A DNA stretch of 64,000 nucleotides, taken from Schizochytrium sp. TIO01. Lineage: Eukaryota > Protista > Bigyra: Labyrinthulomycetes. The DNA is taken from positions 4,434,483 through 4,498,482 of the forward strand of contig SMSO01000032.1 of NCBI GenBank assembly GCA_004764695.1, written 5' to 3'. The translations under genes and the position numbers were made by a program. A model generated the notes under the pieces. That model had not been told where the DNA came from, did not search any database, and saw only the letters and a list, made by a program, of their open reading frames with translations. Within the stretch, counting starts at the first letter, position 1. Every line of letters starts with the position of its first letter. This document shows, piece after piece, positions 1 through 64,000 of the stretch.

Positions 1-1855
1 TGGATTAGGCCGTCGATTAGGCTTGAAGAAGAAATTTCTAGTTCACTACTTCATTTGTTATTAAACATTTGTTATTAAAGATAAAATGAGGTATAGGCCT
101 AGGCCTAAAATATATATTGCTTCGTAACTTAATTTTAATTATATTTAATTTTAAAAAAAGAAAAAAAGGTCTGAGCCTTGAAAGGGAATGATATTGAGAA
201 TAATTATACTCTAGAGTTCTATCGATTTCTTTAGATAATATATGCATTTTGTTTTTGATTTTATTTTAAACATGGGGAGAGTGAGAGAGGAAAAGGGAGA
301 GAGTTTTACTTAGTAACAAAAGGCAACTTAATCACTTACCTAATGAATGCCTAACCCACAATCAGGAGATATTTGTTTTTCTCTCTCTCTAAATATATAT
401 TTTTAATTTTTAAAGGTTTTTTCAAAGTGCGTTTATCGTTGATTCACTTACTGGAGACTGTCTACTTCTACGCTAACCTCTTCATACCAATTGACTAGGA
501 TACTCCAACGAAGTGAATACTCAAATACCTTTTGCCTAGTAAAAGTAAGAAGTAGGTGCGCTAGTGCTACGACTAGTAGTCAAAATCAGAAGAAATTGAA
601 AGAGAGAGACTGAAAAGAGAATGAAAGAAAAGAAAAATATTTTTAGTAATACTAGTAACTTGTTATCTAATGGTAAGAGTAAAGACACGAACAGACACTC
701 AGACAAACAGACTGATTGAAGAGACAGACAGACCTCAATCTCCGTTTCGCTTAGGTAGGAAGAACTCTCCGCTCCTCTCGCCAACTTCGTCGCTTCACCG
801 CGTACCCGCCTCCGCCCGCACGACTGAAGGCAGCAGCTCCCGCGCGCAAGGCGTGTTGGTCGAGCGCCCGCTTTTAGCGTAGCGAGTTGCGTCGAGGCGC
901 TCTTCCTTGGCTCAGGCAGGAAGGGCAGGGCCGGTGAAGGAAGGCGCGAAGAACCAGGTCCGAGGCAGAGGATCCCTAAGGCGCCAACAGACTTCAACGC
1001 AAAATCAAATTCACGCATTTGCGTTTGACTCAAGAGTCAGCCCGCTTGGATAGAGATAAACAACCAGGTTCAACCCTCTTGAGAAAGCAGGCGTGTGGAG
1101 GAGTTCTATTGAGTTTGCACAGAGCTTATTCTCTTCGAAGAAAAAGAAGCGAAAGAAGCAATCATCTCTCCGCATTAACTCATTGCTCTCTTTTTTGCTC
1201 TTTCTTCTACGGAACAGACCTTTGTTTGCAGTCCTCAAGTTGACTCTCTACATTCGCCAGCAGTGTAGATAGATCAGTGAAAAGTGAAAAACAAAAACGT
1301 GTAGAATCTTTCGTACCAAATCATTCTGATACGGTATTTGTTTCACCTGTAAAGTCTCAGGAAAGCTCAATTTCGTTAATTAAGATCTTTCTAATAACTT
1401 ACGACCTACGCTCCGAGGAGATAATAATAACTCTTCGACTAGCATTTTTTCAATTTATTGTCCGTGTGTACGTTCAATAATTAATCTGTGATCCAAACGA
1501 CGCCTAGTGATTTACTTTATTAGGCAACCAACTTATTCGCTACATTTTAATCCAAAAAAAACAAAACAAAACCTAAAAGCACTGAACACAAACAAACAAA
1601 CAAGCAGTTGAGTGCACCGTCATATCATCATCGAAGGGTGAACCTGCGTTTTGTCATTTGCAAAACGAAAAGTCATTTATCCTGTCTTCTTTAGAGAGCT
1701 GTTTCTACGTCTAGTATTAAGACTTACGTGGGAATTCTTACTGAAGCCTCAGTCTTTACCTAAGAGAAATACGCAAGAGAAGTTGCAGTGCTTTATTGTT
1801 TACGCTATAGCTTTTGACAACCAAGTCCCTTTGAAGAAGAATTGGGGTATTGAAA

Positions 1856-4072
1856 ATGGTGCAAACTGATTATGACTCAAGCTCTGTCCTGAGCTCCGGC
1901 GTCAGTGTTGCCTCCGAAGACGATTTCCTGATGGTTGAAGCTGAAACCGAAAGTGTCGCTCACGAAGTCAAAGTTGAGTCGAACGAAAACGACAGACCTG
2001 TCAACAATCTTGATGTGAGCCTGGATGCTCAAGACGATTTGCAGGAATCTGAACAAACAGGAGCTGCCCAAGTCGAGAAGCTCGACGAGGAAGTGAAGAC
2101 TCCTGTTTCTTTGTCCACGGAAGAAGAGGCAATTTCTATCTCTGCTCCGTCCTCAGTCAAAGCTGATGCGGAGGGTGCTCCTTGTGATGAAGAATCATCT
2201 ATTCTTGACGTTGAGGAAGCCATATTTCTGCAGACTGAGAAAGATATCAAGATGGAGGATGCTGAGCAATCCGAAATTCGTGGAGATCAACAAGAGGAGG
2301 ACCAAGAAGGAAATCTTGGTGATGAAGAGGACGATGATGACGAATCCCTTTCGATGCCGCAGAGCGCGGACTTTTGGAGCCATGTTGAGAGTATCTCTCA
2401 TTTCGATGGTGAAGAGACTGCTCTTCTGAAGGCACAAGTCCTTGAAATCGTAGCGCATTTGGCGGCAATCAAATCTGAGACTGCCAATGAAGATAACGCT
2501 CAAGTCCTGGAACGTATTTGCGAAGTACTTGCAAAACACCACGCAGTAAAAGCTCTTCAAGACTTCCTTAATTCACCTGCAGTTTTTCACGCTACAATCG
2601 AAGCTGCAGAAACTGGCTCTTTACAGCAAGCAATGGTGAATAACATGGGGGAGCTTTTCAAGGCTTTGGCCGACCTAACTCTTCGCGCCCCTGAGCTTGC
2701 CCAACTTGCTCCAACACTTTTCTCCGAGCTTGTTAAGTTTATGCAGCTTTTTAACAAGCCCCATGACTCTACTAAGGCTTCCCAAGTTCAGGCTGAGATG
2801 CACGGGCTTAACTACTCCCCTGACGCCGCCTCAGAAGCCAACACTTCGGACGGTGCGAAAGCCTCTCTGCCTCAGGCTAGGCATGAATTATACACTCCTA
2901 GCGTGGTGCATCGCCACATTGTTTGTGATGGCTGTGACTCCCAGGCTCAGCGGCTCATTTCCTCTCTTGAAGGAAACATGGTTGATGGTTGCATTGCCGG
3001 CATCCGTTGGAAGAGTGCCATTACTGAAGATTTTGATCTATGTTCGACCTGCGAGAACACAGGTCGGTTCGAGGAGCAGCATGGTCCATTTCTCAAAATT
3101 ACGGATCCGAGAAAGGCGCCTCGTGAGCTAGTTGTTGTTCTTCGTGAACAAGGTTCTACCGGAGCTACTTCAGCTCGCTGCCGCGGCCGCGGTCGCCGCC
3201 GCCACAACAACAACAACAACCCTGGTCATTGCTTTCGCCGTCGCCATGAGGCTAGAATGCAGCAGATGAAAGATCTAGCCCATCAAGCCGAGGATAAGTT
3301 GGATATGCCCATGAAATGCCCTTCCAAGGGTCATCTTCTACAACGTTGTACTCCTTCCATTGGATACACCTGTGATGTATGTCAAAAGTCCCCATCTTTT
3401 GGCGATTCATTGTATGGCTGCCGCTTGTGCAACTGGGATATCTGCATGCTCTGCGCTGATCTCCAGCTTGCTCATGCCCTTGCCCTTGAGAGTGGATGCG
3501 CAGCGGATGCTGGAAGCACCTTTGAAAAGGAGACATCCCCTGATGATCAAGTGGGCGAAGCGGATGCGGTACCTCCGTCAGAAGAATTGACTCCTGCTAA
3601 CCAGCTTGTGATATCTCGTCCTCTTGGAAAGTTCGTTGCTGATGTAACCATTCCTGATGGCACTGTACTTCAGGGCGGACAGCGTTTCACTAAAATGTGG
3701 CGCATTGAAAACCCATCTCCTGACCAGGCGTGGCCCAATGATGTACGCCTCGTTTGTGTTGGGGGCGAGCGCATGTCGGGCCCGGAAGATGGAATCCGCG
3801 TAGCTGCTATTGCCCCGCAGACATCCACGGAGCTTAGCGTCGATCTTACCGCCCCTATGGATTCAGGTCGCTACGTAAGCTATTGGCGCCTGATGAGCAA
3901 TGGCCAGCGATTTGGACACCGTCTTTGGATTGACATTAGTGTCGTGCGGAAGTGGGACGAACAACTTCGTGTCCTGGATGAGATGGGCTTCCCCGCTGAT
4001 CAAGCTTTGCTTGACATGCTTGAGGAGGAAGAAGGCAACCTCGAAACTCTTATTCCGCGTCTTTGTTGCTAA
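1856..4072 (+). CDS. NBR1: NBR1-like selective autophagy receptor (N-terminal LIR, ZZ-type zinc finger, second Cys-rich finger, FW/NBR1 Ig-like domain, C-terminal UBA)
   Basis: ATG at 1856 (the ORF track starts at TTG 1850). ZZ finger HRHIVCDGC...GIRWKS...DFDLCSTCE; second finger CDVCQKS...YGCRLCNWDICMLC; FW domain FVADVTIPDGT...FTKMWRIEN...AWP...GRYVSYWRL...FGHRLW; UBA WDEQLRVLDEMGF. No PB1 domain is recognisable. Confidence 0.85.
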   Translation: MVQTDYDSSSVLSSGVSVASEDDFLMVEAETESVAHEVKVESNENDRPVNNLDVSLDAQDDLQESEQTGAAQVEKLDEEVKTPVSLSTEEEAISISAPSSVKADAEGAPCDEESSILDVEEAIFLQTEKDIKMEDAEQSEIRGDQQEEDQEGNLGDEEDDDDESLSMPQSADFWSHVESISHFDGEETALLKAQVLEIVAHLAAIKSETANEDNAQVLERICEVLAKHHAVKALQDFLNSPAVFHATIEAAETGSLQQAMVNNMGELFKALADLTLRAPELAQLAPTLFSELVKFMQLFNKPHDSTKASQVQAEMHGLNYSPDAASEANTSDGAKASLPQARHELYTPSVVHRHIVCDGCDSQAQRLISSLEGNMVDGCIAGIRWKSAITEDFDLCSTCENTGRFEEQHGPFLKITDPRKAPRELVVVLREQGSTGATSARCRGRGRRRHNNNNNPGHCFRRRHEARMQQMKDLAHQAEDKLDMPMKCPSKGHLLQRCTPSIGYTCDVCQKSPSFGDSLYGCRLCNWDICMLCADLQLAHALALESGCAADAGSTFEKETSPDDQVGEADAVPPSEELTPANQLVISRPLGKFVADVTIPDGTVLQGGQRFTKMWRIENPSPDQAWPNDVRLVCVGGERMSGPEDGIRVAAIAPQTSTELSVDLTAPMDSGRYVSYWRLMSNGQRFGHRLWIDISVVRKWDEQLRVLDEMGFPADQALLDMLEEEEGNLETLIPRLCC

Positions 4073-5821
4073 ATTGAAGTGTGTTCGACGTCCTTTCTCA
4101 GGAAATCACGTCACTACATGGATGTGCGAATCAAAGTTAAAATTTTAAATCATCTTTTTGGATCGATCTGTTTTCAATACATTTAAATGGCATTTTGCAG
4201 CAGCAGCCCCTCTTTAAGTAATTTAGCCATATTGTATTTAGATTCCTATAAGCATTTCCTTCTTATGCTTTGGTAGCTGACATCTCGATGATGATATTAA
4301 TTAAACAAAATAATAATTGCAATAAAATAAGTTTGTCTCTTCTTGTACTTGATTCTTCACGCTTAGCAAATGTGGAACTGGCTGGTTCCATATGCGAAGT
4401 CTCTGTAGTAGAGCAACCAGACCCTTAACTAAACGAGGTTCGCATCGAAACATATTTTTTTAATTCAGAAAATGGGTCAGCTACCAATACGCACGTGGTA
4501 TATCAAGTTGAAGCAATATGTAAATTGAGCAGACTAGAAGAATCTCAGTTCCAACGAGTAGAGAGCATCGTCAAAACTGGTATATCTGCATTAAATTCAT
4601 TCTCTTTGTTCTACAACTGTGGATAATGAATCAAAACTAAGAAGTAAAACCAGATAAACCAGATAAATTGAGATCTGATACCGGTGGGCTAATAAGAATG
4701 AGGATAAAAACCTCGAAGGGTCAAACCCTAAAATCTACCTGTCTGATGATTAAAAACATAAAAATAAAACATTGCAAGAAAATCTGCCTGTGAATATTTC
4801 TGGCAAGTGCAGTATTTTTGAAAATCCTACAACTACAAGGTCAACCCTGGGCCGTAGAAATCACGCAGCGACATTTATTTGGCGTGAGAGCTGCTTTTAG
4901 ATACTGCTTGAATGCATCTAGCCAATGGCAAAGGCACTATTATTAGTATTATGTTGGTTTCGGCAAAGTGCACTTTGAACGAGGAGGTTGGACCTTTCTG
5001 TGAAAAAATAGATTGAGCACTATTTTGAGGTCCCTCGATTGCCTTAACACCTATAGGAATTTATGGTAATCTTGATAATTATTGTTCAATTGCAAATAGT
5101 ACTATATACTGAGACCTCACAGTTTAAGTTGTCCACAGTTAAGCAAGTTCAGCCTTTCATTCTAGTATTATGTAATATGTCGGGTTCACTAAAGTATTGA
5201 AATGTTGCTATTTTCAAGGCTGAGGGAGTACAATTCGTACTTCCATACAATCATTCTGCAATGAAAAGATGCCTGCCTACCTTGTGATCTCTGACTATTC
5301 CGAGAGTTTGACATTATTAACAAACGTCACTTATGAGGTAGGTAGGGTACTACTTCTTTTTTTCGTTTTTCCTCTTTTTTTTCCTTTTTTTAGTTAACTT
5401 CGCGCTTTTCGATATTTTTGGTTTAGCCAGTTCGAAAATCGTCAAACCGTATTGTTCTTTTCTTTTCTTTTTTCGATCATAAGAGAGGTAGGAGGGTACC
5501 CCTACCTGCTGGTGAAATGCAATCGTCACTTGAGAGAATACCTGGCCATATCTACGAGTAGGATACCATGATGACGATTGTGTTAATTGTTTGATGGTGA
5601 CGATTATGTTTATCAGTTTAATATGTCAGTCCAGAATGTATTCCATCTTCACAGCTAGCACCCACATATGTTTCCAGCACACACTTAGGCGAGATGATGC
5701 ACAGAAAAACAGAGAAATAGCTCTCACTTAAAATTGTGGCTTTGCGACCACCTATTCGATTTCGGGCCTATTCTATCTCTGGGAACCTTTAATGCCTCCT
5801 TTTCCTTTCTCCGAAAGCGCA

Positions 5822-6625
5822 TCATGAGTGATTGTTTAGACTTGAGTTTCTGAGTAAAACAGGTCAACATATAGCCCTCCCAGTGTTGCTAAGATCTGGT
5901 AGTACATAGGTAGGTAGTAGGTAGGTAGGTAGGTAGGTAGGTAGATACCTGACAAGCCTTCGAATTGGCCCAGTAATTAATCAGAAAAGGCCAGTTTGAG
6001 GGTGTCGATAGTAGCCAGGGAACCTGCTTACCAGTATCCATGATTGTTCTGGCTTGCGTTTCTACCCTAGCTAAAGGATTTCTATCATCTTAGGTAAGTA
6101 CGTATCTATCTACTGGATTACATCACGAGCACTCTCACTAGGCAGTGGCAATCAACTAAAATCTTTTAGCCAAAACAGTCACTCATGAATTATGAGAGAG
6201 GTACCCACCCACCCAGATTATACTTTGATATCTTGGCCTGCATAGGTGGGGCGATTCCTTCCTCCCCATATGTAACAGCCGCGCAGAAGTATGAGGTCTG
6301 TGCGGCGAAGAAGTTGAAACGACGTGGGGCCTTTCTCATCCATTCTCCTGTTCAACTCGATCCCTGTTGATGACCAATATCCGTGATGAACTTCCATGGC
6401 CTTCGCGTCCCTGACGTGTTCTGTATGTGTCTGCCAATTATGTTTGTTTGAGTACTTGTAGGCAATAGTAGGTTCTTATGTAACTACTAGATGCCTATCC
6501 AGGTAGATCGCTGCTGCCTTTGTGTCGAGCTTGAAGTAATTTGAAGGTTTGGGCACTTCTATTTAATCGTATCGAAACGAGGGATAGATTGTTGTGGCTT
6601 GAGTTTTTACCCACGCTAAAAGATT
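5822..6625. repeat. Cluster of four copies of a dispersed ~45-bp element (consensus ~TCATGAGTGATTGTTTTGGCTTGAGTTTTTACCCAAGTTAAAAGATTTT)
   Basis: Copies at ~5822-5850(+, partial), 6041-6081(+), 6158-6188(-, internal deletion) and 6587-6625(+). Further copies lie at 48.7, 54.3, 55.7, 55.9, 57.3 and 61.1 kb. Confidence 0.7.
5907..5944. repeat. (TAGG)n microsatellite
   Basis: Directly visible taggtaggtagtaggtaggtagg... tract. Confidence 0.9.
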
Positions 6626-6942
6626 AAAACTTAGCCCATCTGACTACCTACTATTACTAGTAGAACTTGTTTTAAAATGGGAAATATCTTTTTATAAAAT
6701 GTATGCTTGCATAATTGTAGGGCCATTTTCTTCTTCTTTTTCAAAAAGCACACTTTCAACTTGAAGGAAGGAGGAAATAGAGAATCAATAAAGAAAGAAG
6801 CCCACTAAAAAGAATGACGTTTTGTGCTGCAAACTGTCCAGCAAATCCCTTTCTCCTTGCAGCTTCAGATCCCATATAACCTCTGCTTCATCGTCGAGTG
6901 AACTGAGAACCTGATAGTCAAAACTGAGAGTTGAAGGAGTGA

Positions 6943-8277
<1,335 letters not shown>

Positions 8278-8464
8278 CGAAGTTATTTATTTTATAAGAG
8301 GTGCTTCACTTCCCTCATCTTTTGCATTTAAATTAGACATTTATTTCTGTGAATGTCAAGCTCTAACCTGCACAGACTTCAACACTTCAAATGGAAAGAG
8401 CAGATATCCTATGTCATAACAGGAACAATGTCTTACTTTTCATAGAAAAGTGCTAGCATTGTAC

Positions 8465-9823
8465 TTAAGTAGTTGCGCTGTTGTCGTCAGATAAAGAAGT
8501 TAATACTGAACCAATGTTAGGTGTTGAGCCACCACTTGCTGTTGCAAAATCTGACAAGTTGCATTTGCGAGACATTTCTGTAGGTGTATTTCCCCAAAGC
8601 GAACTAGTTGCGCTATTTTCCTGGTCGTACTCTTCAGGCAATATAATCAATTGATGTGCTTGTGTCTGGAGAACTGGTAAACTAAAAAAGGCGCGGGACA
8701 TAGCAAGAGGTGATTTCACGCCACGATCCTCCTCAACATTCCCCATACTGGTCTGGCATATAGTAAGGCTACTCTCGGGGCCTTCGTTTGTTTTTTTCAA
8801 ATCGCCCTCACTACCTGCACTGCTATGAAGTTCGCTCTTGACAGAACTTTCGTTCAGCTGATCGCTTCCGAAGAGATCTCTAAATGTCTTTACACTTTGC
8901 TGCTTAAAGATATCAGAAGGTTTGCTCGAAACGTGATGATGGCTTAGTGTGTTCGTTGCAACAGTATCACCATCGTTTTCTTCAGGTAGAGATGAACAAG
9001 AATATCCTGTGTCAAAGTAAATTTGATTGTGGCTGAACTCCCTTAAACAGTCTTTACCCCCAGCATGGATTGGAGTTTCTTTGCTATTATCTCTCTGCAT
9101 CGGGAATCGGGTTCTCCCTCGTCGAACTTTAAATTCACGTTTTCTAGGTCGATTCTCGACTTTGTTTCCTTCAGTAATCATAGAAGAATGAGAATGCTCC
9201 AATCTGATATTTCGTGCGAGATGACCATGGTCACGCCCAACATCCTTACCAACTCCTGCTTCGAATTTGCGTTGAATTGGAGGTAAGTGATTGAGAGAGG
9301 CATTTAAAGTTATTGCATCTTCCCGACTTAACATGTTATCTGTGCCATTTTGGTTCTCAGATGCTGCAATCCCAAGGTGTAAACTATGGTTTGGAGTCAT
9401 TTCGAACCTACTTTCAAACTGCCTATTATTGCAACCCACATGAGACATGAGAGCATTGTTGTAGTTCCCTTGATTACTTTGCATTCCCCCTTTGGAAGGC
9501 AATAGGCTGTTTCGCGAAGAATGACTATCTTTTCGAGCTGGTCTACTCTGCCGCGGTATTGTACTTTTAATATTTGCCAAATTTCTGTAATGGGATTTCA
9601 AAAGATTATGATGCTCCCAACCCTGCTGCTTCGTACTGATGAACTGGTTTGACTTTGTAGGTACGCACAGATTTCCCCCTCGCCAAAAACCAACCCCGGT
9701 CTCTGTACTATGGCAAGCTCGATTCATTTTATTTGCGAACCACTGGGTCCATATTTCTCTCAACCCAGCCTCTGATCGTGTTGTAGCCTTTTTGAAATGA
9801 AGCAGCACCTTGCGTTGTCGCAA
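8465..9823 (-). CDS. Hypothetical low-complexity/disordered protein (start uncertain)
   Basis: 452-codon Ser/Asn-rich open frame with no recognisable domain. The ORF begins at TTG; the first in-frame ATG is at MNRACH. Confidence 0.5.
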   Translation of the reverse strand: MRQRKVLLHFKKATTRSEAGLREIWTQWFANKMNRACHSTETGVGFWRGGNLCVPTKSNQFISTKQQGWEHHNLLKSHYRNLANIKSTIPRQSRPARKDSHSSRNSLLPSKGGMQSNQGNYNNALMSHVGCNNRQFESRFEMTPNHSLHLGIAASENQNGTDNMLSREDAITLNASLNHLPPIQRKFEAGVGKDVGRDHGHLARNIRLEHSHSSMITEGNKVENRPRKREFKVRRGRTRFPMQRDNSKETPIHAGGKDCLREFSHNQIYFDTGYSCSSLPEENDGDTVATNTLSHHHVSSKPSDIFKQQSVKTFRDLFGSDQLNESSVKSELHSSAGSEGDLKKTNEGPESSLTICQTSMGNVEEDRGVKSPLAMSRAFFSLPVLQTQAHQLIILPEEYDQENSATSSLWGNTPTEMSRKCNLSDFATASGGSTPNIGSVLTSLSDDNSATT

Positions 9824-10848
9824 GAGTGCGAGGAATGCTTTTTGGTGTTCCTACTCTTGCTCATTTGTGCGTCAACAGAAATGACCCTTGTCTTGCTTTT
9901 CCTATGGTATGATTTGAAGCGCCACATATCAAATATCTAACACGTACATTCTGTACACCCCTTTAATCTCTTGTATTTTCTCTCTTTCTTCCAGACTCTC
10001 TGAGTGTTCAAATGTTGTTTCTGATTTTAAATTGGTGCTTCCCAGACCCGGCGCATTATTCTAAGCTTACCTTTTATTACAACGTCCACCGTTGCCAAAC
10101 CTGTTGTTGCCTGAGCGTGCTTGAGAGAGAAATAGTATGTCAATACAGATCCGTTGAACGGCCAAATATATATAAGTAGAGCTCCTGAGTACTTTTTTCA
10201 GTAATTTAGACCTCTGATAGGAAGTATAGAAACTTAATATTTTACTTTCAGTCAAATTTCTAGTATAATGTAATAATTACTAATTGCATTTTGGCATTTC
10301 TCTTATGTTTATTTACAAATAAACATGACTGAAAAAAGAAAGAAACAAGAATTGTATCTGCAAGGCACATACTGGACACATATGAGCATTACTAAATGGT
10401 CTAGTGCTGATTTCCCCTTTTTCCTTTTATAAATAATATTTATTCTTCCTGAATAATTGACATGCAATACTTATTGCAAAAGAGATATAGACTAGCATAG
10501 AACAGAATCGAAAGGAAAGAGGATCAGCAAAATCAGCAGTGGTGAAGCAACACACGGTCGTAAGGCGAACGGACTACATACAGCAAACCCGGTTCGAGGC
10601 TTTCATAATAGATAGGAAGGTCTCTTCATAATTTCCCAATTGTTTTGGTTTATTGTCAAGGGTTGGAAACGGCACTCTTGCTTTCCAGGCCTTTCTTGAA
10701 GAAAACAAAAAGAGTTTTGGCTTTCGTCTTAATCTCTTGTGAGAGGCCTGCCTTGGTCGTATAAACGGCGCAGCTTTGGGGATGATTTGAGAAAGAAGGT
10801 GGAAAGATTTAATATTAGCCACAAAGTACTGATCAAGTGGGATTCAAC

Positions 10849-12105
10849 ATGGTAGCGAGTAATTCGGATCTATGTGCAGCTTCGGACTGCATCGCATCTT
10901 TGACAATATTCCTTTCGACATCAGGTCTTCTTGCTTTGATGTTATCTTATGGCGCAATCATGCTCATTAAAAGGCGTCGGTCTCTGAGGCAAGTTGTAGA
11001 TCTTGACAAAGCCATGAAGCGTCAGCAAGGCGTTTCTAGTCAGCAATCAGAAAAGCGCCCGAGTGCGGCCACGACCGAAACTAATGGCCCTACAGTGCCA
11101 CGAAAACGCTTACCCTGGGAAATCAAATACTCCGAAATTAAGTTGCAGGAACGTATAGCCTATGGAACTTCTGGTGCAGTGTGGAAAAGTCAATGGATGG
11201 ATATGGTGGTTGCTGTGAAAATTCCACACGAGAATATTAGCTCGCAACTCAAAGAAAGTTTCATCGATGAGGCTTACATGATGTCGAACTTGCATCACCC
11301 CAATATTGTGGTCTTTTTAGGCGCATGCTTAGACATGCAAAATCTCGCACTGGTTCTTGAATTTTTGGAACGTGGAAGTATGCATGATTTTTTGAAAAAC
11401 GAGAATCAGAAAATCGATATGGCTATGCTACATCATTTTGCCACAGATATTGCACGAGGAATGAAATATCTCCATCAGAGGTGCTCAATCATCCAACGAG
11501 ATCTCAAGCCTCGCAATCTACTCATTGATGCAGCTTATAACGTCAAAATTTGTGACTTTGGTTTATCGAAGCATATGAGTAAGAAAGAAGATGGCGAAGA
11601 CATGGAAGCCGCAGGTACCCCTTACTGGACAGCTCCCGAGGTAATTCTAGGCGAGACAGTCAATCGCAAAGCAGATGTCTTTAGCTTTGCCATTATCCTG
11701 TGGGAGCTCGTAACCCGTGAAGAACCATACTCTGGTCTTCCTGGCATTGAGGTAGCCATTAAGGTGGCCCAGGAGGGTTTGCGACCACGAATCCCCAAGT
11801 TTTGCCCTGATGGTTATGCATCACTTATTCAAGTCTGCTGGGAACATGATCCGAAAAAACGCCCCAACTTTTCCGAAGTTCTTGAGCGTTTACTAGAAAT
11901 AAAAAAGCAAGCCCAAGAGAGTGGTCTTACAAAGTCAAACTTTCGCTCGGGTAGCCCTGACCCGATAGGGCTACCACATGTTGTGAGGGAGAGCTCTCGA
12001 TCAGCAAACGAGTATTCTACAAAAAGTGTTACCCCAATGCATGAGATTTCAAAGGATGATTCAAAGACCCGTCTTCCTGAAGGTACTGATAATAACCCTG
12101 TTTAA
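10849..12105 (+). CDS. Single-pass membrane TKL-group (CTR1/DRK-like) protein kinase
   Basis: ATG at 10849. N-terminal hydrophobic helix followed by KRRR; LPWEI; IAYGTSGAVWK; VAVK; HHPNIVVFLGAC; QRDLKPRNLL; CDFGLS; GTPYWTAPE; DVFSFAIILWEL; CWEHDPKKRPNF. Confidence 0.92.
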   Translation: MVASNSDLCAASDCIASLTIFLSTSGLLALMLSYGAIMLIKRRRSLRQVVDLDKAMKRQQGVSSQQSEKRPSAATTETNGPTVPRKRLPWEIKYSEIKLQERIAYGTSGAVWKSQWMDMVVAVKIPHENISSQLKESFIDEAYMMSNLHHPNIVVFLGACLDMQNLALVLEFLERGSMHDFLKNENQKIDMAMLHHFATDIARGMKYLHQRCSIIQRDLKPRNLLIDAAYNVKICDFGLSKHMSKKEDGEDMEAAGTPYWTAPEVILGETVNRKADVFSFAIILWELVTREEPYSGLPGIEVAIKVAQEGLRPRIPKFCPDGYASLIQVCWEHDPKKRPNFSEVLERLLEIKKQAQESGLTKSNFRSGSPDPIGLPHVVRESSRSANEYSTKSVTPMHEISKDDSKTRLPEGTDNNPV

Positions 12106-12556
12106 GAATGATAAAACCTGCAGTATTGGGAATTTGAGAACTGACAATCACATCTTTCTACCTAGCTACCTACTTACCAAACCTGCTCCTTTCAGATCTC
12201 GGCATGGACTTGGTTTTACTTGTCTTTACTATTATCACTCATGTATTTGTATAAATATATTTATTCCACACCCAAAATGTTCGTGTAATGTTTACAAATT
12301 GGCAGTATAGTGCATACAATAAACGGTCGATGGAAAGCATTTCTATCAAGTATATGAGAGATGAAAAAAATTATAAAGAAACTTCCAAGTTTTAAAAAAA
12401 TGACTTTAAATGTGCAAAACAGAACCAAGTTTATCCATCTAGCAGGCACCCACATCCCAGGGTAGAGCTTATGCACAGATGCCTTACATTGTGGTTAGCT
12501 GTTTTTCAGCAGCTTGACCTTTACTCGGAGGAACGATTACACTACAAGTGCTTACC

Positions 12557-13795
12557 TTACACGTTAATTACCTCAGAATGGACGTTGATAAACAGTGCTG
12601 CTGTTAGAGCCATACACGGTGCCACATATGAACCATTCAGAATAATCGCCATGCAAGAAGTGATCATTGTCACCACCTTGACGTAAAGATCGCGGTCCTT
12701 CAAATTGGCCATAGCAATAATCTTCGGGTTCACAATACAGACAAAGATGGAAGCGACATAAAGGAAAAAGGCCATACTCATGACGGGATGTGCTTCTGCG
12801 TAGCTCGGCATAAATAACAAGACCAACGCCAGCAAATGTAAAAAGACGATAAGAAGGTGGATTTGTGTTTCCTGAGGCTGATGAAGCATGAAGGTAGCAG
12901 GGTCTGGAAGAGAACGCATCGCATTAGAACCAATGAAAAGTACAACTGCAAGGGTGCGGATCATCAGTGCGTGTCCCGCGCCGGTTGCACGGACTTTGCC
13001 ATTGACACGAGCAAAGAGTGTCTGGGGACTTGTCACCAATGCCAGGGTTTCCAGTAGTGAAAAGACTCCAAAGTGGCACGGAATCAGGTTACGCAAGCGC
13101 TCAAAAAACTGCGCAGGGGTACTGATCTGCTCAATGAGCGGGGAGGTTGCGCATGCGTAAACAGTGAAGGCGATTCCACACAGGCCAAGGGTAACAGAAA
13201 TCAGTTTCGTACTGCTGGAGGCAGGACTTACTGCTTCATAAACATTTCCATCTGCATCACGGTTTTCCTCCGGGTTTGCATCCAAGGCTTTCTTCGAAGC
13301 TCCAGCCTTGCCCTTCTTTTTCAAGCGGGAAGCTTCAGCTTCCTTCGTGGCTTTCTCTACAGCATCCAGCTCACTCCGAGTACTCGCGCTTATCAAATTT
13401 GTGAGAATCGAAAAAACCTCAGCAACTACAAAACTCAAATTAAGGATCAGCAAAGCAAGAGCAAACATCAGCTCATAGCTGCCATTCACCTGGTCTAAGA
13501 CAAGTACTCCCAGTTGAAATGGTTTTGCATCGACCGTTGGAGCAAGTTTGAGAATGCCAACGATTTCGGAGACCACTGGAGCCCCAGGATAAGCGACCGC
13601 GGCTACGTGAATCAAACTACTCAATAGGCTAAAGGCAAGAAAGCCCTTAGGAATAGGGACATACTTACCCGGGCCTTCATCGCGCTTGCTATGAGGGCGC
13701 TGCTTGACATACGAGACTAAAGACAAGAAGGAAAATGCCCAAGTCGCGTCCGAAAGAAACACGAGGGTCGAAACCTCATCCAGCCTACTTGTCAT
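12557..13795 (-). CDS. Hypothetical multi-pass membrane protein
   Basis: 412-aa ATG-initiated ORF with ~9-10 hydrophobic segments and a charged central loop. No family recognised. Confidence 0.75.
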   Translation of the reverse strand: MTSRLDEVSTLVFLSDATWAFSFLSLVSYVKQRPHSKRDEGPGKYVPIPKGFLAFSLLSSLIHVAAVAYPGAPVVSEIVGILKLAPTVDAKPFQLGVLVLDQVNGSYELMFALALLILNLSFVVAEVFSILTNLISASTRSELDAVEKATKEAEASRLKKKGKAGASKKALDANPEENRDADGNVYEAVSPASSSTKLISVTLGLCGIAFTVYACATSPLIEQISTPAQFFERLRNLIPCHFGVFSLLETLALVTSPQTLFARVNGKVRATGAGHALMIRTLAVVLFIGSNAMRSLPDPATFMLHQPQETQIHLLIVFLHLLALVLLFMPSYAEAHPVMSMAFFLYVASIFVCIVNPKIIAMANLKDRDLYVKVVTMITSCMAIILNGSYVAPCMALTAALFINVHSEVINV

Positions 13796-15401
13796 GATTG
13801 ATCTGAGCCGGAAAATGCGAAGCTTAATTTATACGAGATAAAGTGCCACGTCTCCTCGTGGTTGATCGATAAGCAGGTTAGTTGCTTCGCTTGCCTTTTC
13901 GTCCCTCTCGCAAGATAAACGGGCGGATCCAGGAAGGCAGCAACCTCAATCTATACTTCAGTTCCTCTAGCCAAGAACCAACGCGTACGAGCAGGTCCCG
14001 GGCTCTGCTGCCTTGATTCTGTTTGGCAATTCGGGCTTAGTTGCACACGTAATACGAAAGGGCAACCAAGGCTATCACCATAATTGCCAGACTGTGAATC
14101 TTTCTCATGTGTGTTGTCTGTTGGTCTAGTACCTAACTCGAATTGTTAGTAACAGCAGCATTACCTTAATCAGTTATTACCGAGCAGTAGCAAACTAGTA
14201 GTCTTATTCTTGAATGTCTATATATATTTAAAGTTACTACTATACCTGTTAGGCAGTTTTTCACTTTATTTTATTAGATTTAAAAATTTAAGCACACCTT
14301 TTCTTGGAACCCCCCTCGTTTACTCAAGTGTATTCATACTCGCTAGTGCCTTAAACAAGATAGATTGCCTGCTTAATTAGATCGGTGGGGTGAGATCTCC
14401 TGTCTCTTGGCAAATCAACAGTACGCTAGTCAGCTTCAGCTAGAAATTGGAACATTGGAAACTTTTAATGAAACCTGGTTATTGACTAATTTGATTGCCA
14501 AATTGCAAATAATAACTTGAAGGTGAACTTCGTAATGATAATTTTGCTTGATACATGGTGAAGACTTCACCTCTAGGTACTAAATGTAAGAACACAATTT
14601 TAACAAGTGTTCTCTTGAGGAAGCGAACTCAAATTGTTGACAGAACTTGCTTTATTCATATTCTAAAATATAAGAGAAAAAGTAGAGCTGTAATTCTCTG
14701 GTTCCCGTGGCTCGGGTTGTAATATATGAAATATACAGCTTGCTTAGTAAGTGCCCGACTTATTTACCCTTACAAGTGGCAAAACATGGTTAAGGAAAGA
14801 TTTAAGCGAGCAACATCGAATAATAATCAATGATATAATAATTAAAACGATTTCCCTGCGTTCATGAACCTGAAGAATTAATGCATAACCTTGTTGGAAA
14901 ACTTCATATGATCCCTTGCCAGGCAGTCGAAGGTTGTGACAAGTGATGCATTGTGATACTTCATACAATCAAGGTCCAAGTCCCCGTGCATGTCATAGAT
15001 AGCTGATTTCCAAATGTGGTTTTTTTTTAAGTCCAAAGGGAACCAGGGGAATGCTATCAATCATACCTAGGAGGGGTGACACGCTTGTAATACACAAACA
15101 TCAAAAGTTGCAAGCATCGCTATGTTGGTGTTTGTTGCTATTCCATGGCATACACTAGTGTTTGCTGATCGAATGATCCTTATAGAAAGAAAATTGGCCT
15201 AGGATTAGCGCGCCTTATCACTCGTCAAACTGGTTGTCTTTGACACAATGTAATTTGGTGAGAACTCTAAATGCACACCTGGCACAATGTCATAGAACTC
15301 TCCAATCGCTGCTCCGGGCCAGCAAGATAGTGCGAGCGTATACCTTACATACATGGAACCGTCATCAGACATCAGAAAAATAAATGAGCCTACAGTAAAA
15401 C

Positions 15402-16589
15402 ATGGAAAGCAAGATAAAACCCCACCACCAACGTCATATTCGGTTAAGCAAATGCAGAGATCAACAGAAACATGACCTGAGAATAGAAATTCTAAGGAAT
15501 GCAGGCGGCCATGAACGCCCGTCATGCACATGGGCCGGGCAAGAGGAGTTTATCAATAACACAAAGCTCGCAACAAGTTTGGAGGATCTTGTCGAATGTG
15601 CTAAACAACTCGAAGAGGCTAGGTTTGATCGTTGGGATCCATCTTTGATTGCAGCATGCCCCTGCTGCGATGATCGCACAATTGATCCAAATCTTGGTCG
15701 CGAGGAGATGCTAGCAAGGCTTCGGGACTTCGTCTGGGAATATGTTGATATTGCTGGGCTATTGCCCAAGACTGACCCTCGCTTTGATTTGGAAGAGCAA
15801 ATAGCAGCTCTAATTTGGGATCGTTTCCAAGTGGTTGATGTCAAAGCCTCAAGCATTGGATATTGTTCTTTAACTGCATCGTGCGCACACAAGTCCCTCG
15901 ACCGAGTATTTATGCCGTGGATGCGCTGCCATCAATGTGTTTGCGAAGCGGTCTATAAAAGCAAACAAGAGATAAATGAACCTACACCAGCTGGGCAGTT
16001 CAATCGGATCACACGAATCCAGTTTGCAGAGGGGCTATCACAGGTACTTGGGCTTAGAATGCCGTGGCTGTCTTTGCGTACTCTACTCGATGAGCTTGCT
16101 GCAGGAAAAGCAAACTCTGTGTACTTTGAAACATTCCTTCAGAAAGCCGTACGCAAACCTCGAGCTTTAGAATGGCGGAAACAGGCTCTTCTTACAATAG
16201 CGGAACCCATGTGGAAACTAATCGAATATGAAGGTATGCACGTGAAATCAATTTTAGATTTTCTCTTAGGAGTTTCTGGTTATGTCTCCTCTGCAAGATG
16301 GTCAGCGCTATGCAAGCACTGGAAAATTCCAACGACATGCAAGCCAGCCACAAACGCCATTTTCCAGACATACGGTCATTGTGGTCGAATTGAGCTTGCA
16401 GGATTAAACATGCTACTGACTGACGTCACCTTGGTACACCTTAAAAAACTGACAAATAGACTTTCAAAGTATGAATGCCAAGGAAAAGATGAGGTGAACT
16501 CTTTGCAATCTCCTTGCGAGCGCCTTCTTCGCACAAGAATCGGTGCTACTCTGCAATTTCTTAAAATGATCACACATTCTAATCATTAA
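15402..16589 (+). CDS. Hypothetical protein
   Basis: 395-aa ORF with globular-looking composition and Cys clusters (CPCCD, CHQCVC). The N-terminus is uncertain. Confidence 0.6.
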   Translation: MESKIKPHHQRHIRLSKCRDQQKHDLRIEILRNAGGHERPSCTWAGQEEFINNTKLATSLEDLVECAKQLEEARFDRWDPSLIAACPCCDDRTIDPNLGREEMLARLRDFVWEYVDIAGLLPKTDPRFDLEEQIAALIWDRFQVVDVKASSIGYCSLTASCAHKSLDRVFMPWMRCHQCVCEAVYKSKQEINEPTPAGQFNRITRIQFAEGLSQVLGLRMPWLSLRTLLDELAAGKANSVYFETFLQKAVRKPRALEWRKQALLTIAEPMWKLIEYEGMHVKSILDFLLGVSGYVSSARWSALCKHWKIPTTCKPATNAIFQTYGHCGRIELAGLNMLLTDVTLVHLKKLTNRLSKYECQGKDEVNSLQSPCERLLRTRIGATLQFLKMITHSNH

Positions 16590-17616
16590 AATTTTCTAGG
16601 TGCACTCCAAACAATCGTCAAATCAAGTCATTTGTGCAACAAAGTATAGTGTTGCTAAGAACTGTAGTGTTTTAGCTCTAGTAAATAATAATTTCTATTC
16701 TTAAAAGTGCCCAACCTAAAGACCAAAAGTAGATTCAATTCTCTGGAGTCAGGTTTCCACAAATGTAGGTACTATAATACTATGGCACTAACTTGAGAAA
16801 CGAGGGAAGCTGGTAATTTTCCTGCTCCAATCAATCTTTTCACTTGAGGGAAACTCCAGCCAAAAAATATTACTAGAGAGTTTGTGTATTGGATATCGCC
16901 GGGATGCATGGTAAATTGTTGGAGACCCTTTGCTTTGCTTTGCAGTATTGCCGGGAAAATATATTAGAGCTTGCATGGATTGTGAAAAACGAAGCTTACA
17001 TTCAAACTGAATATTTTCGCTTCAGACACATCTCTGCGACATGACTTCGCAAGATTAAGAGGAGCCCCTATCTGACGAAAGCAGGACAAAAGTGTCACGA
17101 TGGCATGATGGGTGATGTACAACACTGCGCCGGAATCAACCAGGGAATGAAGGGAATCAAGCAAGCATCAAGAGGAGTCTGCAAAGCAAAACCTGCAGGC
17201 AGACCCGAAATACCAAAGCGACCAGAAGCACTTGAATTTATCAAGCACATTCTACAAGACAATCCTAGCCATAGTAATAACTAATTATTACCACCTAAGA
17301 CATTTCCCCAAATACCTCTAAGTAATCATAACCACGTTTCATTATCTGGTGTATTATTTCAACTACTTTGGGACGATAAACTGAGACCAAGGCTAATCAA
17401 AAGCATCATACAATGATAACTTATGCTTTTTATTCAGGAGGGTTTTGAGGAATAACCCAGCCTTGGAAAAAAGATTTCCCTAAAGACATCACTAGAATAG
17501 AATTTGAACTTCAAATCGAAGTTTTTAAAATTAAATTAATTAAAAAAAATATTAAAAAAAGGGTTATGAAAGTGGAAAAAAATATCTAGTAGGACATTAT
17601 CCATCCTACTAACATA

Positions 17617-17721
17617 TGCAACTAGAGAGGATCGAACTCTCGATCACTGCATTTAGTGGCCTCTGAGTAGGTAACTCGGGATTGCTACAAGTGCAGCGCC
17701 TTACCACTTGGCCATAGTTGC
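17617..17721 (-). tRNA. trnT-UGU: tRNA-Thr(UGU) with 33-nt intron (17653-17685) at canonical position 37/38
   Basis: The minus strand folds as GCAACTA TG GCC AAGTGGTAA GGC G CTGCA CT TGT A [intron] A TGCAG TGATC GAGAG TTCGATC CTCTC TAGTTGC A. It has a perfect 7-bp acceptor stem, A-box and B-box, and an oligo-T Pol III terminator ~35 nt downstream. Confidence 0.93.
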
Positions 17722-18790
17722 TTGATACTTCAGATCTGTCTACACTTGCTTTTAAATGTTAATGTTATATTATTTGTCTATGTATAAGGTAGCGCTTCAA
17801 CTTGGTCGAACGTGGGGAATACATTATTGGGTTGCGTTGACCTGCTTTGCTTTATCAAATAGGACATTAAATCTTGCAACGCTAGAGTGGATTGAAGAAG
17901 TCTGGTGAAATTACGACAGATGAATCCCAGGGCCTCTTAACACGTTAATTGGGTGACTAAAACTTTGCTCAAGTAAAATGAACGTTGAAAGTCTACAACT
18001 CTATCCTTGTAAAATATCATAACCACTATCCATGTAATAGATGGCCCTACCACTCTTTTTGCTAGGTCAAAAGCTAATGAAAGCGAACGATTCGAAATCA
18101 GGGTGCAAATGCTATTCATAATATCCTCCACAACTCCGCTGCTTCATCTTGGAGTTAACATAGGTCTACTGCGATGCGATGATAAGCAACCAAAGCACAA
18201 GGACTTTCATTGGCAAAGAGTCTGCCCTGTATTGGTATCTATTGACAGATGGTATGCGCGCGCGAAATATTAAAGAAATACAGGGATTGCTCAATACCCA
18301 ACTTGAAGCTTAAAGATTTTAGCTCCTCGTGACAGTAGGTATGTATCTAGTCAGGGTATCTATCAATGCTACCATCCATGATGGATCCTGTCCACCTCTA
18401 CCTATTTATCTATTAGAAACTAAGGTCTGGTCTTCATTACTTTTACTACTATTGTTATTGGGTTATAAATTAATAAGTAAATATGTAAGTAAATAAATGT
18501 GTAAAATGTCATGATTTTCCCACCTTAATCTTTAAAAAAATAAGTTTCAGAGGGAGAAAGGGAGAAGGATTCAACCAGTCCGCCGTCAGCGGTCGGCACG
18601 AGATCAGATGTGATACGATAAGGAGGGAAGCCTTCGTAGCTAGCTCTGAGGCGAATTTCAAGATCAGCAAAGCACAAACTGTCGGTTCTATCCTTACTAG
18701 TGAAACTGAATCGACAAGCCACCCAAAGCTCGGAGTGATACTCTTTGAAGCATAGTATCCAATAGCTCAAAAGTAAAACGGAACACCACG

Positions 18791-20104
18791 ATGCTAACTG
18801 GTTTTGCTCATCGACAATTGAGATACTCGCGTCAGAAATCTCTTGCAAAAAAGGCCAAAGGACTAGATAGATGTTTTGTCCGCTTTCTTAGTGTAAACAC
18901 GGACAATTATGTTGCACAGAAACTAGAAGTGCGCGCACGAGACGAGCCTGATGAAACTCATGCAAACCTACGCGAATCAGTTCGAGCTCTTTGCTCGCGC
19001 TATCCAGGGAAGTATTGGCAAGATTGTGATCGACGCCGGAGATACCCAACAGAATTCGTCAACGAGCTCACCAAAAGTGGTTATCTATCCCTTCTCATTC
19101 CTGAAAGCTATGGAGGAAGTGGCCTTGCGCTCCCAGAAGCTTGTATTGTCATGGAAGAGATTCATCGCAGCGGGTGCAATGGTGGAGCAGCGCATGCCCA
19201 AATGTACACCATGGGAACGGTACTTCGACATGGCTCTGAGGACCAAAAACAAAAATATCTTCCTAAAATTGCTACAGGAGAACTTCGTCTTCAAGCATTT
19301 GGTGTTTCTGAGCCAAATTCAGGTACTGATACCTTGAGTTTGCAAACTACAGCAAAGCCCCAAGGTGATGGATCTTACATAGTAAATGGAACTAAACTTT
19401 GGACAAGTCGTGCAGAACACAGCGATCTCATGCTGCTTTTGGCTCGTACGGCTAGCCCGGAAGACGGAACTCCTCGTCGTAATTGCCTCAGTACATTCCT
19501 TATTGACATGCATGAGGCACAAAAGCAGGGGAAACTGACCATCAAGCCCATTGAGACCATGATTAACCACAGCACCTGCCAGGTGTTTTTCGACGAGTTG
19601 CACATTCCCTCAAGTTGTTTGGTGGGTGAAGAAGGTCAAGGTTTTAAGTATATTCTTTCATCGATGAATGCAGAGCGCATTCTGATTGCCTCTGAGTGCC
19701 TTGGAGACGGCCGATTTTTCCTAGACAGAGCCACAACCTATGCTAATGAACGTTCTGTCTTTGGTCGAAAGATTGGCCAAAACCAAGGTATTCAATTCCC
19801 TCTTGCGGAGGCATATGCTAGCCTTGAGGCAGCCTCCATGATGGTCCAAGCTGCCTCTGCTTTGTATGCCGCAGGCAAAGATTGCGGTCCGCAGGCGAAC
19901 ATGGCAAAATACCTCGCATCTGAGGCGGCTTGGGCTGCGGGCGAAGCCTGCATGCAAACATACGGTGGATTTGGTTTCGCCACAGAGTACGATGTGGAGC
20001 GCAAGTGGAGAGAGGCTCGACTTTACAAAACAGCCCCGATTTCCTCCAATTTAATTTTAACAAATATTGCTGAGAAGGTACTCGGTTTGCCGAGATCTTT
20101 TTGA
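18791..20104 (+). CDS. Acyl-CoA dehydrogenase, probable mitochondrial targeting peptide
   Basis: IPESYGGSGL, QKQKYLPKIATGE, FGVSEPNSGTD, VNGTKLWTS, GEEGQGF, NAERILIASE, YANERSVFGRKIGQNQGIQF, QTYGGFGFATEYDVERKWRE. The N-terminus is Arg/Lys/Ser-rich and acid-poor. Confidence 0.95.
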   Translation: MLTGFAHRQLRYSRQKSLAKKAKGLDRCFVRFLSVNTDNYVAQKLEVRARDEPDETHANLRESVRALCSRYPGKYWQDCDRRRRYPTEFVNELTKSGYLSLLIPESYGGSGLALPEACIVMEEIHRSGCNGGAAHAQMYTMGTVLRHGSEDQKQKYLPKIATGELRLQAFGVSEPNSGTDTLSLQTTAKPQGDGSYIVNGTKLWTSRAEHSDLMLLLARTASPEDGTPRRNCLSTFLIDMHEAQKQGKLTIKPIETMINHSTCQVFFDELHIPSSCLVGEEGQGFKYILSSMNAERILIASECLGDGRFFLDRATTYANERSVFGRKIGQNQGIQFPLAEAYASLEAASMMVQAASALYAAGKDCGPQANMAKYLASEAAWAAGEACMQTYGGFGFATEYDVERKWREARLYKTAPISSNLILTNIAEKVLGLPRSF

Positions 20105-20455
20105 ATCAATAGGAACTCAACTTAGATAATCAATATACCATGTTCTCTTCTTCACCAGCTCGATGAGTGAAGAATCAAAATGTACTATGAGGTAGGGAAA
20201 ACGTGTGTGTTCTTAAGTATAGACACAAATCCCGTAGCATCTCATAGCATCAAGAAAGCATGAGATGGACACAGAATGTTTACGTAAGCGAGTAGATATT
20301 CATTGCTAGTTAGCAGGGTTAGGGGTTTCCCTTGAAAGTTGAGACCATGTCTTGTTACCAAGTCTAAGTCTGGAATGGAAAGTAGGGAATTTTAGAACAT
20401 ATGCAATTTATAAATTAAAGATGAACAATCTAAAAGGAGACTCCTTAGTTAGATT

Positions 20456-21289
20456 CTACGCAACCAACTCGTTTACAACAATGCCAACACATGGATACAT
20501 TTCCATAGCATCCCATTTCGGTAATAAAGCATAGCGGACCCCGTTTTCCCCATACAGCCATGCGGCTTCAGACAGGTCCAGAACTCTGTTATCTTCAAGT
20601 TTAGCCCAAATGGTTCCGTCTCGAAGTCTCGAAAGATCATCAACATCACTCTGGCTTAAAGTGATGGCCTCGCATGGATTTCTTTCGCTCGTGTGGGTTG
20701 ATTGTTGAAGACTACCAGGTTCGAGAGTGTGCTCGTCATAGAGTAATGCAACACAGGGAAATCTCTGCTGAAAGGCCTGGATCCACATCTCACGAGACAA
20801 ACCCATTTGGGAAGACAACAAAATGTCATTAGAAACGGCTTGCCCGATGTATTTCCTCCATGGGTTAGAGTCAAGACTATTCACAGCAGAAGAGATATCG
20901 AAAACGTAGCCAAAAATAGAAACTAGAGAAGGCCGGGTAAGGTGGGTCCCATCGTAGAATGAAAGTTCATCCGATGTGATTATTTCCATTGGAGATATGA
21001 TTGGATTGACAACTTCACGCAGACTGCCGCTGTCTTCCTTTGCAATGCCAATATCCTCGATGAGCTTTGCAAATGAATCGACAGAGCGATGACTCTGTGG
21101 TTTAGCTCCTACTATTGGGCATGTGCCCCCTAAAGCGCCATGCGCATGACCATGATAAGCAGCAGCTTGAGCTACTCGATAAAATGCTGCTCCCAAAAGG
21201 TCTAAAGATTGTTCCCAGAATATAGAGATCAACATGCCACTGAAGGCAAATACAAGAAATATAGCGCGAATGGTGCTGTTCAAGTTCAT
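20456..21289 (-). CDS. Membrane-anchored protein with two cytochrome b5-like heme/steroid-binding (MAPR-like) domains
   Basis: Likely ATG at 21289 (MNLNST), followed by a TM helix. First repeat ITSDELSFYDG...LVSIFGYVFDISS...FPCVA; second degenerate repeat ...VLDLSEAAWLYGENG...YPCVG. Confidence 0.7.
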   Translation of the reverse strand: MNLNSTIRAIFLVFAFSGMLISIFWEQSLDLLGAAFYRVAQAAAYHGHAHGALGGTCPIVGAKPQSHRSVDSFAKLIEDIGIAKEDSGSLREVVNPIISPMEIITSDELSFYDGTHLTRPSLVSIFGYVFDISSAVNSLDSNPWRKYIGQAVSNDILLSSQMGLSREMWIQAFQQRFPCVALLYDEHTLEPGSLQQSTHTSERNPCEAITLSQSDVDDLSRLRDGTIWAKLEDNRVLDLSEAAWLYGENGVRYALLPKWDAMEMYPCVGIVVNELVA

Positions 21290-23014
21290 GATTTCGCCGT
21301 AACCTCCGTTCAGAGGCCCGGGGGGAATTAAATAGATAAAATGAATGGGGAAAACCCAATTCTGAAACTCAGAGTATTGAACCAAAGCTGATCAAGTTGG
21401 CTCCTTAGATATCGTGGTTCGAGCATGAAAGCGCACCCACCAGAAACTTCTCTGCCTATTGCCTACAAGAACCGTAACGTTCGTACTGATTGATGGTTTA
21501 ATGCTGTGCTCGAGATTCCAGCGAAGTATATAGTCTGTTTCCGGCGAAGGCTGTCAAAGTTAGACTTGAGAATCTCTCAGCCGGCCTTGGAATATTTGAG
21601 GGAGATCAAATAAAAGTCCTGTGCACAATGGCGGTCTTGTAAAATATCAACGCCAGAAGTGTTAATCAAGCTTTGAATGTCAATGAACTTTCTCTATCAA
21701 CAAAGACTATACGTTATACATAACGCGACGTTTTTAGTAACCTACAGGGATTTTCTGCTGCACTTAAAAAAAAAATAGAAACATATTTTTATTCTTTTTT
21801 AAGCAATAGAAATAAAAACATGAGTGATTCACCATCATTATCATGATCCTTTGTCTGCGAGAAAGCTGACTCAGAACTAAACTTCAAAGAGGCCATAGGT
21901 GCCTAAACTTGGAAATTAAAAAAAAGAAACTATAACAATTGAGCCTGACTTGAAGTTGAACGATAACAATAATAACAGGCGTTTACTATCATGTACGTAG
22001 TACTTAAAGTACAATAGAAATAGTTTAATTGTCTTCATTGAAGGATATATAAAGTAGAAAGAAAGGAAAAGAAGAAATAGGTACATAGTTACTATTTAGT
22101 ACTATTAGGTATTATGACCTATATAGACAGAATAGTCATTAAATATGAGTATTAGTAAAATACTCTTAATTCTAGCCCTATCCTACTTATTGAAGGAGGA
22201 TACGGAAAGAAATACACAGACAGAATAGTCTGCCTACGTGCAACACGATCTTCATCATTATCTCAATCTAGAACCCCATCGAGGATACGCACCAGAACCG
22301 TTTGCGCGGAGTATCGCCACACAACAGCGAGTGCATACTAACCGGCGGTGACACCGCTGGTTACGTTGCAAGCTCCTTTGGCCTGTCGGGTTATTTCCTG
22401 GAGGACTCCACAACGGTGCCAACGGCAGCGGAAGGGAACACATCGAGGAGCTTCGCGCTCAGCAAAAGCAAGCCAGCGGAAGCGAACCAATAAAAGCAGA
22501 TACAAGAAAGCAGAAACAAGAGAGCTAGTTGCTCTTTGATATCTTCTGCTTATTTCTTTGTTCACTAGGCTGCCAACCTTTTGAAAGGTTGACGCCCTCC
22601 TTTTCTTTCTTCCTTGCTTTTTCACAGTGAGTTGCTTTTCTTTGCCCCTTTTCTAGACGCCCCGCTTGCCTTCTTTCTATTGTTGAGAACTCTTGAATTT
22701 TTAGGTTAGGATAGTTTCTGCTTGTGCTCAATCTATCAACCTGTCGAAGAGCTTGACCAGGATACTCTGAAGTTTGTGTGTTATTGAAGCAATAACTTTG
22801 TCACGTAATCCACACTCTCTGTTTGGCTCGTAAACATTCCTTATTGCTAAGATTGAGAAACTTAACGCATCGCAGTTGCACTCAGGAGCTTTCATACTCT
22901 CTTAGTCACTTGATAAGAAGTGATTTCGCGAGATTTTTGTCAAATCGAGACCAAGTAGTTGACAGGCTCTGCACCATTGCCAGATCTTACTGATTTGAAA
23001 AGGCACCTTTTAAA

Positions 23015-26000
23015 ATGGCTTCTCAAAAACATCAAACCTCTGGTGGAAATAACAATGCAAGTTCATCCACTAGCAAGAGTAAACCCACCCGCACATTGAG
23101 CCTTGAAGACCTCTGTGCTGACAAAGTTACGAATCTCTCTCGAGATGACCTAGTCTTCCTTGCATCTGCGGACTTATACGAACACGGGGAAAGACGCAGT
23201 GTTTATGATTCATTACTGGACCTGACTCAATACCCAGCTTCGCGAGTTGCTATTCCGCATGAACTAGAGCTAGAACGCGAGACGAAAGACATCTCAGGTC
23301 TCACTTCGAGCCTCAGCAATTCGAGTCTTAGCAGCAGCAGTGGCAGCAGAGACAAGAAGAGTCAACGACGCAAGAAAAAACGTGGAAAGGCAAATGCAGG
23401 TACTGGAGATGGTGAGGACGATGAGGAGATTGCCGATACAGACATTGCTAGTCAGGCGGATGCAGCAGGTCGCTTCGGAACTCATGTTTTTGCTCGCCTC
23501 TTGTCCGAAACGCGCCATGATCCACTCTTACAGAGCGCGCTTTTGAGTCATGAGTTTATCATTGGTAAACCTTCTGCGCAGGAGGCATTAGATGAAGCAC
23601 TTCAGCACCAGCACCAGCAACAACGGCAGGACCAAAAAAAGGATGGTGAAATATTGGCTAAAGCTGAAGCACAGGAAGAAACTTCCCTAGCAGAAGTATC
23701 AGCAGCAAAGGAATCAAGCGAGTCACCAAGCGCAAAGGAGGAGTGTGAGGATGTTGTTCATCAAGAGACTACAACAGAAAACCTCTTAAAGAGTGACACC
23801 CAATCAGAAACCAGCACTGCGAAGGCAGTTGTGCAGGATGACAAGATTCAAGGAGGTGAAGACAAAATCGACGGCATCTCGCAAAATTCAGAGGATATTG
23901 CATTGGCACGTAAACGCGGTGCTAAATTATGGCGAATTAGAAGAGCGTCTGAACTTCGTGCTTATGAATCTGATACTACTAAGATGTCGGCATTGAGTGG
24001 CTCCGATATCCGACAAATTTCGACCCGGGCTGTCCAGGACCCTCAGCCATTACATGCAGTACTAATCAGCGTTCATGTTTTGGAGGCTGAGGACGATAGT
24101 GTTCGAGTACATGATCTCCAATTGTGTAACCAGTCTGTACCTTTGGCAAGTTCCAAGACAGCCGCCGAAATCATCCTTGACTATTTTGGTCGTCTCGCTC
24201 AGGACTATATTGCTTCAAAAGGAAAAGTTGGAAAGCGTGCGATCCATGCGCACCCTTTGACGTTTCTCCTTCTTCACTCACTCCTTCGCAGGTTGCCATC
24301 AAATAGTTCCGTAACAGCTCGCCGAATTCTGGCCATTCTCACTGCCAACTTTTACCATTTGGGTCTCAAGCGAGTAAGCCCATCGTCGGTAGGACTTGGC
24401 CACGTGAGCGAAGGGTCTGGAGACTTTGTATTCAAATTGCGTGACCTTGTCGTGGACCTTGCGATACGACCTTGGAAATCAGATTCTGAGCCTAAGCTTT
24501 CGGCTGCTGCCGTCAACCAGGCCACCCTGTGTTGGGCCCTCGCAATACCCTTTTTCTATCCGACACAACTAAAGAGGCGGCAAATCTTGCTTGATCTACT
24601 GCAAAATCCTCGCCGCGAGAATCCACTTTTGATTGAAGCCCTTTGTGCGCAACTCAGTCATCCTAGCCTTGCTGTTGTCGATCTTGACGTAATGCGAGCC
24701 CTTTTAGATTCGATTGCACACACTGAATCAAACACTCTTGAGGGCGCACCATTTTACCCTCTTGCGACGTATGCCTCCACAAATGATGAAAAGGTTGCAT
24801 CTAAGATGTTCACGACGGAGGAAGATAGCTCCAAAGCTGAAATTGGATCTTTAGAAGGCTCTCAGGACCATGGCGTTTGTGGCGATGCTCTATTGTCTTC
24901 ATTCAATGAAGAAATGGATGAAGAAGCAATGCTTCAGCAAGCATTGGCAATGTCGTTAGCTGCACAAGATCCTGAACCTTCAACACCGCCCCGTGCACGC
25001 CTAGCAAAGGCTGAAACAGCATCTGCATCCAGTAATGATGCGCCTATTGCGGTTCCAACACCGCCTACTATGTCGTCAGAAAGACAAACGGAGCATGATC
25101 TCGCAGAGACCTCTCGCAAAGTATTTCCAGCAGGCTTCTTCCAAAAACGACTCTTGAAAGTAACACAGGATCTACTGTTCCAGCTTTATGGAGACGCTTC
25201 CACTGCTGGTTCAACAGACAAAACTCGAAACTCTCTCGAATCTCAGCTTGTCTTACAAGAAGCACGCTGTGCCGAATCAATCGAATTAAGCAACAAGGAT
25301 CGTACAGCTACACAAAAAGCTGACAAAGAGTGGGGAACCGCACTCGCTCAAGTGGCTTTGACCAAGGAGCGGCGAATCTATCAATGGAGCGTTATTCTTA
25401 ACCGTTGCGAAAAGGGTCATGTCTTTATCGGGGTGGCTACTCAAAGTGCCAACACAAGTACCTATTTAGGTGGTGACCGAAATGGATGGGGCCTCATCGG
25501 CACAAAGGTGCTTTGGCATAATCGATCGAAGTACCGGTCTTATGGCTCTGGGTTTCGCACGGGCGATGTTGTGACACTAACTTTAGACACCGAGGAAGGT
25601 ACGCTATCTTACCAGTGCAATGGAAAAAGTGACTGGGGTGTTGCATTCCGAGGATTGTCTGATTTTTGTAACGAGGGCCTTTATCCAGCTGTTGCTCTTT
25701 ACCAACGTGGAGACTCTGTAACTATTGGCGAGGCCATATCACAATCTACAGATAGCAGCAATGCAGAAGCATCACGAGAGATAAATGTAGGAGGACATTT
25801 TTCCATGATGCTGCCAGCGCCGTCTTTGCATGCACGTATGAATCGAGTTAATGAGCGTCTTGCAAGCGAAGATATTGCTTTACCGAGTATGGAATACTTT
25901 CAAGAATTAATTCGCCAACCAAGCTGTGTACGAAGTGGTCTTATTGAGGGCTTACTTGCAACCATGGTGCTTTGGCCTCAAAATGGGATAGCTCTGCCAA

Positions 26001-29000
26001 CCGCTCTCGAGTCTATACGTCTTGGCCTTCAGCTATTGGCTGACGATCCCAAGTCGTTTGCTCGTCTTGAAGATAATGTACCTGTGCTTGAAGGTAAGTG
26101 GAATTTTCATTCCCAGGAACCTTTAAGTCAGATATATGAACTTTCTTTTGAAGAAGACCCAGACACTGGTGCACTGATGTCCCCGGCCGATACCTCATCT
26201 TCTGTGAGTGTGTCTGGCTTCCGTACAGGAAGACATGTCAATTTTACTGAAGAATGGAAAGAGGCGGGCTCGTCTTGCACTCTGTCTCTTCGAATACTCC
26301 CAGGAGATTTCATTATGTTTGGCACGTACACAGACAAACGAAGTCTATCTACTTCCGGCATTGTCTTTGCGTACCGTTCTGACTACTCCAGAGAACTACT
26401 CGAGAGTAAAATTAAACCTGCTGAATGGCAGCAGCTCATAGGACTGTACCTAGGTAAAATGGCATCTATTGTACTTCGTGCACGTACCTTTGATGAAATG
26501 CATCCGAGCAAAGCTAATTCTGCAGTCACAAAGGGATTACCGGGTGGTCTTGATGCTTCGAGTGCCGAGAGCGATGGGCTTGATGTAGGCAAACAAGCTA
26601 GCGAGGACAGTGAGGAAGATGATAACGAAGATGTAGCTGTGGGCGCTGGCAACCTGGACGTTGATGAAGGTGATGAATCAAACAGCACAAAAGGAGAAGC
26701 TACACCAGCTGATAGGAGAGATAACACTACATCTGATAAGGAAATCAGTAAACTTCTGCACTCACAGCTGTTAGAAGGGGGATTTTCTGCTGGCACCCTC
26801 AACTCATTTCTTAGATACAGAAGCGGACAGTTTGTTGAGGGCCAAACTGTTCTTGCTCTCTCTGGGCATGATGTTCGTACTCTGAGCTCTCCTGTAAACT
26901 CTCTAGGTAAATCACCGAAAAGCGGGGAGTCGCTTTCTCCGACTGCTGAACCTGACCGAAGCGTCAAGGAGGAAGTTTCGTGGGGTGTAGATGATGAAAA
27001 GGACATAGTTTTCTTAGAGGCGTTTTTGCTTAACCAAGACGACACTGCACTAGCTTTGAGCGACACCGCAAATATTAAAAATGAAGACATTCGCTCTCAA
27101 GACCCTCAAAATGTAATGCATTCTGATATCGACCAATTAGATCAGTGGATGCTAAGGTTTGCAGGGAAAAGCGCTTTCATCTCCGTTGGGGGTTCAGCAA
27201 TGCGAGCTGCTAGGCTTGCAACTGTTGCTGCCATGCTCATGCACACTGGCCTGCTGCAAGAAGCTAGACTGTTATATCTTTGGTTGAAACAAACCGACAA
27301 TTGGGAACAGGATAAGGATCTGGATGGCCTACAACCATCGAGGATGTTGACAGGTGTTTGGCGCGCCTCTCAGCGAATTATTGAATGGGCAATACGCTCG
27401 AAACAGCAAAGTGGCTCTACTTATGGAGTTTTGGCAGAGAAAATTGTCACCAAAGCGCGTTTTTTGCTTTCAGTGAAGCCAAGTGCTGTACCCTATCTAG
27501 ACTTTACAATCGGCCTTCAGCGCCGCCCCTCTTCTGACAGTCTGGGACCTTTGCGAGTTGATGCCTCGCAATTGGAAGGTTCAAGCGACTCTGCTGCAAA
27601 ACATATCTCTATCTCAAGTCTAATTACGTCCTCTTTTGTTGACCAAATCGTTGCGGAACATCCTGCAAATGTGTCGCTACTTGAAATCCTGGAGCAATGG
27701 AAACGAGTTGCCAAATTTGTGACCCGTAGCTCTGGATCGTTTCGAACGCACCCGCATGCACTGGAGTCGGTGATCAAATTTGTAAAGGGAAATTTCACCG
27801 TATCTCGCCTGCGGAGCTCCATGCTAGATGCGACATGGCGTGCAACCCAACGCTCGGCTGGCCTTAACCTGTTCTCTCTTTTCTTTTCAAAGCATCGTGC
27901 AAAGACTCTGAGCTTTCAGCAAGTCTTTGGCCTTCCAGATATTACTGTTCTACCTGCTGTTCGCCAAGGTGTTCTTGAGTGGCTAGCTCCCGCTCTACAG
28001 AATGGAAAACTACCGATTTGCCTCGAGAAGTTTAGTCTTCCTCCTCGCGGAAGCAGCCTAGCAGTGAGCTCTTCTAGAGCAACATTTTCTCGTGGAGGCT
28101 CTCGTACTGATAGCGGACAAGCACAATCTTCGACAGGTCTAAACGCCATTTTGGAGCAGCGAGAGCAGCGTGCTCCAGAGATAACGCCTATGGATTTCAC
28201 AGACCTCGGAGGTGGGCCTGCATCTGAACGTGGTTTTGGGGGCTCAAGCGATACTGGAGGTATTGCTTCAACATCTGCATCAGATAATAGCTCCAGTTCC
28301 AGTTCTATCAGCGATGGGAACTATTTGACAGACACTTGCGGATGTGGAAAGGAGCTGCAGCATACTGTACGAACTTCCTTTGAACACCTTTTCTCTACTT
28401 TGGCTGCGGATCTAGAACGTGCAGCAATGGGCGAGGCTCCAGCAATGCAACTTGGTATAATCAATACCTGGAATCTGTCTTTGTCGCCACACGACCACCA
28501 ATTTCTTTCCCGTATCGGGATCTTCAGAATCTTCCATCAAGTTCTCTCATCTGCTCGTGCACGAATCTCAACTCTGGAAGATGCAGAAAGTGAGGCTGGT
28601 AATGATATCGCGCCCACCGGACTTACATCGGCATCAGGAAACGAAATACTGATTGAAGTTTATCAGAGAATCATGAAAGCTGCTCTGATGGTTGTTCACC
28701 TTCTGGCGGCACAGATTGTATCCTCCAAGGGCGTATATGGAGATGATTCTACAAGTTTTAGCCTGCGAAGTCCTACTGCGTCACTTTTAAACAATCTCAA
28801 AACTCACACACGCCCCACCGGTGCGGAGACACTGGGCAAGTCAGTGTTTGAAATGCTTTTTACTGAACTTGAGACAGCTTTGGAGTCCAACGCCGAAGAA
28901 GAATATGCTTATCAGGTGATCATGTTACTGTTTACAATCACTGTGAATGGAATACGCACTTGCGCACCATATTTATCTTCAGCAGACCGCATTGACACAC

Positions 29001-32000
29001 TGTTGCAGGCAACATACTCTAGTTCTCCTCGAATTCACCATCGTACTATACGGTTGCTTGCGCGTCTTCTCCCTACAATTCGGTTAAGTCCCCTTATAGA
29101 TGACCTTCAGACTAATGTTGACGTGATTCGTCGTTTATCCGCACTGGTAGAGTCTGCACATCCAGGTACTCTTGCAGAGATGACTGAAGCGTGCATCGGA
29201 GATAGTGTAGAGAGCCTTTCATATGAAACTCGTGTGGCGCGAGCTTCCGATGTTGTTGCACTTATTCGCTTGTTATTGAATGACAAGCAAAGCCCGTGGG
29301 CTGCTGTTGTGCAAGAAATACTATTAGAGATGCTCAAGAACAAGTCTCAAGAGCGCCAGCGATGGGCAGCTGTGTGCATTCTGGGAGGTATGTTCGACCC
29401 CATTCGTATTTGTGGTAAAGTTCAGTTTTCTCCTGCATGGCTGAGTCGTGTAGACGAAGCTCATTATGAAGAAATGAAAGCTTTAAGTCAAAAAGTAGGT
29501 GTTCTGGCTGCGTTCAAGGGTACAAAGCAAGAGACTGCGCAAATCTTACTTCAAGACTTGCCTTCTGGGTCCACCGATGGCTCGATGGAGAACGAAACTT
29601 CAGGGGCTACATCAAGTAAGGAGCCTTCGTTGAACAGCAATCGTGCAAGTGATAAGGAGACTCTTCGACTCATGTCAGCGACTCTTGATACTGACTTGAT
29701 TGTGCCAATTCCTGAGATTGAGGTTACTATGGAGATGAGGGGTCTTCTGTTAAGTGCTTATAAAGATGCTCTTCAGGAATTAGCTGGTTCTGAGCAATGT
29801 TTGCCAGGACTAAACACTATTCAGGCTGGCAAGATAGAAGATAGCAATGCTGGAATTGCAAGCAAAGGAGATGGAGATAATGAAGACGAAGATGACACGC
29901 CTGAAGAAGAAACTCGTAAACATTACTTTGAACGCGCTGAAATTGGACTTCAGCGTGCGATCATGAAAGCTGCCCTTTCAAAGAGTGTGGTTGCGCTTGG
30001 TGCGGAACAAGTCTTCTCTCCAGACTTCATTGAAAAGCTTCTAGAGCTTGCTGTGGATGCAACTCCTACATCTGGAATTAGGGACCTCGGCAAAGTCGAG
30101 GCGTGGTGGCGTCATACATTACAACGCTACAATGAGATTCTTGACGCGCAAGCCAAACTGGTACGCGCTGATGCGGATTCGTCTGAGCGTAATAAGGATG
30201 GCGAGGCAGGCGCGGACAAAGGAAGTATTTCAGCTTCCGATGATGAGGAGGAACTTTCTCCCGAGCTGCGCTCGATTATGGAGCTGGATATGGGCTTTCC
30301 CAAAGAAGTTTGCCAGATCGCGTTAGAGCGTTGCAACAATGATGTTGACGCAGCTATCGACTTTTGCATCGAACACAATGGAGACATAGATATACTTGTT
30401 GAAGCTGCGGAGAGGGCGCGTCGTCAGAGCGTTTCTGCTTCGAATGAGGTGCAGGTTTCGTCAGTTCGCCGTAGATTTGTAATCGAAAAACTTGTGGAAA
30501 TGGGTTTTCCCGAACGCTATTGTGCGCGTGCAGTCGACACAGTTGGCGAGAACTTTGATAATGCACTCACTTGGATTTTGAGCAACGGTGATGTTCTGAA
30601 TCAAGAGGACGAGGATGATAGCGCGGAATCCGAAACACAGAACGAAGTTCTAGATGGTGCTGGACCAGATCTTTCTTCAAATACATTACAGGAAGATGCA
30701 ATAGCGCATGGGGACTTTCCACAGGGTGTCATGAGCCAAAAGACACATGCGCTTGCTCAGAACCTTCCCATTGGAACAGGCGGCCTGACTGCAACAAGCG
30801 GAATGGATGTTGTCGACATTAAAGATGATCTTACAGTTGGTGTGAAAGTGAGCGCCAATGGTTTTCCTAGCGTATGTGCTCGTGATATCCTCCTTCATAA
30901 GGGAATGTGGTACTATGAAGTAACTTTGATGACAGATAACTGCATGCAAATTGGCTGGGCGGATGCTTCCTTTACTGGCAATGCTGGCGAAGGCGATGGT
31001 GTAGGTGACGATGGTCGCTCTTGGTCTTTCGATGGCTATCGCCAATTTGCATGGCACGCGAAGAGTCGATCTTGGGGGCGTGCATGGGCGAAAAACCAAG
31101 TAGTATGTATTGCTATTGACCTTGACAAGGGTGATATGTGGTTTGGTCTGGATGGTGATTATGAAAATGGTATGGGTCTTATGGTTAGCGGGCTACGGAG
31201 GGATGTAGACTACATTGAAGGCTTGACGCCAGCTGCATCCCTAAACCGAACGGAAAAAATGCAATTCAACTTCGGCCAGCGTCCATTCAAGTTTCACCCT
31301 CCTTCGTGCTTTCCAGATAACAAATGGCGCCCCGTTGCAGCTGGCATCACAGATCGTGAGTGCAATGCTCGCTACTATCGTTGGTTTGATGATGTTTCTG
31401 AAGAATCTGTTTCGAAGTATTTTCATCAGCACCAAGTTGAGGACTGTTTTGAGGAAGAGGTGCCGGCGTTTAGTTCCCGCGTTCTTAAAGAACGATATTT
31501 CCCAACCGAGTCGCCTTCTGCAGGATCGAATAATATCAATATATCGGGGCTAGGGGGGACAGTAGCAGGCATAGGTAGCTCTACAAGTGGGGCGCGCCAG
31601 GGGCACCGGTTGCATGGTATTGGTGCACCTGGATCCCGCTCGCGAGCAGCTCAAGTTGAGCCCAATCAACCGAACAAAGTTGTTCCAGACAACATCTGTG
31701 CAGGTGGAGAGCTTGATGAAGATTTATTGTCAGTAAAGGACTTGGACCTCATTTCTGTCGCGCCTTTGCAAGATGTTGTTAATGATTTTCGTAAAGCAAG
31801 AGGGCTTTTGCCAGGCGCTACTATAAAATCGGTCTTAGCATCTCTGCTTGTTACAAGTAAGACGCTTGTCTGTCTATACGCTCGTCTTTCGCTTGTGTCG
31901 TTGCTCGAAAGCTGGTCAACTCTTAACAGCGACACGGTTGAGTCTCTCGCAGCATCCCTAGCATCAGGACCCAAGCGTGGTGAACTCTTTACGAAATTTT

Positions 32001-35000
32001 TGAAGCTTGTGGCAAATGACGTTGTGCCGTTGCCAAGATCAGGGCTTGTCGCAGAACCTGACGCTCTTTTATCTGCTATCAGATGTGCCCTTTTTTCGAT
32101 TTGCCAAACAACAAATGTCGTGGAAGCAATTCTACAGTCAGTCTCCTTTGATCTTGCTCGTGCGTCGATGCGTATTTTTGGCTCTGTCCAATGGAAAGAC
32201 AGTACAGTCCTTTCTCAAGTATTTACAGAGGCCAAGCGCTTTGACCTCCCTTCACTTCTCAATCATGCTGCAGCTGTTTACAAGAAGCAAACATCAGAGA
32301 ACATGGGTAGATATTGCGGGCCTGCAGCTTCCAACATGCGCTTTGACGACGTGGTTATCACTGAGCTTCCGTCAGTGAAGCTTGCTCTATGGTACACACA
32401 TTTCCTCGTAGAATCGCGCGGTTTTGATGCATCAGTGGTACGCAAGCTTTTTGCAGCTTGGTCTTTAGCTTTACGTTCACCAGGCGTGAGCTTAAAACAC
32501 CTCGCAGTTGAGGTGCTATGCACTATTCTCAACCAAGTTCTAAATTGTGCAGAATCTCATGACGTTTCGTCTCAACTTTTGGACCTTTTAACACTAGCAC
32601 CATTTGAGAGGATCCAGAAGCTCGCTAAACGATGTCTCAACCGGGCGGGTACTACTGCGGTTGTTCACGGGCATTTGTTGCAAGCAATAGCTGAACTTTG
32701 TACGCTCTGGCAATCAATCCAGCAGAAGCTTCCTGATAGATCAGGAACTGCACTAGATGCCCTTGACGCTGCAAGCTTGGCTATTCACGATGCGGATGAC
32801 CTTGTTGGAGTAGGACCCGATTCCTTCTCAGGTATGCTTCTCCAATATCCAATCAAAATTCCCTCAGATGACGAGGAAGCAAAGGCCTTAGATGACGAGG
32901 CCTCACTAATACTTCGCAACATCCAGATCGGAGATTTAGTTATTCGTGGACCTGCTTGGGACTGTGGTGACGAAGATGGGGGCATTGGTAATATTGGATT
33001 TGTAGTAGGTATGGAAGAACAACATGTTCTTGTACGCTGGCGAGTCGCAAAAGACTTTGGTGATATTCACTCTTCAGCTCAGGGAAGTGGTCAAGACATA
33101 GTACCGCCCGTTGTTCACCCGGACCAAGTCTCGATAGCCGCTCAACATGATGACCAGGTTGTGAACGAACAAGCTCATCATAACAACGAACAGCAGAGCT
33201 TTCAAGATCTAGTTAACCATGCTGGCGAAGGTGTTGAAGACGAGGATGAAGACGAAGATGAAGACGAAGATGAAGAAGTAGACGAGGAGGAAGATGTTGA
33301 GGAGCATGATGATAGTGAGTCCTATACAGATGATGCCCTCCTTCGGAAGTACGAGCCGTATGATAAGTCCTTGAAGAGTTGGCGCCTGGTAACGCTCCGA
33401 TACCGCCCAGATGATAATGACTTTGTTCGTCTGGACTTGCCGAGTCTTCAAGAGGAAGAGGTAAGGCGCAACATCGAAACTCAACGCAAGAAACGTGCTT
33501 TCAATATTGTTCACTCGACTAGGGCAATTCCAGAAAATGAGGCGAAAATGGGTGCTCGTCTTCGTCTCGGCGTGCAATTGTGGCTTACTCGCGATCGCGC
33601 ACATGGCATCCTTCGTCTCCCTGTTTTCCATGCCGACATTCGTGTTTCGGTTTCGCAACTGGAGGATGGCACACTGAAAGTTGTGGAGGAAGAACTACTT
33701 GAAGGAACCCCTACGCGTGGCTGGGAAGCTCGGTTTGGTTCTCCGCAGTGGCGACCGGGAACTGTTTACTACTTGCATGAAAACCCAGAGACCCAGAAGC
33801 TATCTGGCAAGTTCTCCATCGAACTCCCTGAAATCAGAGTGCCTCATCATGTGAACTGTTTAGAGGATCGCATGAAGGACTGCAAGGAGCTTGAAGAACT
33901 CGAAGAAGAAGCCAGATCTAAATCTAACTCGGAGACCTCTCGCTCTGGAGGGCGCGGTGGGCCAGGCCTCAGTGGGGGATCCAATGGGGTGCAACGTGTT
34001 TTTATTCAACGCGGTGAGCAAGAACAGGCAATTGCTGTTGATATATCTGCTCTTGAGGAATTAGGTGATTCTGATCTTCTTGAGGCGCTGCTACGTCCTT
34101 TGATGGGCGGAAGCAGTGTAGCAGAAGTTGATGTTCGTAATCTAAGCCGTCGAGCAGCTCAAGCTATCGGACGCCAGAGTGAAAGCGATTTTCACCAACA
34201 ACAGCAACAAGTATCTTCTTCGCGCTCACGTCACTCCTTGCAGAACAGCAGGACTGGAACAAGCGATGCTCGTAGGGAGCAACGTGCATCTAGTAGTATA
34301 AGTGCTGCTAGTTTGAGTCAAGCAAGTGAGTTTGATGACGACGCAATTGCTGCCGTGGAGGCCGAGTATTTGAAGCCAGTCACAGTCCACCTCAAGGGGG
34401 CTGTAAGTGCTACTGTACATGCAACACGGCTATGGACTTTTCATCAACTACTTTGTAAGGCTGGTGTGGAAGTGCCTGAGCATATGTCGATCACTTCCGA
34501 AGGGGTGGATCGCTCTATCCTTCCGGATCATTTGATCGCTGAGATTTGTCGTTCAAAGGATGACACGGAGCTTGATTTAGTTGTATCGGATGTGAACAGC
34601 TCGAATACAAGTTCAGAGCAAACAAGGATTTCAATTGACCAAAGTCTTTCATCTGAAACAGAGACCGAACTTGAATCTCTTGTTGTACATGGTACGGTTG
34701 AGCTATCTGCACATGAACTATATCAACTTGATAAAGATGCAAAAGGATCGTCAATGCTGCTGAGTGACAGTGACCAGCTCGTCACTTTAAGCTCTCATGA
34801 TATGGAATCTCGTGGACTAGTGATCGGAACTGTGGGATTTAGCTCAGGTGTTCATTATTGGGAGGTCAAGGTGGAACAAGCTTCACAAGAGTATGGTTCC
34901 GTCTTTGTGGGTGTATCAGAACGCCCCCCTGGTGTATTTGCTGCAGGCACCCAGCTTTCTTTCTTGCGCAGATGGGACCGCTCACCAGCAGCCTATGGGT

Positions 35001-36523
35001 ATGTCAATTTCCGAGCTACTTTAGAGACCCATGCATCACAACCACAAGGCAACGAGCAGATCTATGGTGAGTTCTATGGTACAAATGATACAGTTGGTGT
35101 TTGTCTTGATATGGACCAAGGGCAAATATCCTTTTTCATGGATGGAATCAAATATGGCCAGCATACTATGAAAGACCTCGGTATTGCTTTTTCTCCATCA
35201 CAAATCGAAGGTAAAACAGACTCGCGCATGGACCGTTCTGCACCCCTTACGCTTTATCCTGTAATCGGTTTACGTCGCTCGCGTGGAAACAAGGTGCGTG
35301 TCTTGCATAAATACTTTTCTGTTCCACGTCGCTGCCCGAGTCAAGTTCTTAGTGACGTGCAGATTGTAGCCAATCTCCTGCAAAGTTTTTGGGAGGACAA
35401 CAAAGGAGCGGCCGCAGCACTTCCACGAGAAATTGTGAGCCGTGCGTGGCGCCATTATACGCGCTGGGCACAGGAACGTGTGAGGCGTTATCCTTGCCGT
35501 GCCCGGGGTCAATATGTTGAAGTCGACATATCTGCAGCATCGTGTGAATCGGTGAGCGGTGAATACGTTCAACTGGAGAGTGGGCGTCGTGGTCTTCGTG
35601 CTGGAGATCGGGTTCGCGTCCTTCAAAGTTGTGGTCGTGACCTGGAGGCCTCAGAAGAAGCTTGTATTCTGGGAGTCTACAATAATCGTATCTGGTATAG
35701 AGTTGAGTCCCAGTCAGGAGGTGGCCACGAAGGGATGGAAGAGGGTGCTTCACATGCATGGTATTGGGATCCTCACGAGCTACCCCTTCTCGAGGTTCTT
35801 TATGAAGTTCCACAGGAGGAGAGCCCAGAGAGTGTGGCTGCTAGGAACGCAGATAAGGTCCCCGACATATCAAGCGAAGAAAACTTTGCTGAGCTTCTCG
35901 GTGGGTGGGCCGTGCAAGACGACTATATGCTGGTTCAAGTTGTGAATGAGCGATGCAATGTTCTTGGCGTTGACCCAATCAATGTTGACCCATGGGAGTT
36001 TAGTGAACTTGTTCCGAATCACCCTGTGGAGTCGGTCCTTGCTCGCATTTCCTTTCTGCGACTATGGAACTGTATTGCAAAACGAGTTCTCCCCCTAGTA
36101 GATATTCGTGGACCTTTAGGTAAATTGCTTACCAATTACCGTCAGTTACTGTTCACATGGACAAAGAAGTCGTTTTTCGACCAGGTTCTCGCCGCAACAA
36201 CAACATCCACACCACTCGCCCAGGATGAATATGATGATCCTCCCCAGATTCGAAATGTGAATGTAAATCGGATTCGCGCTGCCCCACCTAAGCTTGTTAC
36301 AATTCCTAACTCTGCAAAGCGTCTCCAGGCGTCAGTTTTTGGACAGCTTTATGCGGAGATTGCGAAGTGGTCTGCAAATAGTTTGCGACGTGCCTACGTC
36401 GGAAAAGGCCATGGTGGCCAGCGACGTGCCTTCAAGGTGAAATTCCTTGGTGAGGGTGTGAAAGACTATGGTGGCCCATATCGTGCCGTTTTTCGAACAG
36501 GCTGTAGACGAACTACAAAATGA
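23015..36523 (+). CDS. Giant HERC-like HECT E3 ubiquitin ligase, N-terminal part (UIM, 3 SPRY, 2 UBA, MIB/HERC2, start of HECT); continues in the +1 frame to 37505
   Basis: UIM DEEAMLQQALAMSL; SPRY repeats (YQWSV...GDVVTLTLD...LYPAV; GMWYYEV...MQIGW...NFGQRPF; GVHYWEVKV...DTVGVCLD...LYPVI); UBA ELDMGFPKEVCQIAL and VEMGFPERYC; MIB-HERC2 GDLVIRGPAWDCGDEDGG; HECT start FKVKFLGEGVKDYGGPYR. Confidence 0.92.
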   Translation: MASQKHQTSGGNNNASSSTSKSKPTRTLSLEDLCADKVTNLSRDDLVFLASADLYEHGERRSVYDSLLDLTQYPASRVAIPHELELERETKDISGLTSSLSNSSLSSSSGSRDKKSQRRKKKRGKANAGTGDGEDDEEIADTDIASQADAAGRFGTHVFARLLSETRHDPLLQSALLSHEFIIGKPSAQEALDEALQHQHQQQRQDQKKDGEILAKAEAQEETSLAEVSAAKESSESPSAKEECEDVVHQETTTENLLKSDTQSETSTAKAVVQDDKIQGGEDKIDGISQNSEDIALARKRGAKLWRIRRASELRAYESDTTKMSALSGSDIRQISTRAVQDPQPLHAVLISVHVLEAEDDSVRVHDLQLCNQSVPLASSKTAAEIILDYFGRLAQDYIASKGKVGKRAIHAHPLTFLLLHSLLRRLPSNSSVTARRILAILTANFYHLGLKRVSPSSVGLGHVSEGSGDFVFKLRDLVVDLAIRPWKSDSEPKLSAAAVNQATLCWALAIPFFYPTQLKRRQILLDLLQNPRRENPLLIEALCAQLSHPSLAVVDLDVMRALLDSIAHTESNTLEGAPFYPLATYASTNDEKVASKMFTTEEDSSKAEIGSLEGSQDHGVCGDALLSSFNEEMDEEAMLQQALAMSLAAQDPEPSTPPRARLAKAETASASSNDAPIAVPTPPTMSSERQTEHDLAETSRKVFPAGFFQKRLLKVTQDLLFQLYGDASTAGSTDKTRNSLESQLVLQEARCAESIELSNKDRTATQKADKEWGTALAQVALTKERRIYQWSVILNRCEKGHVFIGVATQSANTSTYLGGDRNGWGLIGTKVLWHNRSKYRSYGSGFRTGDVVTLTLDTEEGTLSYQCNGKSDWGVAFRGLSDFCNEGLYPAVALYQRGDSVTIGEAISQSTDSSNAEASREINVGGHFSMMLPAPSLHARMNRVNERLASEDIALPSMEYFQELIRQPSCVRSGLIEGLLATMVLWPQNGIALPTALESIRLGLQLLADDPKSFARLEDNVPVLEGKWNFHSQEPLSQIYELSFEEDPDTGALMSPADTSSSVSVSGFRTGRHVNFTEEWKEAGSSCTLSLRILPGDFIMFGTYTDKRSLSTSGIVFAYRSDYSRELLESKIKPAEWQQLIGLYLGKMASIVLRARTFDEMHPSKANSAVTKGLPGGLDASSAESDGLDVGKQASEDSEEDDNEDVAVGAGNLDVDEGDESNSTKGEATPADRRDNTTSDKEISKLLHSQLLEGGFSAGTLNSFLRYRSGQFVEGQTVLALSGHDVRTLSSPVNSLGKSPKSGESLSPTAEPDRSVKEEVSWGVDDEKDIVFLEAFLLNQDDTALALSDTANIKNEDIRSQDPQNVMHSDIDQLDQWMLRFAGKSAFISVGGSAMRAARLATVAAMLMHTGLLQEARLLYLWLKQTDNWEQDKDLDGLQPSRMLTGVWRASQRIIEWAIRSKQQSGSTYGVLAEKIVTKARFLLSVKPSAVPYLDFTIGLQRRPSSDSLGPLRVDASQLEGSSDSAAKHISISSLITSSFVDQIVAEHPANVSLLEILEQWKRVAKFVTRSSGSFRTHPHALESVIKFVKGNFTVSRLRSSMLDATWRATQRSAGLNLFSLFFSKHRAKTLSFQQVFGLPDITVLPAVRQGVLEWLAPALQNGKLPICLEKFSLPPRGSSLAVSSSRATFSRGGSRTDSGQAQSSTGLNAILEQREQRAPEITPMDFTDLGGGPASERGFGGSSDTGGIASTSASDNSSSSSSISDGNYLTDTCGCGKELQHTVRTSFEHLFSTLAADLERAAMGEAPAMQLGIINTWNLSLSPHDHQFLSRIGIFRIFHQVLSSARARISTLEDAESEAGNDIAPTGLTSASGNEILIEVYQRIMKAALMVVHLLAAQIVSSKGVYGDDSTSFSLRSPTASLLNNLKTHTRPTGAETLGKSVFEMLFTELETALESNAEEEYAYQVIMLLFTITVNGIRTCAPYLSSADRIDTLLQATYSSSPRIHHRTIRLLARLLPTIRLSPLIDDLQTNVDVIRRLSALVESAHPGTLAEMTEACIGDSVESLSYETRVARASDVVALIRLLLNDKQSPWAAVVQEILLEMLKNKSQERQRWAAVCILGGMFDPIRICGKVQFSPAWLSRVDEAHYEEMKALSQKVGVLAAFKGTKQETAQILLQDLPSGSTDGSMENETSGATSSKEPSLNSNRASDKETLRLMSATLDTDLIVPIPEIEVTMEMRGLLLSAYKDALQELAGSEQCLPGLNTIQAGKIEDSNAGIASKGDGDNEDEDDTPEEETRKHYFERAEIGLQRAIMKAALSKSVVALGAEQVFSPDFIEKLLELAVDATPTSGIRDLGKVEAWWRHTLQRYNEILDAQAKLVRADADSSERNKDGEAGADKGSISASDDEEELSPELRSIMELDMGFPKEVCQIALERCNNDVDAAIDFCIEHNGDIDILVEAAERARRQSVSASNEVQVSSVRRRFVIEKLVEMGFPERYCARAVDTVGENFDNALTWILSNGDVLNQEDEDDSAESETQNEVLDGAGPDLSSNTLQEDAIAHGDFPQGVMSQKTHALAQNLPIGTGGLTATSGMDVVDIKDDLTVGVKVSANGFPSVCARDILLHKGMWYYEVTLMTDNCMQIGWADASFTGNAGEGDGVGDDGRSWSFDGYRQFAWHAKSRSWGRAWAKNQVVCIAIDLDKGDMWFGLDGDYENGMGLMVSGLRRDVDYIEGLTPAASLNRTEKMQFNFGQRPFKFHPPSCFPDNKWRPVAAGITDRECNARYYRWFDDVSEESVSKYFHQHQVEDCFEEEVPAFSSRVLKERYFPTESPSAGSNNINISGLGGTVAGIGSSTSGARQGHRLHGIGAPGSRSRAAQVEPNQPNKVVPDNICAGGELDEDLLSVKDLDLISVAPLQDVVNDFRKARGLLPGATIKSVLASLLVTSKTLVCLYARLSLVSLLESWSTLNSDTVESLAASLASGPKRGELFTKFLKLVANDVVPLPRSGLVAEPDALLSAIRCALFSICQTTNVVEAILQSVSFDLARASMRIFGSVQWKDSTVLSQVFTEAKRFDLPSLLNHAAAVYKKQTSENMGRYCGPAASNMRFDDVVITELPSVKLALWYTHFLVESRGFDASVVRKLFAAWSLALRSPGVSLKHLAVEVLCTILNQVLNCAESHDVSSQLLDLLTLAPFERIQKLAKRCLNRAGTTAVVHGHLLQAIAELCTLWQSIQQKLPDRSGTALDALDAASLAIHDADDLVGVGPDSFSGMLLQYPIKIPSDDEEAKALDDEASLILRNIQIGDLVIRGPAWDCGDEDGGIGNIGFVVGMEEQHVLVRWRVAKDFGDIHSSAQGSGQDIVPPVVHPDQVSIAAQHDDQVVNEQAHHNNEQQSFQDLVNHAGEGVEDEDEDEDEDEDEEVDEEEDVEEHDDSESYTDDALLRKYEPYDKSLKSWRLVTLRYRPDDNDFVRLDLPSLQEEEVRRNIETQRKKRAFNIVHSTRAIPENEAKMGARLRLGVQLWLTRDRAHGILRLPVFHADIRVSVSQLEDGTLKVVEEELLEGTPTRGWEARFGSPQWRPGTVYYLHENPETQKLSGKFSIELPEIRVPHHVNCLEDRMKDCKELEELEEEARSKSNSETSRSGGRGGPGLSGGSNGVQRVFIQRGEQEQAIAVDISALEELGDSDLLEALLRPLMGGSSVAEVDVRNLSRRAAQAIGRQSESDFHQQQQQVSSSRSRHSLQNSRTGTSDARREQRASSSISAASLSQASEFDDDAIAAVEAEYLKPVTVHLKGAVSATVHATRLWTFHQLLCKAGVEVPEHMSITSEGVDRSILPDHLIAEICRSKDDTELDLVVSDVNSSNTSSEQTRISIDQSLSSETETELESLVVHGTVELSAHELYQLDKDAKGSSMLLSDSDQLVTLSSHDMESRGLVIGTVGFSSGVHYWEVKVEQASQEYGSVFVGVSERPPGVFAAGTQLSFLRRWDRSPAAYGYVNFRATLETHASQPQGNEQIYGEFYGTNDTVGVCLDMDQGQISFFMDGIKYGQHTMKDLGIAFSPSQIEGKTDSRMDRSAPLTLYPVIGLRRSRGNKVRVLHKYFSVPRRCPSQVLSDVQIVANLLQSFWEDNKGAAAALPREIVSRAWRHYTRWAQERVRRYPCRARGQYVEVDISAASCESVSGEYVQLESGRRGLRAGDRVRVLQSCGRDLEASEEACILGVYNNRIWYRVESQSGGGHEGMEEGASHAWYWDPHELPLLEVLYEVPQEESPESVAARNADKVPDISSEENFAELLGGWAVQDDYMLVQVVNERCNVLGVDPINVDPWEFSELVPNHPVESVLARISFLRLWNCIAKRVLPLVDIRGPLGKLLTNYRQLLFTWTKKSFFDQVLAATTTSTPLAQDEYDDPPQIRNVNVNRIRAAPPKLVTIPNSAKRLQASVFGQLYAEIAKWSANSLRRAYVGKGHGGQRRAFKVKFLGEGVKDYGGPYRAVFRTGCRRTTK

Positions 36524-37505
36524 CACCGAATGGGCCGATGCCCGCAACGCGTGCCTCCTTCCGTTGCTTGTACCAAGCCCCAATAGAGCCACAAACAGCG
36601 GCGATCTAGGTCGAGACAAATATTGTTTTCGCCCTTCTGAGAAAAGCTTGAAACGGTTCACCTTTTTAGGCAAACTTGTTGGTATGGCGGCCCGACATGG
36701 ATTGCAAATGGGTCTTGATTTGCCGTCTGCTTACTGGCGCCAGCTTGCAAACCTTGATGTTCATGTGAGTTCACTTGAAGAAATTGACAAAGTCTTCATG
36801 AACTCCATGAGGATGATAAGCAAGATGGCTGCGGCTGGACCAACGGAGGAAGGCATGACTCTGGCCGATTCCTTAGGAGTGGAGCGATTCCTGGAAGTGC
36901 CCCTTTCAGATGGAAGTGTGATCCCTGTGGTGAAAGATGGTAATAAAATTCCATTGACATTTGAGAACGCACAGGATTATGTTGAACGGGCACAACAAGC
37001 TCGTATTAACGAAGCTCGAGAGCAACTTGACGCATTTCGTCAAGGATTGGGGGCTGTTGTTCCCGTCGAGATATTCTCCTATTTTACAGAGGGTGAGCTC
37101 GAGACTCTTTTATGCGGACGAAAAGAACTTGATGTGGGCCAGCTTAAGGCTTGCACAGAATATGAAGGTGTTTCTCCCACTGATCAACACGTACAATGGT
37201 TTTGGGAAGTGCTTGAGGAAATGTCTTGCGAAGAGCGTACTGAGTTTCTGCGATTCTCCTCTGCACGTTCTCGGATGCCAGCTTCAACGTTAGACATGCA
37301 AAGTTCATTTAAAATCACCGCATCGTCAGGAAAGGCAGCAGAACATCCAGATGACTTTTTACCAACAAGTCAAACGTGTTTTTGGCAGATGTCATTGCCA
37401 AAGTATACAAACAAAGAAACTCTTCGAAAGAAGCTCTTGCTGGCCTTTGAATGTTCTTTGATGGATGGTGATTTTTTGCAACGCTCTGCCGAAGGTTGGC
37501 TGTGA
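36492..37505 (+). CDS. C-terminal HECT catalytic domain of the giant E3 ligase (same gene, +1 frame after T5 run 36489-36493)
   Basis: FEQAVDELQ...LLVPSPN...FTFLGKLVGMA...ELETLLCG...WFWEVLEEM...FLRFSSARSRMP...LPTSQTCFWQMSLPKY (catalytic Cys). Joins seamlessly to GGPYRAVF; the fused product is ~4,829 aa. Confidence 0.9.
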   Translation, partial: FEQAVDELQNDTEWADARNACLLPLLVPSPNRATNSGDLGRDKYCFRPSEKSLKRFTFLGKLVGMAARHGLQMGLDLPSAYWRQLANLDVHVSSLEEIDKVFMNSMRMISKMAAAGPTEEGMTLADSLGVERFLEVPLSDGSVIPVVKDGNKIPLTFENAQDYVERAQQARINEAREQLDAFRQGLGAVVPVEIFSYFTEGELETLLCGRKELDVGQLKACTEYEGVSPTDQHVQWFWEVLEEMSCEERTEFLRFSSARSRMPASTLDMQSSFKITASSGKAAEHPDDFLPTSQTCFWQMSLPKYTNKETLRKKLLLAFECSLMDGDFLQRSAEGWL

Positions 37506-38068
37506 TAGATTAAACACCCTAAGTTTTATAAAAAATAATTAATTAATTAATTTCTAGAATTAAATGTATATGACCTATAGACCTTTATTTTATTCATTTA
37601 TTTATTTATTCTAATGTATAGGCCTATATATAAAATAAAATACATTTAAATTCACATTTAAATTTATAGGTATCACCTTTTGATAGCTGGAATTCCTCCA
37701 TTCCAAATGGAGATGATAGGTGAACTTCAACTTTTTTAAATATACAAAAGAATGAACTGGGATTTGAGAAAGGTATTAAGTACATAGACATGATGAGGAC
37801 TTCCAAGTAACTTGAAAATTGATGAAGAAAACATTATTAGTATTATTATTACTATTATTTTGCGACATCGCTAGCCATATATAACAGTTGTATTCTCTAG
37901 AGGGGGATGAAACAAAATGCTCAATTCATGAGATAATAAAAAAAGAAAAGAAAAAGTGTGGCCAGTCTTGTATAGCTTGCTATAGAAATCTATGTTTTGG
38001 TTTAAATTAGCTTTTATATGCTTGGACCAAATTTTTGCGGATTTTAGGCATCTTCTCCGTTTGAGTAT

Positions 38069-39505
38069 TTAGCGAAGAGAAATAATAACAATGCTAATAT
38101 TATCAACAGATTGCACAAGGGCTTGCTTCATCAAGCGATCAGATGCGTACTGAATATCGTTCTTCTCTTTCAGGGCGTGCGCAACTATGTTCACTGCATC
38201 TTGGTTTGAAACAGTATCCCAGAGACCATCTGAAGCCATGATAATGAACTCATCAGATGGTAATATCTGGTCCGTATATAACTCAGGGGCTGGAATGACA
38301 ATGCCCTTCTCAAGAAGCTCGTCATCCTTGGGTGACGGTCCGGACGGCTTCATGTTTGCCAAGGTTTCTATTTCTAGCCCTTTGTGCATGATGTCCCCAA
38401 ACGATCTTGATACAGCCAATGATCCATCCACTTGACCCTTTCTGTTAACAGTGCCACCAGCTTTCCGAATCCTCTGTGTCTCGTCCTCACGAGATGCCTT
38501 GTGGTCTTCGGAGAGTTGAACAGACTTGCCTCCTCGTGAAAGAACAGCTCGACTATCTCCAACCCAAGCCACAGTCAAAAATCTTCCTGATTCGAATGAC
38601 TTATCCTCTCCAACGAATGCAAGCAGTGCTGTCGAACCAGCTTTACGGTATTCCTCTACTGCAGACGAGTCTGCAGCACGGTCGCCTTTCGTGCGTAGCA
38701 GAGATTGGCGTGCTTCACCAGCTTTCACCTTTGCTTTTTGGTCCATTATCATGGTGGCAGCTTTTTGAAGCATGGTGCGATCAAACTCAAGACATCCATG
38801 ATAGATTGCATCTTGCAGATCAGTAGTGAACGTCTCTTGCGCTGCAATCGTGCGATGCAGGGATTCTTTCAATAGTTCAGAAACACGAGAGCCGCCGTGA
38901 CCATCATAAACCGCCGCGAAGAAAACCGGATTCGACTTGGACGATGAAAACCATGAATCTTGTCCGGGTTTGGTTAATTTTGAGCAAATAGATATGCAGT
39001 CCTCCATACTAGCACGATTGTTTTGTTCTTTGCTTGATGCGTAACGAATATTTGTCCAGGCTACCTTTTTGCCTCCTCGCAGTTCTTTCGGTAGATCGGT
39101 CCCAAACATCGGGATGCTTGGAGGTGGAGCTCCATCATCATCGTCGTCGTCATTTAGACCCCCATGGTTTTTATCGCTGCAAATCTCCTGGATAGAAGCT
39201 TGTTTTGTAGCACCTGTAGATTGTTGCTGCTGGTGACGTTTGTTCATCCGGCCGATGTCGTACTTGCTCGTTTGCTGGGAGTACTCGCTCTCATCATCAG
39301 AGTTGAGATCCTCATCATCATCATCAATCACAACGTCAATTTTGAGAAGTTCATCAAGGTCTTCTTCTCCTCCATTACTTCGAGCTGCTGACATACTTGA
39401 GTTAGGACTAAAGTTAGTCATAGCAAGTAGACTGTCCCGTGCTTGTAACTGGTCAATCGCTGCTTCCTGTTCCTCTTTAGTTGGTGCAACTGATGTTCCG
39501 TTGTC
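38069..39505 (-). CDS. PP2C (PPM) Ser/Thr phosphatase domain; probably the C-terminal part of the upstream cNMP-kinase gene (+1 frame)
   Basis: RASMEDC, VYDGHGG, AGSTA, VGDSRAVL, EDHK, LAVSRSFGD, ASDGLWD, DNISIVII. The frame is open from 39625, overlapping the end of the kinase ORF. Confidence 0.9.
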   Translation of the reverse strand, partial: DNGTSVAPTKEEQEAAIDQLQARDSLLAMTNFSPNSSMSAARSNGGEEDLDELLKIDVVIDDDDEDLNSDDESEYSQQTSKYDIGRMNKRHQQQQSTGATKQASIQEICSDKNHGGLNDDDDDDGAPPPSIPMFGTDLPKELRGGKKVAWTNIRYASSKEQNNRASMEDCISICSKLTKPGQDSWFSSSKSNPVFFAAVYDGHGGSRVSELLKESLHRTIAAQETFTTDLQDAIYHGCLEFDRTMLQKAATMIMDQKAKVKAGEARQSLLRTKGDRAADSSAVEEYRKAGSTALLAFVGEDKSFESGRFLTVAWVGDSRAVLSRGGKSVQLSEDHKASREDETQRIRKAGGTVNRKGQVDGSLAVSRSFGDIMHKGLEIETLANMKPSGPSPKDDELLEKGIVIPAPELYTDQILPSDEFIIMASDGLWDTVSNQDAVNIVAHALKEKNDIQYASDRLMKQALVQSVDNISIVIISLR

Positions 39506-41759
39506 AAAGTTGGTCAAGAAAGTACTTGGCTGGCCCGGTTGCCGGAACTTCCGCAGTCTCAGAGTGAGCAAGGTCTTCAGCAATAGGCATAAGCAACTCT
39601 GATCCTTCCTCTGTGACCCACTCATGATTCATAACCTCCTCAAGTACGGGCCTTTTCAGGGGGTCTTTCGAAAGCAATCGTTGAATGAGATTCTTAAGAT
39701 GAGGGGAGTAGTTGCTCTGGTTCCAGTCATGTGGAAATTGAAGTTCGTCGTTCTTTACCTTTTTGGCAAGTTTAATTTCATCATCAGACATCCAGGGTGG
39801 GGTTCCGGTCACCATCATAAAGAGAGTGGCTCCGCAGGACCAGAGATCGACAGCAGGTCCATCATACTCCTCCTGGTCTTCGACAAGAAGTTCGGGTGCC
39901 ATAAACGCGGGTGTTCCTGTTACACCAGAAATCCATTTGGTTCCACCAGTAATCATCCGCGCAGCACCAAAGTCAGCAATTTTCACGACATTTTCCTTTG
40001 TCAAAAGAAGATTGGCAGGTTTAATATCGCGGTGAACAACGCCTTGAGCATGAAGATAATGTAGACCAAGAAGCAAATCCCGAAAGTATTCCCGTGCAGT
40101 ATTTTCAGGCAATGGCTGGTTGTTGTCTAGCCCTTCCATCAGAGCTCCATTTTCACAGTATTCTGTAACTATGTAAAGATGGTCATCTGCAGGATCATCG
40201 ATGACAGCGACTAGATTGACAATGTTTGGGTGACGAAGACGTTTCATGATTGCCACCTCTTGACGCATCTCTTCTAGACCAGGGGCGTGAACTGAGACAT
40301 TGTCTTTGATTTTAGACTTGTCAATTATTTTGATAGCGAATTCCTCACCAGTTTTTTCGTGAACACAAAGACGCACTCTACCAAATGTTCCGCGGCCGAT
40401 TTCACGACGCAAAACAAAGCCATTCACAATGCGATGCCCCCCCTTGCGTCGAGCATTCACAACACTCGTTTCGTCCACTAGCTTACTGCCTGAGACAGAC
40501 TGTGAGAGGGAAAGGGAGCTGCTCTCTACTGAATACCTGCGTGATGGCCCAGAGTCGATGGATGCATTTCGAGGTTTATTGCGTCGTGCATCACGCTTTG
40601 AACGGCGACGACGAATGACTTTGTCATCGGTTTGTAAGATTTGACTAAACTCTGAGTCCTCTGCCATGAGCGCTTGGAAATCCTTCGCCTTGAGTTCCAT
40701 GCAAATCAGACTCTCTGAAGCACGGATGCTAGCCAAACGCGGGGCGCCGCTCATAAGTGCCATCTGACCAAACGTATGTCCTTCGTAGAGGTGGGTCGTA
40801 ACTTCTCCATTTTCTACGACTTCGGCTGACCCCTTCGCAATCATATAGAAAGCATCGCCAACCTCGCCCTGGGTAACAACAAACTCCCCTTTTTCGAAAG
40901 CCACAGGACGTAATCGATTGACGATTTTGGTTTGCATGTCGGGGCGAAGCTTGCTCAGGAGAGGGATCTTTTGCACAATCATAAACACCCGGATATTCTC
41001 ATACTTGTCAAAAGCTTCTTTTGATAGATACATCACTGTTGTGCGTCCAACAGCAGACACGTTGGAGTTGCGCGCTTGGCTAAACAAAATTGATTGCTCG
41101 CCAAAGTAATCGTGCGTGTATATGTGAGTGATTTCACCTACATCCTCTCGCCATACAACGGCTTCACCGTTGACAATGATATACATTCGATCGCCATTAT
41201 CGCCTTGTGTAACAATTCGATCCCCATCGTTATAGTGCTCAACTCTAAGCTCCGCAAATAGTCGACGTTGGTGCTCCTCAGGGAAACGAGAGAAGAAGGG
41301 CACAGCACAGAGAACTTCAAAGTTTGTGCGAACAATCTCTGCACGTTCTTGTTCCAGTTGCGCTGTGGTAGGTTTGTCTGAGAAGAACCCATCATCATCG
41401 TTGATGTCAACAAGGTCTTCGCATTCGTCATCGCTACTATCTTGAATGCTGCTGAGGTTCGTGTCATCCTCATCACTGTCATCACTACTGCCGCTGCCAC
41501 CATCATCGGATTCGTTGCCGTATTTCTGAGATGCTTTTTTCAAGCCACGCGATGCAGTTCCGGATGCTTGTTGATCACCGGTGTCTGCGCGACTTTGGCT
41601 GCGTCTCATTTTCTTGTTGTCTGCAGAAGCTCCCCGAACACCGTCCTCGTCTTCTACTCCTTTTTCTCTTGCAGCAGCTGCAGCTGCAGCTTGGGCAGCT
41701 GTTGGTGATGCTTGTTCACGTTTTGCGGAGCTACGACCAAAGAGACGCAGCCTGTTCAT
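39504..41759 (-). CDS. Tandem cyclic-nucleotide-binding domains plus CaMKK/SAK1-family protein kinase
   Basis: Likely ATG at 41759 (MNRLRLFG). cNMP domains QGDNGDRMYII...YFGEQSIL...ARNS and QGEVGDAFYMI...TFGQMALM...PRLAS. Kinase motifs IGRGTFGRV, FAIK, QEVAIMKRLRHPNIVNLVAVIDDP, HRDIKPANLLL, ADFG, GTPAFMAPE. Confidence 0.92.
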   Translation of the reverse strand: MNRLRLFGRSSAKREQASPTAAQAAAAAAAREKGVEDEDGVRGASADNKKMRRSQSRADTGDQQASGTASRGLKKASQKYGNESDDGGSGSSDDSDEDDTNLSSIQDSSDDECEDLVDINDDDGFFSDKPTTAQLEQERAEIVRTNFEVLCAVPFFSRFPEEHQRRLFAELRVEHYNDGDRIVTQGDNGDRMYIIVNGEAVVWREDVGEITHIYTHDYFGEQSILFSQARNSNVSAVGRTTVMYLSKEAFDKYENIRVFMIVQKIPLLSKLRPDMQTKIVNRLRPVAFEKGEFVVTQGEVGDAFYMIAKGSAEVVENGEVTTHLYEGHTFGQMALMSGAPRLASIRASESLICMELKAKDFQALMAEDSEFSQILQTDDKVIRRRRSKRDARRNKPRNASIDSGPSRRYSVESSSLSLSQSVSGSKLVDETSVVNARRKGGHRIVNGFVLRREIGRGTFGRVRLCVHEKTGEEFAIKIIDKSKIKDNVSVHAPGLEEMRQEVAIMKRLRHPNIVNLVAVIDDPADDHLYIVTEYCENGALMEGLDNNQPLPENTAREYFRDLLLGLHYLHAQGVVHRDIKPANLLLTKENVVKIADFGAARMITGGTKWISGVTGTPAFMAPELLVEDQEEYDGPAVDLWSCGATLFMMVTGTPPWMSDDEIKLAKKVKNDELQFPHDWNQSNYSPHLKNLIQRLLSKDPLKRPVLEEVMNHEWVTEEGSELLMPIAEDLAHSETAEVPATGPAKYFLDQL

Positions 41760-44616
41760 GAGCTCCCTCCGTTTTGAACGCGTAATCTTGTTGGTGGAGA
41801 TGTGCGAAGTTAGATATCCTACAGACCTAGCTGGGCCTGTCTCTTTTCCTTTGCCGTGCTGTGTTGTACTGTACTGTGCTATGAGTCTGGTATATGACGT
41901 GGTGTTGCACGAAGGACAATGCTTCCTGAGTCTAGATGGCTGTTTTAGCAAACTCCGAGTCTGCCAAAGTCGGAGGATTGGTTTGTGCAAAGTTGAGGGA
42001 CGCGCTGCGAATGGAGGTTTATTTGCTTGTTTCCTTTTTCCTACTAGTTATTTGTTTGTTGCCAGTGTGCGCGAAGAATCACTCACTTATTTCTAATCAC
42101 TCACTTGGTTTGGTGAGTGCTTTGTTGATTTTTGCCTCAGAGTCTCTTGCCTGCTCTCTCTTTCACCACCTGCGCATCAGCTGGAAAACCCCTACAACTC
42201 CAAGATGCTTTGAGCAGCACTCGCGTGGGTCTGTTGGGTTCAAGTCTGCACAAATTGCACAGACTAAGCCAGACAATCGATTCTGCTTTTCTCTTTTTAA
42301 AGTCAAAGAATTAAAATTAAATTCATCATCATACTTGGAGTCAATCATTCGTTTAGAAAAAGAGAAGCAGAAAAGAAGAATACAAACATGGTAGTAGAAG
42401 GTATTGGGCGCTAGCAGTAGATAAAAGCACTAGTATAGATTGAAAACTGAGAAATTCTCAGAAAATAAAACTAGCACCCAACACACACATTGTTATGTAG
42501 CAGGTCACGGTACCTGATTTGATGGTACGTAAAATTGATATTCTCCAGTTAAAGCGGAGAGAATGGGAAATTACTGTTGATGCTCAGTAGTAGCTAGACC
42601 AACTCAGACATATATCTAATGTTGTTAATTAGTCTATGAGTACCTGAGGTAGATTCTGCTGATGAAAGAAAAGCATAACCTTATACTAGCAAATAGAATT
42701 AGGTTAGAGACCCATCTGAAATCCACTTTTACCGCCCCCTTCTTTTCTTTTTTAAATTATAATTAAAAATGTTTTTTAACAACTCTACACCTGTGTTGTT
42801 TTTTGTTTTTGTTTTTTCTTCATTGACGAACGAGGTATCTATTTCTTTCATATATATAGGGTCAAAATATTTAGTATTGTTATTATTATTACATTATATA
42901 TGCTGTACTGTTAATATCAATTATGCAGTCAGTCCAGGAAGCAGGCTACCGACTACACAACAATTATAGCATGCCTTGTTGTCTTGGTGTTGAATAATCC
43001 CTATGCTGATGTGAGCCATAGTGCAAAGTCGTGCAGAGACAGCACATCATAATCATTTTGCTTTGCTGAAATACAACTCCTATTCTTTGCCCCTTTTCGT
43101 TTTGTTTTGTTTATTCTAAATTTTCGACTAGTTAAAATTAATTTTAAAAAAATATTTAAATTGAAAACATAAGGTTTATCATCCAAGTTTTTTTTTTTAG
43201 TTCTGACCTAAGGGAATGCAGGCAATCTGCTTTGGCAGTGAGGTCGCGAAGTGTAGAAACTACTACTACCTGTCATTGGGTGACAAATTGCTTAGATTCT
43301 GAAAGCAAATAAGAGAAGTGCTTCAAATAAATTCTTCTCCATAAAGATCTGGAAAGAGAAGTGATAGGACATCAAGTCAAAAGGTGATGTGTTACTAGCT
43401 GGATTATCGTATGAGTTCGTTAAGATTTCTTGCTCTGCAGGTCATCCGTTATCCCTTGGGGAGGGGAGGGTTGTTGAAGCCAGCAAATGACCAAACACTA
43501 CCTTGAAGACTTGGTGCTGGCACGTGCGCGTTAAGTGCAAGTGATCAGTGGAAAAAGCAATCCGCGCACCCTACGAGGTTTCACTCACGGCGATTGTATA
43601 TAAATGCGCAGCAAGGCGACATCCAAGATTATATGAATAAATAATATTCGGTAAAGGCATACTTTTCTTGACGATAACACCAAAGCAACGAACTCTACAG
43701 CATTAATGCATATTCGTCCGAATTGCCTTTCATACAGTCATACCTGTATATAAATTTTAAAAAATAAATAATAAATGTCTCAAATAAAATAAAAAAAATA
43801 AAACAAAACAAAAGTATACGTACTCCTGAAAGAGGCTGGTATAGTTTACCACTACCTATGTGTTCTAATGCACTCTTGTATACTTTATCGCCAGTTGCAG
43901 TATCGCATCACTCACAAGCGCGTAAGAGGTTGGAAATCTCTATCACTGTATGTATGTAGTGTCTGGCGTAACGTTGTAAGATACATCTGTTAGTACCTAC
44001 CTACCTACTTACTCTTCCCTTCCCTTATGTTTTCTTTTCCACCAGCCACAATCAAATTTAAAATTCAAAGTATAGGCCTGTATATAATTAAAAAATCCAA
44101 TCATTGGTGTTTATTAGAGTCTTAGTCCAAAACAAACTATTCCTTAAAACAGGCCATGTTACCATATAAGCTGTTATTGTACTTAAGAAGTATCAAAGGT
44201 CTTTCTCTGAGGCGGAGTGGTAATCCAAAAAGTTTATGTAGGCCTATTTAGACGTCCGTTTCCAGATGGTTAGTTGTTTTTGTCATCTACTTAGGGTCGG
44301 TCCATTTACTCATTTACTGTAAGTAAGAACTACCTACTGATGTGATTTTTCATGTTGTATATTATATGCACTAGTTGTGGCGGTGGAATTTTAATAATGG
44401 TTGTGGTCTCCAAGTCGGCTAAGTGCCTTTTCCCTTCAAAAGGAGAGGCATCACCTTGCAAGCCGTACCAACCTTTTGCGTCAGAATCATTAGAAAGCAA
44501 AAAGCACGAACCTTTTTTCTAAATAAAAAAAGGTTACAAGACAAGGATTCATTAATAACCCACCCCCACTTTACACTGCGGAATGAACTTTTGAGATCTC
44601 TTATCATTGGCTGAGA

Positions 44617-44663
44617 ACCCTACGATGCGCAGCTTTAAACAGCACCCTACGATGCGCAACTTT
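44617..44663. repeat. Short direct repeat (2 x 20 bp ACCCTACGATGCGCARCTTT, period 27)
   Basis: Copies at 44617-44636 and 44644-44663 with one mismatch. Confidence 0.75.
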
Positions 44664-46186
44664 GGCTGTCCAAAGGTTATCTACTTACTCATGGCATAGT
44701 CTGCCGGAGTAACTCCAATAAAATCTGCAAGGAGAACATCGTGGTAATGCCCTCAACCATGAATATATATACATATCTTGAGAGCCATAGAATGCACAAA
44801 CGGCGGACTATTTTGATGCTGACATGTTTTCCCATAATGGATGAAAAGCACTTCTTAAGTAGGTACGCATCCAGCTGAGCAAAGTCTTATCAGCTGCAGA
44901 AGCCATTTGCCTTGTTTGACTACTTTGACTAAGGATCAATCATGTGTTTATTTTTCAAATAAGAAGAACGATGCAAAACTGGGGTTACCCTTACACATAC
45001 ATCTGAGCTATTCTTTGTTATTTTTACTTGCTAGTTCCTCAACTCCAATCTTTTAAGTATGAATGAAATACTGGCAAATCTTGAGGTATAGATAAATGTG
45101 ACTTGGTGCACCGTTGGAAAGAATAGCCAAATGATGCATTCTATTAGTGGTTTGGCTGGTTAAGGCGTTTGCTTGCTGCAATTATTTTCTAACAGTAGTC
45201 GAGAGCTGTATAAGCAAAGATGGCATTTACTTTTCGTCTTGTAATGCTTTATCTAGCTTTGTCGCTCAGCATATCATCTCAACGTTCTCTTTTATGTAGA
45301 TATACAAACTCCTTAGTAAGAACCTGCAGTCAAATATAGGAGTGGGTGAATGGCAGAGATTTTATTCTGTCTGAATATGTGCACAAACACTGAAGAGCAT
45401 TCAAGCAATCATGCTAGTGGGAAAATGAACCCCAGTCCCATAGTATTTAAATAAATTTATGTAGAACTTAGAATTTGACATTTGTTCAGGAACTTTGGCG
45501 GAGTAAGCTTACTCTATATCTTTCTTTCTTATGTCTCCACTAACTTTCACTCCTCTTCTCGTTATCCTATATGACTCTTCTCCCTTTCCTTCTTTTTCAA
45601 ACAAGAAATCTGAGCGTAGTAATCTTGGACAAGGAGTTTGTATTTGTCGGCTAGTATGTGCAGGATGGCAAGAAAGAAAGAAACACGTTTCCATCAGTAG
45701 TATTTGTTGGACTCATCTATAAACTTTGTGTTTTCTCTTTCATCCTTTTCTGGTTAATGGCTCTCTTTCTATATTAAGCATCGTTAAGATTTGCGATTTT
45801 GTGGTTCTAAATTGTTTAAGCTTCTTATTTCAGTACGATTCGCTATCCGTGCTGGTATCAGGCAAAGCATGTGCGGATTTTACTCGTCAGTTTAAGAAGC
45901 AACGGACGAAATGAATTCACCGACTGAGCAGGAAAGCTAACGTTTTAGGTATTCAATTATTTTCTGATCAAGCATGCAAGACAGATGTGAATTCATATAA
46001 CGAAAGAAATAGAATTTAACATGGTGGCACATTTTCTTCTGCCGCAATACATATTATGGCAGCGAAATTTCTTCAGTTCACTATTCAGAAGAATTTGGTA
46101 CTACTATAACAGAGAGCAAAAGTCAAAACTGAATAGGATGCATTTCTGATTTATTGTTTGAATGAAAGAAAATTGGAACATGAGGC

Positions 46187-47866
46187 TTACTTGCTACTGG
46201 ACGCTGCTGATGACTCAGCATTATCCGGTACCAGGTACTTGTTGAAAATACCCTTTGGATCAAGAGGTTCACAAATGAACGCATGGAATCCATCCAAAGC
46301 AGTAGATCCAATAAGACCAGGGACTTGGGGGTGAAAGTGAATTTCCTTAGGATCACTCTGACCTTGATGTAAGAAGAGAAGCTGAGGGGGGATATCAATC
46401 TTGGCGCCATCAGCACCAATGACCTCTCCTTGAAGTTTCGCTGCGCTACTAGCCTGCTCGGGATCCTCTTCGAGACTAAAGTCCCAAATAGAAACCTGAT
46501 TATCCGCACCAGCAGCAGCAATAACAGTCTCGTCGTGCGGATGCCACTCCAAAGAAGTAATAGGTGCCTTGTGCCATTGAAAAAATCCAACCGGCTCAGG
46601 TTTGGTTGCAAGACCTCCCTGCGCTTTATTAGGCTTGAGCATACGTAAGTCCCATACTTTGAAGGAACCATCATCAGATCCAGAGGCCAGGAGGTAGGGA
46701 ACGCGTTTATTCCATGAAAGGACGTTCACATCCTTGGTGTGAGCATCTGCAAGGGTAACCATTGCGCGGCTGCGCTCACGGACATCCCAGATACGCACGC
46801 TAAGATCAACGGAACCAGATGCAAGAACTGTTGGTTCTACAGGACTCCATTGAAGATCCTCCACGGAGTCAGTGTGTCCAGGCAGCGGTGTGGAGTCTAC
46901 AACACAAGTGCCATCCGGCTGGACTTGCCAGAGAAAAATATCGCGATGGCAGTCGCCACTTGCCATGCGACCCTCATGAACAGAGGACCAATCAAGGGCA
47001 TAACCCTCATCCTTGTGGCCCTTGAAAGCAAAAATAGCTCCATTTGCTGTGGGTGGAGCATTTGCCTTGGCTGCGCCGGCATCACTGGCCATACCAGGAA
47101 CAGTCATGCGCATGGAACGCAATTGAGGGGCGATGTCCCACATGTACACACGGCCGGCATCTGACCAAGTCGAAACGATGTTAGGATGTTGAGGCATAGA
47201 CCGAACGCGGTTGACTGCACCAGGGTGCTTTACGAAGCGTGAGTCCACAATTGGGTCATCGTCAAGGTCATCATCCTCATCATCGTCATCATCATCGTCG
47301 TCATCTTCATCAAGGCGGTCCTTTCGAGTACGATGCATGTCGCTGAGTTTGAGAATTAGCAGACGATTGTTCCGGGTTTCATCTGCTTGAGTTCCTGCAA
47401 CCATTAGCATACTGGCAGGAAGCTTGACTCGGTCAGCTCCAAGACCATCACGAAGAAAGTCAAAGCTGAGGCACGGCCATTCCATGTGGAGTTGATGGAG
47501 CATAATGTATGCAGAGCTGTCGTACTCTAGCTCTTCGTCCTCAGCAAGCTCATCAACGCCTGCACGGAAGAGTCTCTGTTGTGCGTTGCCGACTTTCTCC
47601 TCGTCTTCATCACTGTTTGCATCCATGTCTTCGTCTTCGTCATCTTCCTCATCAATTTGACCATTGGTTTTTTGCTGATTCTTGTTGGCCTCCACTTCTT
47701 CGTCATCCTCGACTTCGTCTTCGAAAGGGTCCTCAAACACAAGATCTCCCTCAGCGTCCTCTCGCCTCTTCTGCCCAGGCGCTAATTGTTCTCCAGCACG
47801 AGTGGCTTTGGTTTGATCATCGTCGCCACCACGTTCACGCCTCTTGTTGCTCGGACGTCCGCTCAT
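46187..47866 (-). CDS. GRWD1: Glutamate-rich WD40 repeat protein GRWD1/Rrb1 (ribosome biogenesis, histone-binding CAF1C-like N-domain)
   Basis: Acidic N-terminus, LEYDSSAYIMLH...WPCLSFD, AGTQAD, VNRVRSMP, HKDEGYALDWS, GHTDSVEDLQWSP, DVNVLSWN, SGSDDGSFKVWDLR, IPPQLLFLHQGQ, KEIHFHPQVPG. Confidence 0.95.
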   Translation of the reverse strand: MSGRPSNKRRERGGDDDQTKATRAGEQLAPGQKRREDAEGDLVFEDPFEDEVEDDEEVEANKNQQKTNGQIDEEDDEDEDMDANSDEDEEKVGNAQQRLFRAGVDELAEDEELEYDSSAYIMLHQLHMEWPCLSFDFLRDGLGADRVKLPASMLMVAGTQADETRNNRLLILKLSDMHRTRKDRLDEDDDDDDDDDEDDDLDDDPIVDSRFVKHPGAVNRVRSMPQHPNIVSTWSDAGRVYMWDIAPQLRSMRMTVPGMASDAGAAKANAPPTANGAIFAFKGHKDEGYALDWSSVHEGRMASGDCHRDIFLWQVQPDGTCVVDSTPLPGHTDSVEDLQWSPVEPTVLASGSVDLSVRIWDVRERSRAMVTLADAHTKDVNVLSWNKRVPYLLASGSDDGSFKVWDLRMLKPNKAQGGLATKPEPVGFFQWHKAPITSLEWHPHDETVIAAAGADNQVSIWDFSLEEDPEQASSAAKLQGEVIGADGAKIDIPPQLLFLHQGQSDPKEIHFHPQVPGLIGSTALDGFHAFICEPLDPKGIFNKYLVPDNAESSAASSSK

Positions 47867-48687
47867 TTTCGAGTGTCTTTTTATCTAGCGTGTAGTATCA
47901 CTCTTCTGTTTCTCTGATTCTACTTTCCTTGTTTGCGCCTAGACCAAAGATCCCTGGGCTCTATCGACTCTCTCGACCAGCCGATCAAGGGACTATCTGC
48001 CTAGACCACACCAGACCAGACAAGGCACACAACGCCAGTGGATTCAACAACTACAAATCTCAGATGAACCAAGGCAAGAAAGCCTCTGGTCCTCACAGCC
48101 AGTCTTTTGCAGGCCACAATGTCAGTCTGTGACCTTGCTGCTCCAGAAGGGTCCAAAGAGAAGCTGATGCGATTCTTTGTCCCCCTACTTAGGTGGTTTT
48201 GCTTGCCAAGTTCAAGCGCTCCAGTGAAAGAGCAAATAAGCAAGGACTCACGCAGCCACTCACTGTCCAAGTCCTTTGGCTTTGCTTTATTTCCATTCTT
48301 TACTCCTTTCTTATAATGGTAATTCATGCTATCATTTATTAGGACTTGCACCACTCAATATAGTGAAGACCCTTTACTTTCCACTTAGCTTTTGCTTTTA
48401 CCCAATTGAAAGAATTTTACATAGCCTTTGACTAACTGTGAGTAACATGGTAGGTAAGCCCTACTGGGTATTTATCTACCTCAATGTGGTACACTCTCGC
48501 CATTCAGAGGCTACTCATACGGTACTATCGATCGATCCTTAGATTTTGGTCACTGTCACTGCTCAGATTTAATTAGTTAAAATACTTTACTTCAAAATAA
48601 TTTGGGCCAGAACTCAACTCAAAAAGTAGTGCTAGTAGGTGCTACTATAGGTCCCATTTCACATTAGACTTTCTCTACCCAAGCAGG

Positions 48688-48726
48688 GATTGTTTTGGCT
48701 TGAGTTTTTATCCAAGTTTAAATATT
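48688..48726 (+). repeat. Copy of dispersed ~45-bp hairpin element
   Basis: GATTGTTTTGGCTTGAGTTTTTATCCAAGTTTAAATATT matches the consensus. Confidence 0.7.
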
Positions 48727-49152
48727 CGTAGAGGCTACCTCTGCCTAGTACCCGCATAAAATAAAAGCATGTAAAACGGGGGGGGAAATCGAAAACAGTA
48801 GGTTCACTTTCCTAGATTAATATCATCGCAAATCTCTTACTGAGCCTACAGGTGGGGGGCTGTAGTTAGATATTCCCTACATTTAGTGTCGCGTACACGC
48901 CTCAATTGTTTTCCATTATCCTGTTGTAGATTATTGCTTTGAATCATTTGCCACTGCTACTGTCTATCTTACATTTTCAAATTTGTATGATCATTTAGAA
49001 ATCATTACACTGAAGATTGGGTGAAATAAAAAGAAGAGAAATCACTTCAGTTGTTTATCTCTAGTACTTGGCCAGTTTTGCGCTGACGATGCTTGGGAAG
49101 TTGTGTGTACGATACAAGGAATATTTCAAGCAGAGTCAAGGCATGGATTTGT

Positions 49153-49779
49153 TTATGCTCTAATGGACCATTCAGCAGTGACAATGGCAACGATCTCGCC
49201 TTTTTCATTATGTAACGAAGTTTTGATTGGCACAGTCGTCGACTGCCCAGGACCTGGAATATCATCTTTCAAAAGTTCGCACGTAGCAGTAATGGTACCA
49301 CGAGCTTTGGCTATGAATTTCGATTCAAGACGTGTAACGATTGCTTTAATCTTACGATCTTCAAGGCGACGTACCTGCTGCTGGAGCGTCAGCATAGCAA
49401 GCCCACCTGTATATTCTCCTAGATTAGTCAATGCTACTGCGTGCAACGAGTTGAACGGGTTCTTAAGCCACGGCCGTTCAGTCATTGATGCAGCACAAAC
49501 AACTTTGCCAGTTTTAGCCTCTGCCTCGAGGCGCCTCAGGATAGGCTCGCAGCTAGCCGAGTATGGCGCGACGAACCGCGTAAGTAATTTGAAGACATGG
49601 CCGCGCCATGGCACGCCTCCTAAAGTCCTGAAAAGAAGAGCGTGATCCTGAAGCACCCGCGGTTCACGCAGGATGGCAACCAAAAGAGGGCCTGCTGCGA
49701 AGGCAACCGCTGCTGTTGTGCGAGCTGCATCTAGCAAGTCATACAATGGCTTCGCAAAAAGCGTCAGTAGACCGTCCAT
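49153..49779 (-). CDS. Hot-dog-fold thioesterase-like protein (DUF4442/PaaI-like)
   Basis: APYSAS...PWLKNPFNSLHAVALTNLGEYTGGL...LESKFIAKARGTITATC...GEIVAIVTAEW; hydrophobic N-terminal extension. Confidence 0.8.
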   Translation of the reverse strand: MDGLLTLFAKPLYDLLDAARTTAAVAFAAGPLLVAILREPRVLQDHALLFRTLGGVPWRGHVFKLLTRFVAPYSASCEPILRRLEAEAKTGKVVCAASMTERPWLKNPFNSLHAVALTNLGEYTGGLAMLTLQQQVRRLEDRKIKAIVTRLESKFIAKARGTITATCELLKDDIPGPGQSTTVPIKTSLHNEKGEIVAIVTAEWSIRA

Positions 49780-49954
49780 GGTGCCGATGTACTGTCTGCC
49801 TTTCAGATACGAACTTGAGATAAGTGCCTAGCGAAAGTTCTTTGCCGAGGCTCTTGATCATGCCAGGCCACTCTCACTTAGTCTAAAGCTAGTCCTTAAA
49901 ATCCTTTTTTCTTGGCCAAAAGCTTTTAAAAATCATTATTACATCATTATTACA

Positions 49955-49992
49955 TAGGTAGGTAGGTAGGTAGGTAGGTAGGTAGGTAGGTA
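49955..49992. repeat. (TAGG)n microsatellite
   Basis: About 9.5 perfect TAGG units. Confidence 0.9.
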
Positions 49993-51743
49993 CCTACTTA
50001 CTAGTATTCATGTAGGTTGTAAAAATAAAAAGGCTAGATTAGATTATGGTTTTTCACAATGTAATAAAGCTTATGTCGAAATTGGGAGTAAGGATGCAAG
50101 GCTAAAGGGATTAAATGTGTACAGATTCGGGCGCTTACTGCAATAATGTCTAATATGATGAAAAGGCGCTAACAAATCAACGAGGATAATAGCGTTGTAT
50201 CATGTTAGGATCGTAGTTCTGTCTACTTATACCGCCTGTGATCCTCTACGAAGTAAAGTAGCTCTCTTTTCATTTATATCTCGAGCCATAACTGAATATA
50301 TTGTAACCTGATATCATGAGGTTGCTATATTAGAAGAGTTGTCAGGATAAGTTAGCTTCATAACAATGTATGGTGCATGACGATCATAGAGAAGATAACA
50401 AATGACTACTTTTAAAATCTAAACAAGCATGTCACAAAGCTTTTAGAAATTAGCTCTTCTTGAATAAAGGGCTAAGAACAGCCAGCTATTATTGACATAC
50501 AAAAGAATAATGTCATCATTGGTGCTGCAAGATGGATCTGGTCAGCTGGAGATTGGGAAAATGAAGACAAGAGGTTTGATTCCAAGAAGGTTGATTTTTA
50601 ATTTAACACTTAGCGCACTCCGAGTCAGGCCAATTCATGTAGGAGTCCAAGACACTCTTCAACTATGCTAGATAGAATTGACTCGGTTAGATCAACTCAA
50701 ATCCTCAACTATCAATTCAAGACACCCCATAATTCTAGGAAATGTGTAGGCACACTTCTGATTGTTGGCTTTTTAACCACCGCAAGTCTAGTTGTCTAGT
50801 TCTGCTCTATTACAAGCCATATATCCATGAAGTCTTTACAAAAGGATGCCTAGAACTCAAACAATGTCTTATCCACTAGCTCCTTCGACTGAAGATCTGA
50901 ACAATTGGGACAAGTCTTACATAATAAACCTACCTCCAGCAGTGGAGAAGTGTACTCTTGATTGGAAAGATAACCATGAAATTTTATATTGAAATTTTTT
51001 AATTGCTCGTGATGTTCAACAAGGTGCTTTTTACGCTCAAACAAAGGCGCATGCTATTCTGCAGCTTGCTTGACCCAGAACAGAACGAAGCTTGAGATAT
51101 TGCGGGATAAGGATCCTTCGAATAAAAATATATCTTGAGCTTCGCATTAATATAACAATATTTGCAATCTAATGTTGTACATAACTTCATCCAGTTTGTA
51201 CTCATGTGAACATGTTGGTAATATATTGACAGATTAATAATTAAATATATCATGCGAATTCAAGAAGGATGAATAAATTTGTGCAAGGAGGAATGTATCC
51301 TTGTCTCTTTGAATGAACTGTATAGAATTCAACTCTGTTGTATTGAAGGAACTTACATAAATTTATTCGAAAGCGTGTAGCAGCTCTCAGCTTAACCCGG
51401 ATTACGAACTTGATCGACGAAGGACGCCATGACACGCCCCCCTTCTATGCTAGCTTCTTGGAGTAAATCTTACAGTTTTGAGCATGTAAAATAAAACCAA
51501 AACAAGCAAAGAAAGGAATGTCCAAATGACGATTCATTTGCACCAGGGCTTAATAACAATACAGCGTACCAATTAAAATGTTTATATGTACAAGATTAAA
51601 GATATCAATGTGTACAAGAGATCTGAGCGCAATGAGAGCTAAGATAGTCGTCAATCAGAAAAAAAAAAAATAAGTGTGTTTTGTTGCGCCTGCATGGTAA
51701 CATTGCTTTGGCAGTAGCTCCAAGTGCAGAACCTTGGAATCGG

Positions 51744-52658
51744 TTAAATTATATACATGAGAGCTCTGTTAGCAAAATTTGAACGGCCTACCATCACACC
51801 AAAAGTAAGAACACAGAAATGAGAAACAAAGAGAGGAGTGCTAAGGAATTCAATAACTCGCGAAAACGATATCCAGCTTATCCAGATAGTAGAGTCTGGA
51901 ACAACCTCACCAAGCTTTGCGCGGCACTCACGACGTTGTCTCCTTCGCTCTGCTTTGTCAGATTTTTCTCCTCGTTGAAAGTGTGGCGAGGATAAAATAC
52001 TGCTACTATCGCCACGGTCTAAATTGCGTCGAGAACCCGTTGAAGATAGCGTGTCCTCATCAGAGCTACGCGATACCACATGTCTTCGTGACCCATTGCT
52101 CCAGGCTGTTGCGTCATGAAGTTGAGATTGAGGATGAGAATGCAGGTGTGGAGCCCCAGGATTGGGCTGAACATCAAAGCCTCGAGGCGACAGAGGAATG
52201 GGCACCGAATTGTGCATCATAACCCCGAGAAAGGGATGTGAGCGATCACCATAACGATGGCTGCGTGCAGCAGCAGCTGCTGCTGCAGCTGCGCGGATTT
52301 CTTCTTCTGGTATAGAGTTATCAGTAGCTATGGAAAAAGGTGAACCAAGGCGACCAAGATTGCTTTCACGTTGCATTGCCAAGCCTAGAGATTGTTCAGC
52401 TTGTGCAAGAGAATCATAGCAGTAATCTTGCCCAGAGTATAACAGGGTATGCATTCCATCTGGTGTTCGCCTGATTGGAAGCATTTCTTGAGCATAACTT
52501 TCTGAAAAGTCACTGAGCTCGTGATCACTGGCGCGAGATGATGCTCGTGAAAATGCACCGCCCGTTTCATCAAGAACAATCCAAGAATCACTAGTACGCG
52601 CACCCATGCTCGCACGGCTGTTCTCTCGTGGGATTGGTCCGGAGTCTGCAGTAGACAT
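51744..52658 (-). CDS. Disordered tail-anchored protein with N-terminal LIR and BNIP3/NIX-like transmembrane helix (candidate mitophagy receptor)
   Basis: 304 aa. SDSWIVLDE at residues 23-31; Ser-rich disordered body; C-terminal FLSTPLFVSHFCVLTFGVMVGR plus a short tail. A probable 5'-UTR splice acceptor (TTTATTCATAG) lies just before the ATG. Confidence 0.7.
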   Translation of the reverse strand: MSTADSGPIPRENSRASMGARTSDSWIVLDETGGAFSRASSRASDHELSDFSESYAQEMLPIRRTPDGMHTLLYSGQDYCYDSLAQAEQSLGLAMQRESNLGRLGSPFSIATDNSIPEEEIRAAAAAAAAARSHRYGDRSHPFLGVMMHNSVPIPLSPRGFDVQPNPGAPHLHSHPQSQLHDATAWSNGSRRHVVSRSSDEDTLSSTGSRRNLDRGDSSSILSSPHFQRGEKSDKAERRRQRRECRAKLGEVVPDSTIWISWISFSRVIEFLSTPLFVSHFCVLTFGVMVGRSNFANRALMYII

Positions 52659-53830
52659 GCTATGAATAAACTCTTGAATAAAGATTTGAGGACTGGACGG
52701 GGGGTGTGCAGTGTTTATATATCCTGGTGTAGCTCCAGTGTTTGCCTCTTCACAGGTGAAATCTCCGCTGGCATTGTCTAAATGTATACAGATTTCTGAT
52801 CTGGTGGTAGCGCATGAGTGCGTAATTTGTGTATTAGGGGCACCGATTTGCTCACAGGTGCAGTCACTGGGCTGACTGAATGTAGACTGGTCAGCTCCGG
52901 TAGAAGTAGTTGTAGCAGCATTGGTCAGATCGCTAACATGGCTATTCAGGCTTTCGCTCGAAGCAAACTTGGTTTGATACTGCTGATGCGAGCTGTACAG
53001 CCCATCTGATGTCGAACTTTCAGAATTTTTTTTCCATCGCTTGGTTTGATATCTTTAAGAAGGATATATCCCAGTATGTATCTCTACACGCCCTTGACGA
53101 GGACGAGGGGTTTATTTCAATATAGCAAAGGAGTGAGTCCACGTGGACGAATCACAACGTGGGTTCTTGAGTAGAGGACAATACCAACCTCGAATGTAGT
53201 CTGTCTAGGGTAGCAGTCTACACTGATGCACGCAGGTCTAGCCCGTGGACGTCGAGCGCCCTTGAAAAGTGAATACCCCTTCCTCGGCAGGAAAGGTTCT
53301 TTGTCTGATTCGAAGCAGTTGCAGATGTTCCGTGCTCTTCGTTAGTTGGGACTGTTCCGTGACCGTCACGCAATGTCAGCTGGTGTATTTTTAGTTTACG
53401 TCTGTTGCGCAAGAAGCCAAACTCGCGTCTACCTCCTTTCGAACGTCTCAGCTATGCTTGATTCAAAGCTCTAGACGAACGCGCTCTCCCGCGAGCGAGA
53501 GGTTACTAGCTCGCTCTGGCTTGCTCTGATTAGCTATTTGATGCCTTATTTTCTTCTCTTTCCTCTCTTTCTCTCTTTCTCTCTTTGTCCCTTTCTCTTT
53601 CTTTCTTTCTATGACCCCTATAATTAGAACTAGGTAGTGAAGTAGGTAGTGGGTATTGGAACAGGGGTGTATTTCTTTCCTTTTTAACCACCTTTTTCGA
53701 CCTATTCTACCCCTAGCGTCAACACTAGAACTGCCGTATATCTACTTTTCTTTAGCTTTGAAGAAATGTCACAGAAGACACCTACCTACTACTACTACCT
53801 TCGTGCATATACTATGGTAGTGCTACCCCT

Positions 53831-53912
53831 ATACATACATACATACATACATACATACATACCTACTACCTACCTACCTACCTACCTACCTACCTACATA
53901 CCTGCCTACCTA
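53831..53912. repeat. Compound (ATAC)n-(CCTA)n microsatellite
   Basis: Directly visible tract. Confidence 0.9.
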
Positions 53913-54206
53913 TCTGTTGACCTGCCGAGATATCTCCTAAACTCAGACAACTCACTGTCTACTAACTCTCTCCACAAGGTGGTCCAACCTTGTGCTTCTA
54001 TCTGGTGTGCTTTAACTTTGAAGACTCTGGCTGAGTAAGAGAGCCTACTCGTAGGAGTGCGTAGCCTCGACTGAAGAGTAGTGACAAAGAGACCACGCCA
54101 TGACGAGGCTCACTCGACTCATCCGCGTCTTTCTATGTAAACTATAACTGCTATAACTGAGTAGGTAGGTAGGTGATAGGATAGGCACCTGACTACTACA
54201 TACATG

Positions 54207-54245
54207 ACAAACAAAACAAACAAACAAACAAACAAACAAACAAAC
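54207..54245. repeat. (CAAA)n microsatellite
   Basis: Directly visible tract. Confidence 0.9.
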
Positions 54246-54845
54246 TTTCTTTGGAAGAGAGTTTGGTACTTGCGCTGCCTACAATGTTTTCTGAATAGAA
54301 TCATTGAGCGATTATGTTCTTATGTTCTGTTGAGTGAGTTTTTCACCCAAGTTAGAAGATTTCAACTTGTCAACTTGTTGAACTCAGCGCCTCTGACTCT
54401 GCTAGTGAAAGTGGAATGAATAGGGAGAATAGAAGCATCCTTCTACAGGCTAGAAAGGTAGTACCCACCTACTTAGTACGGTAGGACAACAATACAATAA
54501 CAGTTTCCAAAGAATATCACGGTTGACTCATTTTTGTGCATAAGACACCCTAGGTAGGTAGGTAACGAACCCTAGCTTTCCGTTGCTGCCTTTGCTATTG
54601 CCCTAGCTATTTTGAAGTTGGAGCTACTCGAACTACTATGCTCAATTCTGCGTACGTATGCGTTTCTTGCAATGCGGGTATTGATGAGGGTCGAGCACGT
54701 AACTCAGTATTTCTCTGACAAGTTTATATGTCTATAACCATTTTACCGAAAGCCTTCGTCTACTCGGATTCTCGCTCGACGATACGTTCATCATCTACGC
54801 GAAAGCTTATTTACTTGTTCTCTCTGATTGGCTGAAGACATTTAT

Positions 54846-54878
54846 TCGCATCGCATTGCATCGCATCGCATCGCATCG
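54846..54878. repeat. (TCGCA)n pentanucleotide microsatellite
   Basis: tcgcatcgcattgcatcgcatcgcatcgcatcg. Confidence 0.85.
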
Positions 54879-55404
54879 AGTAGGTAGGCAGTAGTAGTAG
54901 TGGTGGCTAACTAGTAGTGGTGGCTAACTAGGTAGGTAGATGGGCGGAAACAAAGAACCGAAAGAAGAAGGAGGCGAGTCCAAGCAACTTGAGAATGAAT
55001 GCATCGGCAAAAGGCACCACAACCGGAGACAGAAGGATGTGCATGAATGACTGAGTGGGTGGTAGAGCGAGCGAGCGAGGACTTGAGGGCTGCCCTAACA
55101 ATGAGAGGTACCTGGGAAACCATAAGTTCATAACATCCATCACATTCCTCACAGTCATTAACTGAAGAAGCGAAGAGCTTGAAGTGAAGAATAAGAGACC
55201 TAGGAAATTATTAAATAACAACTTGAAGCAAAACAAACACTGATCTATCTTGTTATGACCTGAGGTTGACCGTGGTCTCTCTCTGTCAGCGTCGTTTCTC
55301 TCTCTAGAGATGGCATTGAGTAAGAGCTTGAAGAAAGGAGGAACTTCTTTATATATATATATATACCTATGATATTGTTTGTGTATTGCGGTCGAGGGAG
55401 AATT

Positions 55405-55417
55405 AGAAAGAAAGAAA

Positions 55418-55454
<37 letters not shown>

Positions 55455-55457
55455 AAA
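55405..55457. repeat. (GAAA)n microsatellite
   Basis: Directly visible tract. Confidence 0.9.
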
Positions 55458-55671
55458 CTGTTCTTCCCCCCTGTACTAACTGAATAAGGGTAGAACCTAC
55501 CTAGCTAGGTTCTTCTAGCTAGTACCTAGGCATCAAACAGAAAAAACAGAACTTGAGGAAAATTCCTTGGAAAGGAAAGAGAGACAGACAGTGCAGACTA
55601 TTTGCACACACACAGTATCTAACTTGAACAGAACTAGCTATGCCTCATTCACAAGTCAAAGGCAATGAGCT

Positions 55672-55937
55672 AAAATCTTTCAAGTTGGGTTAAAAATCAA
55701 GCCAAAACAAATATGTCTTTCTTTTCCTGTCTCTAGTGACTGCTTCTGGAGATCGAAGACCTTCAAGTTGAACAAGCTTTTTGGCACTCTCGCCCGTCAG
55801 AGGCTGCCCCTTTCAATCTTTTCTCACTTGAATAAAGACTAATGCAAGCGTATACCCACCATACGAGATTTCATCTCATGCGGAAGTGATAGCAATCCTC
55901 TGACTTGGGTAAAAACCCAAGTCAAAACAATCACTCA
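55672..55937 (-). repeat. Two minus-strand copies of the dispersed ~45-bp hairpin element
   Basis: Copies at 55672-55712 and 55894-55937. The second contains a perfect 10-bp inverted repeat TGACTTGGGT-AAAA-ACCCAAGTCA (55901-55924). Confidence 0.75.
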
Positions 55938-57341
55938 CAATCATGGAAATAATAGAAACCATATGAGCGGCAAACATATCTACCAAGGATCAAATTGTAG
56001 ATAGCTAACTACGATGTAGTGCTTAAACTTCAAGATACCAAGTTAAGATCATGCTGAGGCAATGAGAGATCCAGGTGTGTGAAAGAAAGAGATCTTCGAA
56101 GCTGTGTACATACCCTATCAAAGGCTGACGAAAGGATTAAGGAACAGAAACAAAGGTGTGAGTGAAAGGAGAAAAGATCATGAAGAACGCAAAAAATCAT
56201 CAAATCAGAGCAGTGAAAAGAAAGCTCTCTCAGCTTCGAGACTTTTAGATTTTTAAGTCACCAAGTGTTACTCGCCTTCAAGAAATTCCGCAGAAGGAGA
56301 CTTGTCTTCTTTAAGTTCTAATTTAAACATATTAATTCAAAAAATAGCAGACAAATTTCGGCTGCAATTAACTTTGCAAGTTGGTGACTTATGCAATATA
56401 TCTCAGTGGAATTATTCGCGCAATAAATAGTTGATGTAAGAGGCATAGAAAGTCAAGGTTAGATAGTCTGCATCCGCAAACTTAAACTTTCTCTGAAGTA
56501 CGTTCTTCAGCTTGAGCTTAATTTAAGTAAAAGTAGTTATAGAAGTGACCTAAATTCCGGGAAGCTTAAAATGGAATTTTGGCGCAGTCAGGTATATACT
56601 TTATGCATTTCAGTGCATTTTAACTGCATGTCCTTTCTCCTCTCTACTGCTACCGGTGAACAAAGCAAAGACTTTATGAGCCTTTTAATTATACAATAGG
56701 TTGTAGCGAATGCCACAAAGGAATATGCAAATGCTGCGAATCTACAAATTGGTAACGGTAGATAATAAGATTGGGAGTGTTGAATATGTATACGTGGCCG
56801 TCCGACGTTTCATGTATTTTCGTGGGATGTAAAATAATGCGTCGAGGTCCAAGTCTATCGAATAAAACGTTTATAATGGGTTCAATCCGTAAACTTTGTC
56901 TCATGTAAAAAATCTTAGACTAGTGTCATTTGGACGAGATCATTTCGCCGATTGATTCAGATACTTCTTCATTATCTCGGAATCTACGAGTGTTTCATGC
57001 GGAGAATACTCCATTTAAAGTAGTATGTTCAGGTATCTCTGATCCATATTTTTGCAGATAAGTATAATTTAAGCGAGGCGTATGAAACCTCAGAATCTTG
57101 AATATCGAAAATGATCGCGTACTACTACTGACGCTTACTCTGCAAGTTTTCGAAATGGTTATCGAAATGGCCATGGCTACAGTTCCATCCTTGAATCCGA
57201 TATGGATCCTGCTCATTCTCTATCAAAACTCAGCTGCTCGTCCGGCCTCTTAGCTTCAAAAGTGAACCCTGTCAACAATGAACCCATTGAGATAATCTCA
57301 CCTATCCAATGTTAACATGTTTTGACAATTGAAAGCACAGA

Positions 57342-57385
57342 AGTAATCGTTCTGGCTTGAGTCTTTACCGGAGTTAAAAGATTTT
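57342..57385 (+). repeat. Copy of dispersed ~45-bp hairpin element
   Basis: AGTAATCGTTCTGGCTTGAGTCTTTACCGGAGTTAAAAGATTTT. Confidence 0.65.
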
Positions 57386-57634
57386 AACGAGTTAACTATA
57401 ACTAGTGCTATATTGGTATTACTTTAAAAATAAAATTAAAAATGTTTACAGTTAAAGTGTCGGACTAAGCATCAGAAGTTGCGAGCTCTAATCCCAGATT
57501 GCACAGCCACGAAGAGGACAACAGACCTACCCCACCTGTATCCACTTGTTTTGATAGCCGCAACAAGCTCGACAAGCTGATACCTTGTACTGTTCTGCCT
57601 CTCTTCGGGTGAGAAAGGCTTTAAACCAACAGTG

Positions 57635-58484
57635 ATGCCTAGCCAAATGACGCGAGTCCTGATAACACACGCAACAGGTTTTGTGGTACGTTATCAAAGT
57701 GGTCCATGCAACACACGAACTTGCTTCTTAGAACTGTAACTGACATAAATCATAAGCGCGGGACCTATTCTCGCGTTTCTGGTGTCGATTAAACCAGGGT
57801 CACCCGGTAGCAGTTGCACTTCAGCAGAATATCCCAGGTTGCAAACTATTTTGCCAAGATCCTAAATTTGAAGATCTTGAGACTCGAAGCAAGTTTGAGA
57901 GAGGGCTCAGACCATCGGCAATTGAATTTCTACCGTATGCAGACGTTCAGGATATAGCTGCAGCGGTGGACTTTGATGTAGATGTGTTGATTCACAATAC
58001 CGCATACCCAGCTATCAAGCGAAAATTTGCAGAGATACCAACCCAAGAGTTTACACAGACTCTTGAAGCGTTAACAGTATTTCCTTTTGAGCTAACGAGA
58101 GAACTTCTCCCTGCCATGCGCAAAAGGAAAGCAGGAAAAATCATTTTCGTTACTAGCGCTACAGTATTTCGTGGACTTCCTAACTACGCCTCCTACGTAA
58201 TTGCGCGCGGGGCGACCAACACAATGGCACTCACCCTTGCTCAAGAGGTTGGATCCGACAATATATGTGTGAATGCTGTCTGCCCAAATTTTGTGGAGAG
58301 CGAAACTTATTTTCCCAAGCATCTTCGTGATGACCCCAATATCTACGCCAAAATGATTAAGCCAATTCCGCTTCAGCGTCTTGCAAAGCCTCACGAGCCT
58401 GCTGAACTCATTGCTTTTCTTGCATCTCCAAAGGCTGATTTTATCACTGGCGCAATTCTTCCATTTGCAGGGGGGTGGGCATGA
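57635..58484 (+). CDS. hheA: Halohydrin (haloalcohol) dehalogenase, HheA-like SDR-fold enzyme; 2 exons (57635-57685, 57798-58484), 245 aa
   Basis: Splicing GTG|GTACGT...AAACCAG|GGT (112-nt phase-0 intron) gives MPSQMTRVLITHATGFVGHP..., which is the T-X4-F-X-G motif. The catalytic S-X12-Y-X3-R motif is SATVFRGLPNYASYVIAR (58155-58208). Also PNFVESETYFP and C-terminal FAGGWA. Confidence 0.88.
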
Positions 58485-58867
58485 TCAACAGATCATTTTA
58501 ATAATGGTTTTTTTGTGCGTTTTTTTAATGTTTGCAAAATTTGTTAACGGCGACCTTTGATGAAGTTGGATTCTCGCAGGCTTAAAAGATGCACTTTTCC
58601 CGACTCAGAAATGAGTAGATGAAAAAAGAGTAAATATCAAATCTATTTTTGACTTTATCTTGGACTGCTCCCCTACTCTGGTCTCAAAGTCGTGAAGTAC
58701 TTTAGTTATAAGAAATTAATTTGTTCGATTAAATAGAAAGTCAATTCTCAAGTAACTTATTAGGTAAGGGCAAATCACTCAATGTATGACTTCATTTTCT
58801 AATCGCATGAAGCTAAATACGGAGCTTTAGTAAAATATAAAGGGTCTTCAGAAACTTGTCAAATATT

Positions 58868-60109
58868 TCACACTTCAAATGGGGTGGACCCGCTCCGCAT
58901 TGCTCCAAATCGAGATCGGGCCGTGCTAAAGCTCAGCTGGGTATGAGAAGAGCCCCCCCGAGATGCGTTGTCAGTCGAGCTGAGCAAATCTGTTGTAGGG
59001 CTTGATTTCGTTTGTTGAATAGATTGCTGAGTTGCTTCATCATTGAGCAAGCACATTTGCAAAGAACATGCAGACAACGAAATTAGGCCGAGTGCTGCAA
59101 TATGCGTGTATGTAACCGGTTTGGGGAATATTAGCACGCTAATCCCAAACGTGATACATTTCCGAATTGTCACAACAATTGTGGCACTTGTCGACCCAAA
59201 CTCTTGAGCAAGTTTGAGAACTTGGCGCTGTCCAAATGAGCTTATCAGTAACACAATTATTTGTTCATAAAGAAGCCGCCTTGGAGCAGCCACAAAGAAA
59301 GCTACACCCTTATGAAAGTCTCCCGATACAGCTACACCAATTAGAAGAAGGCACAACGTGATAATATTTGTGTAAAATATTAGCTCGTCTCGGACCATGA
59401 GTGCAGATATATCTGGACTCTGTCGCCTCATAGGTAGGCTTGAGAACTGTTCTTGAGCACGACGTCGCAATCGGCGGTATAATTGAGCGCAGCACGCCGC
59501 AGCCTTAATCGAACGTCCTTGCAAGACTGACTCTTGTACAATTGCATGAACAGAAATACAGACCATTGAAATAAATGTCATAGTAAAACCCCACATTGAC
59601 CTAATCACAGCTTCTACTGCAACATCTGATGAACGTGTCTCCCCAAGCTGTTCCCTAGTGCCCGCATTTCCGTCTAAAGCAATTTGTTCTGACGGCCCAG
59701 CACTTGTTCCAAGATCTGAAACTAATTGAGACGAATGCGAGGACGACCCCAAATCAGCTTGTGATAAAAGATAAAGACCCGTAACAAGAACTGCGCAATA
59801 AAAGTAAGCCTGATATGAATAACGTCGTCCAACAAGGAGCGCACTTGCGGCCATAACGAAAGCTACTTTAGAAGCCATAAAGAGCTGAACAGTATTGTAA
59901 GCAATCAAGAACGTGGAGTAGTTGTTCAGAACTTGGAATAGAACCACTGCGACACTCGATACAAAATATTCCCACCGGTAGCGAGCAAGGAAGGAATGCA
60001 GGTAATATACAAGTAGTGCCTGTCGCGTTTGAGCCAGGGGTTGGTCGCCTTTCGCGTTGAATAGTGGCATATACTGAGACACTGGTTGCTGTTGCTGCTC
60101 TCCACCCTG

Positions 60110-60140
<31 letters not shown>

Positions 60141-60544
60141 TCCTGCTGCTGCTTCTGCTTCTGATGCTGCTGTTGAGACATTGAAATACTCGCCAATAGC
60201 AGCTGGCTGCTCACATTCAAGAGACCCATAAACCAGCTGACATTTACATTCGCTCGGTTCATTGAGAGACTTATATCCTCTGCAAAGACTGCTTGAAGCA
60301 AGAACAAGAGTATGATCTGTACAGCCTGCACCCAGAACGTCCGTAGTAAAGTCAGGCGAGCAGATTGACGTAGACTGCTGTGTTGATAACCTCCAAGGCT
60401 ATCTACACCATTGACCACAACGCCAGCACTGCTGCCCCCATCTTGAGCGAGCTTGGACTTTGCAAGTTTAGTACTCTTGAACCTCCATACGATCCCATGA
60501 AGAGATTGCAAAACCTCACGCGCACGTGTCCTTATCGCGCGCAT
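58868..60544 (-). CDS. Nucleotide-sugar/PAPS transporter, UAA (SLC35B-like) family, with poly-Gln insertion
   Basis: About 10 TM helices; LNNYSTFLIAYNTVQLFMASKVAFVM, GRRYSYQAY, AIVQE, LAQEFGSTSATIVVTIRKCITFGISVLIFPKP. Poly-Q tract at ~60086-60175. Confidence 0.85.
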
Positions 60545-61116
60545 CCATCCCTCTGACGCGTAGCTGGACGTTTTGGCTTTACTTGATTGCCTCGTTTAGT
60601 TTTCTCCAACTCTATAGAAGTACCTCTGCCACCCCGTGCAGCTTTGCACCCGAGCTTTCGTGCCTCTACGCCTCCACGATGACACTGAGGATGAATGTTT
60701 TGGCGAAGAGGAGGCGTGAGTGAGTCTTTTATTTTTGCTGATACTGTTACCTCATCTAAATCCGATTTTCCGTTCTCACTGTCTCTTTTTGTCCCGCCTT
60801 TTGAAATTTTCAGAATACTTCATTCAGGCTTATCTTACTCCCACTATCTACCTATCTGTCTTTCTCGATGAGCTTGCCAACAATACCTTTCCTCAAATGG
60901 TTTCCTCTAATGTCGGAGGTCATATTCTTGAACTAAATGATCCCCTGGTAAGCAAACAATTTCGCTGATAAGAAACACCTTCTCCATGTTGCCGCTTTTG
61001 GTTTGTGATTTTCTCACGCTATATCTGGTATCTATCTACCTACTACTACCTAGCAATTCGATATTGGAAAGAGATATCATGATCGATGCCTCTTCATTAG
61101 TCAGAGGTAGTCAGTT

Positions 61117-61157
61117 AAAGCCTTTTAAAGAACTCAGGCCAAAACAATCACTGATGA
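61117..61157 (-). repeat. Partial copy of dispersed ~45-bp element
   Basis: The minus strand reads TCATCAGTGATTGTTTTGGCCTGAGTTCTTTAAAAGGCTTT. Confidence 0.55.
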
Positions 61158-61734
61158 TGTAATGAATGGGAGATCCTAGGGTACATATGTTTCCTTTTGT
61201 AGCATTTCTTTCTTTCTTATTTATTTATTTTTACTCTCTAGACAGTATTCAAAAGTTTGCTAGTGAATTAGTAAATATATATATGTATTTTTATTTATTT
61301 TTAACTACTTAACTTACTCAAGTTATGTTCGTGAAAATAGAGACCAGCAACTACTTAATATAGCATATACTCTAATTATTGTTAGAAGAACAAAACAGAA
61401 AACAAAACTATGTGCCCATGACCAAATTGCTTTTCCAGTGTGGCTCAAGATCCTGGTTTTTGCAAAAGGCAAATACTGCAAGCAGTGTTGATGAAGCACA
61501 GCTGTTCGACTAGCCTCGATTGTGCCCAAAAGGATTCCAAACACAAGGTTTCGGTTCGCTATATCTGGTGCTGGAAAGCGAAAACAACAGTGATCATACA
61601 CCGAGGATTTGCTGTTGCTGCTCGAACTCAATAGCCTGCACTTTGAATATAGATTGCGCAGGGGGGAGTAGCATATTCTACTTTAGAGTACATCAGAGTG
61701 AAATCTAATCCGAAGCTTACTTAGTTAGGATACC

Positions 61735-62385
61735 ATGTCTTCGAATAACTCCCAGCAACAACAGCAGGAACAACTAGCAAAAGAAAATTCAGGAAACCCT
61801 ATCCTTGTTAGTCACCGACAAAAGAAGAACACCGTGCTCAAATTTATCGAGAATGTACCTTACAAATTTGTTGATGCTGCTGCGGACTTCATTCTAGGAG
61901 AATCTACCTGCGCACTATACCTCAGTATGCGGTATCATCTGCTGCACCCAGACTACCTTTATTCTCGCATCTCAGAGGTGAAACGGGATTTTCGCCTTCG
62001 TGTTGTGCTATGTGTTGTTGACATTCAGAATTGTCAAACTCCTCTTATGCTACTCACCTCGCTCGCATCAGCTAATGATTTTACTGTGATCCTTTGTTGG
62101 AGTCAACAAGAATGTGCTCGCTATCTTGAAACATACAAGATCTATGAACGGAAAGCGCCAAAAGCAATTCAAGAGCGCATTGACGCAGGTTACCTACCCA
62201 AACTCGAGGACGCACTGACCGTTATACGGTCCGTAAACCGCACAGATGTGAAGGTCTTGTCATCAAATTTTGGGCCTCTCCGCAACATTATGTGCTCCTC
62301 TATGGAGGAATTATCTTTATGTCAAGGAATTGGAGACAAGAAGCTGCGTCGATTATATGCCACGTTTAACGACCCTTTCCTGTAA
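61735..62385 (+). CDS. ERCC1: DNA excision repair protein ERCC1/Rad10
   Basis: ILVSHRQKKN, DFILG..CALYLSMRYHLLHPDYL, LRVVLCVVD, WSQQECARYLETYK, HhH region LTVIRSVNRTD...LSLCQGIGDKKLRRL..FNDPF. Confidence 0.96.
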   Translation: MSSNNSQQQQQEQLAKENSGNPILVSHRQKKNTVLKFIENVPYKFVDAAADFILGESTCALYLSMRYHLLHPDYLYSRISEVKRDFRLRVVLCVVDIQNCQTPLMLLTSLASANDFTVILCWSQQECARYLETYKIYERKAPKAIQERIDAGYLPKLEDALTVIRSVNRTDVKVLSSNFGPLRNIMCSSMEELSLCQGIGDKKLRRLYATFNDPFL

Positions 62386-62940
62386 TCAAAGTTGCTTTTC
62401 TTTGAATAAGTTCAGACAATTGGTCTTCCCAAGCATTTTGACGAAACTGACGGGACAATTGAAATATTATAATATATAGGTCAGTTAACCTTTGGGAACG
62501 AAGCTGCGCACGTTTCCATCTAGCTACACCAATAGCAGCAATAGTTTTTCATAGTAAAATCACGCCAATTTATAGTTTGGGACAGAGTCATTATACCTGG
62601 AACATATATGTGCTATAGCATGTTATAGAGCTAAAAAATTTCCAATTTCCTCTTCCTACCTAAATCACTTCGCAGGATGTGAGGTTTTACACCTTTAAAA
62701 TCCATAAGAGGTGGGCAAGCTAAACTTTCTTGCTTTAGTCTCCACTATTCATACAGGCAGTAGAATTTTGTGTGTTTGTACTGGAAGAAGTGTTCGTCCC
62801 ATTTGGGAAAGCAATGACGAAGATGATAAGTGTAGATCAACAAATTGGGATGGGGGGAAATGGAGTTATATTAGCCATGGGCTGCACGGCATTTCGTGCG
62901 AACTATATAGCAAGAACCTGCAAATCATGCATAAATTAGC

Positions 62941-64000
62941 TTACCCGAGGAGTTCTTCCAAGCCTGCCCGGAAACGAGTAACAGCCTTATCAATCTCCTC
63001 TTGTGCAGCAGCGTAGGAGAAGCGAACTCCGTACGACGCGCCAAAAGCATCACCAGGAGGGAGCGCAACGCCGTGATCCTGAATAAGGTAGCTGCAAAGG
63101 TCTGTCGTTGTATTGATTACGCGGCCACTGCGAGACTTTAGGCCCTTGGACAAATAGAACGACACATCTGGAAAGACGTAGAAGGCACCACGAGGTACGG
63201 GGCAGACAACATGCGGAATCTCGCGCAGAGCATTTACAATGCTGTCGCGTTTTACTCGAAGCTGATCGTACAGAGGTGTAAGCATCTCCTCGGGGACCTT
63301 CTCCAATGCTGCAATACCAGCAAACTGGGAGATAGATGAGGCACTCGAGTTCAACTGAGACTGCAACTTCAGCGCGGCTGAACTAATCCGGGCATCCGGA
63401 CTAGCTAAGTAGGCCAGGCGGAATCCAGTCATAGCATAGCCCTTCGAAAAGCCGTTCACGATCATTGTTCTCTCATACATGCCAGGCAGGGATGCAAACG
63501 AGACGTGTTCCAAGCCATCATAAGTGAGCCTCTCGTAAATCTCATCCGAGAGAATCAAAACATGTGCATATCGAGGTTCACGAAGCACTGCGGCCAAGGC
63601 CTCAAGCTCGTCCTTGGAGTAGGTGCAACCAGTTGGGTTACACGGATTGCAAAAAATCAGCACGCGAGTTTGAGGTGTGAGAGCATCGCGAAGTTGGTCA
63701 GGGGTGAGAATGTAATCATTACCCGGCTCTCGGTCGACAATGACAGGCTTTGCGCCACTCAAACGGACAATCTCGGGGTACGAAACCCAGTAAGGAGCTG
63801 GGATAACAACCTCGTCACCTTCTTCGCAAAGAGCCATGATCGCGCAGAAGATTGCTTGCTTTCCGCCATGAGTGATGAGAATGTCCTTGGAAGGGTTGTA
63901 CTGGACATTCTTGCGCTTTGCATAATCGTTACATACAGCCTGCTTCAATTCATGCCAGCCGCCCACAGGAGTGTAGCGAGTCTTGCCTGTATGAGCTGCT
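62941..64000 (-). CDS. Class I/II PLP aminotransferase (bacterial-type aspartate aminotransferase subgroup Ib), 5' end outside window
   Basis: TRYTPVGG, GGKQAIF, VVIPAPYWVSYPE, CNPCNPTG, LSDEIYE, NGFSKGYAMTGFRL (PLP Lys), PRGAFYVF, VRFSYA. The frame stays open to the window edge. Confidence 0.93.
   Translation of the reverse strand, partial: AAHTGKTRYTPVGGWHELKQAVCNDYAKRKNVQYNPSKDILITHGGKQAIFCAIMALCEEGDEVVIPAPYWVSYPEIVRLSGAKPVIVDREPGNDYILTPDQLRDALTPQTRVLIFCNPCNPTGCTYSKDELEALAAVLREPRYAHVLILSDEIYERLTYDGLEHVSFASLPGMYERTMIVNGFSKGYAMTGFRLAYLASPDARISSAALKLQSQLNSSASSISQFAGIAALEKVPEEMLTPLYDQLRVKRDSIVNALREIPHVVCPVPRGAFYVFPDVSFYLSKGLKSRSGRVINTTTDLCSYLIQDHGVALPPGDAFGASYGVRFSYAAAQEEIDKAVTRFRAGLEELLG

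Follow-up and report, generated by a model that had tools for sequence, protein, structure and literature searches.

Whether a protist can harbor a genuine halohydrin dehalogenase (HHDH) is the question raised by a locus in a 64,000-nt stretch of DNA of Schizochytrium sp. TIO01 (the window), which an initial annotation, made from the letters of the sequence, had described as an intron-containing HHDH gene. HHDHs are prized industrial biocatalysts for statin side chains, chiral epoxides, and oxetanes. They were called "these bacterial lyases" in a 2025 paper (PMC11976700), every entry of the 2016 HHDH catalogue is bacterial or metagenomic (PMC4989007, Table S1), and no description of a eukaryotic HHDH was found in the literature searched. 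The present analysis makes it likely that the locus is a two-exon, single-copy, expressed nuclear gene of a thraustochytrid for an HHDH of the A/C branch, most probably derived from a bacterium. Such a gene would extend the host range of HHDHs to eukaryotes, in the form of an expressed, intron-bearing clade labelled DHRS4 or FabG in public databases, and would provide sequence-distinct new candidates for enzyme screening.

Gene structure, expression, and genomic setting

In the list of open reading frames compiled without splicing, the locus was represented by just a GTG-start ORF of 172 aa (57966-58484), and the initial annotation had proposed that removal of a 112-nt GT-AG intron restores a 245-aa protein. 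The reading frame reconstructed in the window bore this out (all features on the + strand). The coding part of exon 1 (57635-57685) comprises 17 codons starting with the ATG at 57635 (MPSQMTRVLITHATGFV), the coding part of exon 2 (57798-58484) comprises 228 codons and a TGA stop, and the two are separated by a spliceosomal intron (57686-57797; 112 nt, phase 0, GTACGT...CCAG) with a CTGAC branch-like sequence 54 nt from the acceptor. The translation of exon 1 plus exon 2 is identical to P0001, a 245-aa, transcript-derived protein of MMETSP0958 marked 'complete', which, being the same sequence as the spliced product, was used as the query in the full-length protein searches. The 5' untranslated region (57501-57634), whose RNA-like contig starts at 57501 or 57516, showed no upstream ATG when read, and the 3' untranslated region spans 58485-58681, with RNA-like contig ends from 58602 to 58681. 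The protein has no N-terminal extension and is thus presumably cytosolic.

The 57685|57798 junction, for which an RNA check had been proposed, was present in three RNA-like public runs from three studies, with exactly 112 nt bounded by GT..AG skipped, and was absent from DNA run X19; the junction unitigs held 28 and 30 letters on either side, slightly below the 31-letter rule. RNA coverage was confined to 57501-58681, with none at 56500-57458. The intron was retained in approximately half of the RNA signal and removed in about as much, and the intron-retaining transcript runs into a stop after 17 intron codons, giving a truncated protein. An additional, unusual form (P0122) keeps 63 nt. The locus is an expressed, spliced two-exon nuclear gene.

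The assembly consists of 37 contigs (64 Mb); the gene lies at 4.49 Mb on one of them, which is longer than 4.4 Mb, and is present as a single copy in that genome. Its neighbours are ERCC1 and a UAA-family transporter gene, the latter lying on the minus strand with its 3' end converging on that of the present gene. The GC3 of the gene, counted over both exons together (as was GC), was 38% and host-like, whereas 80 bacterial homologues had a median GC3 of 74%. In an independent DNA run, the gene and its flanks were covered evenly and without a break. No tRNA or Rfam elements were found near the gene, and the window around it contained no linked catabolic or dehalogenation gene cluster.

Assignment to the halohydrin dehalogenase family

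HHDHs are defined by the motif pair T-x4-F/Y-x-G and S-x12-Y-x3-R (PMC4989007, PMC11976700), and all 19 of the 19 enzymes picked by an HHDH motif filter were active (PMC4989007). Both motifs were found in the 245-aa protein, as the initial annotation had claimed in setting it apart from ordinary short-chain dehydrogenases/reductases (SDRs). Motif 1 reads T11-HATG-F16-V-G18, with T11 and F16 in exon 1 (motif codons 57665-57685) and G18 as the first codon of exon 2 (57798-57800), the intron splitting the motif between V17 and G18; the SDR pattern T-G/A-x3-G/A-x-G is broken at H12 and F16. Motif 2 (58155-58208) consists of S137 (58155-58157), Y150 (58194-58196), and R154 (58206-58208) in the arrangement S137-x12-Y150-x3-R154, with Arg154 in place of the catalytic Lys of SDRs. 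The three residues were invariant in a 27-sequence alignment, as were P180, N181, Y188, F189, and P190 of a putative halide/nucleophile-pocket loop (58284-58316; P180-N181-F182-V183...Y188-F189-P190). A resemblance of this PNFVESETYFP stretch and of the C-terminus to HHDH counterparts had also been noted earlier; the loop aligns at the sequence level with P175-N176-Y177-L178...F186-Y187-P188 of HheC, and the PNF/YVES-TYFP pattern and the AGGWA end are invariant between the protein and the alphaproteobacterial enzymes. HHDHs form homotetramers (pairs of dimers), and the invariant C-terminal W244 may, as we presume, act as W249 of HheC does from the neighbouring subunit.

Similarity searches pointed in the same direction. 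Against proteins of solved structure, the best 12 matches were all HHDHs (6a41, HheC, HheD2, and HheA; E-values of 2.7e-51 for 6a41 and approximately 1e-28 for HheC), with FabG-type SDRs lower. In a search of 5.8 billion proteins, the matches covering the relevant region carried the HHDH motifs down to an E-value of 5e-24, with the single exception among P0001-P0095 of P0090, which had no motif 2. From P0096 onward the motif pair occurred in none of the weaker matches, which mostly carried the S-Y-xxx-K triad and in about two-thirds of cases also TGxxxGxG, the E-value thereby dividing matches with HHDH motifs from weaker ones without them. An AlphaFold (AF2) model of the protein had a pLDDT of 94, and its top Foldseek matches were 6a41 and HheC entries. 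The suggested family check thus came out with HHDHs ranking above every SDR by sequence and leading the structure search as well, and the protein is, judging by motifs, homology, and predicted fold, a member of the HHDH family.

Two readings would deprive the locus of this identity. The bacterial affinity of the nearest non-eukaryotic relatives, along with the 172-aa ORF given by prokaryote-style gene callers, might be taken as a sign of bacterial contamination or an assembly artefact, an exceedingly improbable reading that was ruled out by the position of the gene at 4.49 Mb on one of 37 contigs, the single DNA-run piece spanning gene and flanks at even depth, the eukaryotic neighbours, the spliced intron, and the host-like composition; the earlier view of a eukaryotic gene free of contamination holds on all of these points. 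It is also very improbable that the protein is an ordinary NAD(P)(H)-dependent SDR. This reading can draw on database names, the orthologues P0002 and P0003 being called DHRS4 or FabG ('3-oxoacyl-ACP reductase'), and on family models, as Pfam returned the generic adh_short / adh_short_C2 families only (adh_short_C2 at 5e-32) and NCBIfam, which has no HHDH model, returned FabG-like SDR models. However, every NCBIfam match was far under its cut-off (e.g., FabG, 101.6 bits vs 297.75), the glycine-rich motif is disrupted at H12 and F16, Arg154 stands where SDRs have the catalytic Lys, and HHDHs outscored all SDRs by sequence and topped the structure search. What the protein shares with classical SDRs (FabG, DHRS4) is the Rossmann-type SDR fold, the Ser and Tyr of the triad, and the Pfam adh_short_C2 match, whereas it differs from them by the absence of the glycine-rich dinucleotide motif, by Arg in place of Lys, and by their scores, which fall under those of HHDHs.

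Closest known enzymes and subtype

As an HHDH, the protein is placed by sequence on the A/C branch, where it comes closest to the alphaproteobacterial HheA3/5/7-like enzymes and to PDB 6a41. The latter ('dehalogenase' / 'Dehalogenation enzyme', 244 aa), presumably of bacterial origin, was the best solved match both in sequence (2.7e-51, residues 8-245 aligned to 8-244) and in Foldseek (E 1.5e-24, TM 0.88, 41% identity). The two proteins have the same length, the S-x12-Y-x3-R triad, the T-x4-F-x-G motif, and the C-terminal GGWA, but PNFVE of the window protein corresponds to SNYVE in 6a41, which has no intron and no eukaryote-specific 2-residue insertion near residue 31. HheA7 (Sneathiella glossodoripedis), HheA3 (Parvibaculum), and HheA5 (Tistrella) share both motifs, the PNF/YVES-TYFP loop, and the AGGWA end, and identity to the alphaproteobacterial A-type enzymes was 45-52% over the full length; unlike the present gene, these come from bacteria, lack introns, and have a high GC content (median GC3 74% vs 38%), and the eukaryotic clade is set off from them by its own indels and long stem. 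HheA7, which was assigned to its locus (L032) by organism name and as the sole strong homologue in that genome rather than by accession, likewise had 6a41 as its top solved-structure match. Table S1 of PMC4989007 lists HheA3 and HheA5 among the dehalogenases verified by experiment.

The better-known enzymes are more distant. HheC (PDB 1pwx), which serves as the reference for the mechanism, was obtained from Agrobacterium radiobacter/tumefaciens AD1, a bacterium isolated by enrichment with epichlorohydrin or haloalcohols (PMC4989007). It has the same fold (TM 0.87), with S132/Y145/R149 aligning with S137/Y150/R154 and T7/F12/G14 with T11/F16/G18, but its identity is only about 29%, it has a C-terminal extension, and its halide loop is three residues longer. 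HheA of Corynebacterium sp. N-1074 (PDB 4z9f, 244 aa) has both motifs and the PNF..TYFP loop, but shares 29% identity (measured via L128, a Microbacterium plasmid copy with 99% identity to 4z9f) and ends in GGYLP rather than GGWA; its plasmid gene lies in a catabolic operon of epoxide hydrolase, HheA, and glycerol kinase (glpK) with an IS element adjacent, whereas the eukaryotic gene is isolated. HHDH subtypes differ by less than approximately 30-33% identity according to the HHDH review (PMC4989007). The label 'HheA-type' of the initial annotation is therefore apt for the broad A/C branch in the trees and does not hold in the narrow sense of HheA, to which the protein is no closer than to HheC.

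Eukaryotic homologues and phylogeny

The proposed search for other eukaryotic homologues yielded five more eukaryote-type sequences, namely Hondaea GBG24028.1, a "Durusdinium trenchii" record (CAK9064823.1), and three further sequences; of the resulting six, four have sources that are unnamed or may be contaminated. Among P0001-P0095, just four full-length proteins (P0001-P0004) have either a named eukaryotic source or a eukaryote-type sequence. P0002-P0004 and P0125 share the T-x4-F-x-G motif, and P0273 has S for T; P0275 and P0274, on one 10.6-kb contig, together match full-length P0273. One eukaryote-type homologue has an intron at a site other than that of the window gene. Another large protein search, with the divergent P0125 as query, uncovered no further eukaryote-type relatives, a metagenome scan with eukaryote-specific patterns returned bacterial-type loci only (identity ≤53%), and a viral contig scan returned no homologue. 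One candidate eukaryote-type locus, L125 (61%), was rejected as it lies on a GC-rich bacterial contig.

The six eukaryote-type sequences formed one clade in two trees (support 96/87 and 99/86). In the 57-row careful tree, in which P0095 (HheB/HheD2-like) marks the B/D clade and from which the HheE, F, and G references were left out, the B/D clade was separated with support of 92/86 from a 40-row group that contained HheA, the 6a41-like P0148, HheA7, and the eukaryotic clade and was without clear internal branching. The second careful tree also put the eukaryotic clade in the A/C group (support 91/87). The phylogeny called for earlier thus groups the spliced protein with A/C-type HHDHs and apart from B/D. 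The eukaryotic clade had a long stem of 0.9, a value taken from a 96-row tree built in a quick version only. An Ochrobactrum plasmid match (H2) was rejected as an HHDH, being an ordinary SDR (TGAAGGLG), and was for this reason taken as outgroup.

Predicted catalysis

By homology with HheC, the protein is predicted to be catalytically active and not to bind NAD(P)H. The enzyme would need no cofactor: the substrate hydroxyl would be held by S137 and deprotonated by Y150 with the help of R154, and the resulting oxyanion would attack the adjacent carbon and expel the halide to give an epoxide. Where SDRs bind NAD(P)H, the enzyme would have a halide pocket, bordered by motif 1 (T11, F16, and G18) and the P180-N181-F182-V183 / Y188-F189 loop. 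In the reverse direction, epoxides could be opened by small anions.

Origin and physiological role

The gene most probably had a bacterial donor, for which a marine alphaproteobacterium is plausible, and the transfer most probably predates the Aurantiochytrium / Hondaea split. After the transfer, its base composition would have drifted to that of the host and introns would have been gained; an old transfer fits the patchy eukaryotic distribution, the host-like composition, and the lineage-specific introns. In evolutionary terms, it would join other bacterial genes that protists have domesticated, and is in this respect not exceptional. The horizontal acquisition put forward in the initial annotation thus finds support in the best trees, which nest the clade among bacteria, but AU tests retained a topology in which the bacterial HHDHs all group together and the eukaryotes branch outside them (p 0.44, and p 0.25 with a delta lnL of 5.8 for the careful tree), so that nesting inside bacteria is favoured and not proven.

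The same AU results and the long stem would also suit a gene that was not acquired from bacteria, whether as an old eukaryotic lineage sister to all bacterial HHDHs or through bacteria having obtained the gene from eukaryotes. Attraction of the long stem to the distant SDR outgroup is, however, the likely cause of the weak AU test, and the best careful trees place the clade within the A/C group and off B/D (91/87; 92/86), identity is 45-52% to the alphaproteobacterial enzymes as against about 29% to HheA and HheC, the P0125-seeded search added nothing to the six eukaryote-type sequences, many motif-bearing homologues are found in bacterial genomes or in metagenomes whose origin is unassigned, and the 2016 catalogue is wholly bacterial or metagenomic, which makes a non-bacterial origin improbable. 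A further reading accepts the HHDH fold and motifs but gives the enzyme a natural substrate other than man-made halohydrins (e.g., unsaturated-lipid halohydrins or algal organohalogens), epoxide opening and closing with other anions, or another role. The review knows of just two HHDH genes that share an operon with one for an epoxide hydrolase, and considers other physiological functions possible (PMC4989007). The alphaproteobacterial homologues lie amid housekeeping genes (PurK/PurE, COQ9-like, peptide deformylase, and GST), with no conserved catabolic partner gene near 54 such loci, in contrast to the classical operon on the Microbacterium plasmid, and the window has no linked catabolic genes. 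On the other hand, HheA3 and HheA5 of the same group are verified dehalogenases and no particular other substrate is indicated by the data, so that such a role appears rather unlikely as a separate explanation, although it is compatible with the assignment of the gene as a bacterial-derived A/C-branch HHDH, from which it differs in the substrate alone.

For that HHDH, a speculative and on balance doubtful proposal is that thraustochytrids and a few marine protists keep the enzyme for natural halohydrins, the epoxides then being cleared by epoxide hydrolases; equally speculative example substrates would be bromo- and chlorohydrins arising when HOBr or HOCl made by haloperoxidases acts on polyunsaturated lipids or algal detritus. 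If true, this would be the first defined natural role of HHDHs, in a genetically tractable eukaryote, and would add an intron-bearing enzyme branch for biocatalysis. The single-copy gene in a culturable thraustochytrid offers a setting for a knockout test of natural HHDH function. At least four epoxide hydrolase genes were found elsewhere in the same genome, and their products could take the epoxide product.

Gene model and splicing

The halohydrin dehalogenase (HHDH) gene comprises two coding exons on the plus strand, namely exon 1 (57635-57685; ATG at 57635, 17 codons, MPSQMTRVLITHATGFV) and exon 2 (57798-58484; a 228-codon open frame, TGA at 58482-58484), separated by a 112-nt intron (57686-57797, +) that starts with GTACGT, ends with CCAG and lies in phase 0 between V17 and G18. 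Owing to this position, the intron interrupts HHDH motif 1, T11-H-A-T-G-F16-V-G18; motif 2, S137-x12-Y150-x3-R154, is encoded at 58155-58208 (+). The initial annotation had proposed this intron and both motifs, and the sequence agrees; likewise, the sole ORF called mechanically at the gene was the truncated one that it had reported (172 aa, GTG start, 57966-58484).

A protein search with exon 2, the initial query, retrieved P0001, a public MMETSP protein from "Transcript_8086" (245 aa, labelled complete), which equals exon 1 plus exon 2 exactly and served as the full-length reference for later analyses. Furthermore, four public runs, three RNA-like (from three studies) and one DNA, were aligned to 56500-60600. 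The RNA-like runs were covered from 57501 to 58602-58681, with zero coverage at 56500-57458, and all three contained a junction unitig skipping exactly 112 nt with GT..AG ends (depth 18-33), whereas the spliced junction was not found in the DNA run, whose coverage of the region was complete and even. These unitigs had 58 letters, 28 + 30 per side, just under the 31-letter rule, as expected from a k=31 assembly graph. The predicted 57685/57798 junction was recovered in the RNA-like runs, in agreement with P0001. An intron-retaining unitig (57657-57826) showed a depth of 23-36 in the three RNA-like runs, similar to that of the junction, so that about half of the RNA signal was unspliced. The retained form reaches a stop after 17 intron codons, and the retention could be regulated or merely represent nuclear pre-mRNA.

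The P0001 cluster contains an MMETSP0958 entry. In protein P0122 (EukProt/MMETSP0958, 261 aa), 63 nt of the intron remain as in-frame sequence, and another 49 nt (57714-57762), not bounded by GT..AG, are missing; P0122 is an unusual isoform or else an artefact of assembly. Among the Logan unitigs, no P0122-like form was found, the intron being either removed entirely or retained entirely. The P0122 header gives TAXON_ID 87120, at NCBI the fungus Rhizopogon burlinghamii; as 87102 is Aurantiochytrium limacinum, two digits of the public entry seem to have been transposed. In part on the basis of the MMETSP sample list, we take the organism to be A. limacinum or a close strain. Moreover, 11 sites in the transcribed stretch (region 56580-59734; e.g., 57759 C>T, 58518 C>T, and 58567 T>A) differed from the window identically in all three RNA-like runs, and the DNA run showed the same 11 differences plus more in the untranscribed flank, indicating that the strain or haplotype of the window assembly is not the one commonly sequenced.

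Family and subtype assignment

Generic family libraries gave no useful assignment: the protein matched only generic SDR families in Pfam, and NCBIfam, which lacks a model for HHDHs, returned SDR models that all scored far below their cut-offs. In the PDB sequence search, the best 12 matches were all halohydrin dehalogenases, including 6a41 (E 2.7e-51), HheC entries (E about 1e-28), HheD2 (E 1.7e-26), HheA (E 6e-26), and HheD8 (E 1e-23), with FabG-type reductases ranking next. The AlphaFold model, built from 27 sequences (mean pLDDT 94), had 6a41 (TM 0.88) and HheC (TM 0.87) as its best Foldseek matches. HHDHs are defined by T-x4-F/Y-x-G and S-x12-Y-x3-R, the SDR counterparts being T-G/A-x3-G/A-x-G and S-x10-14-Y-x3-K (PMC4989007, PMC11976700), and all 19 enzymes selected by the HHDH motif filter were active (PMC4989007). 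T7/F12/G14 of HheC pair with T11/F16/G18 of the present protein, and S137/Y150/R154 align with the catalytic S132/Y145/R149. The suggested likeness to a halide-binding loop also held in the alignment, where P180-N181-F182-V183 and Y188-F189 match the HheC halide-site residues P175-N176-Y177-L178 and F186-Y187. The database proteins separated clearly by E-value: among P0001-P0095 (E 5e-24 or better), the HHDH motifs occurred in all those covering the relevant region with the sole exception of P0090, which is without motif 2; from P0096 onward none had the motif pair, most had Y-xxx-K, and about two thirds also had TGxxxGxG. A careful tree of 57 rows united the proteins with HHDH motifs in one clade (100/100).

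Within this clade, a B/D-type clade containing the HheB/HheD2-like P0095 was separated from a 40-row A/C group (92/86) comprising HheA, P0148 (6a41-like), HheA7, and the eukaryotic clade. The closest non-eukaryotic relatives (45-52% identity) belonged to marine Alphaproteobacteria (Sneathiella, Rhodospirillaceae, Paracoccaceae, and many MAGs). HheA7 is listed from Sneathiella glossodoripedis JCM 23214, and two other enzymes of its group, HheA3 (Parvibaculum) and HheA5 (Tistrella), are listed as experimentally verified (PMC4989007, Table S1); locus L032, taken here as HheA7, is the only strong homologue of that Sneathiella strain. In this comparison with A/C- and B/D-type enzymes, the proposed "HheA-type" label therefore stands in the broad sense of an A/C group with HheA and HheA7, but not in the narrow sense, as identity to HheA is 29% (reference: a Microbacterium plasmid copy with 99% identity), similar to that to HheC (about 29%).

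Eukaryotic homologues and origin

The search for other eukaryotic homologues, as advised in the initial annotation, yielded five more sequences of eukaryotic type: P0002 of the thraustochytrid Hondaea fermentalgiana (71% identity, the nearest named orthologue), P0003 (CAK9064823.1, record named Durusdinium trenchii, 61%), P0004 (JGI, 60-62%), P0273 (248 aa), and P0125 (304 aa, with a low-complexity insert). Orthologues were annotated as DHRS4 or FabG. The eukaryote-type sequences shared common indels relative to the bacterial ones and formed one clade in two trees (96/87 and 99/86). Among 1.84 billion representatives, only 27 clusters (50% identity) reached E 1e-30; another search, started from P0125, brought up no additional relatives from eukaryotes, and an IMG/VR search revealed no viral homologue. 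P0273 is whole on one contig and split into two prokaryote-style calls on another (10.6 kb), where P0275 ends in YPAVR and P0274 has read-through residues followed by NPINKVERK, indicating an intron near residue 100, at a site unlike that of the window gene. P0003, filed under a dinoflagellate, sits within the thraustochytrid-type clade (61-67% identity), reflecting either a labyrinthulomycete contaminant contig in the Durusdinium assembly or a protist-to-protist transfer. P0135 (251 aa), the sister of the eukaryotic clade (85/76), has VFPF and NFIESETYFPKK as in the eukaryotic sequences, with the C-terminus DGGCSAL versus AGGWA, and may represent another eukaryotic lineage or one that is unusual in some other way.

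The genome assembly comprises 64 Mb in 37 contigs, with the window at positions 4,434,483-4,498,482 of contig 31. The HHDH gene is single-copy (remaining SDR-type matches E 1e-13 or weaker) and is neighbored by genes for a convergent UAA-family nucleotide-sugar transporter (58868-60544, -) and ERCC1/Rad10 (61735-62385). Its coding GC (46%) and GC3 (38%) include a GC3 similar to that of the neighbors (34-54%), the bacterial homologue genes (n=80) having medians of 61.5% and 74%, respectively. Bacterial contamination, against which the intron had originally been cited, is excluded by assembly position, eukaryotic neighbors, host-like GC, and the intron, and the single-copy context agrees. As for the proposed horizontal acquisition, the best trees placed the eukaryotic clade inside bacterial diversity, but AU tests did not reject the tree with all bacteria together and eukaryotes outside (p 0.44, and p 0.25 with delta lnL 5.8), a test probably weakened by the long stem of the clade and the distant outgroup. 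Given the distribution, similarity gradient, best-tree topology, host-like composition, and lineage-specific introns, transfer from bacteria is very likely, short of formal proof. In the literature searched, no paper connected thraustochytrids, protists, or eukaryotic genes to HHDHs; the gene adds a member from a new domain of hosts to an established family rather than a novel type of system, which is useful and moderately surprising.

The UAA-transporter gene contains a long poly-Q/poly-QE tract, and in run X6 one contig spans the HHDH gene into it (57797-60099), indicating that the two transcripts meet or overlap at their 3' ends. The stretch at 52700-57450, about 4.7 kb of sequence upstream of the HHDH gene, had no ORF of ≥150 aa and was GC-poor (37-44%); RNA coverage was absent from its examined part (56500-57458).

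Potential function and gene contexts

Homology predicts a cofactor-independent enzyme that would convert vicinal halohydrins into epoxides and use small anions to open epoxide rings. No catabolic genes neighboring the HHDH gene were found in the window, and at least four epoxide hydrolase genes occur elsewhere in the protist genome; speculatively, the role of the enzyme might be to process naturally occurring halohydrins of lipids or of algal detritus. Alphaproteobacterial homologues lie among housekeeping genes (PurK, PurE, COQ9-like, peptide deformylase, and SapC), and in 10 of 54 loci (L009-L088; e.g., L046:2235-2873) the second gene upstream encodes a glutathione S-transferase (GST). Unlike the window gene, classical HheA is part of an operon (epoxide hydrolase-HheA-glycerol kinase). 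On the Microbacterium sp. J1-1 plasmid NZ_CP089591.1 (L128:1488-5480), a textbook operon of this kind for halohydrin catabolism was observed adjoining an IS1634 transposase; it encodes a DsrE-like protein, epoxide hydrolase, an HheA with 99% identity to PDB 4z9f, and glycerol kinase.
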